A stretch of DNA of 59,180 bases from Candidatus Moraniibacteriota bacterium (lineage in GTDB: Bacteria; Patescibacteriota; Minisyncoccia; Moranbacterales; DUUL01): NCBI GenBank assembly GCA_041596615.1, contig JBFHIG010000007.1, positions 1 to 59,180 of the forward strand, in the 5' to 3' direction. Made by a program: the position numbers and the translations under genes. Positions 1 to 59,180 of the stretch are shown one piece after another; the stretch's first letter is position 1; each line of letters starts with the position of its first letter. The notes under the pieces were generated by a model. The model searched no databases, was not told the origin of the DNA, and worked only from the letters and a program-made list of their open reading frames with translations.

Positions 1-1391
1 ACTTCCACATAATCCCCACTCCCATCAAATTCCAAACATTTTCCACTTTTGCAATCTGAGGTATCTTTCCAAGTTGCGCCTACAATTGTGCCGTCATTTT
101 TAAAAGATGTTTCATCGTGAGCTGTTGTGCCAAATCCTTCATCAAATGGGAGATAAAGGACAGATGCCGGACCTTTTTCTTCTTGGCCTAGACTAATAAA
201 AGTTGAGGGGGAATTTTGATTATTGTATTCGGTTTGGATCCAGGTGGCGGAGCGAACTATCGAAGAGATGCGAGCTTCATCCAGCTTTCCGTCATATATT
301 CCACCGACTAAATTTCCTATACGCGTTTCTGCTTCTTCATTCAATGCAAATGAACGGGCAGTTGTCTCTGAATAAACCTCTGCACCGTTTATATAAAACT
401 TCAAAAGCTTTGTGGTACCATCAAAAGTCACTATCCAATGTGTCCATCCATTAGTTGCGAAGTCATATGCATAGTCAACATACTCATACGATCCTCCTTC
501 ACAATTATCGGACAACCAGACACATATATCACCATCATTACACTCGCCATACCCCCTGTCCATATTCATCCCCCAACCACACCATCCATTCTCAACATCC
601 TGACCGGAATTCAATAGAATATTAGAATTATTTGAAATATTATCTGGCTTTATCCAAAATCCAGCTGAAAAATTACTTGAATCCAAATTATTGCGATTGG
701 CGATGTGGAAATAATCATCAATCCCGTCCAAATCATCTGCCCCGTCCACTTTCCCACTAACCGCCTCATCCCCATCATAACCAGAGGTTGTTCCATTATT
801 ACCATTCTTAGTCGAATCAGTCCTGTCTCCGGTCCCACTTTCCTCCAAATGCTGAACCATCTTAAAATTCTCATCCCAAACCCCTTCCCCGTTCTGCTGA
901 TTTTCTGCAGTCTGATTCCCATAATACATAAAAATAGACGAATTGTTGTCTCCATCTAATTCTGGAATTCTGACCCAAGCTACTAGAACTCCTGTGGTGC
1001 TATCATAGCTTTCAATTTCGTGATCTAGTTTTTCTCCAGAGGAAGTTATAAAAATAATATCATCCCCATCTGCTTGAGCTTTGGTTGAGAGATTTGCATC
1101 TGTCAAAGAAACTAACATTGGGAAATTGGTTTGGTCTGCTGGAATTTGAGAAGCATTAACAGTGATCGCCTTCCGATAATACCAATCATCATTCCACCAA
1201 GCTTGCGCTTGGGAGGCATAGTTAGTAAAAAGATAAAAAGCTACCCCTCCGATAAGAAGGAAAATTGTTAGAGCCGAAGAAGCTGCAGAGGCGTAGGGAT
1301 GGTGGGAGGAGAAATGATTTTTAAGAGATTTGTACTTTTGTCTAAAAGATTTATATCTTTGTTTGAAAGATGCAAATTTTGTGGTTTTCAA
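1..1391 (-). CDS. DUF2341 + LamG/concanavalin-like lectin domain surface protein, partial (C-terminus beyond left edge)
   Basis: My own minus-strand translation. The frame is absent from the ORF track because it has no stop inside the window. It reads ...ASAASSALTIFLLIGGVAFYLF (TM anchor), then AWWNDDWYYRKAITVNASQIP..FPMLVSL..GDDIIF..LDHEIESYD..AWVRIPELDGDNNSSIFMYYGN (DUF2341-type), then ..IYDGKLDEARISSIVRSATWIQTEYNN (LamG_3-type). The start is uncertain: a TTG at 1391 sits just before the TM segment, but the frame stays open to an ATG at 1739 through repeat-like DNA. Confidence 0.6.
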   Translation of the reverse strand, partial: MKTTKFASFKQRYKSFRQKYKSLKNHFSSHHPYASAASSALTIFLLIGGVAFYLFTNYASQAQAWWNDDWYYRKAITVNASQIPADQTNFPMLVSLTDANLSTKAQADGDDIIFITSSGEKLDHEIESYDSTTGVLVAWVRIPELDGDNNSSIFMYYGNQTAENQQNGEGVWDENFKMVQHLEESGTGDRTDSTKNGNNGTTSGYDGDEAVSGKVDGADDLDGIDDYFHIANRNNLDSSNFSAGFWIKPDNISNNSNILLNSGQDVENGWCGWGMNMDRGYGECNDGDICVWLSDNCEGGSYEYVDYAYDFATNGWTHWIVTFDGTTKLLKFYINGAEVYSETTARSFALNEEAETRIGNLVGGIYDGKLDEARISSIVRSATWIQTEYNNQNSPSTFISLGQEEKGPASVLYLPFDEGFGTTAHDETSFKNDGTIVGATWKDTSDCKSGKCLEFDGSGDYVE

Positions 1392-1435
1392 AACCCTCCC
1401 TGGTCTCCCTTCACAAAGGGGGAAGTCGTTTTTAT

Positions 1436-1524
1436 TTTTGTCATCCTCGTGAATACAGGGATCTATTCTGGCATGGTCAGTTTTCCTAATGGATTCTGGG
1501 CTGAATTGGGAATGACAACTTTTT
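1436..1524. repeat. Palindromic intergenic element, TTGTCATCC ... GGGAATGACAACTTTTT type
   Basis: The arms TTGTCATCC (1438-1446) and GGGAATGACAA (1508-1518) are inverted. The 17-mer GGGAATGACAACTTTTT recurs exactly at 8247-8263. Confidence 0.45.
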
Positions 1525-1712
1525 ATATCATCATTATTCCCTTTCTTAGTTTTCAGTTTTTGTTTTAAAATAACCACCAACGCATAAAAAGGAGAAATTG
1601 GATTTCTTTTAATAAAAAACCTCAAAAAACCTATTAGAAGATCTTCATAGGTTTCCCAGCTGTATATTTTTTTCAAAATTAATTTTAAATTTCGAATTTT
1701 TGATTTTGAATA

Positions 1713-1918
1713 AATTTTGAATTTTGAATTTCTGAACATTTTTTGTTATTTTTTCTTTTTTTCTCGGATTGGTTTTGCGCTGGTCCGAGTTTGCAACTCG
1801 GACTTTTTATTTTAAGACACAGCAGGAATACCGCAATGTTGGTTTGAAATATGGGACCGGGTTACAAACCCGCTCCAGCGCAATTAAATAATTTAAAATT
1901 GATTCAAAATTCGAAATT
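1713..1918. repeat. Nested inverted-repeat, MITE-like non-coding element
   Basis: The inner perfect 9-bp inverted repeat is TTGCGCTGG (1775-1783) / CCAGCGCAA (1875-1883). It encloses the hairpin TCCGAGTT-tgc-AACTCGGA (1784-1802), which is followed by CTTTTTATTTT. The outer AT-rich arms (1713-1732 and 1885-1918) are inverted copies of the TTGAATTTTGAATTTCGAAT family. Confidence 0.4.
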
Positions 1919-2155
1919 GCCCTATTCCCACAACTCGTTAACACGTTAATAAATAATAAATAATTATATTATTACAAAATGCTAAATTCTGCTCTTGTAT
2001 CATTATATAATAAAACTTATAATAAGGCTATCTAAAAAAAGCTTTTATTTTGTCATATCCTTAAGAGTTGGACAATTTACTGATAATTTGAAAGTGGTCC
2101 TCGTTTTAGCAACTCGTTAACTCGTTAATTCGCTAATAAAAAATAGCTAATCTGT

Positions 2156-3895
2156 ATGAATAAAATAAAACTCTCCCCTTTTGAAATCTTTTCCATATCC
2201 TGGATTAGCGTTGCAATAATTGCTCTGCTTTTAGTAGTTATGCACATCTTTTACACATACTTGCTGATCCTGTGGATTATTCTCATTCCAATCATTATCC
2301 TACTGCTTTTGAAAAATGAAAAGCTTGAAATCACACCTCATACCCAAAATGAAATTTGGATTTTTGCCTTTATAGCTTCTATAGGGATTCTGTTAAATTC
2401 TTTCGTCACTCCTACTATTTTTGGGGGAAGAGATGAGGGATCACTTTCAACAAGTGCTATCTTAATTTCACAAAATCATTCTTTGGAGCATTCTGATGAA
2501 ATGACGAGGCAGTTTTTCGATATCTATGGGCCGGGAAAAGCATTGAACTTTCCAGGCTTTTTCTATACTCAAAAAGGTTTCTTGCATAGCCAATTCCTCC
2601 CTGCGTACCCGGCTTGGGTAGCCGTTTTTTACTCTTTCTTTGGACTTATTGGGATTAAGTTTGTGAACTTACTTCCTTTTATCACTTTTATTTTTTCCTT
2701 TTTTCTCGTTTTAAAGAGATTTTCCACAAAACCAATTTTCAGTTTTCTCGGTGTTGCAATTTTGATTACACTTTTGCCAATCACTCTTTTTTATAAATTC
2801 ACACTCACAGAAATATTCTTTGCAGCATTAATTTGGTTTTCGCTCCATTTTGTCTTGCGACATTTGGAAGAAAAAAGTTATTGGACATTTGCAGTTATTT
2901 TCATATCTCTTGCTGTTACTCCATTTCTTCGAGTAGAATCAATTGCTTTCGGCTTTGCATTACTTTTCATCTTAATTCTAATGAATTTTGAAAAAATGAA
3001 ATTGCCTCGCTACAGAGCGCTTTTTATTGTTGCTGGAATTATCGCCGTTATATCATTCATGATAAACTCTAATTTTTTCACAGAAACACTTAAAAGCTTT
3101 GCCGAGTTTTCACCAATCAAACCAACTGAAATATCTAGTGAAAATTCCTCCTTTAACCTTTTGCCTGATGATTGGGAAAATTTTTATATATTAAAAATCT
3201 TCTTTAATTATAATATTCTTCCTTTTATTATTTTGGGATTTTCTTTTATATACACTCTTTTTCGCAAGAAACACTGGTCAACTCTGGTTCCTTTCTTTTT
3301 CTTATTTCCTGCCCTTGTTTATCTTCTTGATGCAAACATTTCCCTTGACCATCCCTGGATGCTCAGACGCTTTGTTTTCGCAACAATTCCAGCTCTATTG
3401 CTTTATTCAATGTTGCTGATAGAAAAAACTGCTTTAACGAAAAGATTGCCTTTATATATTGTGGGAATTTTGCTCATCCTAAATCTATCACAGTCTATTC
3501 CCTTCCTAGGATATTCTCAAAACAAAAATCTACTCTCTCAAACAGAGAATTTAATGCAAGATTTTAGCGATAAAGATCTCATCTTGGTTAGTCAAAAATC
3601 TTCGGGTAGTGGCTGGTCTCTTATTTCAGAGCCAGCAAAAACAGTTCTTGGAAAAAATGCGGTATATTTTTTCAACCCAAACGATTTTGAAAAAATTGAC
3701 ACATCTGAATTTCAAAATATTTATCTTATTACTTCAGACGATGAAAAAGAGCTCTATAGTGATTTAGAAAAAAATAAAATCAAAGATTATACCATCACAA
3801 ATAGTATCATTACTCCGTCTAGAGAACCTTTGGCGCAACCGAGTATATCAGAAATACAGACCAGTGGGAGTGTTTATCAAATTTTAGAAGATTAG
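2156..3895 (+). CDS. Polytopic membrane protein, ArnT/PMT-like (GT-C fold, family 39-like) glycosyltransferase
   Basis: 579-aa ORF with more than 10 hydrophobic segments. An acidic DE motif (GGRDEGS) lies in the first extracytoplasmic loop, and the tail is soluble. The architecture is typical of GT39/ArnT-like enzymes; the family assignment rests on architecture only. Confidence 0.5.
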   Translation: MNKIKLSPFEIFSISWISVAIIALLLVVMHIFYTYLLILWIILIPIIILLLLKNEKLEITPHTQNEIWIFAFIASIGILLNSFVTPTIFGGRDEGSLSTSAILISQNHSLEHSDEMTRQFFDIYGPGKALNFPGFFYTQKGFLHSQFLPAYPAWVAVFYSFFGLIGIKFVNLLPFITFIFSFFLVLKRFSTKPIFSFLGVAILITLLPITLFYKFTLTEIFFAALIWFSLHFVLRHLEEKSYWTFAVIFISLAVTPFLRVESIAFGFALLFILILMNFEKMKLPRYRALFIVAGIIAVISFMINSNFFTETLKSFAEFSPIKPTEISSENSSFNLLPDDWENFYILKIFFNYNILPFIILGFSFIYTLFRKKHWSTLVPFFFLFPALVYLLDANISLDHPWMLRRFVFATIPALLLYSMLLIEKTALTKRLPLYIVGILLILNLSQSIPFLGYSQNKNLLSQTENLMQDFSDKDLILVSQKSSGSGWSLISEPAKTVLGKNAVYFFNPNDFEKIDTSEFQNIYLITSDDEKELYSDLEKNKIKDYTITNSIITPSREPLAQPSISEIQTSGSVYQILED

Positions 3896-3902
3896 CACTG
3901 TT

Positions 3903-3950
3903 CCTTCCCTTAGATTAAGGGAGGGCTAGGGTGGGTTAGGAATCCGAGTT
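3903..3950. repeat. Intergenic hairpin repeat, CCYTCCCTTAGATTRAGGGAGGGYTAGGGTGGGTTA family, copy a
   Basis: 41 of 48 nt are identical to 5372-5419. The stem is CCTTCCCT/AGGGAGGG; the single difference from copy b in the stem gives a G.U wobble. Confidence 0.7.
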
Positions 3951-4042
3951 AAATAATTAATTTCGAATTTTTCAATAATGAATAAAAATTAATTTTCGAT
4001 TAAAAACCAAACATGCCTTAGCACTATCCTCAAACTAATGCA

Positions 4043-4078
4043 TTGGAACTAAGTTCCCAATTAGGGACTTAGTTCCAA
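4043..4078 (+). promoter_or_regulatory. Perfect 12-bp inverted repeat 17 nt upstream of the dprA start (operator or 5'UTR hairpin)
   Basis: TTGGAACTAAGT (4043-4054) - 12 nt - ACTTAGTTCCAA (4067-4078). The loop adds a further CCC/GGG pairing. Confidence 0.4.
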
Positions 4079-4095
4079 CAAAATTCAAACAAAAA

Positions 4096-5196
4096 ATGCA
4101 ATCTACCGACGAAGAAAAATTATACACTCTCGCCTTTAGTTTTATTCCCTCGATTGGACCTGCTCGTTTTGAGATGATAAAAACTTTTTTCAATTCACTA
4201 AAAAATGCCTGGGAAGCGAATGAATCTCAATTGATCAAGTCAGGAATTGGAGCAAAGTCTGCCAAAGCTATAGTTGAAAATAGGAATAAAATTTCTCCTG
4301 AGGAAAAATTAAAAGAGCTGAAAAAACTTGGGATTTCTTTTATCATAAAGAGTGATGCATCTTATCCAGAACTTTTAAAAGAAACATCCTCTGCCCCTTC
4401 TATTCTTTTTTATATTGGAAATTTACAAGCGCTTAAGCAAAAGATAATTGCTATTGTTGGTCCTCGCACTCCAACACATTATGGAAAAAATATCACAATA
4501 AAATTCGCAACAGAGTTAGCAACTTCGGGGATTGTCATTGCTAGTGGTATGGCAAAGGGAATTGATTCAATTTCTCATAAAGCTTGTGTCGATATTGAAA
4601 AACCAACAATTGCTGTTTTGGGTTGTGGCATTGAAACATCTAGACAAAATCTTGAAAATAAAAAACAAATTGATGCAATAATAGCAACTGGAGGGTTAAT
4701 TCTATCTGAGTATCCGCCTTTTTCAAAATCAGCAAAATACACCTTCCCTGCCAGAAATAGGATTGTGAGTGGAATTTCACTTGGCACATTAATTCCAGAG
4801 GCTAGCTTACGCAGTGGAACTCTTATTACTGCACGACTTGCAGTTGAACAAAACCGCGAAGTTTTTGCAGTTCCTGGAAATATCTTTTCTGAAAAATCAA
4901 CTGGAGCAAATTGGTTATTGAAAAATGGTGCAGTTGTTGTTGACTCCATTTCAGATGTTTTTGAGGCACTTAATTTCACCTACGCACCAAAAGATGCGAA
5001 AAATGAAATTAAACACTCTTTCGGCGATAAAGTAGAAGAAGAAATTTATGCTCTTCTTTCTGTTGAACCTTTGCATATAGATATTCTTGCACGAAAAGGT
5101 AAAATCGATCATTCAACCCTACTCTCAAAGTTATCACTATTTGAACTAAATGGGATTGCGCAAAATATTGGAGGAGGAATGTTTGTTAGGAAATAA
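4096..5196 (+). CDS. dprA: DNA-processing protein DprA (Smf)
   Basis: 366 aa. Rossmann-like core motifs GPRTPTHYG..ASGMAKGIDS..FPARNRIVSGIS..LITARLAVEQNREVFAVPG. The conserved dprA-topA pairing is present. Confidence 0.9.
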   Translation: MQSTDEEKLYTLAFSFIPSIGPARFEMIKTFFNSLKNAWEANESQLIKSGIGAKSAKAIVENRNKISPEEKLKELKKLGISFIIKSDASYPELLKETSSAPSILFYIGNLQALKQKIIAIVGPRTPTHYGKNITIKFATELATSGIVIASGMAKGIDSISHKACVDIEKPTIAVLGCGIETSRQNLENKKQIDAIIATGGLILSEYPPFSKSAKYTFPARNRIVSGISLGTLIPEASLRSGTLITARLAVEQNREVFAVPGNIFSEKSTGANWLLKNGAVVVDSISDVFEALNFTYAPKDAKNEIKHSFGDKVEEEIYALLSVEPLHIDILARKGKIDHSTLLSKLSLFELNGIAQNIGGGMFVRK

Positions 5197-5371
5197 AGTT
5201 GTGCGCAATATATGTCGTTTAGCTTAAAGCACATAGCAAAGATGTAGTTATTTACTGTTTATTGGCTGGTTAACGGATTGTTAAAATAAGATAACTTTGA
5301 ATCTTGAATTTCGAATTATTTAATAACTAAAGAAAAGTTAATTTTAAATTTTTAAAGGAAGAGGTGCCACT

Positions 5372-5419
5372 CCCTCCCTTAGATTGAGGGAGGGTTAGGG
5401 TGGGTTAAGAGCCTGAGTT
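5372..5419. repeat. Intergenic hairpin repeat, same family as 3903-3950, copy b
   Basis: CCCTCCCT-tagattg-AGGGAGGG forms a perfect 8-bp stem and is followed by TTAGGGTGGGTTA. A degenerate third copy (TTCCCCTTAGACCAAGAGGGAA) lies at about 5458-5480, and a related hairpin (TCTCCCTTCACAAAGGGGGA) at about 1403-1424. Confidence 0.7.
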
Positions 5420-5849
5420 GAATTAGCTTTAAATTTCAGAAACCCAACTCCTCCTAGCTTCCCCTTAGACCAAGAGGGAAACAGGAAACGACAAGCCCAT
5501 TCCAGCGCAAAGTTTTTGACTTTTTCAAAAAACCCTTTACTATCAAGAGTAATTGTGTCATATTGTAGCGAACCCGTCGTATAACATGCTATAATTAATT
5601 ATTGCTTATTAATAAGCTAATGTGTTAACGGATTGCGAGAACTGTGGATTAATTTTCAATTTTTAATTTATAATTTCTAAACAATTTTCAATTAGCCAAT
5701 TTCTAATTTAAAGACAAGCAAAAAATCGCTGGGCATTGTTGGTCAATCACAGCACAACAATATCGTAGTCACACTTTCTTTTAGTCATTAAATCATTATA
5801 AATTTTTTGAAAATTGAAAATTAGAAATTGAAAATTCTTTTACTGCAAT

Positions 5850-5877
5850 ATACTAAATACTAAATACTAAATACTAG
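5850..5877. repeat. Tandem heptamer (ATACTAA) x4 directly upstream of topA
   Basis: ATACTAA ATACTAA ATACTAA ATACTAG, ending 9 nt before the topA ATG at 5887. Confidence 0.8.
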
Positions 5878-5886
5878 CCCTGCCTT

Positions 5887-8076
5887 ATGAAATTAATGAT
5901 TGTTGAGTCTCCTGCGAAAGCAAAGACTATTTCTAAATATTTAGACAATAAATACACTGTCAGAGCCTCTGTTGGTCATGTTCGAGATTTACCGAAGAGT
6001 AATAAAAAGGCAATTGACTTTGAAAACGGGTTTGCCCCGTCATATGAAATTTCCGAAGGGAAAGGGCATATAATTGCTGAAATTAAAGAACTTGCCAAAA
6101 AAGCCACCGAAGTTGTTCTTGCGACTGACCCTGATCGAGAAGGTGAGGCAATAGCTTGGCACATCGCTGAAGCAATTGGTCTTAAAAATCCAAGGCGCGT
6201 CACTTTCAATGAAATCACCAAAGATGCTGTTTCCGAGGCAATGAAACATCCTCGTGATATTGATATGAATCTTAAAGAGGCTCAGGAAGCACGTCGAGTT
6301 TTGGATAGACTTTTTGGATATGATTTATCTGGTCTTATTTGGAAAAAAGTGCGCTATGGTCTTTCAGCTGGAAGAGTTCAGTCCCCAGCACTAAGAATCA
6401 TTATGGAACGTGAAAGAGAGATTAGAGCCTTTAATTCACATACCTTTTGGGTAATTACCGCACTACTTCTGACTAAAAAAGGTGAGTTGCTACAAGTGCT
6501 TTGTTCGAAGGAACCAATCAATAAAGACATTGTGGATATGATTGTTGCCGCAGGTAAAAAACAAGCATGGACCGTAACCGATATCAAAGAGACTAAAGCA
6601 AAACGTTCACCTCGAGCGCCTTTTATCACTTCCACTTTACAACAAGCTGCAAGCTCAAGACTTGGCTTCCCTCCCTCAAAAACCATGTCTGTGGCACAAA
6701 AACTCTATGAAGCTGGACATATCACCTACATGCGAACTGACAGCACTAATATTAGCACTGGGTCAAAGGCTCAAATTAAAAAATTGGTAACTTCTGGTTT
6801 TGGCAAAGAATATTATACTGACCGTTTTTTTGGGAAAAAAAGTAAAGGAGCACAAGAAGCTCATGAAGCAATCAGGCCTTCCGATCTAACCAAACGAGAG
6901 TGTGGAAGCGCCCCTGATCAAAAAAAACTATATGATTTAATTTGGAGAAGAACTGTGGCCTCACAAATGTCTGATGCCAAAATTTTGCGGTCAAAAATAA
7001 TAGTTTCGTTAGAAGATAAAACCTTACCAACTTTTTCAGCAAACGGTTCCAGAATACTGTTTGATGGTTGGTATAAAATTGATCCAGCATCACGTGGTGA
7101 AGATGTTGAGATTCCAAAAGTAACCAAAGGTGAACAATTAAAGTTCAAAAAGATTGAAACTGAGGAGAAAGAAACCCAACCACCAAATCGCTATTCTGAA
7201 GCAGGACTTATTAAAGAACTTGAAAAAAGAGGAATTGGACGCCCTTCGACATATGCACCAACTTTACAAACCTTGAAAAATCGTGGCTATGTTGAGAAAA
7301 TCGGAAGCGCCCTTCATCCAACTGACACTGGTGATGTTGTGAGTTCTTTTGTGGAAGAAAATTTTGCTAAATACATAAGCGACTCTTTTACGGCAGAGAT
7401 GGAAAATAAGTTAGATAAAATCTCTGAAGGCAAAGAGGGTTATGAAAATACTTTAAAAAATTTCTATACTCCTTTTACAAAAGATATAGTTTCCAAAGAA
7501 AAAATGGAAAAAATCACCACACTTTCAGATGCTGATGCGAAACATAAGTGTCCTGAATGTGGTGGTAAAATGGTAATCAAACTCGGAAAAGCTGGGAAAT
7601 TTATCAGTTGTGCTAAATTTCCTGATTGCACAGGAGCATTGACTATCGAGGGTGTGAAAATAGAAGGACCAAAGATGTTAAAAGAAAAATGTCCAAATTG
7701 CGACAGTTTTTTGGTCGAGAAAGAGGGGCGTTTTGGAAAATTCATCGCCTGTAGTAATTATCCGAAGTGCAAATTTATCAAAAATGACCCTGTGGAGGAA
7801 GAAAAAAAGAAAACTGGTGTCGAGTGTCCTGTCTGTAAAAAAGGAGAGCTGGTGGAACGTAAGGGACGTTTTGGAGTGTTTTACAGTTGCTCCGATTACC
7901 CAGATTGTAAAAATGCAATCAAGGCAAAGCCTACTGGAAGGATTTGTGACTTCAAACGCAAGGATAAAGAAGGAGAAATTTGTGGAGCTTTAATGATGGA
8001 AGGAACAAAAACAATTCCGGAACGTTGTAGTGATAAAACTTGCCCCAATCACAATCCACATAAGTTGGATAAGTAG
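5887..8076 (+). CDS. topA: DNA topoisomerase I
   Basis: 729 aa. TOPRIM N-terminus (MKLMIVESPAKAKTI..ATDPDREGEAIAWH), active-site region (ITYMRTDS), and four C-terminal CxxC...CxxC zinc-ribbon repeats. Confidence 0.95.
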   Translation: MKLMIVESPAKAKTISKYLDNKYTVRASVGHVRDLPKSNKKAIDFENGFAPSYEISEGKGHIIAEIKELAKKATEVVLATDPDREGEAIAWHIAEAIGLKNPRRVTFNEITKDAVSEAMKHPRDIDMNLKEAQEARRVLDRLFGYDLSGLIWKKVRYGLSAGRVQSPALRIIMEREREIRAFNSHTFWVITALLLTKKGELLQVLCSKEPINKDIVDMIVAAGKKQAWTVTDIKETKAKRSPRAPFITSTLQQAASSRLGFPPSKTMSVAQKLYEAGHITYMRTDSTNISTGSKAQIKKLVTSGFGKEYYTDRFFGKKSKGAQEAHEAIRPSDLTKRECGSAPDQKKLYDLIWRRTVASQMSDAKILRSKIIVSLEDKTLPTFSANGSRILFDGWYKIDPASRGEDVEIPKVTKGEQLKFKKIETEEKETQPPNRYSEAGLIKELEKRGIGRPSTYAPTLQTLKNRGYVEKIGSALHPTDTGDVVSSFVEENFAKYISDSFTAEMENKLDKISEGKEGYENTLKNFYTPFTKDIVSKEKMEKITTLSDADAKHKCPECGGKMVIKLGKAGKFISCAKFPDCTGALTIEGVKIEGPKMLKEKCPNCDSFLVEKEGRFGKFIACSNYPKCKFIKNDPVEEEKKKTGVECPVCKKGELVERKGRFGVFYSCSDYPDCKNAIKAKPTGRICDFKRKDKEGEICGALMMEGTKTIPERCSDKTCPNHNPHKLDK

Positions 8077-8176
8077 TATATAGTTACAAAAGAATTTTCA
8101 AGTTTCAATTTCAAATTTTCAATGAATTTATAATGAAACAATTTTCAAACAAACATGATTCATGAGAAAAAGATGC

Positions 8177-8213
8177 AATTTTGAATTTTGAATTTCGAAT
8201 CAATTTTGAAATG
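8177..8213. repeat. AT-rich dispersed repeat, TTGAATTTTGAATTTCGAAT family
   Basis: The 20-mer AATTTTGAATTTTGAATTTC is identical at 1713-1732 and 8177-8196. 5297-5316 differs from 8181-8200 at 1 of 20 positions. An inverted copy lies at 1885-1918. Confidence 0.7.
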
Positions 8214-8227
8214 TAATAATGTTATGC

Positions 8228-8255
8228 TGTCATTCCCGCCTTCGCGGGAATGACA
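8228..8255. repeat. REP-like perfect hairpin TGTCATTCCCGC-cttc-GCGGGAATGACA
   Basis: 12-bp perfect stem with a 4-nt loop, followed by ACTTTTT. It lies in the convergent topA/SPFH spacer and shares its 3' 17-mer with 1508-1524. Confidence 0.75.
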
Positions 8256-8378
8256 ACTTTTTGAAAATTCATTGAAAATTGAAAAATGATAATTGAAAAT
8301 TAATCCTTCTTTGGCTAACTTCACAAAAAAACTTCCCAGTGATGAGAAGTTTTTTATTTTATCTGAACAATTTCATAC

Positions 8379-9134
8379 TTATCTTCCCTTATTATTAAAC
8401 GTTTCAAAGGCCCTTATAACTTCCAGAGGAATTGCGAAAATTACGGTATTTGACTGGTCTGAACTAAGATCATTTAGGGTACTTAGCGTTCTAAGATGTA
8501 ATGCTCCCGGTGAAGCAGAAAGCGTATTTGCGGCTTTTGCAAGATTCTCCGAAGCTTGAACTTCTCCTTCCGCTTTAATAATAACAGCCCGTTTCTCCCT
8601 TTCAGCCTCTGCTTGCTTTCCAATCACACGTTTCATCTCTTCTGGAAGATTCACATCTTTCAGTTCCACTGATTGCACGTCAATACCCCAAACATCGGTT
8701 GCTTTATCAATAATTGAACGAATTTTATTCGCAATGTCATCACGATTTGCTAAAAGCTCATCAAGCGTCGCTTCTCCAACAGCGTTTCTCATTGTTGTTT
8801 GAGCAAGTTGAGAAACAGCAAAGAAAAAGTTCTCAACCTCCAAAATTGCTTTTTCTGCACTTGCAACTTTATAATAAATAACCGCGTTCACGCTAACCGA
8901 GATATTATCACGTGTAATTGCTTCTTGATCTGGCACATCAACAGCCTTGATTCGCATGTCGACTTTTCTATAACCTTGGAAAATTGGAATAATCAATCGC
9001 CAACCTGGCTCCATAATTCCAACGTATTTTCCTAAAGTAAATTTAATGCCTTTCTCATACTGATTAATCTGCTTAATTGAAACAAGAGCCACTGCTACCA
9101 AAAAAAGAAGTAAAGAAAATAATCCTGATCCCAT
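8379..9134 (-). CDS. SPFH/Band 7 (stomatin-like) membrane protein
   Basis: 251 aa. N-terminal TM segment followed by an SPFH core (EKGIKFTLGKY..VDVPDQEAITRDNISVSVNAVIYYKV..AQTTMRNAVG..VELKDVNLPEEM). Confidence 0.85.
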   Translation of the reverse strand: MGSGLFSLLLFLVAVALVSIKQINQYEKGIKFTLGKYVGIMEPGWRLIIPIFQGYRKVDMRIKAVDVPDQEAITRDNISVSVNAVIYYKVASAEKAILEVENFFFAVSQLAQTTMRNAVGEATLDELLANRDDIANKIRSIIDKATDVWGIDVQSVELKDVNLPEEMKRVIGKQAEAEREKRAVIIKAEGEVQASENLAKAANTLSASPGALHLRTLSTLNDLSSDQSNTVIFAIPLEVIRAFETFNNKGR

Positions 9135-9191
9135 CTTGATTATAATTAATTATTATCTATACTTTAACTATAGCATAAAAAATCTTTAAAA

Positions 9192-10304
9192 TCACTCCAT
9201 CTTAGAATATTTTGAAATATTCAACAAAACACCAACGGCTGACAAAACAAAGACTAAAGAGGTCGCACCATAACTAACAAATGGCAGGGGTATTCCTGTG
9301 AGTGGAATGATACCAATAATTGCAGCTATGTTTATAAACGCTTGAAATATAATCCAAGAAGAAACTCCTACTGCCACCAATGCTGAAAATTTATCTGGCG
9401 CATTTCTAGCAATTTTAAACCCCCTTAAGGCAAATAAAACAAACAGAATAAGTAGAATAATTGCACCAATCATCCCAAGTTCCTCGCTTATAATCGCATA
9501 AATGCTGTCCCCCACAGGTTCTGGAAGATAATTAAATTTTTGACGAGATTGTCCGAACCCTAGACCAAAAATTCCACCTGACCCAACAGCAATTAAGGCT
9601 TGGTTAATTTGATAGCCGATTCCTTGTGGATCAATCGTGGAATCTACAAAGGCTTTCAAACGATTTAAACGATATGGTGCAGCTGCAATTAAAATCGCAA
9701 GAAGCCCAAAGCCAGAAGCAATAAGCGCAAAAATAAACTTAATTGGTGCGCCAGAAGCAAAAAACATTATAAATGAGATAATTACAATTGCTCCTAAAGT
9801 ACCAACATCGGGTTGTTTGATTATCAAAAAACCTACCACTGCTAAAATTCCTAAAAAAGGAAGTAGCCCTTCTTTAAAGTCCATAATCATTTTTCCTCTA
9901 GATTCAATCCAAGAAGCAAGATATAGAATAATTGCTAATTTCATAAACTCTGCTGGCTGGAAACTAATTGGTCCCAAGGAAAGCCAACGACTAGCACCTT
10001 GCAATTTCATTCCAAGCCCTGGAATAAAAATTAAAACCAAAAAAACAATTGCTAAGATAAAGAGTGGTACTGCAATTTTTTTCCAAAAAGTATAATGTAT
10101 TTTCTGAACAATAAACAGGCATATTAAACCTGGAATTATACCATAAAAAAGTTGTCGTCTAAAAAGATGATATTCGTCACCAAATCTATCTTTAGAAATG
10201 GCCACTCCAGCAGAAGAAATCATTATTAAACCAAAAACAATAAGTATCAAAACTACTCCCAGAATAATAGAATCTACTTTTTTATTTTTATCTCCTTGTA
10301 CCAT
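9192..10304 (-). CDS. SEDS family protein (FtsW/RodA/SpoVE-type peptidoglycan glycosyltransferase)
   Basis: 370 aa with about 10 TM segments. Motifs SRWLSLGPISFQPAEFMK, QPDVGT, NYLPEPVGDSIYAIISEELG. Confidence 0.85.
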   Translation of the reverse strand: MVQGDKNKKVDSIILGVVLILIVFGLIMISSAGVAISKDRFGDEYHLFRRQLFYGIIPGLICLFIVQKIHYTFWKKIAVPLFILAIVFLVLIFIPGLGMKLQGASRWLSLGPISFQPAEFMKLAIILYLASWIESRGKMIMDFKEGLLPFLGILAVVGFLIIKQPDVGTLGAIVIISFIMFFASGAPIKFIFALIASGFGLLAILIAAAPYRLNRLKAFVDSTIDPQGIGYQINQALIAVGSGGIFGLGFGQSRQKFNYLPEPVGDSIYAIISEELGMIGAIILLILFVLFALRGFKIARNAPDKFSALVAVGVSSWIIFQAFINIAAIIGIIPLTGIPLPFVSYGATSLVFVLSAVGVLLNISKYSKME

Positions 10305-10326
10305 TTTTTATTCAAACAAGAATTAC

Positions 10327-10983
10327 CTACTTTTGCTTTTTTTCTTTACGCCAAGTCTCAATATTTTTATGATGCCCACTTAAAAGGACCTCTGGCACAC
10401 CCCAATTATTAAAACTATCTGGCTTTGTATAGACAGGGTAATCAAACGAACTATCTTCATTATGACTTTCACTCACCAATGATTCATTATTCCCCAGAAC
10501 CCCCGGTAGCAGTCTTGTAACCGAGTCTACAATCACCATAGCTGGCAATTCACCTCCTGTTAAAATATACCTTCCAATAGATATCTCGGTATCCGCAATG
10601 TTTTCAGCAACTCTCTCATCAACCCCTTCATATCTACCACAAATAATAACTATGTGTTTAATTTTAGTAATTTCATTAGCCATATTCTGAGAAAATTCTT
10701 GCCCCTTCGCAGAAGTTAAAAAAATTCTCATTGTCTCATTTTTCCCAATCTCTTCTTTTTTTATTTTTTCTATGCACCTATAAATAGGTTCTATTTTCAA
10801 AACCATCCCGGGGCCACCCCCATAAGGAGTGTCGTCAACAGTTTTGTGCTTATCGTCTGTATAGTCACGTAAATTATAAATTTTAATTTCAATTTTTTCG
10901 CTCTCTTTAGCGCGCTTAATAATGCTCTCTTTAAAATATGAATCGAAAATATCTGGAAAAATTGTAATAATATGAAAAATCAT
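10327..10983 (-). CDS. trmD: tRNA (guanine37-N1)-methyltransferase
   Basis: 218 aa. IITIFPDIF..DDTPYGGGPGMVL..ICGRYEGVDERV..SIGRYILTGGELPAMVIVDSV. Confidence 0.92.
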   Translation of the reverse strand: MIFHIITIFPDIFDSYFKESIIKRAKESEKIEIKIYNLRDYTDDKHKTVDDTPYGGGPGMVLKIEPIYRCIEKIKKEEIGKNETMRIFLTSAKGQEFSQNMANEITKIKHIVIICGRYEGVDERVAENIADTEISIGRYILTGGELPAMVIVDSVTRLLPGVLGNNESLVSESHNEDSSFDYPVYTKPDSFNNWGVPEVLLSGHHKNIETWRKEKKQK

Positions 10984-11062
10984 AGAACTGCTCTAAAAAT
11001 TAAATCAAAAAACCGTGTCCTTATATTAACACGGTTTTGAGCTATACAAAAGTCTGTAGACT

Positions 11063-11389
11063 TTAGTTAATATCATTTACGATGTCATCAATACTCTTCT
11101 CTTTGTCTTCCCTCTTTTGTTCAGAAGAGACTCTTTCAGAACCTTCAGGCTCGTTAATTTTAAGATTAACACGAGCATTATTTCTAGCACCAACAACTCT
11201 AAGCAATGTTCTAATTGCTTTTGCTGTTGACCCCTGCCTACCAATGATCATTCCCATATCTTTTGGGTTTACGCTAAGTGTAATGAGCACTCCTCGCTCA
11301 TCAACAACTCTTTCAACCACAACATCTTCAGGAACATCCACTATAGACTTTACAATGAATTCGAGAAATTCTTTGTCTTTTCCTTCCAT
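11063..11389 (-). CDS. KH-domain RNA-binding protein (KhpA/UPF0109-like)
   Basis: 108 aa. KH GXXG motif (IIGRQGSTAKAIRTLL). It sits immediately upstream of trmD, as in the rpsP-KH-rimM-trmD clusters of other bacteria. The C-terminal tail is acidic/basic. Confidence 0.8.
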   Translation of the reverse strand: MEGKDKEFLEFIVKSIVDVPEDVVVERVVDERGVLITLSVNPKDMGMIIGRQGSTAKAIRTLLRVVGARNNARVNLKINEPEGSERVSSEQKREDKEKSIDDIVNDIN

Positions 11390-11548
11390 TGTTCAAATCA
11401 GTTAATTCTAAATTCTCTATATCCCTTTGTTGACATCGACCTTTTAATAAGTGCCCGGGATTATTAAAATTATATCAAAACCCTATTTCAGTGTCAATTT
11501 AAATTTCTTATTATTTAAATTGAATCGCTTTTAAAACTTTGTTTAATC

Positions 11549-11717
11549 CTATAAGCTAACTTCTTCCCAATCAACCGTTTTTCGGCAAGATTTAGCGCAT
11601 TCATACATATAATCAGAAGCATCGGCCAAACATTTTCCATCCACTGGAAATGTTATTTCTGAAAAACAAATTTTGTTTCTGCACATTTCCAACAAGATAC
11701 GGTAGGAGGTGAAATAG
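11549..11717 (-). pseudogene. Frameshifted orphan copy of the Cys-rich C-terminal module of the 1277-aa surface protein
   Basis: The minus strand reads SPPTVSCWKCAETK, then a 1-nt deletion relative to the parent, then FSEITFPVDGKCLADASDYMYECAKSCRKTVDWEEVSL*. This is colinear with the parent end SPPPISCWKCSETRTCFSEITFPISGKCPSDAYDSMYECAKSCRKPVDWQEIDS* (11733-11894). Confidence 0.65.
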
Positions 11718-11729
11718 AAAAACCCTGTC

Positions 11730-14700
11730 TTATGAATCTATCTCTTGCCAATCAACTGGTTTTCTACAAGATTTAGCACATTCATACATGGAATCGTAGG
11801 CGTCACTTGGACATTTTCCACTAATTGGAAATGTTATCTCTGAAAAACAAGTTCTGGTCTCACTGCATTTCCAACAAGAAATGGGAGGGGGTGAAACAGT
11901 CACCTTGGTCTCTCCCTTAGCTTCTTTATACACAGCGGAAACAGGAACTGGCCCTCCGGTTAATTCCGTAAATTGCAGACCAGTCGCTAGACCTGAAGAA
12001 GAAATTGTTACTACAGAATCATTTAAACTGCTCCAATCAGTTGTAAACCCATCGTGTCCGTTTGTAATATCCCAAGACCCTACAATATTTGAACAAGAAA
12101 AGCCAATATCAGCATTTAACTTAAATCGTGCTGTTAATTGTATTGTATTGCCAGTATTAATAATCCTCGCTGGACTTGGGCAAACAATAACCTTAGCGAC
12201 AATAATTGGTACTGTTGCTGTCACTTCTCCACCACTATTGCCACAAACCATTTTATAAGTAGTGGAAACTGTTGGTGATAAAGTATCGCTCCCAACAGTT
12301 GTTTTTCCTCCGATAAAAACTCCGTTAGGATCAATCGCATAACAGTAAGAAGCATTAGATGCAGACCAGGAAAGTGTGGTACTACTACCGGCAGAAACAT
12401 CGTATCTACTTGCATTGAAAAAAATCACAACACCTGGAGGAGACCCACCAATCACAACATCAACAAAAGCAGTTCTGATACCAGCCGTGTTTGAACAATT
12501 CAACTCAAATCTAGTTGTTGTGGCCAATGATGTTGTTAATTCCTGACCACCACCAGCGGCCTTTGTTCCACTCCAACCATTTGAAGCTACACAACTTTCT
12601 GCATTTTCAACATACCATCTCAACATTGTCTTTCCACCAACAGGCAAGGCCATTTCATCAGCCCAAAAACTGATACTAGGAACGGCTAATTCCGTACCAC
12701 CTTTATTAATTCTCACAATAGCAGACATTGAGCCATAAGCATTTCCACATGTCAAAACTAATTCATTTTGATCACCGCTAAATGTGAGTGTCTGCGAACC
12801 AGAAGATGAACTTTTAGCACCACTCCACGGCCCATTAATGGGATTAGCGCTGGCACTACACCAAGTTGCGTTTGAAACATTCCATTTTAAGGTATATTCC
12901 TCCCCTTCATTGACTATATATTTGTCTGAAGTAAAGTTTGTTTGTGGTGCTATACCGGAAGAAGATCCCACTGTAACTCTTTTAGATACGGTGGTTTCCG
13001 TCCCTTCCGAATTAGCACACCTTAGATAAAAATATGTTGCGGTTTTCAAATTAGAAGTTAGTTGTAAGCCGCTAACAGCTCTTGAGCCTGTCCAAGTAGG
13101 TTCTGCAGGACTTGCCCATGCCAAACAACTATCAGCGTAATCAGCAAACCAAGAGATTGTTGCCGGAGAATTATATGCAACCATCGATGGCGCACTCATT
13201 GTAATTGAAGGTGGGTGATCACCAGCGTTAATATAGACAACTTTCCAGTTTGTGTTCGAAGTATAATTCCAACACCTCAAAAGCAATGGCGTGTTGTATT
13301 TAGTTATCGGACCAATTGTCACTGTTGATTCCATACCAGCAACTTGATTTTGATATTTCCCCCAATTTGAAAAATTATCATATGAGTAAGATTCGCACCA
13401 GTTTGCGTTCTTTCCGTTCCACGTTAAGTTTATATAGGAATTCAGTTCTATTTCCGTATTATCAGGATAAAAAATTAATTCAACATCACTAACTGCATCA
13501 ACAGTGATCACAACAGAATCAGAAACCGTTCCCCTGACATTCTCACAAGTAATCTCAAAAAGTGTTGTACTTGTTAAGTTAGTTGTTACTTCTTCGCCAG
13601 AAGACAACGCCTTGTCTCCACTCCATGGACCTCTTGAGGCCCAACAGCTATCTGCATTATTTGTTGTCCAGCGAAGAGTGGTTGAGCCATTGCCATAAAA
13701 ACTGTATTTATCAGCTTGCAAATCGACCATTGGTGGATCACTGGGTATTCCAATAACATCGATTGTAACGTTATTACTACTTTTTCCTCCATCACCGACA
13801 CATGTCATATTATAATCTTTTGGCAAATACAAACTACCGGTATCAATACTGCCATTCGTAGCTACACTCCCCACCCCAGAGAGCACACAACTTGTTGCAT
13901 CAGTGGTGGTCCACTTAAGGATTGTGCTTCTACCGTAGTCAACCGGATTCAAATCGGGAGAAATCTTTATTATTGGAGGAAATCCAATTGGAACAACATT
14001 TATAGTTACTGATGTTGAAGTTGATCCAGCCTCATTTCCGCACTCAAGTTTATAAGTAACATCGGCAATTAAATCAGCCGTGTACCTATTTCCATCAGCA
14101 CCGACGCTTTCACTTAAACCTCTATAACTCAACTTACACCAGTCAGCATCTTCAGATTTCCATCTAACAACAGTCCCATTGTTATATGGAACAATCCCAA
14201 GGTCAGAAGAAATGTTTACCGTTGGCGGGACAGTTGGGTCTCCAACATTAACATTAACCGTTTCATTCACAAAACCTCCATCCCCTGTAGCTATCAAGGA
14301 ATATTTTTTATCTTCTACCAAATTACCCGTTGATTCATTCCCACTTGGCATTGCCTTGAATCCACTCCAATCACCAGAAGCCTCTAGAGTATTGGTATCT
14401 GCAACATTCCAACCAAGATTGGTTGAGGTATTGTAAGCAATACCGCTATCTTTAGACGAAAAATCCAAAGAAGGTGCAGGTGCGGGGTTAGGCCCCACCT
14501 TTATGGTTACTGTGTCATCTGCAACTCCAATGCTATTATAACATCTCACTGTAAAAGTCTTATCAAAAAGCAAGTTACTAGAAGTATAACTGCTCTTAAC
14601 TGGAAGATTTCCCGTCCAAGATCCATAGTAAACTCTACAGTAACTTGCATTTTCTGATGTCCAACTTATTTTAGCTGGGGTATTATACTCGATATTTAAA

Positions 14701-15563
14701 TTATTTGTTGTTGCATCAACAGTAACTGGCAACACTACTTTCGGAGCAACAACGACCGTAACATTTCTCAAAACACTACTTCCCTCTGAATTTGAACAAT
14801 ATAATGAATACGTTTTATTTGAGGTAAGGGCTGGGGTGTCATACAAACCACCCGTCTTATCCTTAGAACCACTCCAAGAACCAGAGGCTGTGCAAAAATC
14901 AGCGTTGGTAGCGCTCCAACGCAAAGTAGTTTTCTCCTCATAGTTAATAAAGTACTTATCGGCTTTAAAAACAAGCTCTACTTGGAGCGTTGGATTTGAA
15001 ATTGAAATTACAATAAGTCTTTCCACTTCGCCACCATCACCAACGCATCGGACGCCAAAAGATTTTTCGGAAATTAAATTTCCACTAGCCTCTGTACCAG
15101 AAGTTGTTGTGTTTCCGGACCAATCACCATATTTTTCACAATAGTTGGCATTAGTTGAGCTCCAGCTCAAATTTGTTGAGGTGTTATATTCGATCAGCTC
15201 ATCAGAAGCTGAAAAAGATAATGTTGGGGGGCTAGCAACCACAATATTAACATCAGCAATAGAAACTTTGCCGTCTGCATCAACACAGGATAACGTAAAC
15301 TTCTTAGCTCCAGCAGCAAGGTTTGCAGTCTTTTCTGATCCAATTAAAGATTTGTTGCCACTCCATTCTCCTGATGCTGTACAAGATGTGGCGTCAGTAA
15401 CAGACCAATTAAGAGTTGTAGATGAATTTGCTGGAATAACCGCCTTATCAGCGGTGAAAATATTAATATTCGGCGCAGCAAAGGCGACGTTAAAATAAAG
15501 AAATCCCATCCCAATTCCAATCACAGCTCCCCAAACAACTGTGGTTTTCTTTAATGACCACAT
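11730..15563 (-). CDS. Giant secreted/cell-surface protein: 13 tandem Ig-like modules + Big_2-like domain + 6-Cys C-terminal module
   Basis: 1277 aa with an N-terminal signal/anchor (VVWGAVIGIGMGFLYFNVAFA). It has 13 repeats of about 90-100 aa. Each repeat carries L-x-W-x3-(N/D)-A-x2-C...G-x-WSG and a second Cys (e.g. FTLSCVDADG, YKMVCGNSGG). The C-terminus ends in CWKC..C..C..C..C. Confidence 0.85.
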   Translation of the reverse strand: MWSLKKTTVVWGAVIGIGMGFLYFNVAFAAPNINIFTADKAVIPANSSTTLNWSVTDATSCTASGEWSGNKSLIGSEKTANLAAGAKKFTLSCVDADGKVSIADVNIVVASPPTLSFSASDELIEYNTSTNLSWSSTNANYCEKYGDWSGNTTTSGTEASGNLISEKSFGVRCVGDGGEVERLIVISISNPTLQVELVFKADKYFINYEEKTTLRWSATNADFCTASGSWSGSKDKTGGLYDTPALTSNKTYSLYCSNSEGSSVLRNVTVVVAPKVVLPVTVDATTNNLNIEYNTPAKISWTSENASYCRVYYGSWTGNLPVKSSYTSSNLLFDKTFTVRCYNSIGVADDTVTIKVGPNPAPAPSLDFSSKDSGIAYNTSTNLGWNVADTNTLEASGDWSGFKAMPSGNESTGNLVEDKKYSLIATGDGGFVNETVNVNVGDPTVPPTVNISSDLGIVPYNNGTVVRWKSEDADWCKLSYRGLSESVGADGNRYTADLIADVTYKLECGNEAGSTSTSVTINVVPIGFPPIIKISPDLNPVDYGRSTILKWTTTDATSCVLSGVGSVATNGSIDTGSLYLPKDYNMTCVGDGGKSSNNVTIDVIGIPSDPPMVDLQADKYSFYGNGSTTLRWTTNNADSCWASRGPWSGDKALSSGEEVTTNLTSTTLFEITCENVRGTVSDSVVITVDAVSDVELIFYPDNTEIELNSYINLTWNGKNANWCESYSYDNFSNWGKYQNQVAGMESTVTIGPITKYNTPLLLRCWNYTSNTNWKVVYINAGDHPPSITMSAPSMVAYNSPATISWFADYADSCLAWASPAEPTWTGSRAVSGLQLTSNLKTATYFYLRCANSEGTETTVSKRVTVGSSSGIAPQTNFTSDKYIVNEGEEYTLKWNVSNATWCSASANPINGPWSGAKSSSSGSQTLTFSGDQNELVLTCGNAYGSMSAIVRINKGGTELAVPSISFWADEMALPVGGKTMLRWYVENAESCVASNGWSGTKAAGGGQELTTSLATTTRFELNCSNTAGIRTAFVDVVIGGSPPGVVIFFNASRYDVSAGSSTTLSWSASNASYCYAIDPNGVFIGGKTTVGSDTLSPTVSTTYKMVCGNSGGEVTATVPIIVAKVIVCPSPARIINTGNTIQLTARFKLNADIGFSCSNIVGSWDITNGHDGFTTDWSSLNDSVVTISSSGLATGLQFTELTGGPVPVSAVYKEAKGETKVTVSPPPISCWKCSETRTCFSEITFPISGKCPSDAYDSMYECAKSCRKPVDWQEIDS
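12198..15458 (-). repeat. Internal tandem coding repeats (13 divergent modules of ~285 nt)
   Basis: The LxWxxxNAxxC / WSG / xxCxNxxG pattern recurs through the translated ORF. The copies are divergent at the DNA level. Confidence 0.7.
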
Positions 15564-15598
15564 GGTTTTTATTTTTATTAAAAATTTTTAGAAACTAG

Positions 15599-16105
15599 TC
15601 ATTGCACTCTGAAATTTAATTCAACTGAAATAGCTGTAAAATTTTCCACAAGCTTCGGGTTTCTTCCAGCGTCAACCTTAACTTGATCACCAGATTTAAT
15701 ATCCTCCAAAGAATCAAATCCAATTAATTTTGTATTTTCATCAACTGCTACTTTAAAGGTTTTTTTCATGGTTGGAATATCAACAGAATCACCTACAAAA
15801 TCACTTGATTTCATATTTTCTAAAGCCTCAAGGTCATCTATTGTGCCATCAATTTCTAAAATCTTAACATTAATTCCCTTGGGAGAAGTTACTGAACCAA
15901 CTATGCCATTAAAACTAGTTTCTGGCTTTGATGCTTCTAATTGACTTTCCTTAACAATTTCACCTCTCTGTTCCGTACTGAGATTAGCTACTGAAGAGGT
16001 ACTTTTTGGATTCTTCCCCCCATTCTTACACATGACAAAGAAAGACAGAATCACAAAAGAAACCAAAACAATTGTGACCAATGAAATTAATATTGACTTT
16101 TTCAT
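15599..16105 (-). CDS. Small exported/membrane-anchored protein, unknown function
   Basis: 168 aa. N-terminal hydrophobic anchor ending in Cys (ILSFFVMC). It lies 36 nt upstream of the giant surface protein gene on the same strand. Confidence 0.6.
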   Translation of the reverse strand: MKKSILISLVTIVLVSFVILSFFVMCKNGGKNPKSTSSVANLSTEQRGEIVKESQLEASKPETSFNGIVGSVTSPKGINVKILEIDGTIDDLEALENMKSSDFVGDSVDIPTMKKTFKVAVDENTKLIGFDSLEDIKSGDQVKVDAGRNPKLVENFTAISVELNFRVQ

Positions 16106-16193
16106 TTTTTATTTTTTTATTTATAAATCTATTATAAACTTATACTTATTTTAACACTCCTGCATTGTGTGTCAAACATATCCTCTTAAAAAC

Positions 16194-17423
16194 TCACTTT
16201 TCCACAAAAAATAAAGCAGCCTTGGCACCCTTTTTTATTTCATTTTTATTCCCAGTATAATCATGAATTGCATCCATGATTGTGTCGATTTTATATCTAT
16301 ATTTCTCCCCCCTTCTTGTTCCGGGATCATTTGTTATAAATTCATCTCCCTCAAACCCAATAATAACAAGATTGTGGTATAGTGGTCCTAGCCCTGAAAA
16401 ATTTGGGTTACCAAGCATTCTACCAGCAGTTGGTACTATTACTGGATATCCCTGTATCAAGCTTTTTATGATATCCTCTTTTATTAGATCATATTTAACG
16501 GTAACATCTTTTAAATCAAAATAATCTCTGGCAATCTCAGAAAGCTCTTTCATATCACTGTCAATAAAGTGCCCATTTTTCTCAAGCTGATAATCCTTCA
16601 TTTTTTGAATTTCTTCTTCAGCTACTTGAGGGGTTAAATCTTTTTTGTCTAAGTAATATTTAACCATGATTAGACTCATTTCTTCGCAAGCCTCCTCATG
16701 AACTTCATCCCAAACTCCAAAAGGAGCCTGCGAAGAAAATGGCACCGGAAGTAGAATTTTATCAGGGACAACACTCTTTTGTGGATTCTGATCCATTTTT
16801 TCCTCACCCTTATTCTTCTCGATCTCCGCTAAAGATTCTTTCTTTTTTACCTCAACCTCAACTTTAAAGTCTTCCCCTTTCTCTCTTAGCTCAGTTGCTT
16901 GGTCTAAATAATTAACTTGAGTCTCTTGCTCCTCTGATGAAAAATTTTTCGAAAAAATTTCATTTACCATGAAATTTAATAAAAAAAATATTGCTGCTAA
17001 ATTCATAAAAATAGATAATGTCAGCAGCAACCTTCTTCTTGTAAATAATATAAATGCCAAAATCTGTAAAAACAAAAAAGCCCCTAGAGAATCAACCAAA
17101 ACATCTTTTAAATTTCCATCCCTTCCGAGAATAAAAGTTTGATGAAATTCATCAGTCAAAGCGAAAAGTGCTGTTATTAAAAAAGTCGCAAAAAAAATCA
17201 GTATTCCCTTACTCTTATATCTCTTTGTTAATGGCAAAAATATCAAAAGAGCCAAGACACCAAATTCACCGATATGTGCAAATTTACGCAAAACAAATGA
17301 TTCTACTCCCCCAGAACCGATTGTTAAACTCGGTTCATTTGAAAAATAAAAAATAACAGATAACCAAACCATAGCTGGTATCCAAAATCTAATCTTTTTT
17401 TCTAAAACTTTAACTTTAATCAT
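16194..17423 (-). CDS. VanZ-like membrane domain fused to a C39-like (papain-fold) peptidase domain
   Basis: 409 aa. The N-terminus has VanZ motifs (KFAHIGEFGVLALL..DEFHQTF..DVLVDSLGA) and about 5 TM segments. The C-terminus reads VPFSSQAPFGVWDEVHEEACEEMSLIMV..GNPNFSG..YHNLVIIGF..FITNDPG, typical of Peptidase_C39_2-like proteins. Confidence 0.6.
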   Translation of the reverse strand: MIKVKVLEKKIRFWIPAMVWLSVIFYFSNEPSLTIGSGGVESFVLRKFAHIGEFGVLALLIFLPLTKRYKSKGILIFFATFLITALFALTDEFHQTFILGRDGNLKDVLVDSLGAFLFLQILAFILFTRRRLLLTLSIFMNLAAIFFLLNFMVNEIFSKNFSSEEQETQVNYLDQATELREKGEDFKVEVEVKKKESLAEIEKNKGEEKMDQNPQKSVVPDKILLPVPFSSQAPFGVWDEVHEEACEEMSLIMVKYYLDKKDLTPQVAEEEIQKMKDYQLEKNGHFIDSDMKELSEIARDYFDLKDVTVKYDLIKEDIIKSLIQGYPVIVPTAGRMLGNPNFSGLGPLYHNLVIIGFEGDEFITNDPGTRRGEKYRYKIDTIMDAIHDYTGNKNEIKKGAKAALFFVEK

Positions 17424-17568
17424 TAAATAAACTATTAAGCACTGCTTTATTTTCCCTCTAAAATATCTTTTAACACTCTATGAAAAGCGTGTATTGGCAA
17501 CCAAAACCACAGCATTTTTTCAATAAAAAATTCAAAGAAAGCATTTATCATTTTTTCATCTTAAACAA

Positions 17569-18270
17569 TTAAAATCTCTTTTCCATTTCATAGATAACGT
17601 CCTTCTTTTCCACTACGATTTGCCATTTTTCTTTTTCGGCAATTTTTCTTAGATTCATATTTGGGTTAAACGCAATTGGGTTATCAACCAACTCTAAGAA
17701 TTTTGCGTCTGATTCTGTATCACCAATACCGAAAGAATCATTTAATGTGAGTTCATGTTCTGCCACAAACTGCTTAACTACCAAACCCTTGTCTATGGTT
17801 GGTTCAAAGGTAGCCTTTCCCGTATATTTCATTCCGTCATCTAGTCCATAAACGGTCCCATAATGAGCATCGAAGTTAAAAATGTTCGCATATTCTTCCA
17901 CGATTTCAGAAGGTGAGCCTGATATTATTAACATGGTATGATTTTTGCGCATTTTTTCAATCATTTTTTTTGCAAAAATATAAATTCTTTTTGCATGAAA
18001 ATTTGCCACATTCTTTGATGCCGAAACAATATCTGATTTTTTACATCCTTTAATATTTTCCTCATACAGTGAAACTAATTTATTTCTATATGCCTCATAA
18101 GTTCCTTCATTGTCAAGCCAATTGCCATAGAAATTTTGTAACTCTGCTTTCACTTCCTTTCTAAAAACGCCCCCATAAACAAGTTCGTTTATTAATTCAA
18201 AATGCAAATTCTTTCTAAAAATTGTTCCGTCAATATCAAATATCGCTAATTTATTTTTCTTCATTCTCAT
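17569..18270 (-). CDS. HAD-IB family hydrolase (SerB-like phosphatase)
   Basis: 233 aa. HAD motif I AIFDIDGTIF, motif III/IV region GIGDTESDAKFLE. Confidence 0.75.
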   Translation of the reverse strand: MRMKKNKLAIFDIDGTIFRKNLHFELINELVYGGVFRKEVKAELQNFYGNWLDNEGTYEAYRNKLVSLYEENIKGCKKSDIVSASKNVANFHAKRIYIFAKKMIEKMRKNHTMLIISGSPSEIVEEYANIFNFDAHYGTVYGLDDGMKYTGKATFEPTIDKGLVVKQFVAEHELTLNDSFGIGDTESDAKFLELVDNPIAFNPNMNLRKIAEKEKWQIVVEKKDVIYEMEKRF

Positions 18271-18273
18271 TCA

Positions 18274-18786
18274 TTATCTTTTATTAATTTTCTGTTTTGC
18301 AAACCTTTTCATTGTATACATTCCAATGCCATACGAAACTGAAACATTCATAGATTCTTTTTCGCCTAGCATCGGAATTTGCACAATATGGTCGGCATAC
18401 TTCAAAATTGAGGCAGAAAGACCAGTAACTTCATTTCCCAAAAGCAGTGCAAATGGAAAATTTGACTCAAAATTTTCCAAATCAATGCTTTTTTTTGTCA
18501 ATTCCAGAGCAATGATGGTCACTCCTTCAGACTTAAGTTTCTTAAGAATACGATGTGTTTGCCAATGAGCCTCCCATGAAACCGAATTCTGCGAACCAAG
18601 CGCTGTTTTCCCAATAGCAAAATTCTTTGATGGATTTGGCGTATAACCACCAAGAAAAATTTTATCAACTGCGAGAGCATCGGAAGTTCTAAAAATAGAA
18701 CCTACATTATAACAACTCCTTATGTTGTGTAAAACAACATAAGATAGATTGTTATTATTCTTTTTTTGAACTCCTTTACTTTCCAT
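18274..18786 (-). CDS. SpoU/TrmH family RNA 2'-O-methyltransferase
   Basis: 170 aa. NVGSIFRTSDA..LLLGNEVTGLS..IPMLGEKESMNVSVSYGIGMY (SPOUT knot motifs). Confidence 0.8.
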   Translation of the reverse strand: MESKGVQKKNNNNLSYVVLHNIRSCYNVGSIFRTSDALAVDKIFLGGYTPNPSKNFAIGKTALGSQNSVSWEAHWQTHRILKKLKSEGVTIIALELTKKSIDLENFESNFPFALLLGNEVTGLSASILKYADHIVQIPMLGEKESMNVSVSYGIGMYTMKRFAKQKINKR

Positions 18787-18790
18787 TTAC

Positions 18791-19057
18791 TTATTTTTTC
18801 TTCAAAACCCTTCTTTTTCTACGAATCGGAGCTTTTCTGGTAACTTCAGTTGATTTACAAAACATACCTTTTAGGATAGCTTCATCATCAATTGCATTAA
18901 TTTTAACATAGATAGCTACTAAAAGCATTACTGTTGCTACTTGTAACCATTGCGATGACGCTAAAAAAATATCATTGATTGACCAACTATAAACTGATAC
19001 TAAGACGGCGATTGCAGCGAATGTGAAAAAGCCATCTGCTAGAATTTTATGATACAT
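18791..19057 (-). CDS. Small two-TM membrane protein with basic tail, unknown function
   Basis: 88-aa ORF between secD and trmH with tight spacing. Two hydrophobic helices and a KRRVLKKK tail. No recognisable family. Confidence 0.45.
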   Translation of the reverse strand: MYHKILADGFFTFAAIAVLVSVYSWSINDIFLASSQWLQVATVMLLVAIYVKINAIDDEAILKGMFCKSTEVTRKAPIRRKRRVLKKK

Positions 19058-19103
19058 ATGACACCTCCTTTCTTTTGTTTTAATTTTTATTTTATTTGAC
19101 TAA

Positions 19104-20849
19104 TTATTTTTTTGTTTTTTTCGAAGCACAGAGAATTAAGGCCTTGTGCTTTTCAAACCAATCAAAAAGAATCGACCTTAACAATACGCGCGTTATAACA
19201 ATTGCAGTAAACATTGAAACCAAAACACCTATAATTAACGTAATCGCGAATCCTTTAATAAAACCACTTCCGAACATAATCAAAATGATTGAAGTTAGGA
19301 TAGTCGAGACATTTCCATCGCGAATTGAAGACCAAGCCCTTTTGAAGCCCTCATCAAGTGCTGCTCTTAAATCTCTTCCCTTTCTAATCTCCTCTTTCGT
19401 TCTTTCAAAAATCAAAATATTAGCATCAACCGCCATTCCAACTGAAAGAATAAATCCCGCTATTCCCGACAATGTCAGCGTCACTCCATATGGAGAAAGC
19501 GAGGATAATTTATAAACAGACACAATAATTGCCGTATAAATTATTAATGCGACAACAGCTATAACTCCAGCAAGACGGTAATAGATAATCATAAAAACAC
19601 CCACTAGCATAAAGCCCAAAAGCCCAGCCTTTAAACTTTTCTCCAATGACTCTTGTCCAAGAGAAGCGCCCACACTCTGTTGACTGATTAGATTAATTGG
19701 CACTGGCAGTGCTCCAGCATTTAATCTTCTAGAAAGTTCTTTAGCCTCTTGAAGTTTAAAGCTTCCGCTTATTATAGCCTCTCCATCGCGAATAACATCA
19801 TTAACAACAGGAGCACTAATAACCTCATCATCCAGAAAAATTGCTATTCTATTGCCTTTATTCTGCTCTGTTATCTCTTTAAACAACTCTTTTCCGTTAT
19901 CATTAAATTGTAAAATAACAATTGGTTGTCCAAGTTGCTGATCAAAAGAAACCTGGGACTGCTTCAACTCCTTTCCCGTAAGTCCTGTTGACTCAAACTC
20001 TGGTTGCGCTAAAATTTGAGATTTTATCATCTCTGCATATTCCTCTGGATCTTGAGCAGAATACAAAATATGAGTAACTTCAACCTCTTTATCATCACCC
20101 TCTCCACGACTACTTAATTTTTTAATAACATGGAATCCAAATTGAGTTTTTACAACACTTCCAAAAACGGTGCTATCGGCAAAGTCATCGCTAAAAATTA
20201 CCTCTTCAAACTCTGGAACCATCACGCCTCTTTGTACAAAACCTAACTCCTCTTTTTTCCCCTGTGTTGGATCTTCAGGATTCTCTTCGACTAAAGAGTT
20301 GAAGTCTTCTCCTGCTAAAGCCTTTTCTAGGACCTCCTTAGCTTTATTCTCAGCTTCCACTCCTGCAATGACTATTCTATCTTTTTCTTCATCCACCATT
20401 GCCTGCTCTTCTTCAGTCAGCTCAGTTCTTGATTCTTTTTCTTTTTTAAATTCCAAAAATGGTGTTTCTTTAATTAAGTCTTTAGCCTCCTCAACATCAT
20501 TAATACCTGCCAATTCAACAATTAACCGATAACTATCCCCGATTTTTGAAGGTTGAATATTTGGCTCAGCAACTCCATAAGCATTAACTCTACGCTCAAT
20601 CACATCCTGCACTCCACGCAGAGCCTCCGACTCTTTTCCTTTTTCAATATTATTCATGTCCGCCTCGTAAACAAGATAAACACCACCTTGCAAGTCAAGT
20701 CCCATGTTTATTTTCATCTTACTCAAAAAACCATCCACAAAAGCAATGCCCGTAGGTCTAGGGTTGGCAATAACTCCAACAACAAGTGCAAAAACAATAA
20801 TTGCCAATGGCTTTATCCACTTTTTCTGTCCAATCTTTGCTATTTTCAT
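19104..20849 (-). CDS. secD: Protein translocase subunit SecD with a parvulin (PpiC)-like insertion in the periplasmic head
   Basis: 581 aa. SecD motifs MGLDLQGGVYLVYEAD, RVNAYGVAEPNIQ, LIVELAGINDVEEAKDLIKETPFLEFK, IAIFLDDEVISAPVVNDVI, and C-terminal TMs with GMAVDANILIFER. Residues ~157-265 resemble E. coli PpiC (GEDFNSLVEE..ELGFVQRGVMVPEFEEVIFS..VKTQFGFHVIKKL). Confidence 0.88.
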   Translation of the reverse strand: MKIAKIGQKKWIKPLAIIVFALVVGVIANPRPTGIAFVDGFLSKMKINMGLDLQGGVYLVYEADMNNIEKGKESEALRGVQDVIERRVNAYGVAEPNIQPSKIGDSYRLIVELAGINDVEEAKDLIKETPFLEFKKEKESRTELTEEEQAMVDEEKDRIVIAGVEAENKAKEVLEKALAGEDFNSLVEENPEDPTQGKKEELGFVQRGVMVPEFEEVIFSDDFADSTVFGSVVKTQFGFHVIKKLSSRGEGDDKEVEVTHILYSAQDPEEYAEMIKSQILAQPEFESTGLTGKELKQSQVSFDQQLGQPIVILQFNDNGKELFKEITEQNKGNRIAIFLDDEVISAPVVNDVIRDGEAIISGSFKLQEAKELSRRLNAGALPVPINLISQQSVGASLGQESLEKSLKAGLLGFMLVGVFMIIYYRLAGVIAVVALIIYTAIIVSVYKLSSLSPYGVTLTLSGIAGFILSVGMAVDANILIFERTKEEIRKGRDLRAALDEGFKRAWSSIRDGNVSTILTSIILIMFGSGFIKGFAITLIIGVLVSMFTAIVITRVLLRSILFDWFEKHKALILCASKKTKK

Positions 20850-20979
20850 ATTTTAAATTATCTCTTTTTATATCTAACTAAAAAAACATAGTCAGTAATA
20901 GAAACTATTTTAACTTACAGCTTTAATACTACAACAAATATAGAAAAAATCAACTTTTAAATTTTAACTACTATTTTAC

Positions 20980-21015
20980 AAAAAAACAAAAAACCTGCAT
21001 AAAACAGGTTTTTTA
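20980..21015 (-). terminator. Intrinsic (bidirectional) terminator downstream of rpsP
   Basis: AACCTG-cataaaa-CAGGTT (20992-21010), flanked by an A-run and a T-run. Confidence 0.7.
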
Positions 21016-21114
21016 AAAAACACACAATCACACAATAATACAAAATAATTTCTATTTTTTTGCTTCAACAGAGACTTGATCTTTCACCTCGTCTTCTTTT
21101 TTTTCAACTACGCT

Positions 21115-21429
21115 CTACTTTTTCTCTTCAACCTTCTCTGCTTCAGCTGGAATTGCTTTTTCTGGAATTTTAATTGAAACTTTTCTTTTTTCCTCCTTTA
21201 CTAAACCTTCTCGAACAAATAGGTTATGTGCAGAGTCAGAACAAGCTGCTCCTTTTTCAATCCAATACTTAACCCTATCAGTTTTCAAAACTGCTTCCTT
21301 TTTGTGTGGGTCGTAACTTCCTAACTGTTCAATAAATTTTCCTTGTACGGGATAAGACTTTTCCGCAAGAACAACTTTATATTGAGCATGACCTTTTTTA
21401 CCAACTCTTGAAAATCTAATGATAATCAT
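21115..21429 (-). CDS. rpsP: 30S ribosomal protein S16
   Basis: 104 aa. MIIIRFSRVGKKGHAQYKVVLAEK..GSYDP. K/E-rich C-terminal tail. Confidence 0.92.
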   Translation of the reverse strand: MIIIRFSRVGKKGHAQYKVVLAEKSYPVQGKFIEQLGSYDPHKKEAVLKTDRVKYWIEKGAACSDSAHNLFVREGLVKEEKRKVSIKIPEKAIPAEAEKVEEKK

Positions 21430-21547
21430 AATATCACTTCAATAAATAATTAATTATATCAAAACCTACATTTGAATTTAACCAAATACAAACTTTGTGT
21501 AGTTTACCCAAAAAAAACGCTTTTGTCAACAAAAATGGAATTCCATG

Positions 21548-22120
21548 TTAATTAATAATTTTATCTATAATTCCATATTTTTTTGCTTCCTCTGCTGACA
21601 TGAAATAATCCCTTTCTGCATCCCTCTCTATATCAGCAACTTTTTGCCCTGTATGCTTCGCTAAAATCTTGTTCAATTTTTCTTTTATTTTCAAAATATG
21701 CTTTGCATGAATATCGATATCAGTCGCCTGTCCCTCAACGCCACCCATCACTTGATGTATCATAACTTCACTATTTGGCAAAGAAAAACGTTTCCCTTTT
21801 TTTCCTGAACAAAGTAGGATTGCGGCTGCACTTGCTGCCGAACCAATGCAAATCGTTGAAACATCACTCTTTATAAAATTCATCGTGTCATATATCGCCA
21901 GAGCAGCAGAAACACTTCCGCCTGGTGAATTCACATATAATTTTACGTCAGATGCACTGTCTTGAGAATCCAAGAAAAGCAACTGAGCAATAATAGCATT
22001 CGCGACTTGATCATTAATTGGGGTTCCTAGGAAAATAATCCTCTCTTTTAAAAGCCTCGAATATATATCATAGGCCCGCTCTCCGAACTGCGACTTTTCT
22101 ATAACTGTTGGAATAAGCAT
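21548..22120 (-). CDS. clpP: ATP-dependent Clp protease proteolytic subunit
   Basis: 190 aa. [41 protein letters not shown] (Ser-His-Asp context). Confidence 0.95.
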
Positions 22121-22181
22121 ATTTTAGCTTTATTTCTTAACTATTTAGCGATATTATCCTTGCAATCGCTAGTGAAAATTA

Positions 22182-23507
22182 TTACTTTATCTCTGTCAGA
22201 AACTTGAATACCATTTCGTTTGCCAAACTTCCTTTTGTCGCTTCATAAAGTCGATGTGTGTCAATTTTATTTTCCACGTCTCCCAATGTTGCGTAATATT
22301 CAAGAGTTTGATTTACTTTCTCTTCTATTTTTTTAGTATCTGGAACAAGTTTCTCCTGTTTAGCAAGATCTTGTAAAATCAAAGCCGCCTTCACTCTTTT
22401 TGGCGCAGCTTCCTTCTTCCACCCTTCCTTTACCTTCTCTTCCGTGGTTTGAACTTGTTTAAAATAATTCTCCTTATTCATACCCATTCTAGAGATATCC
22501 GCTTCTAATTCTCCCATCATTATATCCATTTCTCTCTCCAAAAGAACATTAGGAAGATCAACTTCTGTGGTTTCAATAATAGCTTCTATCAACTCCTTTT
22601 TTTGCTCATCCTCATCCCTTCGTTTCTTTTCCTCTGCAATTCCTTTTTTAATATTTTCTTTCAAATCAGCCAAGCTTTTGAATTTTCCGATGCTTTTTGC
22701 AAATTCATCATCAATTTTTGCAATTTGCTTCTCCTGAACAAGATTAACTTTCACATTGAATTCAGCTTCTTTTCCTGCTAGATGTTTCGCGTGATATTCT
22801 TTCGGAAAAGCTAGTTTAAAGTCCCTTTCTTCGCCAGCCTTCATCCCGATTAGATTTTCTTCAAACCCAGGAATAAATTTGCCCTCCCCAAGCACCATTA
22901 GATGTTTTTTTGCTGATCCATTTTCGATAGCAACATTCTCTTGAAAAACATCAAAGTCAATTTCAACCTGATCTCCTTTTTTAGCAGCTCTGTTAACTGT
23001 AACGATCTTTGCTCTTTGATTAGCAAGATATTCCACCTCATGGTCAATTTCTTTTTCTTCAACCTTAAATTCTTTCTTTGCAAATTTCTTATTGACCTTA
23101 GCAACGTCCTTCTTCCAGTTTCCAAGTTTAATCTCAGGAAGCACTCCTACGATTGCAGTAAATTCGAAATCATTTCCTTTGGCAATTTTTTTAATATCAA
23201 CCTTAGGTTCACCAATCGCATCAATTTTGTTATCTAAAATCGCATTTATATAGCCCTCTCTCACAGCCTCACTAGCAGCCTCATAGAGAAGCTTTTCCAC
23301 TCCTACAGTTTTTTCAACCATTGCCGCTGGCACCTTACCATTACGGAAACCATCCACTTTCATCTCCAAAGCCAAACTTTTTGTAGCAGAATCTACATAT
23401 TTTTGAAATTCATCCTTCGGAACAGTAATCGAAAGCTTAATTTCTGAGCCATTAAGTTTCTCAATTGCAATCTTATTCTTAATGTTTTTTTCTTCTTTCT
23501 TTACCAT
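22182..23507 (-). CDS. tig: Trigger factor
   Basis: 441 aa. Ribosome-binding GFRNGKVP motif, a central FKBP-like segment (PGFEENLIGMKAGEE), and a tig-clpP gene order. Confidence 0.9.
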   Translation of the reverse strand: MVKKEEKNIKNKIAIEKLNGSEIKLSITVPKDEFQKYVDSATKSLALEMKVDGFRNGKVPAAMVEKTVGVEKLLYEAASEAVREGYINAILDNKIDAIGEPKVDIKKIAKGNDFEFTAIVGVLPEIKLGNWKKDVAKVNKKFAKKEFKVEEKEIDHEVEYLANQRAKIVTVNRAAKKGDQVEIDFDVFQENVAIENGSAKKHLMVLGEGKFIPGFEENLIGMKAGEERDFKLAFPKEYHAKHLAGKEAEFNVKVNLVQEKQIAKIDDEFAKSIGKFKSLADLKENIKKGIAEEKKRRDEDEQKKELIEAIIETTEVDLPNVLLEREMDIMMGELEADISRMGMNKENYFKQVQTTEEKVKEGWKKEAAPKRVKAALILQDLAKQEKLVPDTKKIEEKVNQTLEYYATLGDVENKIDTHRLYEATKGSLANEMVFKFLTEIK

Positions 23508-23548
23508 AATATTTCGTTAAATTCTTTATATTTCAATTTTCCCAGTTT

Positions 23549-24472
23549 CTATTTATTCAAATACTTCTCAAAAACTGGAACGATCTCCTTTTTTCTGGAG
23601 ACTATTTTATCCACAAATAAAGCCTTCCCTTCTTCCTTAGCATTAAACATTTTCATAAATAAATCCCTCTCCTCGTCTCCTGAACAAAAAGTATAACTTT
23701 TTTTATTCAAAATGTCTATTATCGAAAAAAATGCGCCCTTCAAATTATCTACCTCTTTCAGCTGTTTTAGGTTTTCCAGTATTTCATCCTCTCTTTCTAA
23801 ACCAAAATCTTTATTCGTTGTTTCCATAACCCCAAGCCCGTATTTTTCACCACCAAACTCAAATAATTTATAATCAAGCTTAATCAAGTCTTTTGTTTCA
23901 ATATTTTTTACATCACTTTTGGCATCAAACATTTTCATACTAAAAACTTCAAGGTTTTCGACCCCAGCAATTTCATTCAATTTCTCAACCAACTCCCTGT
24001 CAGTTTTTGTTGTTGTCGGGGAACGAAAATATAAAGTATCCGAAACAATTCCCGCTAATAATATTCCAGCAATTTCTTTTGAAATTTCAATGTTTTGAGC
24101 AAAAAATTTCTTCGCAACAATAGAGCACGAGGATCCAAGCGGTTCAATGTGAATTCTGATTGGTTTATCAGTTTGAATCTTAACTTTATGATGATCAATA
24201 ATTTCCACAATATCCAAATCGTTCAAGTTGTCAATGCTTTGACCCTCTTCGTTATGATCGATTAGAATAATTTCGGAATTATGTGGCAGTTCAGAAACCT
24301 CTCTTGGAGAAGAAACTTTAAAATAACTCAATACGAAGCTTGTTTCATTATTAATACTACCCAAAGACAAAGCCTCTCCTTCGATATTTTTAGCTTTTAA
24401 AAAAGCTTGATGTCCGATTGCGCTACAAATTGTATCGGTATCGGGGTTCTTGTGTCCAATAATATATTTCAT
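23549..24472 (-). CDS. ppaC: Family II (Mn-dependent) inorganic pyrophosphatase, DHH family
   Basis: IIGHKNPDTDTICSAI, IIDHH, DHHA2-like C-terminus. The track ORF begins at a TTG (24487); the ATG at 24472 (MKYIIGH) is the more likely start. Confidence 0.8.
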   Translation of the reverse strand: MKYIIGHKNPDTDTICSAIGHQAFLKAKNIEGEALSLGSINNETSFVLSYFKVSSPREVSELPHNSEIILIDHNEEGQSIDNLNDLDIVEIIDHHKVKIQTDKPIRIHIEPLGSSCSIVAKKFFAQNIEISKEIAGILLAGIVSDTLYFRSPTTTKTDRELVEKLNEIAGVENLEVFSMKMFDAKSDVKNIETKDLIKLDYKLFEFGGEKYGLGVMETTNKDFGLEREDEILENLKQLKEVDNLKGAFFSIIDILNKKSYTFCSGDEERDLFMKMFNAKEEGKALFVDKIVSRKKEIVPVFEKYLNK

Positions 24473-24509
24473 TTTTCTTAATCTCAATAGATTACTTCTT
24501 TTTTTATAC

Positions 24510-26018
24510 TTATTTTTTCTCTGTTATTTTTTTACTTTTTACAGTCTTTTTTGTGACGGTCTTCTTTACAATCTTTTCTGTGGTTTTTTTCTTGGCATCC
24601 TTCTTGTTCATCCCACTCTCTTTCTTGACTTTATCCTTTGAAATTTCCTCCCCCTCCTTTACAGTTTCTTCTGCTACTAATTCCTCTGCTGACTCTTCAG
24701 CATTAGTCATTTCTTCTATTTCAAATTCTTTGAGTTCTGCTGGCATTTCATTTACGGCTGGCTCCATTATTTCACCCTCAACACCTTCTTTCCCCTCCAT
24801 AACTTCAACGTCTATTCTCCATCCAGTTAACTTTGCCGCCAAACGAACATTTTGCCCTCTTTTCCCAATCGCCAAAGAAAGTTGGTCTTGCTTTACATAT
24901 GCAATAGCATTTTTTTCCTCGGCTACAACCTCATCATCTTTATTCTCCAGAGCATTTTTTATCACAACTTTCAATACCTTGGCTGGTGAAAGTGCACTTG
25001 CAATCATTTCTTCTGGACTTTCACTCCATTCAATAATATCAATTTTCTCTCCACAAATTTCATCAATAACGGCCTGTACTCTAGTCCCTTTTTGTCCAAC
25101 ACAAGACCCGATTGGGTCAATACCTTCTTCATTTGAGATTACTGCAATTTTTGAACGTCCCCCTGCTTCTCTTGCAATTGCTTTAATTTCGACAGTTCCT
25201 GCAAAAATTTCAGGCACCTCAAGTTCAAACAACTTTTTAAGCAATTCGGGATGCCTTCTTGAAAGTGTAATTCCAGGACCTTTTGGATCTGACTCAACAC
25301 GACTTAAATATACCTTTATTCTTTGACCTATTCTATATCTTTCTGACGGAATTTGTTCAGATGGAAAAAGAACTCCAACAGCTTTTCCAAGGTCAATAAA
25401 AATCTTGTTCATCTCTATTCTTTGAACAGTTCCATTAACCACCTCTCCTTCTTTCTCTTTATATTCCTGGAACATTGAATCCCTTTCCGCTTCTCTTATT
25501 CTTTGAATGATAACTTGCTTAGCTGTTTGTGATGCCACTCTCCCATATTGATCCTTAGTTTCAAGTGGAATTTCGATAAAATCTCCCACTGCAATAGAAC
25601 TATCAACTTTTACAGCATCTTCCAAAAGAACATCTCTTTCAGAATTAAACCTCGGAAGTGATTCTGACTCATCAACAACATCTTGGACCTTAACGCCATC
25701 CAAAATTTCATTACTCTTCTTTGCACTCTTGTCAATGTCGTGAGCATTTTCACCAAGATACTCTCTTTCAACGACACGAACTGACTCATCAACAACTTCT
25801 CTTAGCTGTTTAAAACTAACCTCTCCAGTGTCTTGACTTAAATGAGAAATAATAATCTGACCCTTGTGTCCATAATCTTTTTTATACGCAGCTGCAAGTG
25901 CTGCCTCAACAGACTCGATAACCTTATTTTTCTCAATCCCTTTCTCTTCACAGATCTGTGCAATTGCACTTCCGAATTGCCCTAAAGCAGAAGAATCCTT
26001 TATTAATTTTGATCCCAT
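24510..26018 (-). CDS. nusA: Transcription termination/antitermination factor NusA with long K/E-rich C-terminal tail
   Basis: 502 aa. N-terminal domain, S1 (GEVVNGTVQRIE), two KH domains (GPGITLSRRHP.., IGSCVGQKGTRVQ, AIGKRGQNVRLAAKLTGW), and a low-complexity acidic/lysine tail. Confidence 0.92.
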   Translation of the reverse strand: MGSKLIKDSSALGQFGSAIAQICEEKGIEKNKVIESVEAALAAAYKKDYGHKGQIIISHLSQDTGEVSFKQLREVVDESVRVVEREYLGENAHDIDKSAKKSNEILDGVKVQDVVDESESLPRFNSERDVLLEDAVKVDSSIAVGDFIEIPLETKDQYGRVASQTAKQVIIQRIREAERDSMFQEYKEKEGEVVNGTVQRIEMNKIFIDLGKAVGVLFPSEQIPSERYRIGQRIKVYLSRVESDPKGPGITLSRRHPELLKKLFELEVPEIFAGTVEIKAIAREAGGRSKIAVISNEEGIDPIGSCVGQKGTRVQAVIDEICGEKIDIIEWSESPEEMIASALSPAKVLKVVIKNALENKDDEVVAEEKNAIAYVKQDQLSLAIGKRGQNVRLAAKLTGWRIDVEVMEGKEGVEGEIMEPAVNEMPAELKEFEIEEMTNAEESAEELVAEETVKEGEEISKDKVKKESGMNKKDAKKKTTEKIVKKTVTKKTVKSKKITEKK

Positions 26019-26100
26019 TTTGATAATTTTAACTATTTATTAAGCGAATGCTAGTCTAAGCTATTTCAAAAAACCTATATCAGCATTAGCTAGCTCTTTT

Positions 26101-26135
26101 TAAAAATAAATTCCCGTCATTTCATGACCGGAATT
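26101..26135 (-). promoter_or_regulatory. Terminator-like hairpin inside the nusA 5' leader (possible attenuator; REP-family related)
   Basis: Minus strand: AATTCCGGTCAT-gaa-ATGACGGGAATT (12-bp stem, 1 mismatch) followed by TATTTTTA. It lies between the predicted promoter (26166-26194) and the nusA ATG (26018). Confidence 0.4.
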
Positions 26136-26165
26136 CTCAATCAACACTTCTCATTTCACACTAAT

Positions 26166-26194
26166 AGTATACAAAATAAGCTTTTTCTTGTCAA
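26166..26194 (-). promoter_or_regulatory. Sigma70-type promoter for nusA
   Basis: Minus strand: TTGACA - 17 nt - TATACT. Confidence 0.55.
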
Positions 26195-26363
26195 CAGCAC
26201 TATTTCCACTCAGACCCCTTTCTACAATTAGGTCGGAGTAAAACTCTTGAAACGAAGAAAAATGCTACTTGGAGTTTTAAATTTTAAATTTCAATTGAAA
26301 ATCAAATAATTCTTTTTTAGAATACTCTATTTTTGAATGCTCTATTTTCATTTTTAATTTTCA

Positions 26364-26822
26364 CTAGCCACTCTTTACTGCAGAACAAAACTCATCAATC
26401 CGTTCAGCAACAAGTTCAGTTTCAAGCTCTTTATCCCTTACTCCCAAAATAGCAACTGGTTTTTTACAAAGCTTTTCCATCTCCCTGAAAGTCCTGGAAA
26501 TATCGCCAGCGAAAGTTGCAAAAAAAGCAACACCACCAAATTTATTTTCCAAAATATATCTTCTCACAGCTGGTGCCATTGTTCCTACCCAAACAGGAGT
26601 TCCAATAATCACCATATCATATTCCTTGGGGTCTTTTTCGAAACCAATTTCTGTTGATTTCTTAAAAAGCACATCTTTTCCAGCGCCAAACCAGCCACGA
26701 ATCCCATCTCGATTAGTTTTGTCGGTAATTACATCAACCTCCGATCCCAATTTCTTGGCAATTTTTTCTCCTAATTTTTTTGTGGCTCCTGTTCTGGAAT
26801 ATAAAACTACGAGAATTTTCAT
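26364..26822 (-). CDS. Flavodoxin-fold family protein
   Basis: 152 aa. MKILVVLYSRTGATKKL..MVIIGTPVW pattern typical of flavodoxin-like proteins. Confidence 0.65.
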   Translation of the reverse strand: MKILVVLYSRTGATKKLGEKIAKKLGSEVDVITDKTNRDGIRGWFGAGKDVLFKKSTEIGFEKDPKEYDMVIIGTPVWVGTMAPAVRRYILENKFGGVAFFATFAGDISRTFREMEKLCKKPVAILGVRDKELETELVAERIDEFCSAVKSG

Positions 26823-26846
26823 TTTTAATTAGAAATAATAATAAAA

Positions 26847-27923
26847 TTACAAATACCTTTCTCCTCGCTCCTTCAATTCTTCAACAATTTTCTTAACATC
26901 CTGGGCTCGTGATTTTGGACATACCAAAAGTGAGTCTTTGGTATCAATAATTACTAAATCATCAACTCCAACTGTGGCAATTAATTTCCCTTCTTGTCCA
27001 TAAATAATACAACCCGAAGTTTCAATATTTAATCTTTCACCTTTGACCAAATTCCTTCTCTCATCTGTTTTGGTCATTAGATTTTCATGTAAAGTATCCC
27101 AAGCGCCAATATCTTTCCAATCAAATGAGCCTTTGATAATAATTAATTCTTCGGGATCCATTTTCTCCGTGATTGCATAATCAATTGAAATTTTTTCCAT
27201 TTCACAATACGCCTTTTTGATTCCCTCTTCATCACCCTTTTTTATCATTTTCTCAATTTCCTCTAACCTTTCGTACATTTCCGGGGCATATTTTTTATAT
27301 GCCTCCAAAAAGAGTTTTGGTGTCCACATATAATAATTTGCGTGCCATAAATAACAACCTTCGTCTAGATATTTTTGTGCTGTTTTGTAGTCTGGCTTTT
27401 CAGCATGACCTTTGAATTCAAAAAATTCAATTCCTTCTCGTTCAAACAACCTTTTTCCAATTTTTGTATACCCCAAGGTCGTTGTTGGCATTGTTGGATG
27501 AACGGATATATCCAAAAGCTTTCCTGTCTCCTTGATAACCCTCTCCGCCTCTTTGATTGAATTTAAAAATTTATCAATCCTACCGATATAGTGATCGGAG
27601 GGTATAAATGCCATCGGCTCATCGGGATCGATTATTTTCAACTTCAATGCAGCATATGCCATTGCCGGAGCAGTATCACGTCTCGCAGGCTCTACAATAA
27701 TGTTCTTTTTAGGAAAATTTGGAAGTATCTCCTCAACACCTTCTTTTAACTCTTCAGTTGTAGCAATAAAAATTTTATCTTGTGGATAACTTGAAAAGCG
27801 CTCTATTGTTTCTTCGAGCATAGTCTTTTCCGAAATCAATTTACAGAACTGCTTTGGCTTACCAGTACGACTCATTGGCCACATTCTTGATCCTCCCCCT
27901 CCAGCTAAAATTACTATTTTCAT
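26847..27923 (-). CDS. Mannose-1-phosphate guanylyltransferase-like sugar nucleotidyltransferase
   Basis: 358 aa. ILAGGGGSRMWPMSR..KPKQF N-terminal NTP-transferase signature. Confidence 0.8.
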   Translation of the reverse strand: MKIVILAGGGGSRMWPMSRTGKPKQFCKLISEKTMLEETIERFSSYPQDKIFIATTEELKEGVEEILPNFPKKNIIVEPARRDTAPAMAYAALKLKIIDPDEPMAFIPSDHYIGRIDKFLNSIKEAERVIKETGKLLDISVHPTMPTTTLGYTKIGKRLFEREGIEFFEFKGHAEKPDYKTAQKYLDEGCYLWHANYYMWTPKLFLEAYKKYAPEMYERLEEIEKMIKKGDEEGIKKAYCEMEKISIDYAITEKMDPEELIIIKGSFDWKDIGAWDTLHENLMTKTDERRNLVKGERLNIETSGCIIYGQEGKLIATVGVDDLVIIDTKDSLLVCPKSRAQDVKKIVEELKERGERYL

Positions 27924-27970
27924 TTTTTTACTTACTTTTACTCTTTATTTATTAAAAAGTTCTGAATAAA

Positions 27971-28399
27971 TCAGAACATTTTAGAGTTTTGAAGGTCTAA
28001 TGCTTCATTAACCATAGCATCAGCTTCTTTGTTATTTTCGCGCTTTGTATGCTCAAAAGAAACCTTTAGGAAATCTGTTTTCAGGTTCCAAATTTCAATA
28101 AAATTCTTCTTAACTTTTTCGTCTTTAAGTTTATACTCTCCGTTCAATTGCTTTACCATGAGCTCAGAATCACTTACACACTTTAATTTTGCGCTTTTTG
28201 TGTTGCCTTTTCCAATAAGTTGTTTTGTCTTTTTAAGAGCAAAAATTAAAGCTGCGTATTCAGCTTCATTATTTGTGGCCTTTCCGATAAATTCTCCGTA
28301 TTTTTTCTTTTCTCCGTCAATTTGAATAACAACACCGACTGCTGCTGGACCAGGATTACCTCTAGACCCTCCATCTGTAAAAATATCAATTTGATGCAT
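27971..28399 (-). CDS. rnhA: Ribonuclease HI
   Basis: 142 aa. FTDGGSRGNPGPAA..NNEAEYAAL..SDSELMVKQ..NKEADAMVN (DEDD catalytic pattern). Confidence 0.85.
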   Translation of the reverse strand: MHQIDIFTDGGSRGNPGPAAVGVVIQIDGEKKKYGEFIGKATNNEAEYAALIFALKKTKQLIGKGNTKSAKLKCVSDSELMVKQLNGEYKLKDEKVKKNFIEIWNLKTDFLKVSFEHTKRENNKEADAMVNEALDLQNSKMF

Positions 28400-28420
28400 T
28401 TCTTTTAGATTCTTTTACTT

Positions 28421-28855
28421 CTATTTATAAAAAACATTCACCTTAAAACCACACATTCTATCCGGTATTTCAAGATTCGTCTCTCCTGAAAAATACAAAT
28501 TAACAACTGGCTTCTTTCTGTTTGCTTCTAGATTTTCTTCATATAAAACCTGGCTATTTTCAAATTTTTTTTCACTTTTAAGTAAAGACATATTTTGATC
28601 TAAAGACTTTACCGCCTTTTGATAATTCAACTCCATTGTATCATGTTGACTAATAATGCTTTCATCGGAGCATTTAAAATTCACAACAATTCTATTTTTT
28701 TCAAAAAAATTAAAGTTATAATCATTTTTAATAAGAAATCCGATAACAAAAGAGAAGCTTAGGAGCAAAACAATAAGTCTTGCTTTCGGCTTATTTTTAG
28801 TGAAATTCGAACCCTCAAATACATATCCTTTTTCTGGCTCTTCAAATTCAATCAT
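28421..28855 (-). CDS. Membrane-anchored hypothetical protein
   Basis: 144-aa ORF 1 nt downstream of parB. One TM segment (LIVLLLSFSFVIGFLI). No recognisable motif. Confidence 0.5.
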   Translation of the reverse strand: MIEFEEPEKGYVFEGSNFTKNKPKARLIVLLLSFSFVIGFLIKNDYNFNFFEKNRIVVNFKCSDESIISQHDTMELNYQKAVKSLDQNMSLLKSEKKFENSQVLYEENLEANRKKPVVNLYFSGETNLEIPDRMCGFKVNVFYK

Positions 28856-28856
28856 T

Positions 28857-29936
28857 TTAGGAGATTAAATTACTTAAAAGTGCATCGAATTCTTCTTCTG
28901 AATAAAAATCAATCACAATTTTTCCACCTCTCATACTCTTTCTAATCTCCACTTTCGTTCCCAATGATTGAGCGAGCTCTTCTTGTTTAGAATATGTCTC
29001 AGGATCTAAATCACTTCGCTTTTTTCTCAAATTATTTCCCAAAACATCTCTTACTTTCATTTCAGTTTGTCTAACATTGAGACTTTCTTTTAAGATTAAC
29101 TCAAAAAGAGCTCTTTGTTTTTCAGGATTAGAGACTCCCAAAATTGTTTTTGCATGACCTTCTGAAATTTTTTCATCCATAAGAGCTCTTTGGATTTCGA
29201 TTGGAAGATTCAACAGCCTTAGTGAATTTGCAATTGTGCTTCTGCTTTTCCCAACACGCACAGCTATATCTTCTTGCGTCATTCCAAAATTCTCTTGCAT
29301 CTTTTTGTAAGCCCTTGCTTCTTCCATTGCGTTAAGATCATGACGTTGCACATTTTCAACCAGTGCCCACTCTGCTTTTTTTTGATCATTAACATCTTTC
29401 ACAATCACAGGAACCTTTTCTAGCCCAGCGATCTTAGCAGCCTCTAAACGACGCTCTCCTGCAATCAATTCGTAATTGCCACCTCCCACGCTAGTAACAA
29501 TTAAGGGCTGTATCACTCCATGCTCTGTTATAGAATCCGCTAGTTCTGCCAACCTTGATTCACTAAATCTAACACGTGGTTGATGTGGGTTTGGAATAAT
29601 CATATCGACAGAAATAAGCTCTACTCCTTCCTTAAACTTTTTTTCTATCTCTTTATTTTCATTCCTTTTAGTCTTATTTTTGGTAGAATTTTTGGTAGGG
29701 TTTTTGTCTTTCTTAATTGCTTCTATTTTATTTTTCAAAAGACTCTCTTTTTCAACAATTTCCGTTGTTGTTTTTGCTAAAGGATAACTTTTAATTTCTC
29801 GTTGTTCATTCACAGAACCAAAATAAGACTGCTCCTCGTCAGTTCCTTTAATTTCTCCACTCTCCATCTCTTGTTTTGCTTTTTTTTGAGGAATAAGAGA
29901 TGCCAATCCCCTTCCCAATCCACCTTGCTGAGCCAT
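28857..29936 (-). CDS. parB: Chromosome partitioning protein ParB/Spo0J
   Basis: 359 aa. GLGRGLASLIP, then a low-complexity K/N/T-rich insert, the ParB box (IIPNPHQPRVRF..GVIQPLIV..YELIAGERRLEAAK), and an HTH. Confidence 0.9.
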   Translation of the reverse strand: MAQQGGLGRGLASLIPQKKAKQEMESGEIKGTDEEQSYFGSVNEQREIKSYPLAKTTTEIVEKESLLKNKIEAIKKDKNPTKNSTKNKTKRNENKEIEKKFKEGVELISVDMIIPNPHQPRVRFSESRLAELADSITEHGVIQPLIVTSVGGGNYELIAGERRLEAAKIAGLEKVPVIVKDVNDQKKAEWALVENVQRHDLNAMEEARAYKKMQENFGMTQEDIAVRVGKSRSTIANSLRLLNLPIEIQRALMDEKISEGHAKTILGVSNPEKQRALFELILKESLNVRQTEMKVRDVLGNNLRKKRSDLDPETYSKQEELAQSLGTKVEIRKSMRGGKIVIDFYSEEEFDALLSNLIS

Positions 29937-29993
29937 TTTTGTTTAGGCTAATTTTGTTATTTTAACTATCTTTAGCACAATAGCTTTTCTAAA

Positions 29994-30767
29994 TTATTCA
30001 CTTCTTGCGACAACTTCATTTGCAAATTGTTTGTATGCCCTTGCCCCTTTATTGAAACTGTCAAAGTGAAGTATCGATTTCCCAAAACTAGGAGCTTCTG
30101 CAAGCTTTACTGTGCGTGGAATTACCGCATCAAAAACTTTTCCTGGAAAATGTTTCCTGACTTCCTTCACCACTTGATGTGCAAGCCTGTTTCTTCGATC
30201 AAACATTGTCATCACAATTCCGCCTAATTGCAATTTTGGCTGCAAATGATCCTGCACAAGATCGACGGTATTCAAAAGCTGTCCAAGTCCTTCTAACGCA
30301 AAATATTCTGTTTGAACCGGAATAATAACTTCATCCGATGCGACCAACCCATTAATTGTTAAAAGTCCTAAACTTGGTGGGGAATCAATGATAATAAAAT
30401 CATACTGCCCACGCAACTTATTTAAAACATTATACAAACGATATTCTCTATTCTCCATTCCAGTTAATTCAACTGAAGCTGCTGCGAGATCCTGATTTGA
30501 TGTTATGATATCGTGACTTAGAAAATCTGCTCTCACAATTACGTTGTCTGGATGTTCATCCAGAACAAGCATGTGATAGAGATTTTTTTCAACACTTTTT
30601 GGATCAATTCCTAAACCGCTTGAAGCGTTTGATTGCGGATCAAGATCCACTAACAAAACCCTCTTCCCAAAATCGGCAAGATATGTAACAAGGTTTATGG
30701 CAGTAGTGGTTTTTCCCACTCCACCTTTTTGGTTTACCAATGATATTATTTTTCCCATATGCCCCAT
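29994..30767 (-). CDS. parA: Chromosome partitioning ATPase ParA/Soj
   Basis: 257 aa. Deviant Walker A NQKGGVGKTTTAINL, DLDPQSNAS, IIIDSPPSLG. An alternative ATG start lies at 30758. Confidence 0.92.
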   Translation of the reverse strand: MGHMGKIISLVNQKGGVGKTTTAINLVTYLADFGKRVLLVDLDPQSNASSGLGIDPKSVEKNLYHMLVLDEHPDNVIVRADFLSHDIITSNQDLAAASVELTGMENREYRLYNVLNKLRGQYDFIIIDSPPSLGLLTINGLVASDEVIIPVQTEYFALEGLGQLLNTVDLVQDHLQPKLQLGGIVMTMFDRRNRLAHQVVKEVRKHFPGKVFDAVIPRTVKLAEAPSFGKSILHFDSFNKGARAYKQFANEVVARSE

Positions 30768-30825
30768 TATATCCGAAAAGTTCTAATTCCGCAAATTTGA
30801 AATTCAGGTAAATTTCATTCTTTTG

Positions 30826-31090
30826 GTTAGCAGGTCTAGCTCGGAAAATCAAGACAAAAGACAGAAGGATGCAACATCAAAAAAGATGTCTGGCGTTCTC
30901 ACCTTCCTTTCCGAGAGAGAGCAGGAATTGATTGGAGTTATTTTTGCGCTGAAGCCGATCTGTCACGGCAAGAGACTGGTAGCCCAGTTTATTTTTTGTG
31001 CTATAACTTTTCACAGCTTAAATATGCATATTGAAATATTTTAATAAAGACCTCTATAGCGACTACTATAGATGCCTTTATTTTTTTCTT
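30826..31090 (+). ncRNA. Candidate structured RNA (or 52-aa small ORF transcript) ending in its own intrinsic terminator; class unknown
   Basis: The segment is locally GC-enriched (about 40-53% per 30-60 nt by hand count) within an otherwise AT-rich spacer. Nested pairings: CTCGGAAA 30840-47 / TTTCCGAG 30908-15; GAAGG 30864-68 / CCTTC 30902-06; ACATC 30874-78 / GATGT 30885-89; GCCG 30954-57 / CGGC 30966-69. A plus-strand terminator TCTATAG-cgacta-CTATAGA (31053-31072) is followed by TTTATTTTTTT. No clear promoter was found. Confidence 0.35.
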
Positions 31091-31127
31091 AAACAACAAA
31101 AAACCCACAGTTTTCACCATGGGTTTT
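31090..31127 (-). terminator. Intrinsic terminator downstream of rplL
   Basis: AAACCCA (31101-07) / TGGGTTT (31120-26) with flanking A/T runs. Confidence 0.7.
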
Positions 31128-31157
31128 TTTAGGATTGCTCCTTATTTAGAACGGAAA

Positions 31158-31580
31158 CTATTTCAATTCTACAGTAGCTCCAGCATCTTCAAGTTTCTTC
31201 TTCAACTCTTCAGCTTCCTCTTTAGCTACTTTTTCTTTAACAGCCTTTGGAGATTCGTCTACAATAGCTTTTGCTTCTTTTAGACCAAGACCAGTAATTT
31301 CTTTTACGACTTTAATCACATTGATTTTTGCATCACCAGCAGCAATCAAAACTACATCGAATTCTGATTTTTCATCAGCAGCAGCTTCAGCACCACCAGC
31401 TGCAGGAGCAGCCATTGCCATTGCAGGAGCAGCAGCAGTAACATTGAATTTATCTTCTAGAACTGTAACTAGTTCTGAAAGATCCAAAACACTCATTTTT
31501 TCGATTTCTTCGATAATAGATTTGAATTTTGCAGGAACCTCAACTTCCTTTTTTTCTTCAACCTTTTTTTCTTCTGTCAT
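31158..31580 (-). CDS. rplL: 50S ribosomal protein L7/L12
   Basis: 140 aa. Ala-rich hinge ([20 protein letters not shown]). C-terminal domain [36 protein letters not shown]. Confidence 0.95.
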
Positions 31581-31634
31581 AACTTTGTAAAATTATTATT
31601 GATAAATATTATTAACTAAATTAATAAACTATGA

Positions 31635-32159
31635 TTATGCATTCTCTTTTGACTCTTTGATTGCATTTAGCGCATAAACGATATTCCTTAGGTTTCCGCT
31701 AAGTGCGCCCACAAAACCTGTAATAGGAGCTTTAATTGTTCCCACAACTTGTCCAAGTAACTGTTCTTTTGTTGGAAGTTGTGCAAGATTTGTAATCTCT
31801 TCAACGGTAAGTTCTTTTCCTTCGAGAGATCCAGCTCTAATCTGGAAAGCTTTCTTGGTTTTTGAAAAATCAAAAGCTACTTTCGAAGAACAAACCTCAT
31901 CATCTCCCCCATAAATAACTGCAATTTGACCTTCAACTTTTCTAACGTCTAGTTTTATCTTTGCGTTGTCAAAAGCTATTTGCGCGAAAGTCTTTTTGAC
32001 GACTTTCATATTTGCGTTTTTTTCTCGCAAAAGCCTTCTTAATCCGCTAATCTCAGAAACATTTAACCCTTTGTAATCACAAACGATTGCAGTTGTGGTT
32101 TCTTTGAGATTTTTTGTAAGATCATCTACTAGAGCCTCTTTGTCTTGGCGTTTAAGCAT
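31635..32159 (-). CDS. rplJ: 50S ribosomal protein L10
   Basis: 174 aa, immediately upstream of rplL. Typical N-terminus (KEALVDDLTKNLKETTTAIVCDYKGLNVSEISGLRRLLRE). Confidence 0.92.
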   Translation of the reverse strand: MLKRQDKEALVDDLTKNLKETTTAIVCDYKGLNVSEISGLRRLLREKNANMKVVKKTFAQIAFDNAKIKLDVRKVEGQIAVIYGGDDEVCSSKVAFDFSKTKKAFQIRAGSLEGKELTVEEITNLAQLPTKEQLLGQVVGTIKAPITGFVGALSGNLRNIVYALNAIKESKENA

Positions 32160-32305
32160 TTGTCTTATTTTTAATCTTTAATTATCCTGTAATAAACAAA
32201 AAACTACGCATAACGCAGTTTTAAAAGAAGTAAACAAATCCTTTTAGGATTTCGTTTCACTCCTGCTTGGGACTTACTTTTTCGCCCAAGGTCTGCGGAA
32301 TACTT
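32160..32305 (-). promoter_or_regulatory. rplJ 5' leader with stem-loops and a terminator-like hairpin (consistent with an L10-leader autoregulatory element)
   Basis: Minus strand: CTTGGG-13 nt-CCCAAG; AAATCC-taaaa-GGATTT; ACTGCG-ttatg-CGTAGT (32203-32219, including one G.U pair) followed by TTTTTTG. Assignment to the L10 leader class is by position and architecture only. Confidence 0.45.
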
Positions 32306-32310
32306 CTAGA

Positions 32311-32338
32311 ATATTATCACAACTTTATAATTTGTCAA
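32311..32338 (-). promoter_or_regulatory. Sigma70-type promoter for rplJL
   Basis: Minus strand: TTGACA - 16 nt - TAATAT. Confidence 0.55.
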
Positions 32339-32359
32339 GCATTTCAAGTTTTGGGTATT

Positions 32360-33013
32360 CTATAAATTCACCAATTCTAGCAGTCCTATCCCAATCACAT
32401 ATCTAGAGAGAAATCCAGCAACAGAAAAAATCGCCCATGTTATAACTCCTTTAGCTAGGAATAAAAATACTAACAAAATAACCAACCCATTTTTTTCTAG
32501 AGTTTGTTTTGTGTATTCTGAAATCGGCAAAAAGGCAAAAAGGAGTTTTGAACCATCCAGTGGAGGAATTGGAAACAAATTGAAAACCATCAAAGCTATA
32601 TTAATTATAAACATAAGTGCAAGGGCATGAACCAAAAGTCCGTCAGAAGTTCCTGATACAAGCATTGCCCTTAACAGTACCCCACTTATAAGTATGAGTG
32701 CTAAATTTGATAAAGGCCCAGCTGCACCGACAATTGCTGGTCCATATTTTTGGTCTCTAAGATTGTAAGGATTGTAAGGAACTGGCTTTGCCCAGCCAAA
32801 AACAAATCCCACATTTGAGATTGTTAGAAATAATGGGACAATGAAAGACCCCCAAAGATCAAGATGACTAAAAGGGTTTAAAGTTAACCTCCCAGCATAC
32901 TTTGCTGTTGGGTCCCCCAAGCGATAGGCTGCAAGACCATGTGACACCTCATGAATAACCACAGAGAAGATTAAAACTGCGATTTGTAAAAATATTCCAA
33001 TACTAGAGTCCAT
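32360..33013 (-). CDS. Site-2 protease family (M50) zinc metalloprotease
   Basis: 217 aa, polytopic. HEVSHGLAA (HExxH) and LNPFSHLD..PIPPLDGSKL motifs. Confidence 0.85.
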   Translation of the reverse strand: MDSSIGIFLQIAVLIFSVVIHEVSHGLAAYRLGDPTAKYAGRLTLNPFSHLDLWGSFIVPLFLTISNVGFVFGWAKPVPYNPYNLRDQKYGPAIVGAAGPLSNLALILISGVLLRAMLVSGTSDGLLVHALALMFIINIALMVFNLFPIPPLDGSKLLFAFLPISEYTKQTLEKNGLVILLVFLFLAKGVITWAIFSVAGFLSRYVIGIGLLELVNL

Positions 33014-33213
33014 AGATAGATATTTAAAAATTTTTATTATACATATTCTTGTTTATACAGAATATACAAATCTTTATTCTTCTGCAAGCCAAGATATGAA
33101 GATATGCAGACGAAATAGCTACTTTACCAAAAATATTGACAAAATGCCTTGGAATTGGTATTCTGTTACTTGTTAAGTTTACAATACATTTTATAACTAT
33201 TCAAGGTAGATAT

Positions 33214-33387
33214 ATGGCACGTTGCAGCACTTGCGGTAAGAAGACTATGTCAGGAAACTCACGTTCTCATTCGAATATCGCTACAAAAAGAACTTTCAAG
33301 GCTAATATTCAAACAAAGCATATTGATGGCAAAAAAGTAAAGATTTGCACAAAATGCATCAAAACTATGAATAAGGTTGCCAAATAA
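33214..33387 (+). CDS. rpmB: 50S ribosomal protein L28
   Basis: MARCSTCGKKTMSGNSRSHSNIATKRTFKANIQ.. (57 aa). The ATG at 33214 is preceded by AAGGTAG. The track ORF start at 33136 is an upstream TTG that coincides with a TTGACA -35 box. Confidence 0.85.
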   Translation: MARCSTCGKKTMSGNSRSHSNIATKRTFKANIQTKHIDGKKVKICTKCIKTMNKVAK

Positions 33388-33416
33388 GGACTTATTTTTT
33401 CTTTATACAAAATCAT

Positions 33417-33444
33417 AAAAGCCACCTTTTGGGGGCTTTTTTTG
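33417..33444 (+). terminator. Intrinsic terminator after rpmB
   Basis: AAAGCCACC-tttt-GGGGGCTTT followed by TTTTTG. Confidence 0.65.
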
Positions 33445-33512
33445 TTGTCCTGCATATTACAATGCTTCATATCAAAAATCAATAGGTAAAGCATTCTTTC
33501 GGTAAAAAATTG

Positions 33513-33541
33513 TTGACATTTAAAAAATAATTTACTAAGAT
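33513..33541 (+). promoter_or_regulatory. Sigma70-type promoter with no adjacent long ORF
   Basis: TTGACA (33513-18) - 17 nt - TAAGAT (33536-41). Confidence 0.5.
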
Positions 33542-33547
33542 TACGTT

Positions 33548-33810
33548 GTGGGTGCTTTGGAAATCTTCCGTTCTTTTAATTTTCCTGGATTTTCAAAACA
33601 CATTGTTGGAAAACCCCTTGAGGGTTCACAGAAGCTAACAAACTGCAAATTGTTTAAATAGGTAGACTAAGTTGATTCTTTGTTTTCTCAAAAATGAATC
33701 ACACACTTTTTACCAAAAAAATGCAGAGCTTCTGCCACTATGATCTTTCTTAGCTAAAAGTTGTACCCAAGGGCACCTCGTAAAAATGAGTGTGCCCTTT
33801 GTCTTTTTTT
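33548..33810 (+). ncRNA. Candidate ~260-nt structured RNA / riboswitch-like leader ending in an intrinsic terminator; class unknown
   Basis: Terminator AAGGGCAC (33769-76) / GTGCCCTT (33792-99) plus a T8 run. The 5' GGTGCTTTGG (33551-60) can instead pair with CCAAGGGCACC (33767-77). Internal pairings: TTTTCC 33580-85 / GGAAAA 33608-13; AACCC-cttga-GGGTT; CAGAAGCT 33629-36 / AGCTTCTG 33727-34. It also contains a 19-codon ORF (33694-33753, MNHTLFTKKMQSFCHYDLS). Confidence 0.4.
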
Positions 33811-33920
33811 ATATGCATTCATTTAAAAACCATAAGTAAAGATAAAAGCTTTCTCTTGCCAAAAACTAAAAAAAGGATTATTATAAATTATTTGCTAATT
33901 CAACTTTTACCAACAATACA

Positions 33921-35213
33921 ATGAAAATTAATACTAAAGATAAACTCCTATTCGACATTGCTGTTATTGGTGGTGGGGCCTCTGGAATGATGGCTGCTAT
34001 TTGGGCAGCTGAGTCTGGCGCAAAGGTTGCGCTAATCGAAAAAAACCAAAAACTTGGAAAGAAACTTCTGATCACAGGCAAAGGGCGTTGCAACGTCACT
34101 CAAGAAAATTTCACTAAAGACACTCTTTTGGAAAACATTGGAAAAAGTGGAAAATTTCTTTTTTCTTCTTTCGCAAAATTTAGCGTCGAAGACACTAAAA
34201 AGTTTTTCGAGGAAGAAGGTGTTGAATTAAAAACTGAGCGAGGTGGAAGAGTTTTTCCAAAATCAGATTCTGCCGAAGAAATCCTTCTTGCCCTTAGAAA
34301 TCGTCTTGCAAGAAACAAGGTCGTTGTTATCCGTAACAACAAAATTGTTGCGATTCAGGTCAAAGACAACAAAATTGAGGGACTTTCAACAAAAAAAGGA
34401 ACCATTGTGGCAAAGCAATTTATTATTTGCACAGGTGGAAAATCTTATTCCGGAACTGGCTCAACTGGTGATGGATATGTTTGGGCAAAAGAATTAGGAC
34501 ATTCTGTAATTGAACCAGAACCGGCCCTGACTCCGATGAAAACTCGTGACAAATGGATTGAAGTGGTTACCGGACTTACCTTGAAAAATGTAGTGTTGAA
34601 AGCCATCCAAAAAGACAAACAGGAAGATGAGAGATTTGGAGATATGCTTTTTACACATCTTGGTGTTAGTGGACCAATCGTTTTAGATATGAGCAAGAAA
34701 GTTGGACAACTTCTAAAGAAAGGAGAAGTTCAGCTTTCGATTGATTTGAAGCCAGCTTTAGATTTTAATGCTCTTGATAAAAGAATTCAAAGAGATTTCC
34801 AAAAATATCAAAATAAACAATTCAAAAATTCACTTGAAGATCTTTTTCCAAAAAGATTAATTCCTGTGATGATCAGTCTTTCAAAAATTAATGCTGAGAA
34901 AAAAATCAACAAAGTCTCTAAGGAAGAAAGACAAAATCTTGTAAAACTAACTAAAAATCTTCTTTTGAATGTTACCGAGTTGGAAGGTTTCGGTCACGCC
35001 ATTATTACTACCGGTGGAATCAATTTAAAAGAAGTAGATTCTGGGACAATGAAATCAAGAAAAATTGAAAACCTATATTTCGGAGGAGAAGTTCTTGATC
35101 TTGATGGTCCAACTGGTGGCTACAATCTTCAAATCTCTTGGAGCACTGGACACCTAGCTGGAGTCAGCGCAGCAGAAGCTCTATCGAAAGAAGATGAGAA
35201 AGAAGAGGAATAA
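33921..35213 (+). CDS. HI0933/BaiN-like NAD(P)/FAD-dependent oxidoreductase
   Basis: 430 aa. DIAVIGGGASGMMAA (dinucleotide fold), TGKGRCNVT, GGEVLDLDGPTGGYNLQ. Confidence 0.8.
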   Translation: MKINTKDKLLFDIAVIGGGASGMMAAIWAAESGAKVALIEKNQKLGKKLLITGKGRCNVTQENFTKDTLLENIGKSGKFLFSSFAKFSVEDTKKFFEEEGVELKTERGGRVFPKSDSAEEILLALRNRLARNKVVVIRNNKIVAIQVKDNKIEGLSTKKGTIVAKQFIICTGGKSYSGTGSTGDGYVWAKELGHSVIEPEPALTPMKTRDKWIEVVTGLTLKNVVLKAIQKDKQEDERFGDMLFTHLGVSGPIVLDMSKKVGQLLKKGEVQLSIDLKPALDFNALDKRIQRDFQKYQNKQFKNSLEDLFPKRLIPVMISLSKINAEKKINKVSKEERQNLVKLTKNLLLNVTELEGFGHAIITTGGINLKEVDSGTMKSRKIENLYFGGEVLDLDGPTGGYNLQISWSTGHLAGVSAAEALSKEDEKEEE

Positions 35214-35233
35214 ACTTGTCAGAACATCGTTAT

Positions 35234-35310
35234 AAAAAAAGGAATATTATTTTATTGCTTGGTGAAGTTTCTCAAAACGTAACCCGCAACTAAAATAATA
35301 TTCCTTTTTG
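35234..35310. repeat. Long hairpin element, copy 1 (19-bp perfect stem, 36-nt conserved loop)
   Basis: AAAAAGGAATATTATTTTA (35236-54) / TAAAATAATATTCCTTTTT (35291-309). Loop: TTGCTTGGTGAAGTTTCTCAAAACGTAACCCGCAAC. Confidence 0.7.
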
Positions 35311-35373
35311 TTTATAACTAGTGATGTAAAAGTCTTAGAAAAATAGTCTTATAAAAATACACTTTGGTAAAAC

Positions 35374-35470
35374 AAAAAATAAGAGTGCGTAATATTTTAT
35401 TATTTGGCGAACTTCTTTAAATTAATAAAAAATGTAACCTGCAACTAAAATATTATCTACTCTTATTTTT
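35374..35470. repeat. Long hairpin element, copy 2 (9+10-bp stem with 3x3 internal loop, 46-nt related loop)
   Basis: AATAAGAGT-gcg-TAATATTTTA (35378-99) / TAAAATATTA-tct-ACTCTTATT (35446-67). Loop: TTATTTGGCGAACTTCTTTAAATTAATAAAAAATGTAACCTGCAAC. Confidence 0.7.
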
Positions 35471-35512
35471 AATTCACAGTTAGCGCTTTAAAAATCCTAA
35501 CCAAAAAACACG

Positions 35513-36169
35513 CTAAGTGCTAAGAAGTTTTTTTACTATTGGACACTCTTCGTGTTTATGTTTTTTCGCTGGACAAAACTTTCTTCCATAATCAATAAGT
35601 CTGTGGTTAAAATTAAGCCATTCTTTTTTGGGCACAACCCTGATTAAATCTTGCTCTATTTTATCTGGATTGTTCTCTGTTGTTAATCCATGTAAAAGGG
35701 AAAGTCTTCTGACGTGAGTATCGACCGCAATCCCTTCAACCTTTCCAAATCCATCACCCAAAACAATATTCGCAGTCTTCCTAGCAACACCGGGTAGTGT
35801 GAGCAATTTCTCCATTGAATCGGGAACTTCTCCCGCAAACTTTTCTTTGATTATTTTGGCTGTGGCTAGGATATTCTTCGCCTTATTACGATAAAAACCA
35901 GTCGAATGGATATCTTGCTCAAATTCTTTTATATCTGCGCTTAAATAATCCTCAAGCGTTTCATATTTTTTAAAAAGTTTTCCCGTCACCTCATTAACTT
36001 TTTTATCAGTGCATTGTGCAGACAAAACAACAGCAATTAAAAGCTCTAGTGTATTGGAAAAATTAAGCGCAATTTTTGATTTGGGAAAAAGCATCTCCAA
36101 TTCCTTCGTCATTATTAGCGCTATTCTTCTCCTTTTCTCAAGTTCTTTTTTTGAAATTTCTTTTTTCAT
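35513..36169 (-). CDS. nth: Endonuclease III (HhH-GPD DNA glycosylase/lyase)
   Basis: 218 aa. LSAQCTDKKVN, HhH (LLTLPGVARKTANIVL), VDTHVRRL. The C-terminus has only C-x10-C rather than a 4-Cys cluster. Confidence 0.85.
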   Translation of the reverse strand: MKKEISKKELEKRRRIALIMTKELEMLFPKSKIALNFSNTLELLIAVVLSAQCTDKKVNEVTGKLFKKYETLEDYLSADIKEFEQDIHSTGFYRNKAKNILATAKIIKEKFAGEVPDSMEKLLTLPGVARKTANIVLGDGFGKVEGIAVDTHVRRLSLLHGLTTENNPDKIEQDLIRVVPKKEWLNFNHRLIDYGRKFCPAKKHKHEECPIVKKLLST

Positions 36170-36846
36170 TATTTTGCTTTTGATTCAAAAAGTTCCTCTG
36201 GAGAAACAGCATCTTCAATCCTAAAATCTCCCACTCTTGTTCTGATTAATTTTGTTAGATAACCACCGGTTTTTAATTTTTCACCAAACTCTCTTGCCAA
36301 GGATCTAATATAAACTCCTGGACCAGTTATGACTCTCAGTTGTAACATTGGCCATTCATAATCAAGAACATCAATTCTTTCGATATACACAAATCTTGGT
36401 GGAGGTGTAAATTTTTCCCCTCTTCTGGCTTTTTTATATCCCTCTTCCCCACCACCAACTTTCGCCGCACTGTACACTGGGGTTGTCTGAATAATTTCAC
36501 CAATAAAATCTTTTTTTATTTCTTCAATTTCTGCTAGCGTCGGGATTTTTGTGACCACGACTTCTGTTTTTTCTCCTTCCTCATCATCAGTAACGCTTGT
36601 CATTCCGAGTTTTATATCAGCCAAATATTCTTTTTCTTTCGCAACCACCTCACTTATTTGTTTGGTATATTCTCTACCAATAGCAACAACAAGAACTCCC
36701 TCGGCCAAGGGGTCTAGGGTGCCGGCATGCCCAATTTTCTCTTTTTTCCCACCACCAACCAAACGCTTAATTTGTCCAACAATCGCATAGGAACTTGGCC
36801 CTTTTGGTTTGTTGATTGCAAAAATTCCTTTCATTTTATAAATCAT
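36169..36846 (-). CDS. truB: tRNA pseudouridine(55) synthase
   Basis: 225 aa. INKPKGPSS..GHAGTLDPLAEGVLVVAIG catalytic Asp motif. Confidence 0.9.
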   Translation of the reverse strand: MIYKMKGIFAINKPKGPSSYAIVGQIKRLVGGGKKEKIGHAGTLDPLAEGVLVVAIGREYTKQISEVVAKEKEYLADIKLGMTSVTDDEEGEKTEVVVTKIPTLAEIEEIKKDFIGEIIQTTPVYSAAKVGGGEEGYKKARRGEKFTPPPRFVYIERIDVLDYEWPMLQLRVITGPGVYIRSLAREFGEKLKTGGYLTKLIRTRVGDFRIEDAVSPEELFESKAK

Positions 36847-37432
36847 TCTTAATCTTAGTTGACCCGTCTCTTAAAACTTTCACTTTACCATTCGAGATGC
36901 TTATCAAAGTTGATGTTTTGTTGGCAATTTTTCCGCCATCAACATAGAAGTCAACTTTATCACCAAAATAGGTCTTGGCTTCTTCCATTGAGTCTGCCTG
37001 TGGCTTTCCTTGTGGATTAGCGCTGGTCGCAACAAGCGGACCAGTTTTTTTTAAAAATTCTAAAAATCTTTTTTCTCTCGGAAGACGAAAGGCAATCGAC
37101 CTCCCACCTCTGTGAAGATATCTAAACTTTTCACTTTTACAACCAAAAACAACACTTACTTCGCCGGGCCAAAAATTTTTGATTATTTCTTTGTCTGATT
37201 TTCCCAAAGCAATTCCAAATAAATCAAGATCTGTCGTCCTAGCAATTGTTATAATAAATGGCTTCTTCGTGTCTCTTTCGCAAATTGCATAGACTTTTTC
37301 CACTGCCACTGGATTCATCGCATCACAAATCACACCATAGATAGTATCGGTTGGAACAATCCCAATTTCTCCTTTCACAATTCTATCTATTATTTGTTTG
37401 TCTAATTTTTCAAAGCTATTATTTCCGCTCAT
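36836..37432 (-). CDS. tsaC: L-threonylcarbamoyladenylate synthase (TsaC/YrdC/Sua5 family)
   Basis: 198 aa. GIVPTDTIYGVICDA..GPLVATSANPQGKP..STLISI. Confidence 0.85.
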   Translation of the reverse strand: MSGNNSFEKLDKQIIDRIVKGEIGIVPTDTIYGVICDAMNPVAVEKVYAICERDTKKPFIITIARTTDLDLFGIALGKSDKEIIKNFWPGEVSVVFGCKSEKFRYLHRGGRSIAFRLPREKRFLEFLKKTGPLVATSANPQGKPQADSMEEAKTYFGDKVDFYVDGGKIANKTSTLISISNGKVKVLRDGSTKIKNDL

Positions 37433-37486
37433 CTTGCTCTAAATATTTTTCAATTATCGTTCAATTTCCATCATCTCTTTTCACAA

Positions 37487-38077
37487 CTAGCCTTCTTGTT
37501 TTTTATCACCAGAACTCTCAGTAAAATCGGTATTATCCGAATTAGCAGAGATTGCATCTTTTGGGATTGATTCTTCTTGGACAGAATCAGTGTCTTGGGA
37601 TGAGATAAAAGCATCAGAGAAGGCCAGATAGCCGATAACAACTAAATTCACACCAGGGATGACCATTAAAATTCCCCACCACTCTTCTTTTCCCATTGCC
37701 TTGGCTACATCCATCCAAACAATAACACTCACAATGACTTGTATAATTGGAATAAATAAAAGAACAATCCACCAAGCCGGCCTGTTCGCGATTCTTAAAA
37801 CCAAGACCAAGTTTAAAACTGGAATCCAAGCAAACCAATCATCCTGGATGTTAATTTTTTTTGCCATCCTTTGCAGAGCAACTGCAAAGTAAATATAAAT
37901 CGCAGCTATAAGCAACAAGAGAAAAAAGAGTATTATTATAAACATCGATGATGGATCAAAACTGCGATCAAATGTCGTTCGGCTGTTATAAAATCCCACA
38001 CCAGTTGAAGTTTGAGTCTGGTTATTATAGTCATTTACCTGGTTTACTGGCAAATCTGGATAATAATTGCTTTCCAT
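37487..38077 (-). CDS. DUF5684-like membrane protein, paralog 1
   Basis: 196 aa. Core ALQRMAKKINIQDDWFAWIPVLNLVLVLRIANRPAWW..WMDVAKAMGKEEWWGILMVIPGVNLVVIGYLAF. Low-complexity tails. Confidence 0.6.
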   Translation of the reverse strand: MESNYYPDLPVNQVNDYNNQTQTSTGVGFYNSRTTFDRSFDPSSMFIIILFFLLLLIAAIYIYFAVALQRMAKKINIQDDWFAWIPVLNLVLVLRIANRPAWWIVLLFIPIIQVIVSVIVWMDVAKAMGKEEWWGILMVIPGVNLVVIGYLAFSDAFISSQDTDSVQEESIPKDAISANSDNTDFTESSGDKKQEG

Positions 38078-38180
38078 CTTTATTTTTTGTTAACTTAAAT
38101 ATACACAAAGAATACCATACAAATTTCAAAAAATCGATACTTATAACTCTTTTCTCTTTCTACGAAAACTAATTGCCATA

Positions 38181-39449
38181 CTAAAGTCTCCCCCTTGATT
38201 TCATTGCATCCCTCACTTTCAAAATTGCTGACGCAAAAGCTGCAGTATGATAATCTGTTTTGAGTTTATTTTTCATTTCATGCAAATCAGCAAAAGCCTC
38301 TTTCATTTTGTTTTCAATTTTTTTCAAAACTTCCTGTTTACTCCATCTATCACCTGAGTTATTTTGAACCCATTCAAAATAGCTTCCCACAACACCTCCT
38401 GCGTTTGCAAGGATGCCCGGAAGAACAATAATTTCTTTTGAGAATAAGATTTCATCAGCATCAAAGGTGACAGGTCCATTAGCAAGTTCTAAAATAACTT
38501 TGGCTTTTATATCCTCAACATTCTTTTTATTGATTTGATTTTCCAGGGCTGCTGGAATCAAAACATCGACATCCAGACCCAATAAATCCTCGTTTGTTAT
38601 TTTTTCGAACTTCCCCTTCACATTCCCAATTTCCATGGACTTATTTTTTGATTTTTCTTTTTGATAACTATCTAGAATTTTTCCAATTGCCAGACCATCT
38701 TCCTTAAAAATTCCTCCTTTAGAATCTGAAATTGCCACAATCTCATAGCCTTTTTCCTCAAGAATTCTCGCTGCATTTGCACCAGCATTTCCAGCTCCTT
38801 GAATTGCAATTCTAATTTCATTATTTTTCTTTCCCCATTTTTTTTCGGTCTTTAGAAATTCCTCAAGCACTACCACACCACCAAATGCTGTTGCAATATC
38901 ACGACCAAAACTTCCACCAAAGCTGATTGGTTTTCCAGTAAAAGATGCTGGCAGATAATCATTGGACAATAAGCTGAACTGATCGGCCATCCATGCCATA
39001 ATTTGCCCGTCGGTGTTGACGTCGGGAGCTGGAATATCTTTCTTGGGACCAATCGCACCAAAAACTCCATCGACATATGCACGTGAGAGCCTTTCTAACT
39101 CGGTAGTGGACAACTTTCGTGGATCAACACTAATCCCTCCCTTGGCGCCTCCATACGGCAAATTTACTGTTGCATTTTTAAGAGTCATCAATGTTGCCAA
39201 GGCCTTCACTTCATCCAGTTTAGTATCTATGTGGAATCTGATTCCACCTTTAAAAGGACCCTGAGCGTCATTGTGCTGAACACGATATGCTTGATGTATT
39301 TCAAGATCACCATTATCCTTTTTTAATATAAGCGAAAGCTGGATAGTTCTTTGCGGTCCCAGAATTATATTCTTGGTTTGTGCTGGTAATTTGATGGCAT
39401 CGCTTGCTTTTTCAAATTTTCGCAAGACATCTTTGTAAAAATTTTCCAT
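38181..39449 (-). CDS. gdhA: Glutamate dehydrogenase (Glu/Leu/Phe/Val dehydrogenase family)
   Basis: 422 aa. GPFKGGIRFH, LPYGGAKGG, GAGNAG dinucleotide motif. Confidence 0.92.
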   Translation of the reverse strand: MENFYKDVLRKFEKASDAIKLPAQTKNIILGPQRTIQLSLILKKDNGDLEIHQAYRVQHNDAQGPFKGGIRFHIDTKLDEVKALATLMTLKNATVNLPYGGAKGGISVDPRKLSTTELERLSRAYVDGVFGAIGPKKDIPAPDVNTDGQIMAWMADQFSLLSNDYLPASFTGKPISFGGSFGRDIATAFGGVVVLEEFLKTEKKWGKKNNEIRIAIQGAGNAGANAARILEEKGYEIVAISDSKGGIFKEDGLAIGKILDSYQKEKSKNKSMEIGNVKGKFEKITNEDLLGLDVDVLIPAALENQINKKNVEDIKAKVILELANGPVTFDADEILFSKEIIVLPGILANAGGVVGSYFEWVQNNSGDRWSKQEVLKKIENKMKEAFADLHEMKNKLKTDYHTAAFASAILKVRDAMKSRGRL

Positions 39450-39483
39450 TTCTTAATCCTATTTATTATAATAAAATATAAAA

Positions 39484-40146
39484 TTACACTATTGTTTCCT
39501 TTTTTATTTCTGCTTGAATTTCTGGTGAATCAGTTTCCAATTTTTGCAGATCTTTCTCTAATTGGTTGAGATTATTTGTTTGCTCAGCTGTTTGTAAAGA
39601 CTCCTTGCCTACTACAATCTTCGAATTATAAGCAAACGCCTCACTGGAACCTTTGATGATTGCGACATCAGCAATATTCGTCTCCAAAGAATCATCAGCA
39701 TACGCAAAATAAAGAATTACAAAAATATTCACAAATGGAATAACCATAAGTGCGCCCAACCATCTAGGCTTGGAAAGTGTGGTGGCTAATTCCATCCAGA
39801 TGGTTATTCCAAATAATATTCCTATAACAGGAATGAGAAATACAAAAATTAAAGCTTGTGGCTTATTAACGATTTTTAAAAGCAAGGATAGATTCAGAAC
39901 AGGAACCCAGGCATACCAGTCATTCGAAATTTTTAATTTTCTCGCTATTTTTTGTAATGATATAGCAATAAACAAATAAGACAAAAAACTTGATATAATC
40001 ACCAAAAATAAAAATGTGCCTTCTAATTTAAGCATATTTCCTAAATTATAATAAAAAGGAAGATCGAGATCTTGATACATATCTGCTTGAGATGTGTAAG
40101 CGTTGATATCGAAAGAGGTTCTCTCTTCTTGATAATTATTGGTCAT
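39484..40146 (-). CDS. DUF5684-like membrane protein, paralog 2
   Basis: 220 aa. Core SLQKIARKLKISNDWYAWVPVLNLSLLLKIVNKPQAL..WMELATTLSKPRWLGALMVIPFVNIFVILYFAY, colinear with 37487-38077. Confidence 0.6.
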   Translation of the reverse strand: MTNNYQEERTSFDINAYTSQADMYQDLDLPFYYNLGNMLKLEGTFLFLVIISSFLSYLFIAISLQKIARKLKISNDWYAWVPVLNLSLLLKIVNKPQALIFVFLIPVIGILFGITIWMELATTLSKPRWLGALMVIPFVNIFVILYFAYADDSLETNIADVAIIKGSSEAFAYNSKIVVGKESLQTAEQTNNLNQLEKDLQKLETDSPEIQAEIKKETIV

Positions 40147-40219
40147 ACTCTTTTTATCTTGCTTTAAATCTTACATGCTCCAGTGCATTCTTCTGACAAA
40201 GTTTTCCGCAAAAAAATAG

Positions 40220-40290
40220 TCGGGCCGCCGAGAGTCGAACTCGGGCTACACACACCCCATGCGCGCGTACTACCGTTATACTACGGCCCG
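40220..40290 (-). tRNA. tRNA-Pro (anticodon GGG)
   Basis: Hand-folded cloverleaf. Acceptor CGGGCCG/CGGCCCG (C1-G72), D arm GTAT-AACGGTA-GTAC, anticodon arm CGCGC-AT[GGG]GT-GTGTG, 4-nt variable loop, T arm CCGAG-TTCGACT-CTCGG, discriminator A. No encoded CCA. Confidence 0.9.
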
Positions 40291-40296
40291 ATAAAA

Positions 40297-41391
40297 TTAT
40301 TTTATCAAATTAAAATCAAAAAATATATCCCTTAAAATTTCAGTAAATTTTTTAAATTGAGAAATTGAGAGTTTTTCATTTACTGTGTGGCACCCGTAGT
40401 ATCCCAATCCAACATTTACAGATTCTATCTTTTTTTCCGCAAGACAATTATTGCTACTAATGAGCAGTTGTTGTTCCAGTTCAATTTTAACTCCATTATT
40501 AAGATAAACCTTTTTAAGCTTTGTTACAAATTCCCCCTTCTTGTTAGCAATGGCCGAACTATATTTCTCCACAATTTTAATCTTAGTTTTTGTTCTAAAT
40601 TCTTCATCAGCAGACTCACAAACAACTGCTAGGTTTTTTATAAATTCGTCAACATCATCTTCTTCAAAACAATAGATATTTCCTTTCAGATAAGCATCTT
40701 TAGCTACCATTGTAGTGCCCTTTCCGCCATGAATGATGCCCGTGTTTGCAACACATCCTTTTTTATAAAATCCCCAGTCAATTGAATCTATAATTCTAGC
40801 TAAAGTTGCTATTGCATTGGCACCTTTTTCATAATCAATTTGAGCATAAACTTCTTTACCTTTTATGGAAATTTCAAAAACTTTTGCGTTAGGACTTTTG
40901 TAGAGAATTTTTTTAATCTCAGCTGCGTTATCAAGAACAATCGCTTTCTTAGAGGAAATATCGGCATATGAAAGAGTGTGATCACCCTCTTCTTCGTTCG
41001 TTGAAAAAATCAATTCGAGATTTTGCAATTCCTTTTTCTGTTCAAGAAAATATTCCACTAGAAACATTATTGCTGCAATTCCAGATTTTGGATCAGCTCC
41101 TAAAATTGTAGTACCGTCCGTGATAATAAAATCACCTTTAATTCTGGGCTTAATTTTTTCGCCAGGACTTACCGTGTCTACGTGTGTCGTTAAAAGTAAT
41201 GCCTTTTTTGGATCAAAAATCTTTGTTTTAAAAATTAAATTTCCCTTTTCATCCAAACCACCAGAAAAATTATACTTCAGAAAAAAATCCAAAAGTAGCT
41301 GTTGAAATTCTGCTACTTGACCTGTTGGGCTAGACTTCTTAATTAATTTTAAGAAAATTTGGATCAATCTTTCATTATTCATTTTTTGCAT
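40297..41391 (-). CDS. M20 family metallopeptidase (PepT-like)
   Basis: 364 aa. LLTTHVDTV, TTILGADPKSGIAAIM (compare the GADDKAG of peptidase T), FSTNEEEG. Confidence 0.7.
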   Translation of the reverse strand: MQKMNNERLIQIFLKLIKKSSPTGQVAEFQQLLLDFFLKYNFSGGLDEKGNLIFKTKIFDPKKALLLTTHVDTVSPGEKIKPRIKGDFIITDGTTILGADPKSGIAAIMFLVEYFLEQKKELQNLELIFSTNEEEGDHTLSYADISSKKAIVLDNAAEIKKILYKSPNAKVFEISIKGKEVYAQIDYEKGANAIATLARIIDSIDWGFYKKGCVANTGIIHGGKGTTMVAKDAYLKGNIYCFEEDDVDEFIKNLAVVCESADEEFRTKTKIKIVEKYSSAIANKKGEFVTKLKKVYLNNGVKIELEQQLLISSNNCLAEKKIESVNVGLGYYGCHTVNEKLSISQFKKFTEILRDIFFDFNLIK

Positions 41392-41471
41392 TTTTTTAAA
41401 ACTATACTTTATTATACACTTTTTATTCCCTCTGTTAAATTGTCTTTATTAAAAAAATAATTTAACAAAGG

Positions 41472-41499
41472 GCGGGATTTCGTTTTTAAGAAATCCCGC
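41472..41499 (-). terminator. Hairpin downstream of the 490-aa orphan gene
   Basis: GCGGGATTTC-8 nt-GAAATCCCGC (10-bp perfect stem) with T-rich flanks on both strands. Confidence 0.55.
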
Positions 41500-41528
41500 A
41501 CAGTTTTTTATATTTCAACATTGACCCT

Positions 41529-43001
41529 CTAGGAACAACAGAGCTCCCTAATGTTCCTCCTCGATTGACTCAAGACCTCCAGTTGATTGAAAAGTTGATT
41601 TAAGTTGGTCTCGACAGATGATTGTGGCAAATCGCTGAAAAGATTTTCACAAACAGCAAACATCCCAGCTTCATGAACACAAAATTCCCATCTTGGTAAA
41701 GAAATTACTTTAACCATCTCGCCTCCACCTTTACAACGGCAAGCGACTTTTATTTTCTTTACGCCTATTTCCCTGAAAGAAAGAGCTTCCGACAAAGAAC
41801 GATAGAAATCACTAGAGATCCACCAACCGTTGTTCCTTAAAAATCCCAAACGTTTAAAACGTTCACAGTAGATTTTTTCTGCTCTATCAGTGACAATTTC
41901 TTCCGCTCTATCTTCTGTTCCAATTATCTCATCAGCATGATATCTGAGCCAAAGATTATCAGAGCCCTTGATTCCACAAAATCCAACGAAGCCCTCGGAA
42001 TTATAATAATCCATCAGAGCAACGATCATGGTGTCAAAGATATTTCCTCCGCCCAAAAGTTGTGAAACAGCTTCTTGCACCTGAAAGATAACCTTTTTAT
42101 TGGGAAATTTCGAGTGTGGCAAAAATCCTTCGACAAAATTTAGCTGTCGGTCGATTTGCATTGGAGAAACTTGGACAGTAACTATTTGTGGAATAATATT
42201 CCCAGCACCATCGCGAATCATCTGATAGGAAAGTTTGAAAAATCCAACCTGCGGATCTTCCAAGCAAATTGAAAGACTCATTCCCATGTGACCTTCCCCG
42301 TCACCAAGAGAAAAGCGCAAGAAAACATCTTTAGATTCATCTTGGATAAGAATTTTTCCAATCCTTCGATAAAAACCCTTGGGGATAAAAACATTTCTTT
42401 TCTTATCATGGTCAATGGGGATGCCAGTTGAACGATGGACGAAAGCAAAAGAAGATCCAAAAATCCTTTTTCTTTCTTGTAAATTGATTGATATTTGATC
42501 AAGATATGTTTCGATTGTAAGTTTTTTAACCCCAATCATACTGAGCAAACTCTCACAACGAAAAATTCCAAAAGGATACACCTCCCAAAACAAACCTCCA
42601 AAATCAGAAATCTCTTCCAGTAATTGCTGGTTTATTTTCAGAAAATTTTGAACAGCAATGAGGCCGTCTTCTAGAGAAACTTGGTTTGAAGTTCGCAACA
42701 GAGCAAAATCAGAAAGAAACACTCTTTCATCTTTTGAGCAGATTATTCTACTCACCACGTGATCGATTCGAGATCCGTCGTAGGTTACCGATGATTCATC
42801 GGCTCCAGCGAGGAATCCTGCCCCACATAAATATTTCAACAAATCAATAATTATTTCTGGGTCAATTTTCGGAAATTGATCAAATAAAAAGCTACATGCT
42901 TTTTCCCCTGCGTCACTCAAAGAAACTTCAAAAAGAAATCCAAACCATCCACGATGATAAGCACCAATTGAACCATTAAACAAACTAATCTCTTGTTTCA
43001 T
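41529..43001 (-). CDS. Orphan 490-aa protein, no recognisable motif (protein A)
   Basis: Long uninterrupted ORF preceded by GAGGGG 7 nt before the ATG. Soluble and Cys-rich toward the C-terminus (..ACRCKGGGEM..FCVHEAGMFAVCE..ELCCS). I cannot assign a family. Confidence 0.75.
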   Translation of the reverse strand: MKQEISLFNGSIGAYHRGWFGFLFEVSLSDAGEKACSFLFDQFPKIDPEIIIDLLKYLCGAGFLAGADESSVTYDGSRIDHVVSRIICSKDERVFLSDFALLRTSNQVSLEDGLIAVQNFLKINQQLLEEISDFGGLFWEVYPFGIFRCESLLSMIGVKKLTIETYLDQISINLQERKRIFGSSFAFVHRSTGIPIDHDKKRNVFIPKGFYRRIGKILIQDESKDVFLRFSLGDGEGHMGMSLSICLEDPQVGFFKLSYQMIRDGAGNIIPQIVTVQVSPMQIDRQLNFVEGFLPHSKFPNKKVIFQVQEAVSQLLGGGNIFDTMIVALMDYYNSEGFVGFCGIKGSDNLWLRYHADEIIGTEDRAEEIVTDRAEKIYCERFKRLGFLRNNGWWISSDFYRSLSEALSFREIGVKKIKVACRCKGGGEMVKVISLPRWEFCVHEAGMFAVCENLFSDLPQSSVETNLNQLFNQLEVLSQSRRNIRELCCS

Positions 43002-43065
43002 AGCAATCCCCTCTGTGTAAGTTATATTTCGTTACGTCGTCAATGTAAAATTTTTCAAGGTACAT

Positions 43066-43257
43066 GTACAAAAAAGCCGCCTTGGGGGCGGTTTATGTTT
43101 GCTTGTCTGAGAATCTATTTAGCTAACTTATCTGATTTATTCTCTGAAAAATTCGTCTAGCAAACACAAAACGCCCGGAGTGACCGGAGATTTTTTTGCG
43201 ACATGCTTGGCTGAATTTTTTAAATCAATCAGATTCATAACTTAAAATAAATTCTAT
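43066..43257 (-). promoter_or_regulatory. Leader cassette 1: short ORF + terminator/antiterminator switch upstream of protein A
   Basis: The terminator is CCGCC-cccaa-GGCGG + CUUUUUUG (43094-43066). The antiterminator pairs RNA CCGGGCGUUUUGUGUUUG (plus-strand coordinates 43178-43161, inside the short ORF) with CAAACAUAAACCGCCC (43101-43086). That gives 15 of 16 pairs including one G.U, and it overlaps the 5' arm of the terminator. Confidence 0.5.
43137..43238 (-). CDS. Candidate 33-codon leader peptide (MNLIDLKNSAKHVAKKSPVTPGVLCLLDEFFRE)
   Basis: ATG..TAA ORF between a consensus promoter and an intrinsic terminator. No obvious SD. Its position relative to the antiterminator matches that of the ORF at 45347-45439. 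Confidence 0.3.
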   Translation of the reverse strand: MNLIDLKNSAKHVAKKSPVTPGVLCLLDEFFRE

Positions 43258-43263
43258 GCAAGA

Positions 43264-43291
43264 ATTATAACAGTTTAATTTAAGGTGTCAA
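43264..43291 (-). promoter_or_regulatory. Consensus sigma70-type promoter of leader cassette 1
   Basis: Minus strand: TTGACA (43291-86) - 16 nt - TATAAT (43269-64). Confidence 0.6.
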
Positions 43292-43383
43292 ACTTCTCCA
43301 ACAAAAATATTTTTAAAACGTATTTATTTTATCAGGAAAATTAATAATCTTATCATTGTTAATATTTTCCAAATAAACAATCT

Positions 43384-44328
43384 CTATTCATTTGAAAAAT
43401 CAACAACAATCTTTTGCGCTTTACTCAGAAACTCACCCTTTAATCTACTGATATCATCTAGGTCGCTGTGATAAACTGGCATAAGCCCATCAATATCTCC
43501 TGCCAAAACAACTGTTTTGTTTTCAAATTCATTCAAATTTTTTATCGGGAATGCTTGAAATAAAAGTTCTTTATTTTTATATAAATTAGGCTCACTATGG
43601 CCAACCCCATCAACGACGACTATTTTTTTTACTTTTTTTAGTAAATTTAAGTATTTTTTCTCAAAATCCCTATAGCCAAATCCCCAGTAAACTGGGTACT
43701 CATAGGATAATTCCTCTGAGCCACATATAGCAAAAAGATTATCTTTTATTATTTTGGGATTTGAAATAATTGCATCAAGAATAACTGCCACACCACTTGC
43801 ATTATCTATTGCTCCTTTTTTTATACTATCAATATGAGTAAAAAAAATATTTTTTGGAGCTTTTTTGTTACCTACTAAAAAATTTGCGCTTTTGCAAAAC
43901 TTTTTTTCAACTTTCGTAAAACCCTCTATTTTTTCTGCATTTAAAACTCTACAAACATCCATAGATGAAATTGCTAAAGAAGGCGCATTATAAAAACTAA
44001 CCAACGAAATATCCTTACAATATGGATTAAAGTTTATATTTGGGGAGCTCGACTCAAAATCAGACAAAGAGCTTACTAGGTTGTGTTTATTATCAATACT
44101 GCCGCTTATGAATCCACTGTTTTCGCAATTTATTTCAACATTATCGACCTTAAGTCCTGATGAAATTTCAACTGGTATACAATTTTCATAACTTTCAATC
44201 TCAAATTCAATCCCATTTGCTCTAAGAATTTTTTTTATTTCATTTATCGCGATTTCCTCACCTTCGGATTGGCGCTGAGGAATTTCTGTAAGTTTTTCAA
44301 TAAATTTTAGTTTGCTAAATTTCTTCAT
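43384..44328 (-). CDS. M28 family aminopeptidase-like protein (protein B)
   Basis: 314 aa. FFTHIDSIKKGAIDNASGVAVILD (the HxDS...GAxDNASG metal-ligand signature of M28), GSEELS. Confidence 0.7.
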   Translation of the reverse strand: MKKFSKLKFIEKLTEIPQRQSEGEEIAINEIKKILRANGIEFEIESYENCIPVEISSGLKVDNVEINCENSGFISGSIDNKHNLVSSLSDFESSSPNINFNPYCKDISLVSFYNAPSLAISSMDVCRVLNAEKIEGFTKVEKKFCKSANFLVGNKKAPKNIFFTHIDSIKKGAIDNASGVAVILDAIISNPKIIKDNLFAICGSEELSYEYPVYWGFGYRDFEKKYLNLLKKVKKIVVVDGVGHSEPNLYKNKELLFQAFPIKNLNEFENKTVVLAGDIDGLMPVYHSDLDDISRLKGEFLSKAQKIVVDFSNE

Positions 44329-44390
44329 AATATATTTTATTAAATAAAAAGTTTTATATATTAAACTTTAAGCTCTTGGTTCATAATAGT

Positions 44391-44432
44391 CAAAAAATGG
44401 TGGGAGATGAATAGTTCATTCACCTCCCACCC
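44391..44432 (-). terminator. Intrinsic terminator downstream of protein C
   Basis: Minus strand: GGTGGGAGGTGAAT-gaact-ATTCATCTCCCACC (14-bp stem, 1 mismatch) followed by ATTTTTTG. Confidence 0.65.
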
Positions 44433-44446
44433 AAACAAAACTGTTT

Positions 44447-45193
44447 TTAACTTCTTACTAATTCTTCGAGTTGTCCAGGATACCATCCCCAGGAATTATT
44501 TGCTGCCCTATTTCTTGGAAGCAAAGAGACCACCAATGGCTTGATGCCAAATCTTTTTTGAACTTTTTCAAACGCAGGAATAACTACACTTTTTGAGAAT
44601 TCTCCTTCGCGACCCTCCAAGAGAAAGTTTTCAAAAAGAACCCCATGACAAATAAACAGCGAGAGAAACGCCTCATAATACAAGGGGGCTGAATCTCCTA
44701 TTTCCTGAATCCAAGACGATATATCAACTCGCTTGGCTTCCAAGGGAAAATAAGACTCAAACATTCTACTGTGGATATCCAAAAGACTGACTTCTGAATT
44801 GACTCTAGTCCTGATATCACAAATAGCTTTCTTTGAAGCTCTCTCAATATCAACTATCTTCTGGATGCTTGTCTTATTCCCGCCGTTTCTTCCTTTCCCA
44901 TAATAGAAAATGAGTTTTGCTAACATAACCTTGTCTACATTAGCAGAACTGAACCTATCTCTTGAATATTCCAACCAAATAGGTGTCAGACCATTTCCAC
45001 TTGTAGTTTCCCAGAATCTTATGCTTTCAAAATTTGGGGTGGCAACTTGACGAGCCATCACAGCCATTGGTCGACTTAGACAACGAATTTGTTCTGGCAA
45101 GTTTTTTAAAAAATTCTCTACTTCTTCTTTCAAGCCTGGTTCTGCAAACCTTGTCTTTATCTGTACCCGTGCATCGTTTAATTCGGTATACAT
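44447..45193 (-). CDS. Orphan 248-aa protein, no recognisable motif (protein C)
   Basis: ORF preceded by a perfect AAGGAG SD. Notable segments: RQVATPNFESIRFWE, YYGKGRNGGN, FLSLFICHGVLFENFLLEGREGEF..IPAFEKV..GIKPLVV. I cannot assign a family. Confidence 0.75.
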   Translation of the reverse strand: MYTELNDARVQIKTRFAEPGLKEEVENFLKNLPEQIRCLSRPMAVMARQVATPNFESIRFWETTSGNGLTPIWLEYSRDRFSSANVDKVMLAKLIFYYGKGRNGGNKTSIQKIVDIERASKKAICDIRTRVNSEVSLLDIHSRMFESYFPLEAKRVDISSWIQEIGDSAPLYYEAFLSLFICHGVLFENFLLEGREGEFSKSVVIPAFEKVQKRFGIKPLVVSLLPRNRAANNSWGWYPGQLEELVRS

Positions 45194-45283
45194 AGAATAA
45201 CTCCTTCTTTTTGTTGAAATTTATCTTCCCTGTTTCGCCTTATGCAAGAATTAATATCCTAGTTAAATTTAAAGAACTTCCTT

Positions 45284-45475
45284 AAAAACAAAAAAACTGA
45301 CCTACTTTGGTCAGCTTTGGACTATTGAGAATTTTTCAGACGTTTATTAGACTTCTATTCTCGACAAACCAAAACTGACCGGTGTAAACCAGAGCATAAA
45401 GAGAATAAACAAATAAGTTGTATTCTTTCCTTGATTCATCAAACTAATAAAACTAATTACGTCTATCTAAACTTC
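45284..45475 (-). promoter_or_regulatory. Leader cassette 2: short ORF + terminator/antiterminator switch upstream of protein C
   Basis: The terminator is CUGACC-aaagua-GGUCAG + U7 (45314-45285). The antiterminator pairs RNA GGUCAGUUUUGG (45380-45369, inside the short ORF) with CCAAAGCUGACC (45320-45309). That gives 12 pairs including one G.U, and it overlaps the 5' arm of the terminator. Confidence 0.5.
45347..45439 (-). CDS. Candidate 30-codon hydrophobic leader peptide (MNQGKNTTYLFILFMLWFTPVSFGLSRIEV)
   Basis: ATG..TAA ORF between a promoter (45482-45510) and an intrinsic terminator. It begins ATGAATC like the ORF at 43238. It could alternatively be a type I toxin-like peptide. Confidence 0.3.
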   Translation of the reverse strand: MNQGKNTTYLFILFMLWFTPVSFGLSRIEV

Positions 45476-45481
45476 ATCACA

Positions 45482-45510
45482 AGATTAACAATACATTGAA
45501 GGTTTGTCAA
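45482..45510 (-). promoter_or_regulatory. Sigma70-type promoter of leader cassette 2
   Basis: Minus strand: TTGACA (45510-05) - 17 nt - TAATCT (45487-82). Confidence 0.5.
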
Positions 45511-45584
45511 GTTGCTTTAACATTTTTAGATAAAATACTAAATCTTGATTCACTAAACATTTAAATATAAAAAGGTATTTTTTT

Positions 45585-45620
45585 GAAAAACTGAGGGCTT
45601 GTAAGATTCACAAACCCTCC
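45585..45620 (-). terminator. Intrinsic terminator downstream of the 66-aa gene
   Basis: Minus strand: GAGGGTTTGT-gaatctt-ACAAGCCCTC (1 mismatch) followed by AGTTTTTC. Confidence 0.6.
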
Positions 45621-45637
45621 TAATAAGCGAAGCTTTC

Positions 45638-45838
45638 TCAGTCTGCTGCCACCTGTTCAAGCAACTGCCTTGCACGTACCTCTTGCCAGTATCGTCTTTT
45701 TTTTGCCTCTTTAAGCTCTTTTTGAGGGACTCTCTGGTCCCCCTTTATACTTCGGCTGGAGCCGGACTTTTGTAGGTGTCCGATTTTTTTTTCTGTATTT
45801 CCGGCAATTATGCCTGCCTTATTCCTCTTTTTGCACAT
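45638..45838 (-). CDS. Small basic 66-aa protein, unknown function (protein D)
   Basis: ORF preceded by GAGGGGGG close to the ATG. Lys/Arg-rich with a predicted C-terminal helix (KELKEAKKRRYWQEVRARQLLEQ). It has its own terminator. Confidence 0.55.
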   Translation of the reverse strand: MCKKRNKAGIIAGNTEKKIGHLQKSGSSRSIKGDQRVPQKELKEAKKRRYWQEVRARQLLEQVAAD

Positions 45839-46124
45839 AAACCCCCCTCAGAAAATTTTCAGGATTTCCCTCTAAAAAACTTCACTTATTTTTTGACCAA
45901 ATTGTAAATTACAATCAAAGCCAAGAATAAAAAACAATTTTCTGCATCCTATTCTTGACCTAGGTCTTTTTTTAAAAAACTCTTTAAAATCAGTTCTCTT
46001 GCAGTACAAAGCTCTTGTTGTCCACAATTATACAATTATGTCAACATTTGTCAATACAATATAACAGCAATTGACATAATCGCTGAAATATACGATAGTT
46101 AAGTTACAAAATATTTCAATACTT

Positions 46125-47072
46125 ATGGACAAAATTTTGCCAAAGAAAATCAAAGTAATAGTAATCCTGGGGCCAACCTCAGCTGGAAAGTCAGATGTGG
46201 CAATTTTTTTAGCGAAAAAATTTGACGGGGAGGTAATTTCAGCAGATTCAAGACAGATATACAAAGATATGAATTTAGGAACTGGCAAAGTCGAAGGGAC
46301 CTGGAAGTTTATAGAAAGAAAATCTGCCGAGAAGGCATTCTATTCTGAAGGGATTGCACATCACTTGCTAGATTTTCGCTCTCCAAAGAATGAATACAAT
46401 ATTTCTCATTTCAAAAAAGATTGCGAGAGAAAAATAAAAGAAATCTCGTCCCGAGGAAAATTGCCAATTATTTGTGGCGGAACTGGATTTTGGATTGATG
46501 CTGTTGTTAATGGTGTTATTTTGCCACAAGTCAAGCCCGATATTGTCTTGCGAGAAAAACTTGAAACTAAAACAACTGAACTCTTGGTCGAAAAACTTGA
46601 AAAATTAGATGGAAATAGGGCTAAACACATCGATCGAAAAAACAGGGTGCGTCTTATCAGAGCCATTGAAATTGCAACAAAACTAGGAAAAGTTCCAAAA
46701 CTAGAAGTTAAGGATAATCCCAGTTTTAAATTTTTAGAAATCGGAATTGACTGGCCACAAGAAAAATTAGATGAAAAAATAAAAAAACGGTTAACCAAGC
46801 GCTGGCAAGCAGGGATGGTTGATGAGGTTCAAAATTTAAAAAATAAATATAATCTCAGTTGGAAAAAAATCCAATCATTTGGTCTTGGTTATTTTTGGAT
46901 TCCTCTTTTTATAAAAAAAGAAATTACAGAAGCTGAACTGGCAGAGCGTGTCTTTATCGCAGAAAGAGGTTATGCAAAAAGACAGAGAACTTGGTTCACT
47001 AGAAACAAAAATATTACCTGGGAAAACAAACAAAGTGAGATAAGTGCCTTTGTAAAAAATTTTTTAGCCTAA
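46125..47072 (+). CDS. miaA: tRNA dimethylallyltransferase
   Basis: 315 aa. P-loop ILGPTSAGKSDVA, ISADSRQIYKDMNLGTGK, RQRTWF. Confidence 0.9.
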   Translation: MDKILPKKIKVIVILGPTSAGKSDVAIFLAKKFDGEVISADSRQIYKDMNLGTGKVEGTWKFIERKSAEKAFYSEGIAHHLLDFRSPKNEYNISHFKKDCERKIKEISSRGKLPIICGGTGFWIDAVVNGVILPQVKPDIVLREKLETKTTELLVEKLEKLDGNRAKHIDRKNRVRLIRAIEIATKLGKVPKLEVKDNPSFKFLEIGIDWPQEKLDEKIKKRLTKRWQAGMVDEVQNLKNKYNLSWKKIQSFGLGYFWIPLFIKKEITEAELAERVFIAERGYAKRQRTWFTRNKNITWENKQSEISAFVKNFLA

Positions 47073-47297
47073 AAAGAAAAACGCTCTCGGGCAAGAGAGC
47101 GCAGTTCTTTAATCTGCTTTTTTACAAGCATTTTGAGTTTTCTAAAGAACTTACAAAGTCGTCATCTTGTATTCGAGTTTATTAGAACTCAATATATAAC
47201 AAAAGACCTTTTCATTATAACAAATAATAGATGAAAAAAAGATAAATTTTTTATGAATTTTTTATGAATTTTTTTATCTTTTATTTCCAATCTACAT

Positions 47298-47342
47298 TAA
47301 AATAAAAAGAAGTGATTCGAGGAAAATTCCTCAAACCACTTC
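47298..47342 (-). terminator. Intrinsic terminator downstream of the zinc-ribbon gene
   Basis: Minus strand: GAAGTG-gttt-GAGG-aatttt-CCTC-gaat-CACTTC followed by TTTTTATTTT. Confidence 0.6.
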
Positions 47343-47370
47343 ACAAAACACTTACATAAAACAAGAACTT

Positions 47371-47568
47371 CTAGTCAATGGGCTTCTTGCACTCCTGGCA
47401 AACGACAGGGATCTCAGGTGGTGTACGATGAGGACAATCCACCAATTCATACCACAAACCTGGCCGCCTAGAAATGGGCTTGCATTGACAACTCCCACAA
47501 CCCCCCTTTTTGTTACCATCTGCTTCTTGCCCTCTTTGATGCATTTTTGTATTCTCCATAAAATTCAT
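47371..47568 (-). CDS. Small Cys-rich zinc-ribbon protein (candidate antitoxin/partner of the upstream DUF4258-like gene)
   Basis: 62-65 aa. GGCGSCQC...C...CQEC pattern. About 50% GC in a hand-counted 60-nt stretch, well above its surroundings. The ATG at 47568 overlaps the upstream stop (ATGA). The ATG at 47559 is better spaced from the GGGAGG SD. Confidence 0.6.
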   Translation of the reverse strand: MNFMENTKMHQRGQEADGNKKGGCGSCQCKPISRRPGLWYELVDCPHRTPPEIPVVCQECKKPID

Positions 47569-47906
47569 CCTCCCTTGGCTTGATGTTTATAGACCTCTTC
47601 CCAGACCTCTTCTGGAACAAAAATTTCTTTATTCCTAGGACTTTCTCCAGGGAAAATCCAGGTGGAAATTATTTTCTTCTTGCCTTTTTCGAATTGATAC
47701 ATTACCCACGTTTCTTTGGTACTAGATTTTCCTACCTTACGCCTCATGGATGCTACTGTATTTTCAGCAATCCCTTCTTCTTTTCTGTCGGGGAAGCGTA
47801 TAACTCTTTTGACCATATTGGTGCCAATCGAATATTGAATCATCTTTCTTTTCGAGTGACTCGTCCAGTAATAGTTTCTATCATTCTTCGGGAATTTAAA
47901 CTCCAT
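47565..47906 (-). CDS. DUF4258-like small protein (putative toxin of a type II TA-like pair)
   Basis: MEFKFPKNDRNYYWTSHSKRKMIQYSIGTNMVKRVIRFPDRKEEGI..ETWVMYQFEKGKKKIISTWIF. The pattern SxHxxxRMxxxxI-x4-V-xxVI-xxPD...V-Y...IIT-W resembles DUF4258. The track ORF start (TTG at 47945) overlaps the DUF192 gene; the ATG at 47906 is preferred. Confidence 0.55.
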   Translation of the reverse strand: MEFKFPKNDRNYYWTSHSKRKMIQYSIGTNMVKRVIRFPDRKEEGIAENTVASMRRKVGKSSTKETWVMYQFEKGKKKIISTWIFPGESPRNKEIFVPEEVWEEVYKHQAKGG

Positions 47907-47928
47907 TTGCTTAGTTTTATTTTTAAAA

Positions 47929-48405
47929 CTACTTACCCAGATCAACTAAATCCCCTACTTTAACATCATTTTTCCGAACCCAATCAGCATTAACTTCAAG
48001 CACTTTATCATATTCAGCTCCGCCTTTTATTGTCCCAGTATACCGATAGGAAACACTTTTAGCAATATCAACAATCCTGTCATCGTTAATAAAAATAAAA
48101 TCTAAATCGAACTTCATCTCTCTCATAGAATAAATATACTCACCCGGAAATTCATGGACAAAAAGCATGCCTTCATTATCTCTCATAACATCAACACCAC
48201 CTAAACCCCTAAACCTCAGCTCTTCGGTTGAAACAACTTTCACTAAAAGTTTTTTTTTATTAATTCTAATTTTCTTATTTTGGATAGTTTCGTTTGCTAA
48301 AATTTCCTTACTATCAAAATTACTCGTGCTTTTTTGAATCACAAGTAAAAACAATCCGATTATAACAAATGTTAAAAAAATATAATCTCTAATTTTTAGC
48401 TTCAT
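47929..48405 (-). CDS. DUF192 domain protein
   Basis: 158 aa. N-terminal TM, then RFRGLGGV..EGMLFVH..YSMREMKFDLDFIFIN typical of DUF192/COG1430. Confidence 0.7.
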   Translation of the reverse strand: MKLKIRDYIFLTFVIIGLFLLVIQKSTSNFDSKEILANETIQNKKIRINKKKLLVKVVSTEELRFRGLGGVDVMRDNEGMLFVHEFPGEYIYSMREMKFDLDFIFINDDRIVDIAKSVSYRYTGTIKGGAEYDKVLEVNADWVRKNDVKVGDLVDLGK

Positions 48406-49412
48406 TCCTTATTATTAGCCAAATTAATGGAAATCTTTCTGATAAAAAATATTAAAAAAAGAATTTCACTTAGCATAATTCCAAACTTCCAATTCCTTGA
48501 TTCCATCAAAAAAGATAGTCCTAATGTTACTGAAATAAATACAAAATAATAAAAGATTATCTTTTTATCTGACCACCCGGAATCTCTTAACTTATAGTGC
48601 AAATGCCTTTTATCTTTTTTTGTGATTGGAGATTGATTATGCCACCTTTCAATTACGACCCAAATAAAATCAACCAGGGGAATGGTGAGTACAATTAACA
48701 CTGTTGCGACCTTGGTGCCAGCCATAATTGCCGTAGTAGCCAGAAAAAATCCGATAGCATAGCTTCCACTCGTTCCAGCTTCAATTTCTCCTTTAGGAAA
48801 ATTATTCCACCAAAAACCTAGTATCGATGCTATAAATATAATTGCCAAAATAGCAATTGCTGGCTGATTAACATCTCGCGTCAAACTAATCAAAAAAAGG
48901 GCAAGCCCCCCAAGCATCCCTACCCCACCAGAAAGACCGTTAATTCCATCAGCCCAATTCACTGAATTAATAATAGCCAAAAACCAAAACAAAATAAAGA
49001 AAAAACTAAAAACCTCGAGGTTAAAACTTCCAATTACAAGAGATATTGCATCCATTCTAAAAACTTTTTCAAAAGGACCAACAAAATAATCCACCGAAAA
49101 AGAAAATAGTGTTGTTAAAAAAAGAACTAACCCTATTTGAAATAACAGTTGATATTTCCACGACAAATCTATTATATCATCCAATATGCCAAAAATTAAA
49201 ATTGCCATTAACCCAAAGATTAAACCTTTAATTGCCAGGGTGTATTCAATTTCAGAGCTAACTAGCACGATTATCAGTAAAGGCAAAATAATGGCAACTC
49301 CTCCGAATCTTTTAATGAAATTTCTTTTTATTTTGTTTTGAAGAATTCTGATTAAAAAAGCTAAGGCCGTACTAATTAAGAGCGTCCCTAAAAAATATAT
49401 GCTCCAGCTCAT
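48402..49412 (-). CDS. Polyprenyl-phosphate sugar-1-phosphate transferase (MraY/WecA family, GT4)
   Basis: 336 aa, polytopic. NSVNWADGINGLSGG motif. There is a 4-nt overlap with the downstream DUF192 gene. Confidence 0.8.
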   Translation of the reverse strand: MSWSIYFLGTLLISTALAFLIRILQNKIKRNFIKRFGGVAIILPLLIIVLVSSEIEYTLAIKGLIFGLMAILIFGILDDIIDLSWKYQLLFQIGLVLFLTTLFSFSVDYFVGPFEKVFRMDAISLVIGSFNLEVFSFFFILFWFLAIINSVNWADGINGLSGGVGMLGGLALFLISLTRDVNQPAIAILAIIFIASILGFWWNNFPKGEIEAGTSGSYAIGFFLATTAIMAGTKVATVLIVLTIPLVDFIWVVIERWHNQSPITKKDKRHLHYKLRDSGWSDKKIIFYYFVFISVTLGLSFLMESRNWKFGIMLSEILFLIFFIRKISINLANNKE

Positions 49413-49431
49413 CTTTCTTAAAATTAAACTT

Positions 49432-51174
49432 TTATTTTCCCTTTTCTTCTTTTTTGTCTCTCTTGATAATCTTTTCTGTTACCCAAAACTCTCCCATATA
49501 CTTTCCAAGCATAATCTTAGTTTGTGCGTGAACTGCTGGTGCCGCACCTAAAAAGGGCGCAATAACTGGCGCCAAAAACCATTGGAAAAACATATTAGCA
49601 TAGCGCTTCCTTGAATATCTCGCCGGTTTTGGAGGCATCAAAAGAAAACTCAAAAACATAGAAACGATCAAACCAGACATGGCTAAGGTCATTAAATACC
49701 TAGTTATATATGGCAGATTATGTGCCAAGGTTGTCTCACTAAACCTTTCTCCTCCGAAAATCAAAGGCAACCAACCCAAAATAGCAAGAACAAAAGAAGC
49801 TGTTGCCCAACTGTGATGACCTTCTATCATCGTAAACATATGCTTAAATTTCTTGCTGAGTTTGATTTTTTTATTTCGCATAAAAGCACGACCCAAGAGT
49901 GGCAGATTTTCAATCCCATATGCCCAACGATGTTTTTGTTTGTACTGGTTTTTAATTGTATGCCAATAGTCGTTTCCAAGAACAGCATCTAAAGAAACGG
50001 GTAAATAAATTGGTTTAACTTGATAATCACCGTCAAAATAATCATAAGCCTTCCAATAAATCACTGAGTCTTCTGAAATAACATTGACTGGCCAATAATC
50101 AACATCGACGATTGTCTTAAATGCCTCTGAATGAGAGGAAAATGTCACCATATGATCAGGCCTCATTGATTCAACCATATGCCAGAAAGAGGATCCTGTC
50201 ACAATAATCCTAACTGGAGCGATAGTATCCCAAAGATTGTTGTGATACATTGGCAGAGGTTGGTAAGCAAAATTCAACCTCCGCGGCTCAGTTACATACG
50301 CGTATGTTAAAGCTGCTAAATATTCGGGATGTATTTGCGTATCACAATCAAAATTAGATAAGATCACATTCTCTAGAGGGATATTTTTATCTTCCAAATA
50401 TTTTTTTAATTTCTTTGCCGCATATGTCGTATTTGCAGCTTTACATTTCATCTCATTTCCTTTAACTTCATGCACTGTGATGATAAAATCCATAAAAGTA
50501 TCTTTGTACTTATCTAGTAGAATTTCTTTCTTAGCCTCCCTCTTGGCTAAGTCTTCTCTCTCTTCCATTGCAAGAAGAATGATGATTTTATCAGTTGGGT
50601 AGTTGGATTTTTTTACGGCCTCAATTGCTGGAGCAATAATTCCAGCCTCTTCATTGGCAGTTGGAAGCATAATAACATGATATACTTCTTCCCATGGCAA
50701 AAATTGATCTCTATTTTTCAAATCACATTTAGCCCTTATAAGGAAATTACTGCGCTCAAGAATCCTTTGCTTCAATTCTTTTCTCTCTTTTCTTGAAATA
50801 CCCTTCAGCTTAATCTTTTCTTTCAATTCCTTGATTTGATCTTTCAATTCATCGATTAATGCTTCCCCTTTAAAAATGGTCTCCAGTCTATGAAACCAAT
50901 TAATTTTCTTCCAACGCTTCAATTTTCTATAGGCCATAATCGAATAAATCGCAATATAAATTGTTCTATAAATCCAATAGATATCAAAGATAATAATAAA
51001 AATTGCAACCCAAACTGGAACTATCCAAGAAAAAACAAACATTCCCAACAAAGTAAACCAGCAAAGAAAACCGGGCAAAATTTCAAAAAAACGTTGCCTG
51101 CGCCTTTCTTCTTGGTCAGTAGTTTTTGGGTCAGGATATGACCAATTTTTTTTATAAACTTCACTCATAAACAA
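49432..51174 (-). CDS. Membrane-integrated family 2 glycosyltransferase, processive synthase-like (QxxRW)
   Basis: 580 aa. TMs at both ends. ILLAMEERED, NFDCDTQ (DxD), QKHRWAYG (QxxRW). Confidence 0.75.
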   Translation of the reverse strand: MFMSEVYKKNWSYPDPKTTDQEERRRQRFFEILPGFLCWFTLLGMFVFSWIVPVWVAIFIIIFDIYWIYRTIYIAIYSIMAYRKLKRWKKINWFHRLETIFKGEALIDELKDQIKELKEKIKLKGISRKERKELKQRILERSNFLIRAKCDLKNRDQFLPWEEVYHVIMLPTANEEAGIIAPAIEAVKKSNYPTDKIIILLAMEEREDLAKREAKKEILLDKYKDTFMDFIITVHEVKGNEMKCKAANTTYAAKKLKKYLEDKNIPLENVILSNFDCDTQIHPEYLAALTYAYVTEPRRLNFAYQPLPMYHNNLWDTIAPVRIIVTGSSFWHMVESMRPDHMVTFSSHSEAFKTIVDVDYWPVNVISEDSVIYWKAYDYFDGDYQVKPIYLPVSLDAVLGNDYWHTIKNQYKQKHRWAYGIENLPLLGRAFMRNKKIKLSKKFKHMFTMIEGHHSWATASFVLAILGWLPLIFGGERFSETTLAHNLPYITRYLMTLAMSGLIVSMFLSFLLMPPKPARYSRKRYANMFFQWFLAPVIAPFLGAAPAVHAQTKIMLGKYMGEFWVTEKIIKRDKKEEKGK

Positions 51175-51176
51175 AA

Positions 51177-51647
51177 TTAATTAACAAATAATATTGCAAT
51201 TGCATATATAAATATAGACACTTGCGTTAAAAAACCTCCTACTAAAATCAAATTACTTCCTAACAAATTTACATCTAAAACTTTTTTCTCTTTACGCTTT
51301 CCAGTACCAAGTCTATCAGTAGAACTTACTAGATGCAAAAGAATTCCTGCCAAAAAAATATCGAGAATTAAGACAATTACACCTCCCAGTGGTACTAGGA
51401 ACAAATCAGGATAAAATCCTTCACCCGTGTTCAACATCACATCTATCCCAAGGTATGCATTATAATGAAGAATGATAATTTCCTGATTAAGCTTTGTGAG
51501 TTGCCATAAAATAATCCAGGACACCGCATTAAATATCATTCCTCCATAAATAAAAAAAATGGAAAAATTTCTACGCCAAAATAAACTAAGAAAAATATCC
51601 TTACAATCGTCTTTTATAGCCCCTATTTTATAAAAAAAATTCTTCAT
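51177..51647 (-). CDS. Membrane protein, unknown function
   Basis: 156 aa with 4 predicted TM segments, 2 nt downstream of the GT2 gene. Confidence 0.5.
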   Translation of the reverse strand: MKNFFYKIGAIKDDCKDIFLSLFWRRNFSIFFIYGGMIFNAVSWIILWQLTKLNQEIIILHYNAYLGIDVMLNTGEGFYPDLFLVPLGGVIVLILDIFLAGILLHLVSSTDRLGTGKRKEKKVLDVNLLGSNLILVGGFLTQVSIFIYAIAILFVN

Positions 51648-51674
51648 TAAAATTTATTTGTCGATATAAAGCCT

Positions 51675-52298
51675 CTATGATTTTTTGTTACGCTTCATCT
51701 GAAGAACTTCTTTTTGCATATTGTTAAGAATAATCTCGTGCGGTGCTTCCAAAAGTTCTGTAATAAATTTATCAAACATATTAACTCTATATTTAAATTC
51801 AGAAGTACTCATCAAAGAGTAATTAATCTCTCTTCCCATTTCTGCCTCCAAGTCTTCCAGTAGATGTTTTAATTTTGCTTTTGAAATTAAATCTCCCACA
51901 ACCAAGAGATCTGTTTTAGATTTTGAGTTATCAACAAATACCCCAGAGATTAAGCTTAGTTGAACCTCACCCAAACTTTGAATCTTACCTAAACTTTCAC
52001 ATTGAGGATAGAGATTTGACTTAATAACAACGGTTTTTAATTCATGTACAAAAGAAAATTTCTTGTTTAGAAAATAAAGCTTCTTAGATTCTTTACCTTC
52101 TTTATTTTGAGTACTCAAAAAACCAGCCTTAACCAATTGAGCTAAAATACCAGCAATCTTTCTACCGTCAACTTTATTTCTAAGAGCCACTTCACTATTT
52201 GTGAATTTCTCTTCGGAATTAAGCAAGAACATCTTAATCAAGCGCCATCTCTCCCTTGAACCGAACAGAGCTTCTAGTGAATTTTTCATCGTAACCAT
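51675..52298 (-). CDS. Hypothetical protein with N-terminal winged-helix-like segment
   Basis: 207 aa. LFGSRERWRLIKMFLLNSEEKFTNSEVALRN..IAGILAQLVKAGFL resembles ArsR/MarR-type wHTH. The remainder is unassigned. Confidence 0.45.
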   Translation of the reverse strand: MVTMKNSLEALFGSRERWRLIKMFLLNSEEKFTNSEVALRNKVDGRKIAGILAQLVKAGFLSTQNKEGKESKKLYFLNKKFSFVHELKTVVIKSNLYPQCESLGKIQSLGEVQLSLISGVFVDNSKSKTDLLVVGDLISKAKLKHLLEDLEAEMGREINYSLMSTSEFKYRVNMFDKFITELLEAPHEIILNNMQKEVLQMKRNKKS

Positions 52299-52356
52299 TG
52301 TGTCAATAAATAATTTATATCATATCATTAAAACATTTAAAACACCCTCTTGTCAA

Positions 52357-52737
52357 TTAAAAGCGAATATATTTAATATGTTTGATGTGCGTCTTTTCTC
52401 TACATGAGTCAATGATAACCGAAATTGCATCGATTCTCCAATCAACATCCCATTTTTTCTCTTTAGACAAAAACCAGTTTACTGCCTTATTTATACGTAA
52501 TATTTTCTGTTTTGTAATATTTTCTTCCGGAAAAACAGAGTTTTTAGCACCTCTTCTTGTCTTGACTTCAACAAAAACGAGCTGCTCATTTTTCAAATCC
52601 TTTGCGATAATATCTATTTCACCTACGCAATATCCTTTTGTATTAAAATAATTCAGTGCGATAATTTCAAATCCTTGAGCAATTAGATAATTAGCGGCAA
52701 TTTTTTCGCCTATCTCCCCGATACCACTACTTTTCAT
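52357..52737 (-). CDS. YraN family (UPF0102) endonuclease-like protein
   Basis: 126 aa. GEKIAANYLIAQGFEIIALNY..GEIDIIAKD..LVFVEVKTR. Confidence 0.8.
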   Translation of the reverse strand: MKSSGIGEIGEKIAANYLIAQGFEIIALNYFNTKGYCVGEIDIIAKDLKNEQLVFVEVKTRRGAKNSVFPEENITKQKILRINKAVNWFLSKEKKWDVDWRIDAISVIIDSCREKTHIKHIKYIRF

Positions 52738-52772
52738 CTAATTTGATTTTGAAAAATTAAAAATAGGCTAGA

Positions 52773-54209
52773 TTATTTCAATTCCATCGCTAATGCAATA
52801 TTTAACAATTCTTGTTCATTCCACCACTTAGTAATCAATTGTAGTCCCACTGGCAATTTTTTTCCTCCTCTTTCAACAATTCCAGCCGGAATTGAAATTG
52901 CTGGAACCATAGCAACATTAGCGGAAACAGTGTAAACATCCTCTAGATACATAGCCAAGGGATCCTCTGCTCTTTCTCCGATTTTAAAAGCTACATCAGG
53001 AGAAGTTGGTGTTAAGATTATATCTACCTTCTCAAAAGCCTCATTCATTTCACGCTTAATCATCTCCCTTACTTGTTGAGCCTTCTTATAGAAAGCGTCG
53101 TAATAACCAGCACTTAAAGCATACGTCCCAAGAATAATTCGCCTTTTTACCTCTGCTCCAAAACCTGCTTCCCTTGAGTTTCTGTAAATATCTAAAATAG
53201 TTTTACTGCCCGAACCGTTTTCAATTGCGTCACAAAAACCAAATCTCATACCGTCTAATCTTGCCATATTAGAGCTAACTTCCGATGGCACCATTAAATA
53301 ATAAACTGACATGGAATGTTTTAAATGGGGTAATTCAATTTCTAAAATTTCAGCACCTTGCTGTTTTGCAAACTCAATCCTCTTCTCAATAACCTCTCTA
53401 ACTTCCTTGTTCAAACCCTTTGAAAACATTTCTTTTACAATACCAATTCTTTTACCTTTAAGCTCTGGCTTAAGGTTTGCAAAAAAGCTTCCCTCACCTT
53501 TTTTTGCCGTGGTGTTATCTTTTTCGTCTTTACCTACAATTGCATCGAAAACAATCGCGGCATCTTCAACGGTCTTTGTTATTGGTCCGATTTGATCATA
53601 GCTGGAGGCCATAGCAATTAATCCATAACGAGAGACCCTTCCATATGTTGGCTTAAATCCAACGGTTCCGCAAAAAGAAGACGGCTGACGAATTGAACCA
53701 CCTGTATCAGAACCTAGGGCCCAAACGGCCATATCAGCCGCTACTGCAGCAGTTGAACCACCAGAAGATCCTCCAGCAACTCTGGTTTCATCATGTGGAT
53801 TTTTCGTCACCCCAAAAGCAGAATTTTCAGTTGAAGCCCCCATAGCAAACTCATCTAGATTTGCTCTGCCCAACAAAACCATTTTTTCTTTTTTTAATTT
53901 TTCAACAACAGTTGCATCATATGGCGCAACATAATTCTCCAACATCTTAGAAGCAGAAGATGTTATTTTACCCTCTACGCACATATTATCCTTCAAAGCA
54001 CCAGGTATTCCAGCCAGCATCCCTATTTTCTTTCCACTTCTAACCTCCTCATCGACTCTTTTAGCTTCTATTAATGCACCTTCTTTATATATTTCCAAAA
54101 AAGCATTGATACTCTCATTTTTTTGGTCTATCGTTTTTATGTATTGTTTTGTTAATTCAAAAGAAGTCACTTCCCCACTTTGAATTTTTTCATGAAGTTC
54201 TTTTATCAT
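52773..54209 (-). CDS. gatA: Glu-tRNA(Gln)/Asp-tRNA(Asn) amidotransferase subunit A
   Basis: 478 aa. Amidase signature GGSSGGSTAAVAA..GSDTGGSIRQPSSFCG. Confidence 0.93.
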   Translation of the reverse strand: MIKELHEKIQSGEVTSFELTKQYIKTIDQKNESINAFLEIYKEGALIEAKRVDEEVRSGKKIGMLAGIPGALKDNMCVEGKITSSASKMLENYVAPYDATVVEKLKKEKMVLLGRANLDEFAMGASTENSAFGVTKNPHDETRVAGGSSGGSTAAVAADMAVWALGSDTGGSIRQPSSFCGTVGFKPTYGRVSRYGLIAMASSYDQIGPITKTVEDAAIVFDAIVGKDEKDNTTAKKGEGSFFANLKPELKGKRIGIVKEMFSKGLNKEVREVIEKRIEFAKQQGAEILEIELPHLKHSMSVYYLMVPSEVSSNMARLDGMRFGFCDAIENGSGSKTILDIYRNSREAGFGAEVKRRIILGTYALSAGYYDAFYKKAQQVREMIKREMNEAFEKVDIILTPTSPDVAFKIGERAEDPLAMYLEDVYTVSANVAMVPAISIPAGIVERGGKKLPVGLQLITKWWNEQELLNIALAMELK

Positions 54210-54260
54210 CTATCTATTTTTTAAAATTTGAAATAACAGCTCATTGCCAAATTCAGATTA

Positions 54261-54578
54261 TTATTGACTTCCACCATTTAACGTTTCTTTCACCCTTAAG
54301 CTACTATCATCTCTTTCTGGAAAGAGACTCCTAATAGACTCTTTTTCCCTCTCATTAATCTTGCTCAATTTGTCCTCCCTAAAAACATTTTTCTGCAAAT
54401 TATAATGATCAAATCTTTGATAATTATCAATAGTTACCTCTTCAATTTCTTTTACATAACCCAAAATAGTATTTAGTTCTCCCGTAAACTGATTTTTTTC
54501 ACTTTCTGAGAGCGCAAGTCTTGCAAGATCAGCAACGTGCTGAACATCTTCTTTTGAAATTATTTTTTCATTATTCAT
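54261..54578 (-). CDS. gatC: Glu-tRNA(Gln)/Asp-tRNA(Asn) amidotransferase subunit C
   Basis: 105 aa. VQHVADLARLALSESEKNQFTGELNTILGYV. Immediately upstream of gatA. Confidence 0.85.
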   Translation of the reverse strand: MNNEKIISKEDVQHVADLARLALSESEKNQFTGELNTILGYVKEIEEVTIDNYQRFDHYNLQKNVFREDKLSKINEREKESIRSLFPERDDSSLRVKETLNGGSQ

Positions 54579-54595
54579 ATCATTTTATCTTAGAT

Positions 54596-56791
<2,196 letters not shown>

Positions 56792-56821
56792 TTAAAAAAT
56801 AATTTTTACATCTCAAAATAT

Positions 56822-58024
56822 ATGAGAGATCATTTTGAAAATACCTGGACAAAAACAAAAAGCTTTATAAATGTAGATTCTGAGGGAATAAAGAATCTGG
56901 AATATGAAATGAAAAATGCAAGAGCCGTTGAGATTGCAACACAAACTGGTGATTATGAAGAAATTATAAACCAATTGAAAGATGGAGGACTTTGGGAAGA
57001 ACAACTTATTCGAGTGCGTGAAAAATTTAATTCCTCTATCGATACAGATAATTTCCCCACCAAACAAAAGGCTGTTTGGGAAATGCTAACTGTACTTTAT
57101 TTATATGACCAAGGAACTGCTGAGCATTGCATTGAAACATACAAATTACTCCGAAAAAGAATTGAAAAAATAGCAACGGGAAATTTGTTTTTGGCGGAGA
57201 TTCTAAGAAAAGAAAATCATGAAATGGAGCGTGTTTATTTTGCTTCATTAACTCACGATATTGGAAAGGTCTGTATTCCCCCCTTTATTATCAACAACAA
57301 ACTTACCAGGGAAGAGTGGGATGATTTATTGTTGGAGATGTCAAGAAACAATGAGTTAGATCAAATCACAAAAGAAAGACTTGCAATGGCAGATGGTGTT
57401 GATTACGATAAGGATGAATTTTTAGAGAAACTAAAAGAATCTGGTTTACGCTCAAAGGATATCGTTCCTGTTAAAAAAGGACTTTCGGATGAAGAAAAAA
57501 GCGAGTTGGAAGAAAAATGGAAGCTCTCCAGTGAACTGCCCTTGATGAAAATAATTGATAAACATGCCGATTTCTCAAGGGAGATTCACCAGCAAAAAGG
57601 ATTCAATAAAACAGGTGAATTAGTAGGACAACACCATAACAAAAAAGAAAAAGATGTTAAACTCATTTTACCAGAAGGAATACAAAAACCAAGTAGTGAC
57701 CTAGGAAACATCATTCAGATAGCCGACATTGAACAAGCGCTGAAAAGCAAAAGACCCTATCATAAAGCTTTTTCTGACATAGAGATTATAAAGGGACTTA
57801 AGAGAGAAATTGGGAATAGTGATATTGGAAAAGCAATTGAATATTTTTGGCTAAAAGATAAGCTGGACCATTTCCTCAAGGAAAATAACCCAAAATCTTT
57901 AGATTCCCTAAGCGAATTTGATAAACAGTCCTTATTGGATATAAATAAATACCTGAAAGAATTGCGCACTGGGGACTCAGGGAAAGCAATTGAAAATTGG
58001 ATAAACACTCATATAAGAAATTAA
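56822..58024 (+). CDS. HD-domain phosphohydrolase related to HD-GYP but lacking the GYP motif
   Basis: The likely start is ATG 56822 (MRDHFENTW). HCIETY.., SLTHDIGKVCIP, GQHHNKKEKD in place of HHExxDGxGYP, IIQIADIEQALKSKRPY. An insert of about 85 aa lies between the HD and HH motifs. Confidence 0.65.
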   Translation: MRDHFENTWTKTKSFINVDSEGIKNLEYEMKNARAVEIATQTGDYEEIINQLKDGGLWEEQLIRVREKFNSSIDTDNFPTKQKAVWEMLTVLYLYDQGTAEHCIETYKLLRKRIEKIATGNLFLAEILRKENHEMERVYFASLTHDIGKVCIPPFIINNKLTREEWDDLLLEMSRNNELDQITKERLAMADGVDYDKDEFLEKLKESGLRSKDIVPVKKGLSDEEKSELEEKWKLSSELPLMKIIDKHADFSREIHQQKGFNKTGELVGQHHNKKEKDVKLILPEGIQKPSSDLGNIIQIADIEQALKSKRPYHKAFSDIEIIKGLKREIGNSDIGKAIEYFWLKDKLDHFLKENNPKSLDSLSEFDKQSLLDINKYLKELRTGDSGKAIENWINTHIRN

Positions 58025-58057
58025 TTCTTTCTTCATACTCCATTATCATTACTCTAC

Positions 58058-59180
58058 TTATTCTACTTGCTCTGCAAAATTATCTGCCTTAAAGATCTTG
58101 ATATAATTCTGCGGTCGATCATTTATGTCTAGTCTCCAAATTGAATCTTCACTTGAATAATATTTTCCTGCCCTCACTGAGTTGTGACTGTCATCACTGC
58201 CCATGCCATAACGAATCCCGCCCCTTCTTGTGATAACGTAATAGTCAATGCGATATTTCTCTAAATCAATCTTTTGATTTGTGATACATTTTCCTTTAAA
58301 AAACTCACAGACACCATAATAATCAGACCAAATAGTCATATTGCTTGCACCCGGGAGACTGTTTAGATATTCAGCAGCTTCATAGCCTCCATAACCCCAA
58401 GCGCCAACAATGATTTTGTCTTTGGGAAGTAAAAAGTTCGTATAGCTAAAATAGTAAGGCTTGGTCAAAAAAAGAGTTGCCGCTGAAATAACAATAATGG
58501 CAAAAGATATTCCTGTGTAAATTTTTAATTTTATAAGCACCTGTTTATTCCCAAGAAAATATTGAACTAAATCATAAAGTGCGATACCTGCTAAAAAACA
58601 AATTATCGGATACAAAATTATGTTATACCTTATACTATTCAAGACACCAGCTTTGATTGAAGCAATCTCATAGATAAGCATAAAAGAGGTCATCGTAATA
58701 ATATGAAAACTAAATTTAACTGATCTTTTCATGAGACATTTAAGCCAAAGATAGATAGTCAAAAAAAGTACTATGGGCGTAATAGAGAAAATATACGTAT
58801 TAAATTCAAGTAATATTTTTTCAAAAAAATTCGGGAAATAGTTAAGATTTTTAATGGAATCTAGATTTTTAATATCAAAAGGAACAATCTCAAATAGCTG
58901 CCAACTTGAGAAAAAATTTCTGCCTAAGATCAAAACAAAAACTATTATTACCATTAAAAAAACCGGAAACTTAAAAATAAAATTATACTTTGCAAAAAAT
59001 CTTTTAATACTAAATAGAATAATATTTTTCAAAATAAATGTATCGAAAAGAATGACCAGATAGGAACTTAGCACTAACCACCACAATGTTTTCGTCTCTG
59101 AAAAACCAATGGTTAGACGATATAGATAAATGGGTTTTTTAAAAATAGCCGGTAGAAAAAAGCAAATAACCAGAATAGCC
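58058..59180 (-). CDS. ArnT/PMT-like (GT39-like) membrane protein, partial (N-terminus beyond right edge)
   Basis: The frame is open to the window edge: my translation of 59087-59179 gives AILVICFFLPAIFKKPIYLYRLTIGFSETKT with no stop. Multiple TMs are followed by a soluble tail (GAWGYGGYEAAEYLNSLPGASNMTIWSDYYGVCEF). Confidence 0.55.
   Translation of the reverse strand, partial: AILVICFFLPAIFKKPIYLYRLTIGFSETKTLWWLVLSSYLVILFDTFILKNIILFSIKRFFAKYNFIFKFPVFLMVIIVFVLILGRNFFSSWQLFEIVPFDIKNLDSIKNLNYFPNFFEKILLEFNTYIFSITPIVLFLTIYLWLKCLMKRSVKFSFHIITMTSFMLIYEIASIKAGVLNSIRYNIILYPIICFLAGIALYDLVQYFLGNKQVLIKLKIYTGISFAIIVISAATLFLTKPYYFSYTNFLLPKDKIIVGAWGYGGYEAAEYLNSLPGASNMTIWSDYYGVCEFFKGKCITNQKIDLEKYRIDYYVITRRGGIRYGMGSDDSHNSVRAGKYYSSEDSIWRLDINDRPQNYIKIFKADNFAEQVE

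Follow-up and report, generated by a model that had tools for sequence, protein, structure and literature searches.

How is transcription into a gene controlled when an intrinsic terminator lies between its start codon and the promoter upstream? This question is raised by ORF A, a 490-aa gene (41529–43013, ATG at 43001) with a strong Shine–Dalgarno (SD) sequence, GAGGGG, at 43013–43008, which lies in the window, i.e., the whole 59,180-nt stretch of DNA that was analyzed. The elements at issue, which we call cassette 1, are all on the (−) strand, within 43066–43291 and 5′ of ORF A. They begin with a sigma-70-type promoter (43264–43291), consisting of a TTGACA −35 element (43291–43286), a 16-nt spacer, and a TATAAT −10 element (43269–43264). 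This is the TTGACA-16-TATAAT promoter that a sequence-only reading of this DNA had picked out; its −10 element is extended by an upstream TG (TGtTATAAT), and it scores 12/12, as only two sites in 8.5 kb do. Transcription would start near 43257, giving an A/U-rich 5′ untranslated region (UTR) of ~19 nt, AUAGAAUUUAUUUUAAGUU (43239–43257), without an SD sequence.

Downstream of this promoter we found two overlapping layers of information, an ORF and a set of competing RNA helices. The leader ORF, MNLIDLKNSAKHVAKKSPVTPGVLCLLDEFFRE (43137–43238), comprises 33 codons plus TAA (ATG at 43238, TAA at 43139–43137) and starts ~19 nt from the predicted transcription start. The intrinsic terminator (43070–43091) consists of CCGCC (43091–43087), the loop cccaa, and GGCGG (43081–43077), followed by CUUUUUU, with a hairpin energy of −8.8 kcal/mol. 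A GC-rich hairpin and U-run had earlier been placed 65 nt before ORF A; the terminator is indeed present, but its U-run ends ~69 nt 5′ of the ORF A ATG. Segment 2, GGGCGUUUUGUGUUUGCUA (43158–43176, codons 21.7–27.7), is the 5′ strand of an antiterminator (p ≤ 0.001), and the 3′ strand, segment 3, AGCAAACAUAAACCGCCC (43086–43103), contains the terminator 5′ arm. The sequence-only reading had proposed that a strand inside the 33-codon ORF, at codons ~21–26, pairs at 15 of 16 positions with a stretch including this arm, making the two structures mutually exclusive. Both parts of that proposal held up: CCGGGCGUUUUGUGUUUG lies at codons 21–26, and the extended strand, GGGCGUUUUGUGUUUGCU, pairs at 17 of 18 positions with segment 3, the duplex reaching −21.9 kcal/mol, compared to −7.2 ± 2.0 kcal/mol in 1,000 dinucleotide shuffles (p ≤ 0.001).

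Two further parts were absent from that reading. One is an anti-antiterminator hairpin within the ORF, and the other a long helix that joins the 5′ UTR to downstream sequence. The 5′ strand of the anti-antiterminator, segment 1, AAGCAUGUCGCAAAAAAAUCUCCG (43185–43208, codons 11–18), pairs with segment 2 at −12.0 kcal/mol; an equivalent is present in every leader compared, and the alignment with one of these, L001, reads as a compensatory change from C-G to U-A. Within the ORF there is also a hairpin termed P0 (43174–43188, codons 17–22), UCCGG-ucacu-CCGGG, which is followed by the U-rich GUUUUGUGUUUG and was scored as terminator-like. Segment 2 begins within the 3′ arm of P0, and P0 may serve as a pause or anti-antiterminator hairpin. 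In the long helix, the 5′ UTR, which includes a 16-nt block identical in L001, pairs with 43125–43110 and closes a long rod; RNAalifold retains this helix, with one compensatory pair. Finally, a middle hairpin (43109–43144) is formed by GAGAAU (43144–43139) and AUUCUC (43114–43109), with the leader stop codon at the junction of its 5′ arm and loop, and its AUUCU can alternatively pair with the 5′ UTR. By eye, counterparts of this hairpin are seen as UUAGAG/CUCUAA in L001, UGAAUC/GAUUCA in L019 and L020, and UUCC/GGAA in L023.

From its sequence, the ~190-nt leader (fold z-score −4.3) is predicted to be able to adopt two mutually exclusive folds. In the OFF fold, segment 1 and P0 (codons 11–22) sequester segment 2, the 5′ UTR pairs past the stop codon, and the terminator (3:4) forms. 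In the ON fold, segment 2 (codons 22–27) is paired with segment 3 and the middle hairpin forms; since segment 3 holds the terminator 5′ arm, this pairing bars the terminator.

We compared nine leaders, i.e., that of cassette 1, those of seven ORF A homologues, and that of a second cassette in the window, cassette 2. A cassette was found 5′ of all seven ORF A homologues with retrievable upstream DNA, namely, at L001 and L024 (61 and 62% ORF A protein identity, respectively, the gene being fragmented in L024), L017 (29%), L019 (31%), L020 and L023 (34% each), and L021 (23–31%). At two other loci, L015 and L016, which are close ORF A–M20 loci, the contig ends inside ORF A and the leader DNA is missing. 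The short ORF and the alternative pairing, whose conservation upstream of ORF A homologues the sequence-only reading had singled out for checking, are both kept, with covariation. A perfect TTGACA −35 element stands at the equivalent place in all nine leaders, and an ORF of 26–36 codons is open in all nine, across 24–45% GC. In cassette 1 taken singly, ~5% of shuffles reach the length of the leader ORF; in each of eight leaders tested, openness against shuffles gave p of 0.02–0.06, and the combined Fisher p was 2e-5 over seven leaders, L001 being excluded as non-independent. In every leader the stop codon falls 20–45 nt 5′ of the terminator 5′ arm, and in a by-eye alignment of L019 with L020 the ORF indels are multiples of three. 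It is from this conservation of the ORF that we infer its translation. Since just 4 of 49 genes in the genome of cassette 1 carry an SD sequence, a leader ORF without one is normal here.

The switch itself is conserved too. Antiterminator complementarity was significant in seven of eight (combined Fisher p 4e-13), with the 5′ strand at codons ~19–28 in all eight; L001 has a weak homologous antiterminator (p 0.08) and relies on a shifted pairing in its place. Terminators are present in eight of the nine leaders, that of L024 having decayed. Their arms are wholly different among leaders (CCGCC, CUGACC, AUCGGC, CCGGCCUCAC, GCCGCCCUC, and AGCCAC), and segment 2 tracks them. P0 covaries as well, reading CCAG:CUGG in L024, CUGG:CCGG in cassette 2, and CCUC:GAGG in L019, L020, and L023. 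We built a covariance model, R1, with 25 pairs, of which 14 have compensatory double changes. It was trained on cassette 2, L017, L019, L020, and L023 only, because MAFFT misaligned cassette 1 and L001, and cassette 1 thereby became an independent test. R1 recovered it at 43068–43178 (−) with 24.3 bits (E 3.6e-4), the best match in the window search that did not overlap any training element; it missed L001 and matched L021 weakly. A test in which ORFs and terminator arms were swapped between leaders told us nothing, as arms of 5–6 nt are too short. Exact-pattern scans (CCGGNNGTTTTGTNNTTGCNAGAC in metagenome contigs and TAGAATTTATTTTANNNNATGAATC in genome contigs) returned chance matches only, in GC-rich terminators and coding DNA, and neither the window nor L001 was among the matches.

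Is the peptide conserved for its own sake? Across the nine leader peptides, no shared regulatory codon run, enriched residue, or known arrest motif was found. Only local codon oddities were noted: AAA AAA at codons 15–16 of cassette 1, a run of Asn and Lys in L023, and, in L017, L019, L020, and L023, one Cys codon after segment 1. The ORFs of cassette 1 and L001 differ by 3 synonymous and ~14 non-synonymous codons, non-synonymous changes prevail between orthologous leader ORFs in general, and the last codons of the L001 ORF are frame-shifted by a 1-nt indel relative to cassette 1. The sequence GUUUUG occupies two different reading frames among the leaders. The conservation of the peptide is fully accounted for by the RNA stems, and the peptide shows no constraint of its own. 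Three roles for the ORF were considered and dropped: rare-codon pausing, as the rare codons fall in GC stems; amino-acid-specific attenuation, as the codon run is absent; and a type I toxin, as a hydrophobic peptide is encoded in cassette 2 only.

Cassette 2 (45290–45510, (−) strand) is a paralogous attenuator 5′ of a 248-aa gene (45193–44447) that is unrelated to ORF A. It comprises a promoter with TTGACA at 45510–45505, a 16-nt spacer, and TTAATC; an ORF, MNQGKNTTYLFILFMLWFTPVSFGLSRIEV, at 45439–45347; segment 2 at 45381–45363 (antiterminator p ≤ 0.001); and the terminator CUGACC-aaagua-GGUCAG followed by U7 at 45314–45290. Since the gene downstream is unrelated to ORF A, cassette 2 speaks for a module with a regulatory role and against a peptide product tied to one gene. 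The 248-aa gene has homologues (92 proteins, ≤44% identity) in toxin–antitoxin-like islands, with a divergent XRE regulator upstream in three of five loci. The upstream regions read at these loci carry no cassette and yield no comparative data for cassette 2. A 247-aa gene at L021 was rejected as a homologue of the 248-aa gene, the two not being homologous.

Because the switch is conserved with covariation and the ORF is open in every leader, ribosome-mediated attenuation is the best-supported mechanism, and cassette 1 probably, if by no means certainly, acts in cis as a transcription attenuator with four segments, of the leader-peptide (trp/his/phe) type, governing read-through from the strong promoter into ORF A. 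The 33-codon ORF would be translated before RNA polymerase has left the leader, where P0 and the U-rich GUUUUGUGUUUG may pause polymerase and so synchronize it with the ribosome. If a ribosome lagged or stalled with its P site at around codons 1–4, 7, or 13–14, segment 1 or the 5′ UTR would stay single-stranded, segment 2 would then capture segment 3, and transcription would read through into ORF A. Conversely, once a ribosome had passed segment 2 and reached the stop codon, the 1:2 helix would re-form behind it and transcription would terminate, as it would on a leader without any ribosome. The sequence-only reading had instead supposed that a ribosome at the stop codon masks the antiterminator strand. 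For cassette 1 the geometry is off: the 3′ end of that strand is 19 nt short of the stop codon, so that a terminating ribosome would not cover the strand, and re-pairing with the upstream anti-antiterminator (segment 1 and P0) better accounts for termination once the ORF has been fully translated.

A simulation of the ribosome footprint, which treats folding at equilibrium and ignores kinetics, is consistent with this scheme in that the minimum-energy fold flipped from terminator to antiterminator only at early P sites in cassettes 1 and 2, L001, L017, and L020. In L019 and L023 the GC-rich terminator was favored at every ribosome position, while the free RNA of L017 already favored the antiterminator, so the default state varies between members. 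Because no single-amino-acid codon run is conserved, a general slow-down or arrest of translation is the signal most likely sensed. That ORF A is induced by translation stress, as the sequence-only reading put it, is purely an inference; the 248-aa gene would come under the same signal via cassette 2.

How does cassette 1 compare with known systems? With the classical attenuators (E. coli trpL, hisL, pheL, leuL, thrL, and ilvL; Rfam Phe_leader, RF01859) it shares a promoter-proximal short ORF, segments 1 and 2 within that ORF, four segments forming alternative 1:2, 2:3, and 3:4 helices, a U-rich stretch after the 1:2 hairpin as a possible pause site, and an intrinsic terminator shortly 5′ of the structural gene. 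Unlike them, it lacks a run of cognate amino-acid codons, its ORF spans segment 2 and ends in the middle hairpin rather than stopping between segments 1 and 2, its target is not recognizable as a biosynthetic enzyme gene, its host genome is SD-poor and probably Patescibacteria-like, and it has no sequence homology to them. Phe_leader aligned weakly to cassette 1, in the same architecture, at 20.8 bits (E 0.56) against a gathering score of 55. At the gathering threshold, Rfam matched only a tRNA-Pro in the whole window, and a permissive search of the region gave sub-threshold matches only. In the UTP-sensitive attenuation of pyrBI/pyrE, the pyrBI leader ORF extends through the terminator, and a close-coupled ribosome blocks the hairpin directly. 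A leader ORF and a U-rich tract are found here too, and the spacing between polymerase and ribosome could be the variable sensed; however, the ORFs of the cassette family end 20–45 nt short of the terminator arm, and an antiterminator is explicitly present. Direct blocking of the pyrBI type was dropped because the leader ORF ends too early.

Leader ORFs that respond to antibiotics or translation stress also control premature termination at B. subtilis bmrB–bmrCD and vmlR, Listeria lmo0919, the msrD leader, and E. coli toiL–topAI (10.1101/2021.11.29.470318, PMC6310831, PMC12121999). Such leaders likewise have a short upstream ORF without amino-acid codon runs, and it is proposed that translation, when slowed or stalled, remodels the leader RNA and permits read-through, which is also how the sequence-only reading saw cassette 1. 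Their targets are resistance or rescue factors (ABC-F proteins, HflXr, efflux pumps, and a toxin–antitoxin pair), with demonstrated inducers, whereas cassette 1 precedes a gene of an uncharacterized family and has no recognizable arrest motif; toiL acts through Rho, in contrast to the intrinsic terminator of cassette 1.

The switch might also be thrown by something other than a ribosome, such as an RNA-binding protein, a small RNA, a tRNA, or a small ligand that stabilizes the rod or the antiterminator, the short ORF then being incidental or secondary. We regard this as unlikely. The conserved positions are RNA stems and not amino acids, the core GUUUUG(U)GUUUG is kept as nucleotides though the frames differ, and the leader has no SD sequence, regulatory codon run, or arrest motif. 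Even cassettes 1 and 2 share the core sequences of segments 2 and 3, which could serve for recognition; the conservation of segment 2 can, however, be explained by its three-way pairing and a U-rich pause signal. One might speculate that a very basic, separately transcribed 66-aa ORF just 5′ of cassette 2 encodes the factor. Against such a trigger stands the ORF itself, which begins near the 5′ end and runs through segment 2 in every leader, with the openness statistics given above. Moreover, no riboswitch or T-box match for cassette 1 was found in Rfam even at E ≤ 10, nor did Rfam give a match to a protein-binding leader, and the predicted fold is rod-shaped, with small internal loops and none of the conserved multi-helix junctions or loops that ligand aptamers typically have.

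A second alternative gives the short ORF a functional product, either a small protein or a precursor peptide for ORF A and the peptidases, with the hairpin serving mainly as a leaky terminator that sets a high ratio of peptide to enzyme mRNA. Promoter, small ORF, terminator, and enzyme gene, in the order seen in cassette 1, are the classic layout of ribosomally synthesized and post-translationally modified peptide (RiPP) systems, many of whose operons have a leaky terminator; read-through terminators follow the precursor gene in lantibiotic nisA–nisB and subtilosin sboA–alb. The strong promoter, small ORF, hairpin terminator, and enzyme genes of those two are alike, and some cassette loci have peptide-active enzymes such as peptidases or radical-SAM proteins as neighbors: M20 and M28 peptidases lie nearby in the window, and a GCS2 ligase, a peptidase C26, and three radical SAM/SPASM genes lie near L020. 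The short ORF is always present with the ORF A family, ORF A itself has a weak GNAT-like fold match, and a (G/S/A)FG(L/I) motif recurs toward the C terminus in L017, L019, L020, L023, and cassette 2. Yet this motif is the translated RNA core GUUUUGG(C/U)UUG, and because one extra base gives VLCL/VLYL/ILCL in cassette 1, L001, and L024, it is the nucleotides that are conserved and not the residues. Peptide-level conservation specific to a modifying enzyme, as expected of a RiPP precursor, was not seen: the cassette peptides are conserved only as far as the RNA demands, and non-synonymous changes prevail between orthologues. Nor does a leaky terminator need a conserved, covarying 15- to 20-bp antiterminator and anti-antiterminator, which the nisA–nisB and sboA–alb hairpins lack and the cassettes have, and cassette 2 precedes an unrelated gene whose homologues elsewhere are without a cassette. 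We consider a functional peptide quite improbable.

No promoter-like site was called between the cassette 1 terminator and ORF A, the corresponding interval had none at seven of eight loci, and an internal promoter for ORF A was dropped as not conserved. That the ~190-nt unit is a free-standing small RNA gene, ORF A having its own promoter, is very improbable, for although a strong promoter and an intrinsic terminator do bound a stable, structured RNA and a near-promoter, TTTACA-17-TATAAC, can be read by eye before ORF A, the latter is absent in L001 as promoter-like sites are at most loci, the element always lies directly 5′ of the gene and in its orientation, and a plain small RNA would have no use for a conserved pairing between ORF and terminator 5′ arm.

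In a bolder and unlikely version, the leader ORF would encode an arrest peptide with a sensory role, as TnaC, SpeFL, and ErmCL do, that has co-evolved with the ORF A family and its GNAT-like fold and stalls the ribosome when a specific metabolite or a ribosome-targeting compound is present. Cassettes 1 and 2 would then define a small regulon, comprising ORF A, the gene of 248 aa, and the peptidases next to them, in a reduced, regulator-poor Patescibacteria-like genome. If this is true, the leader peptide would represent a novel ligand-sensing class and would offer a way into the function of two unknown gene families.

The label "orphan" given to ORF A by the sequence-only reading was nearly right, in that ORF A belongs to no Pfam or NCBIfam family, but 12 relatives exist among 1.84 billion representative proteins. 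Profile searches of Pfam, NCBIfam, PADLOC, and PDB returned nothing significant for ORF A, the 248-aa family, or two neighbors. An AlphaFold (AF2) model of ORF A was useless with a 2-sequence alignment (pLDDT 42) and reached pLDDT 84 with nine sequences; with the latter, Foldseek gave no match at E ≤ 0.001, and the weak matches were GNAT-like (best E 0.011), acetyltransferase toxins among them.

What is known of leader-peptide attenuators comes mostly from cultivated Proteobacteria and Firmicutes. Judged on comparative grounds, cassette 1 is probably a new example of this classic bacterial control device, and with its eight relatives it makes up a comparatively supported, nine-instance attenuator family in an uncultivated, probably Patescibacteria-like lineage that barely uses SD sequences and has few classical regulators. 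A full-text search of one literature library found no paper joining leader peptide, attenuation, and Patescibacteria, although the mechanism may have been reported elsewhere. The covariance model R1 can be used to find further members. For the organism, the cassettes mark two uncharacterized gene families as apparently conditionally expressed and probably co-regulated; their function would become approachable through the condition under which termination is relieved.

Cassette 1, the leader of ORF A, lies wholly on the minus strand. The sequence-only observation holds because its promoter, ORF, and terminator were all recovered together with a nonrandom antiterminator pairing. The proposed TTGACA-16-TATAAT promoter (43291-43286 and 43269-43264, with a 16-nt spacer) agreed with consensus at 12/12 positions and carries a TG-extended -10, and the promoter scan found only one other 12/12 site in 39000-47500. 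The short ORF of 33 codons runs from ATG 43238, ∼19 nt past the transcription start that we infer at ∼43257, to TAA 43139-43137. The terminator (CCGCC-cccaa-GGCGG plus CUUUUUU, 43091-43070) is followed by the ORF A start at 43001, which is preceded by a GAGGGG Shine–Dalgarno sequence (SD). The antiterminator strand does fall at codons 21-26 and, in an extended form (GGGCGUUUUGUGUUUGCU), pairs at 17/18 positions with AGCAAACAUAAACCGCCC, which includes the 5' arm of the terminator; this duplex scored -21.9 kcal/mol vs. -7.2 ± 2.0 in dinucleotide shuffles (n = 1000). Two layers had been missed: segment 1, the anti-antiterminator 5' strand (codons 11-18), and the small hairpin P0 within the ORF (UCCGG-ucacu-CCGGG, 43188-43174) pair with the antiterminator strand, and the 5' UTR and first codons pair with a stretch 3' of the stop codon. 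Owing to these pairings, the free leader folds as a long rod plus terminator (-54.1 kcal/mol, z -4.3).

A second cassette (45290-45510, minus strand), upstream of a 248-aa gene (45193-44447, minus strand), shares this architecture with little sequence identity. It comprises a TTGACA-16-TTAATC promoter, a 30-codon leader ORF starting with AUGAAUC as in cassette 1, a CUGG/CCGG hairpin followed by GUUUUGGUUUG, a middle hairpin (GAGAAU...AUUCUC), and a CUGACC/GGUCAG terminator with U7. No third copy was found in the 59-kb window using either a terminator-plus-promoter scan or a covariance-model scan.

A word-indexed search returned one full-length ORF A homologue, and an exhaustive search of 1.84 billion representative proteins returned 12 relatives. 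Every relative with usable flanks was fetched for the leader comparison; the close relatives L015 and L016, in which the contig end falls inside ORF A, were left out. The module was present at 7/7 informative loci, in addition to cassette 2, and the short ORF and alternative pairing, whose conservation the sequence-only reading had named as a check, were kept in all seven. These loci carry leader ORFs of 35 codons behind TTGACA-17-TATATT (L001, 61% identity to ORF A), 33 behind TTGACA-16-TATAAT (L024, 62%), 30 behind TTGACA-16-TATGAT (L017/L018, 29%), 29 behind TTGACA-17-TACATT (L019, 31%), 30 behind TTGACA-17-TAAATT (L020, 34%), 36 behind TTGACA-17-TATTAT (L021, 23-31%), and 26 behind TTGACA-17-TTGAAT (L023, 34%). 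L001 has a 16-nt 5' UTR block identical to that of cassette 1 and an ACCGU/ACGGU terminator, and the L017 antiterminator is a perfect 15-bp pairing, GCCGGUUUUGGUUUG:CAAACCAAAAUCGGC. In the syntenic relative L024 (5001-7673; GDH, DUF5661, and DUF5684 downstream), ORF A and the M20 peptidase gene are each split into several called fragments and are therefore pseudogenes or assembly errors. Its leader keeps the consensus promoter and ORF while the terminator stem has decayed (-3.6 kcal/mol vs. -8.8 in cassette 1), which is a natural decay control.

To quantify the alternative pairing, the terminator 5' arm, extended by 12 nt, was scored for pairing with the upstream transcript in eight leaders, each against 1000 dinucleotide shuffles. 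Complementarity reached P ≤ 0.001 in both cassettes, L017, L019, and L020, with P = 0.004 for L023, 0.011 for L021, and 0.08 for L001 (combined Fisher P = 4e-13). In 8/8 leaders, the upstream strand maps to short-ORF codons ∼19-28. The terminator 5' arms are unrelated (CCGCC, CUGACC, ACCGU, AUCGGC, CCGGCCUCAC, AUCGGCCUCG, AGCCAC, and GCCGCCCUC). Segment 2, which forms the antiterminator with segment 3, covaries with them in its 5' part. A covariance model trained only on cassette 2, L017, L019, L020, and L023 recovered cassette 1 at 43068-43178 (minus strand; 24.3 bits, E = 3.6e-4 in 140 kb), and the only higher scores came from the training elements, on either strand; L021 was weak (E = 0.2), and the L001 leader was not found in this 140-kb scan. 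Compensatory double changes occurred in 14/25 pairs, a count that is supporting rather than decisive because the model-fitted alignment is biased toward structure. Every leader has a segment 1 able to sequester segment 2 and a P0 hairpin, the latter with differing stems (CCGG:CCGG, CCAG:CUGG, CUGG:CCGG, CCUC:GAGG, and a GGG:CCC type in L017). Between cassette 1 and L001, RNAalifold kept the 5' UTR/downstream helices, including one compensatory G-C to A-U change in which the "synonymous" CUG to CUA substitution takes part.

We also asked whether the leader ORF is translated. In favour of translation, an ATG-initiated ORF as long as the real one arose in only 2-6% of shuffles per leader, yet one is present in 9/9 leaders (Fisher P = 2e-5 over seven of eight tested leaders, L001 being omitted as nonindependent). 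In each leader its start codon is close to the 5' end, its frame continues through segment 2, and its stop codon precedes the terminator arm by 20-45 nt; in our own alignment, indels between the ORFs of L019 and L020 are multiples of three. The missing SD is not a problem for translation, since only 4/49 genes in the window have one of -4 kcal/mol or stronger. The strongest two belong to ORF A (43013-43008) and the 248-aa gene (∼45205), both of which have a GC of 38-39%, vs. 35% for the window and 31-32% for neighbouring peptidase genes; these features may mean that the two genes were acquired or are translated under a special regime. The L021 and L023 leaders may be leaderless mRNAs because their ATGs lie 8 and 6 nt past the -10. 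Against selection on the peptide itself, cassette 1 and L001 differ by 3 synonymous and about 14 nonsynonymous codons, and a 1-nt indel shifts the final codons. GUUUUG is read as GUU-UUG in cassette 1, L001, and L024 and as xGU-UUU-GG in the other leaders, and every conserved peptide stretch falls on an RNA stem. Conservation of the frame without conservation of the residues is what would be expected of a leader peptide whose sole use is as a track for the ribosome.

A switch thrown by a nonribosomal factor would fit the conservation at the RNA level but not the universally preserved reading frame, and we regard it as unlikely. Slightly less likely still is a functional or RiPP-precursor peptide combined with a leaky terminator: the layout suits it, as do the nearby peptidase and radical-SAM genes, but the covarying antiterminator system does not, its peptide "motif" depends on frame, and the module recurs ahead of an unrelated gene. 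A free-standing sRNA is very improbable, being contradicted by the absence of a conserved downstream promoter: no promoter-like site was seen between terminator and gene in 7/8 loci, and gene expression should for that reason hinge on terminator read-through. Judged from sequence, the cassette probably works like a leader-peptide attenuator; it has the structural features of that class and differs in lacking a regulatory codon run. It belongs to no Rfam family. Leaders with mutually exclusive terminators and antiterminators and stress-sensing uORFs are known in general (PMC5314783, PMC12121999), and a search of one literature collection found no paper on leader-peptide attenuation in Patescibacteria.

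Ribosome effects were simulated by moving a 28-nt footprint along the ORF, one P-site codon at a time, and refolding, which yields equilibrium folds, not kinetics. The antiterminator was favoured at codons 1-4, 7, and 13-14 in cassette 1, 1-8 in L001, 1-11 in cassette 2, 1-14 in L017, and 2-13 in L020. From ∼codon 15 until the last codons the terminator (3:4) won; the antiterminator then returned in cassette 2 and L017, whereas for cassette 1 it did so solely when the P site held the stop codon and the A site the next codon 3'. Ribosome-free RNA terminated in cassette 1 and L001 and favoured the antiterminator in L017, and the GC-rich terminators of L019 and L023 won at all positions. In these models the switching follows the trp scheme: segment 2 would be freed by a ribosome that waits on segment 1 or ahead of it, and one already past would let the 1:2 helix re-form. 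P0 followed by GUUUUG(U)GUUUG, flagged as terminator-like in the terminator scan, could act as a hairpin-dependent pause site that synchronises polymerase and ribosome; a NusA gene is present in the window. The earlier idea that a terminating ribosome masks the antiterminator strand is inexact for cassette 1, since the stop codon lies 19 nt beyond that strand, and fits L021 and L023 better.

ORF A matched no Pfam or NCBIfam family. Its AlphaFold model from a 9-sequence alignment was confident (pLDDT 84, pTM 0.85), and Foldseek against the PDB gave only weak GNAT-like matches (best E = 0.011): the M. tuberculosis ICL2 C-terminal domain, AtaT/TacT/KacT/GmvT toxins, and Naa50. An M20 PepT-like peptidase gene usually comes next; in the window, tRNA-Pro(GGG) (40219-40290, minus strand, 65% GC) lies just downstream of it at the end of the block. 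In L020 the neighbours are GCS2 ligase, peptidase C26, and radical SAM genes. The host appears Patescibacteria-like, since M20 homologues (52-60% identity) and 248-aa relatives are named from Patescibacteria/Parcubacteria MAGs. Elsewhere the 248-aa family occurs in toxin–antitoxin-like islands, an XRE regulator adjoining in 3/5 loci. In L003-L005 it is a divergently transcribed XRE-type HTH gene, and HEPN/nucleotidyltransferase, ParE, and YafQ toxin–antitoxin genes abound in the surrounding islands; in the window this regulator is absent, and cassette 2 stands in its place. Between miaA and cassette 2 lies a separate minus-strand unit (45593-46054) with a 12/12 promoter (46054-46027), a ∼180-nt 5' UTR, and a terminator (45619-45593). 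Its very basic 66-aa ORF (45838-45638), beginning MCKKRNKAGIIAGNTEKKIGHLQKSG behind an SD-like GGGGGG run, had no Pfam or PADLOC match and could be an RNA-binding factor. Another minus-strand stretch (32200-32340), upstream of 31635-32159 and directly preceding the ribosomal protein L10 and L7/L12 genes, has a TTGACA-16-TAATAT promoter, a structured ∼110-nt transcript, and the terminator ACUGCGUUAUGCGUAGU plus U6; it hit no Rfam family at gathering score and looks like an L10-leader-type autoregulatory attenuator.

In L019 (1196-1465) and L020 (2843-3001), both GC-richer, an SD-like AAGGAGGG and a shared TTTCTTCTTT stretch come immediately after the terminator, and the called gene start is 160-280 nt away. 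This arrangement could reflect a miscalled start, a small ORF, or an additional regulatory element. Weak two-strand covariance-model matches (22 bits) at L021 4494-4577, where a short spacer separates the ORF A homologue from the M20 gene, are probably a symmetric intergenic hairpin or terminator. In L001, an integrase-core-type transposase fragment (2-403, read from translated sequence) ends immediately 5' of the leader promoter, where the window has an M28-like gene, and the cassette–ORF A–M20 block may therefore travel as a unit.

As to what is sensed, no amino acid was enriched across the control regions of the compared leaders, and local features (AAA AAA in cassette 1, NKNKNNN in L023) were unshared. 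In L017, L019, L020, and L023, a single Cys codon (UGU/UGC) immediately borders segment 1 on its 3' side, an ideal stall position for antitermination; it is not common to cassettes 1 and 2, and its statistic is post hoc. The L020 leader lies beside a glutamate-cysteine-ligase-family gene. The leader ORF may be a specific arrest peptide, and with no enriched amino acid or shared feature, translation stress as the signal inducing ORF A would be a reasonable guess.

Follow-up and report, generated by a model that had tools for sequence, protein, structure and literature searches.

The window, a 59,180-nt stretch of DNA from a Candidatus Moraniibacteriota bacterium, carries on its minus strand two leader cassettes: cassette 2, which precedes a gene for a 248-aa protein, and its distant relative cassette 1, which precedes a 490-aa gene and shows at 43291-43065 the features cited for an architecture shared with cassette 2 (Table 1). 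The promoter originally predicted for cassette 2, TTGACA-17-TAATCT, is present on the minus strand. Its TAATCT hexamer (45487-45482) has a TG upstream and is therefore an extended −10 element, and transcription would start near 45476. The predicted 30-codon ORF beginning with ATGAATC is present as well, and between this ORF and the 248-aa gene lies an intrinsic terminator with a 10-bp stem and U7 (45318-45290). Its hairpin, AAAGCUGACC-AAAGUA-GGUCAGUUUU (45318-45293), is followed by U7 and contains the expected CUGACC/GGUCAG arms. The antiterminator (AT) helix had been placed with its 5′ strand at about codon 20 and its partner over the terminator's 5′ arm; the strand indeed starts within codon 20, at its third base, and 12 of 12 positions pair, one of them as G-U. 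An extension of the AT includes the stem Pb (GAGAAU:AUUCUC), and the segment UUGGUUUGUCGAG, with which the translation-initiation region can pair, runs across the 3′ half of the AT 5′ strand into the beginning of Pb.

Table 1. Positions of cassette 2 elements and neighboring features in the window.
Feature	Positions	Strand	Basis or remark
−35 hexamer TTGACA	45505-45510	−	sequence reading; kept in 8/8 promoter-bearing copies
Extended −10 TGtTAATCT, 17-nt spacer to −35	45482-45490	−	sequence reading
Translation-initiation region UUUGAUGAAUCAA, candidate 'region 1'	45431-45443	−	can pair with UUGGUUUGUCGAG (45360-45372)
Leader ORF, 30 codons plus stop, product MNQGKNTTYLFILFMLWFTPVSFGLSRIEV	45347-45439	−	begins ATGAATC; stop TAA at 45349-45347
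Hairpin Pa, CUGG-UUUACA-CCGG	45379-45392	−	immediately 5′ of AT strand; followed by U-rich run
AT 5′ strand GGUCAGUUUUGG	45369-45380	−	codon 20 third base to codon 24; covaries with 45309-45320
AT extension, 5′ side: UUGU, C, Pb 5′ arm GAGAAU	45357-45367	−	RNAalifold consensus
AT extension, 3′ side: Pb 3′ arm AUUCUC, A, AUAG	45322-45332	−	RNAalifold consensus
AT 3′ strand CCAAAGCUGACC, includes terminator 5′ arm (45309-45318)	45309-45320	−	sequence and covariation
Terminator 3′ arm GGUCAG and U tract UUUUUUUGUUUUU	45284-45302	−	sequence reading
Spacer from terminator to 248-aa gene	45194-45283	−	strong Shine-Dalgarno AAGGAG; promoter-like site absent
248-aa gene ('cargo')	44447-45193	−	widespread uncharacterised family
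Cassette 1, same layout, upstream of 490-aa gene	43065-43291	−	matched by cassette-2 covariance model

Conservation and covariation of the proposed terminator/antiterminator switch

By duplex energy, the AT of cassette 2 ranks first among the 42 terminator-like hairpins in the window. Counting the extension, its energy is −28.0 kcal/mol, compared with shuffled sequences (n = 200) that average −11.6 and at best reach −20.4 kcal/mol; an upstream complement of −17 kcal/mol exists for two further terminator-like hairpins of the window, each located in a coding region. When transcripts ending before the terminator's 3′ arm are folded, the AT is predicted in 8 of 8 copies.

Eight further copies of the cassette 2 type adjoin miaA in relatives (MiaA identity 65-80%; copies and genomes carry L numbers here), and together with cassette 2 they form a nine-copy set whose members are orthologous or paralogous. 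Across these copies, the 12 pairs of the AT helix are paired in 95% of cells, and four of them show compensatory double changes, with zero in all six shifted-register controls. RNAalifold, run unguided, predicts the AT, its extension and Pb. The pairing GAGAAU:AUUCUC of Pb is invariant in all nine copies and is found in cassette 1 too, and UUUUGGUUU is nearly invariant across the set. The U-G pair of Pa in cassette 2 becomes U-A in the eight relatives, and in copies of the cassette 1 type, by eye, its CCGG:CCGG becomes CCAG:CUGG in L211b; Pa is possibly a pause hairpin. The relatives have equivalent terminator hairpins, with a bulge or mismatch in L209a, L209b and L210. The TGnTAnnnT form of the −10 element is kept, by eye, in seven of eight relatives. 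The apical loop differs across copies and the 5′ UTR is not conserved (3 of 38 columns invariant). In L205, homology stops at 45282, just beyond the terminator's U run. L209 carries a second tandem copy (L209b) that lacks its own promoter and consequently could be transcribed by read-through only.

Further copies that had lost the proposed pairings were named beforehand as the observation that would speak against the switch. The pairings are maintained in the additional copies, so this objection falls away, and the core of the original prediction, a switch whose AT strand lies inside a short ORF, is supported by nine-copy covariation and by RNAalifold. The evidence supports a view of cassette 2 as a leader with a terminator/AT switch, the AT 5′ strand lying within the short ORF.

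The more diverged cassettes (cassette 1, L206, L209c and L210c) have unrelated stem sequences and maintain the layout, with AT/terminator complementarities such as GGAGGUC/GACCUCC, GGGUGG/CCACC and GGGCG/CGCCC; AT pairing is weak in the L081 and L211 copies of the cassette 1 type. The homology originally proposed between cassettes 1 and 2 shows up at the level of structure and is not detected by sequence searches. A covariance model of cassette 2, run over the DNA regions collected here, finds cassette 1 at 21.3 bits (E = 0.027), with a best score of 17.3 bits on 494 kb of control Patescibacteria DNA, and a global collinearity signal is detected; an nhmmer profile of cassette 1 and L081 does not detect cassette 2, neither does a covariance model built on these two sequences in a rod-like fold, and the local alignment of the two cassettes is not significant (p = 0.11). 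Because cassettes 1 and 2 are barely alignable, the comparison of these two alone, initially offered as covariation evidence, is invalid.

The translation-initiation region offers a second set of pairings. The start-codon region and region 2 could form a helix of 13-14 bp, for which 94% of cells in the nine copies allow pairing; it shows one-sided changes only, with zero compensatory ones, and is the predicted fold of nascent transcripts of 118-160 nt. A rod-like long hairpin is the minimum-energy fold of cassette 1, of L081 and of one version of cassette 2, and three compensatory pairs distinguish cassette 1 from L081 within it. We rejected the rod as a conserved structure: in the cassette 2 family its outer helix is broken in L205, and the 5′ UTR is unconserved. 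What survives as a candidate is the rod's inner part, in which the start-codon region pairs with region 2.

A metagenome scan with the pattern AGAATTTATTTTAN{3,8}ATGAATC returned, among the matches listed, chance occurrences only, without extended homology. Our best reading is that the cassettes form a previously undescribed family restricted to a Moranbacteria-like clade of Patescibacteria.

The leader ORF and the genes behind the cassettes

An ATG-initiated ORF of 25-34 codons is found in four of four cassette types. An ORF of such length would arise by chance with a probability of 0.035 in any one cassette, or ~9e-7 jointly for the four types. Its length is equal in all nine copies of the cassette 2 type, except that L211 has one extra codon through a 3-nt in-frame insertion, and the UA of its stop codon is invariant within an otherwise variable loop. 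The leader ORF is a conserved feature of the cassettes. Most genes here lack a Shine-Dalgarno sequence, and we rejected its absence as an argument against leader translation.

The cassette 2 peptide has a hydrophobic stretch of ~17 residues and is near-identical in the nine copies. Its codons 8-17 read I-Y-V-F-I-L-F-M-L-W, a mixed hydrophobic series, and a run of one regulatory amino acid was looked for in the stall window of this type and not found. Peptides of the cassette 1 type are not hydrophobic, and the L209c/L210c type has a Leu run, LLLKLLLL. We found no coding-type selection on the peptide, the pN/pS ratio being 0.76 in the ORF frame versus 0.60 and 0.61 in the other frames, with 15, 14 and 12 variable columns at the three codon positions. 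Consequently, the conserved peptide could be a by-product of constraint on the RNA. Comparison of the cassette peptides with toxin and leader-peptide families gave zero matches.

Several diverged cassettes occur per genome, and a variable gene island lies between miaA and tRNA-Pro. In the window and in L205, a gene for a 66-aa Lys/Arg-rich protein immediately precedes the cassette; in L206, L209, L210 and L211 this gene adjoins miaA. The cassette stays while the downstream gene changes, differing in every genome; the downstream genes are mutually unrelated, mostly of unknown function and not biosynthetic. Their products include unknown proteins of 250-530 aa and M20 and M28 peptidases, and some give weak, below-threshold ATP-grasp-like and DIT1/PvcA-like matches. 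Such cargo genes carry Shine-Dalgarno sequences in a genome that otherwise mostly does without. A promoter-like site between terminator and downstream gene is absent in 9 of 11 cassettes, and no resistance-type gene (ABC-F, efflux pump or methyltransferase) lies downstream of cassette 2. Conservation of the cassette during exchange of its cargo, with homology that ends at the terminator, would also fit an independent gene.

The 248-aa protein is not the orphan it was taken for, having 91 database homologues beyond the window copy in several phyla. Searches of Pfam, NCBIfam, PADLOC, PHROGs, PDB sequences and PDB folds returned nothing usable for it or for the 490-aa protein, which has one full-length homologue; the 248-aa family has a confident predicted structure that matches none among the solved structures. 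The cassette model matches none of the 76 regions upstream of 248-aa homologues in GTDB representative genomes, 12 of which have any terminator within 400 nt, and the leader is absent from L202, the closest homologue. Judged by its genomic distribution, the cassette is not tied to the 248-aa gene.

A proposed ribosome-read attenuator and its alternatives

We propose, with a probability of about 0.6, that cassette 2 is a cis-acting, ribosome-read transcription attenuator from an undescribed, lineage-restricted family. The strong promoter would yield a transcript of ~190 nt bearing the 30-codon leader ORF, and this transcript would adopt one of two mutually exclusive folds, the intrinsic terminator or a long AT stem, made up in order of a 12-bp helix, a 4-bp helix and the 6-bp Pb, whose 5′ strand lies at codons 20-28. 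On naked nascent RNA, the start-codon region would pair first with the AT 5′ strand, leading to termination. In folding calculations that mask the nucleotides under a ribosome, a P site within codons 1-15 permits the AT and one within codons 17-27 prevents it. A ribosome held in the first ~15 codons would thus leave the AT 5′ strand free, the AT would form, and transcription would read through to the downstream gene; a ribosome at codons 17-27 would cover the strand and cause termination. As the ribosome's position would set the fold, the device would report how efficiently this Ile-, Leu-, Phe- and Val-rich leader is translated. The signal would likely be either how well hydrophobic amino acids are supplied or translation stress in general. 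Translation as the input is an inference, with the ORF statistics, the conserved stop codon and a genome in which Shine-Dalgarno sequences are rare as indirect indications, and the missing coding signature against it. Also counting against the attenuator are the purely one-sided changes in the helix of the start-codon region, the lack of a single-amino-acid run in the cassette 2 peptide, the weak AT of the L081 and L211 copies and the conservation of the cassette while its cargo changes.

The same cassette may instead be viewed as a stand-alone small gene, the product being either a small RNA of ~190 nt or a hydrophobic 30-aa peptide of the membrane that may be a type I toxin. The terminator would then merely end the unit, the long-range helices would govern the folding, stability or translation of the mRNA, and any downstream effect would be incidental. 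The near-identical peptide with its ~17-residue hydrophobic stretch, the unit's own strong promoter and terminator, and the persistence of a cassette whose homology ends at the U run as downstream genes change all fit this explanation, and the long-range pairing can sequester the start codon, as in several type I toxin mRNAs. There is also a weak antisense promoter-like site on the plus strand (TTGAGA-17-TAGACT, 45325-45353, 9/12), with a TAnnnT hexamer kept, by eye, in eight of nine copies. However, its −35- and −10-like bases are already accounted for by the Pb stem and the stop codon, and a plus-strand terminator for an antitoxin RNA was looked for nearby and not found. The peptide lacks coding-type selection and matches no toxin or leader-peptide family, and related cassettes encode peptides that are non-hydrophobic (cassette 1 type) or quite different. 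It is hard to see what a covarying helix in competition with the terminator would do in such a gene, L209b is promoterless, and 9 of 11 cassettes have no promoter-like site before the downstream gene. We consider a stand-alone gene unlikely. The type I toxin role, already raised as an alternative in the original prediction, is weakened by the absence of coding-type selection, by the non-hydrophobic peptides of the cassette 1 type and by the promoterless tandem copy, and is less likely than an attenuator.

Antitermination might also depend on a factor, a protein or small ligand that binds the AT/Pb stem or Pa, with the ORF being incidental and untranslated. The helix sequence itself is conserved (GAGAAU:AUUCUC invariant, UUUUGGUUU nearly so), suggesting sequence-specific recognition; the leader lacks a coding signature, and the gene for the 66-aa Lys/Arg-rich protein is conserved nearby. 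Against this stand the ORF present in four of four cassette types, its conserved stop codon and its in-frame indel, and also the variable apical loop. Moreover, the stems are wholly different between cassette types, so they share no common binding site except Pb. Rfam, including its T-box, RAT-like and riboswitch families, has no match at gathering score, and at E up to 10 yields noise only over cassette 2 (mir-77 at 16.7 bits). We regard a factor-dependent switch as quite improbable.

A chance arrangement, in which an ordinary terminator happens to have a complementary stretch upstream and an ORF in front of it, and for which the two other hairpins at −17 kcal/mol offer a precedent, is effectively refuted by conservation and covariation in nine copies, by the recurrence of the arrangement in diverged cassettes, by the joint ORF probability of ~9e-7 and by 494 kb of control DNA without a comparable match.

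Known attenuators and the biology of Patescibacteria

The attenuation mechanism proposed for cassette 2 is of a textbook type. Classical ribosome-dependent attenuators control amino-acid operons through the trpL, hisL, leuL, pheL and ilv leaders. Like these, the cassettes have a promoter-proximal leader ORF, an intrinsic terminator, an AT that shares a terminator strand and a candidate ORF-borne upstream strand that might sequester the AT strand; the predicted logic is also alike, an early-held ribosome giving read-through and a run-on ribosome termination, and the Leu run of the L209c/L210c peptide recalls them. Unlike trpL-type leaders, the peptide of the cassette 2 type has no single-amino-acid run, the ORF crosses the AT 5′ strand and stops in the AT's apical loop rather than before it, the downstream genes are unrelated, non-biosynthetic and genome-specific, and the host belongs to a Patescibacteria lineage.

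Type I toxin mRNAs include hok, tisB, aapA and similar ones. Cassette 2 resembles these in its ~30-codon hydrophobic-peptide ORF, in having its own promoter and terminator, and in a start codon that can be hidden by long-range pairing. It differs in lacking a convincing antisense RNA gene and coding-type selection on the peptide, in having sister cassettes with non-hydrophobic peptides, and in a helix that both competes and covaries with the terminator.

Ribosome-mediated attenuators that answer translation inhibitors include bmrB-bmrCD in Bacillus subtilis (PMC4191407) and the mef/mel leader (PMC4335068). These also have a leader ORF with a terminator/AT pair and a peptide unrelated to a biosynthetic pathway, and the cassette, too, would sense the progress of the ribosome itself; unlike the bmrB, vmlR and mef leaders, cassette 2 has no resistance gene downstream. 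Leaders with premature terminators have also emerged from genome-wide surveys (PMC2965389). The cassettes are similar in being fast-evolving, lineage-specific 5′ leaders with a terminator and an alternative fold, and differ in forming a family with multiple copies per genome that is tied to a variable gene island. Our literature search found no described attenuator in Patescibacteria (Candidate Phyla Radiation). By analogy, the leader peptide might additionally be a functional small membrane peptide; peTrpL is an example of a dual-function attenuator (PMC7298713).

The cassettes constitute a comparatively well-supported cis-regulatory RNA family in Patescibacteria. As a tentative extension, for which we would claim only a modest chance, the cassette may be a portable expression gate (promoter, leader and attenuator) that marks the entrance of the variable island and subjects horizontally acquired cargo to the translational state of the cell. 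Patescibacteria cells are reduced and auxotrophic for amino acids, and the family provides a handle on a possible coupling of their gene expression to translation or amino-acid supply. Several completely uncharacterised families behind the cassettes, among them those of the 248-aa and 490-aa proteins, appear to have conditional expression, and the evolutionary pattern is one in which the gate is retained while the genes behind it are swapped.

The cassette-2 switch and its conservation

Cassette 2 lies on the minus strand of the window, where every element of the original prediction was found (see the table). The 12-nt strand inside the leader ORF is complementary, at 12 of 12 positions, to the strand holding the terminator 5′ arm, and the description is therefore correct. 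Cassette 1, a similarly arranged leader upstream of a 490-aa gene, was located at 43291-43065 with its quoted features.

Features of cassette 2, its homologues and the neighbouring transcription unit (AT, antiterminator helix; Pa, small hairpin 5′ of the AT strand; Pb, helix extending AT; L205-L212, contigs of relatives)
Feature	Contig	Coordinates	Strand	Sequence or detail	Downstream genes
-35	window	45510-45505	minus	TTGACA	
Extended -10	window	45490-45482	minus	TGtTAATCT, 17-nt spacer after -35	
5′ UTR	window	between promoter and ORF	minus	~37 nt	
Leader ORF	window	45439-45347	minus	ATG, 30 codons + TAA, peptide MNQGKNTTYLFILFMLWFTPVSFGLSRIEV	
Pa	window	45392-45379	minus	CUGG-UUUACA-CCGG	
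AT 5′ strand	window	45380-45369	minus	GGUCAGUUUUGG, first base is third base of codon 20	
Pb 5′ arm	window	45362-45357	minus	GAGAAU	
Pb 3′ arm	window	45332-45327	minus	AUUCUC, partner of GAGAAU	
AT 3′ strand	window	45320-45309	minus	CCAAAGCUGACC	
Terminator	window	45318-45293	minus	AAAGCUGACC-AAAGUA-GGUCAGUUUU with U7	248-aa
Homologue	L205	9285-9474			44- and 149-aa ORFs
Homologue	L207	1-173		cut by contig end	
Homologue	L208	2892-3080			462-aa
Homologue L209a	L209	7993-8185	minus		
Homologue L209b	L209	7829-8000	minus	second copy, direct tandem with L209a	460-aa + M20 peptidase
Homologue	L210	8019-8210			149-aa HAD-like + 401-aa
Homologue	L211	9054-9244			531-aa + DIT1/PvcA-like
Homologue	L212	2121-2310			51- and 461-aa
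Small-unit promoter	window	46054-46027	minus	perfect, 12/12	
Small-unit ORF	window	45838-45638	minus	66-aa, Lys/Arg-rich, strong Shine-Dalgarno	
Small-unit terminator	window	45619-45593	minus		

Homologues were located via MiaA, encoded divergently next to cassette 2, in relatives with 65-80% MiaA identity, whose genes beyond miaA follow the same order as in the window. The L205 copy matches window cassette 2 at 92% identity, as against only 77.5% for miaA DNA. In an alignment of nine cassette-2-type sequences (A5), 95% of cells in the AT helix (columns 103-114 with 168-179) are paired, and four pairs carry double changes (G-C/A-U, C-G/U-A, G-C/A-U and G-C/A-U). Controls with the 3′ partner shifted by 1-3 columns have only 25-63% of cells paired and no double-changed pairs. 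From this alignment alone, RNAalifold recovers AT with a 4-bp extension, and also predicts the invariant 6-bp Pb, Pa and a weak hairpin covering the start codon. The AT 5′ strand differs from the terminator 3′ arm and is no copy of it; in L208, CCGGCC pairs with both GACCGG and GGUCGG, using different pairs. Transcripts ending just before the terminator 3′ arm adopt the AT fold in all eight of eight copies, and in full-length transcripts the terminator fold and AT differ little in energy. Across the nine copies, the switch is both conserved and covarying.

Between miaA and cassette 2, the window carries a separate small transcription unit (45593-46054, minus). Its 66-aa ORF matches no Pfam family; miaA-adjacent ORFs of 64-70 aa occupy the same position in L205, L209, L210 and L211, and a similar basic ORF lies there in L206. 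Other intergenic elements of the window are two copies of a GC-rich hairpin repeat, CCCTCCC..GAGGGAGGG (3902-3954 and 5371-5423, 85% identity), and four copies of an AT-rich AATTTTGAATTTTGAATTTC repeat (1713, 5293, 5658 and 8177).

The leader ORF and the proposed mechanism

All four cassette types contain an ATG ORF, 25-34 codons long; dinucleotide shuffles put the chance at 0.02-0.05 per type, or ~9e-7 jointly if the types are independent. Its length is equal across the nine cassette-2-type copies except for a 3-nt in-frame insertion in L211, and the stop-codon U and A (third position R) are among the 4 invariant columns of 24 in an otherwise variable apical loop. The absence of a Shine-Dalgarno (SD) sequence is the rule in this genome (median anti-SD duplex -0.3 kcal/mol); a clear SD leads only ~5 of 54 ORFs in the window (such as 44447-45193, 41529-43001, 45638-45838, 18791-19057 and 47565-47945). 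Despite this, both cassette-controlled window genes (248-aa and 490-aa) have a strong SD, as nearly always does the gene just downstream of the cassette in relatives, L210 excepted. Coding-type selection on the leader peptide was not detected: pN/pS is 0.76 in frame, higher than in the two alternative frames (0.60 and 0.61), the three codon positions have 15, 14 and 12 variable columns, and all six codon changes between the window and L205 are non-synonymous. A retained ORF with an unconstrained peptide is the pattern to be expected of a leader peptide that would act only by being translated; it also fits an RNA constrained in sequence for other reasons.

Three long helices emerged when A5 was searched exhaustively for conserved pairing: AT itself, a 13-bp helix joining the start-codon region (region 1, UUUGAUGAAUCAA) to region 2 (UUGGUUUGUCGAG; 3′ half of the AT 5′ strand and beginning of Pb), and a 9-bp helix of codons 11-13 (UUUAUUCUC) with GAGAAUAGA. 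The latter two show only one-sided changes. In computed folds of a growing transcript, regions 1 and 2 are paired at lengths of 118-160 nt, and AT replaces this helix from 166 nt onwards. A 30-nt ribosome footprint was masked on a transcript that stops short of the terminator 3′ arm: P-site positions at codons 1-15 allow AT to form, those at codons 17-27 prevent it, and those at codons 29-31 permit it in principle, with steric hindrance probable. In the proposed mechanism, regions 1 and 2 would pair in the absence of a ribosome, leading to the terminator; a ribosome held early would permit the antiterminator and read-through, and a ribosome running on would cause termination. This matches the four-region logic of classical attenuators. 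In the stall window, the cassette-2 type has the residues I-Y-V-F-I-L-F-M-L-W, and the L209c type has a run of Leu. Because of this composition, in organisms unable to make amino acids, one reasonable guess is that hydrophobic amino-acid supply is the signal, with M20 and M28 peptidases among the nearby genes; general translation stress is equally possible.

Downstream genes and the wider cassette family

Homology between the window and L205 stops at 45282, two bases past the cassette-2 U run, and gene content after the cassette differs in every genome. From the cassette-2 terminator to tRNA-Pro (40219-40290, minus), the window holds a variable island (40291-45283), occupied by other genes in close relatives and by none in L206. 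For the 248-aa protein (44447-45193, minus), originally called an orphan, 91 homologues other than the window copy fall at E ≤ 1e-3 (best identity 44%); they come from Patescibacteria, Nitrospirae, Bdellovibrionales and other groups, and the upstream regions examined contain no such cassette. No Pfam model covers the family. Its AlphaFold2 model is very confident (pLDDT 95.8, pTM 0.91); Foldseek found no solved-structure match (best E 0.09) and a TM of ~0.3 to HUP-class Rossmann-like folds. The 490-aa protein (41529-43001, minus) has one full-length homologue among 5.8 billion proteins (P0094, 61% identity; L081, 646-2172), and L211 2821-3156 encodes a 111-aa N-terminal fragment. A cassette-1-type leader precedes all three genes, that of L081 being orthologous, and downstream of each full-length gene lies an M20 (PepT-like) peptidase gene.

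Relatives were searched with a covariance model built on the cassette-2 core and its AT structure (alignment A6, R2). The model matches L210 8632-8717 and L209 8601-8687 (L210c and L209c; ORF MFIRRNLLLKLLLLRDARVVFDFKE, stems GGGUGG/CCACC), L206 9750-9834 (stems GGAGGUC/GACCUCC, a 34-codon ORF with LLLL), L211 3243-3331 (L211b, a cassette-1-type copy before the 490-aa gene fragment) and window cassette 1 (21.3 bits, E 0.027), versus a best control score of 17.3 bits in 494 kb of other Patescibacteria loci. In all of these cassettes the elements come in one order: ORF, small hairpin, then within the ORF a G/C-rich strand that has a U run, next a hairpin that either bears the stop codon or comes before it, then the strand complementary to the G/C-rich one, and finally the terminator. 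The AT duplex is far stronger than shuffles for window cassette 1, L206 and L209c, roughly level with the best shuffle for L210c, and weak in the cassette-1-type orthologues L081 and L211b. Cassette 1 and its L081 orthologue fold into a long rod (window 43065-43262, minus; L081 431-626), backed by three compensatory pairs, that brings the region of the stop codon together with the 5′ UTR and the beginning of the ORF; of these two, only the window copy has a strong AT. Cassettes 1 and 2 have no sequence-level homology detectable by profile and covariance-model searches (alignment global z = 4.8; local p = 0.11). The compensatory changes first proposed between them are thus a weak argument alone, while the conclusion of a switch stands.

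Alternative explanations and classification

Cassette 2 could instead be a type I toxin or another stand-alone small gene, as its hydrophobic peptide and a start codon that pairing can hide would allow, and retention of the cassette regardless of cargo is also what such a gene would show. Against this, the peptide is under no coding selection and has no family match, and non-hydrophobic peptides occur in sister cassettes. There is also no convincing antisense gene: the plus-strand promoter-like TTGAGA-17-TAGACT (45325-45353) scores only 9/12, and no plus-strand terminator was found for it. Its TAnnnT hexamer, kept in eight of nine cassette-2-type copies, coincides with the complement of the leader stop codon; Pb and the stop codon already explain the conserved bases of the site. 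Cargo genes lie on the cassette's strand and start 41-157 nt after the terminator, with no promoter-like site in 9 of 11 spacers, and L209b, beginning ~20 nt after the L209a terminator without a promoter, can be reached only by read-through. These arrangements favour a leader over a stand-alone gene. The tandem cassettes of L209 (7829-8185, minus) look like attenuators in series.

A factor-dependent antiterminator with an incidental ORF would account for the invariant helix sequences, but it is opposed by the ORF statistics and by the unrelated stems of sister cassettes. A chance arrangement is excluded. When the terminator 5′ arm plus 8 nt was paired with the upstream 160 nt, the cassette-2 duplex (-20.3 kcal/mol) ranked first of 42 terminator-like hairpins in the window, ahead of two coding-region hairpins at -17 kcal/mol, and with its extension it reaches -28.0 kcal/mol versus -11.6 on average and -20.4 at best in 200 shuffles.

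Cassette 2 has most of the structural features of a ribosome-dependent transcription attenuator and appears to work like one, with translation as the input that we infer. It has no run of codons for a single residue and no cognate biosynthetic operon, and no Rfam family matches it. We found no description of attenuators in Patescibacteria in the literature. The kind of mechanism is known; what is unusual is its modular association with exchangeable downstream genes.
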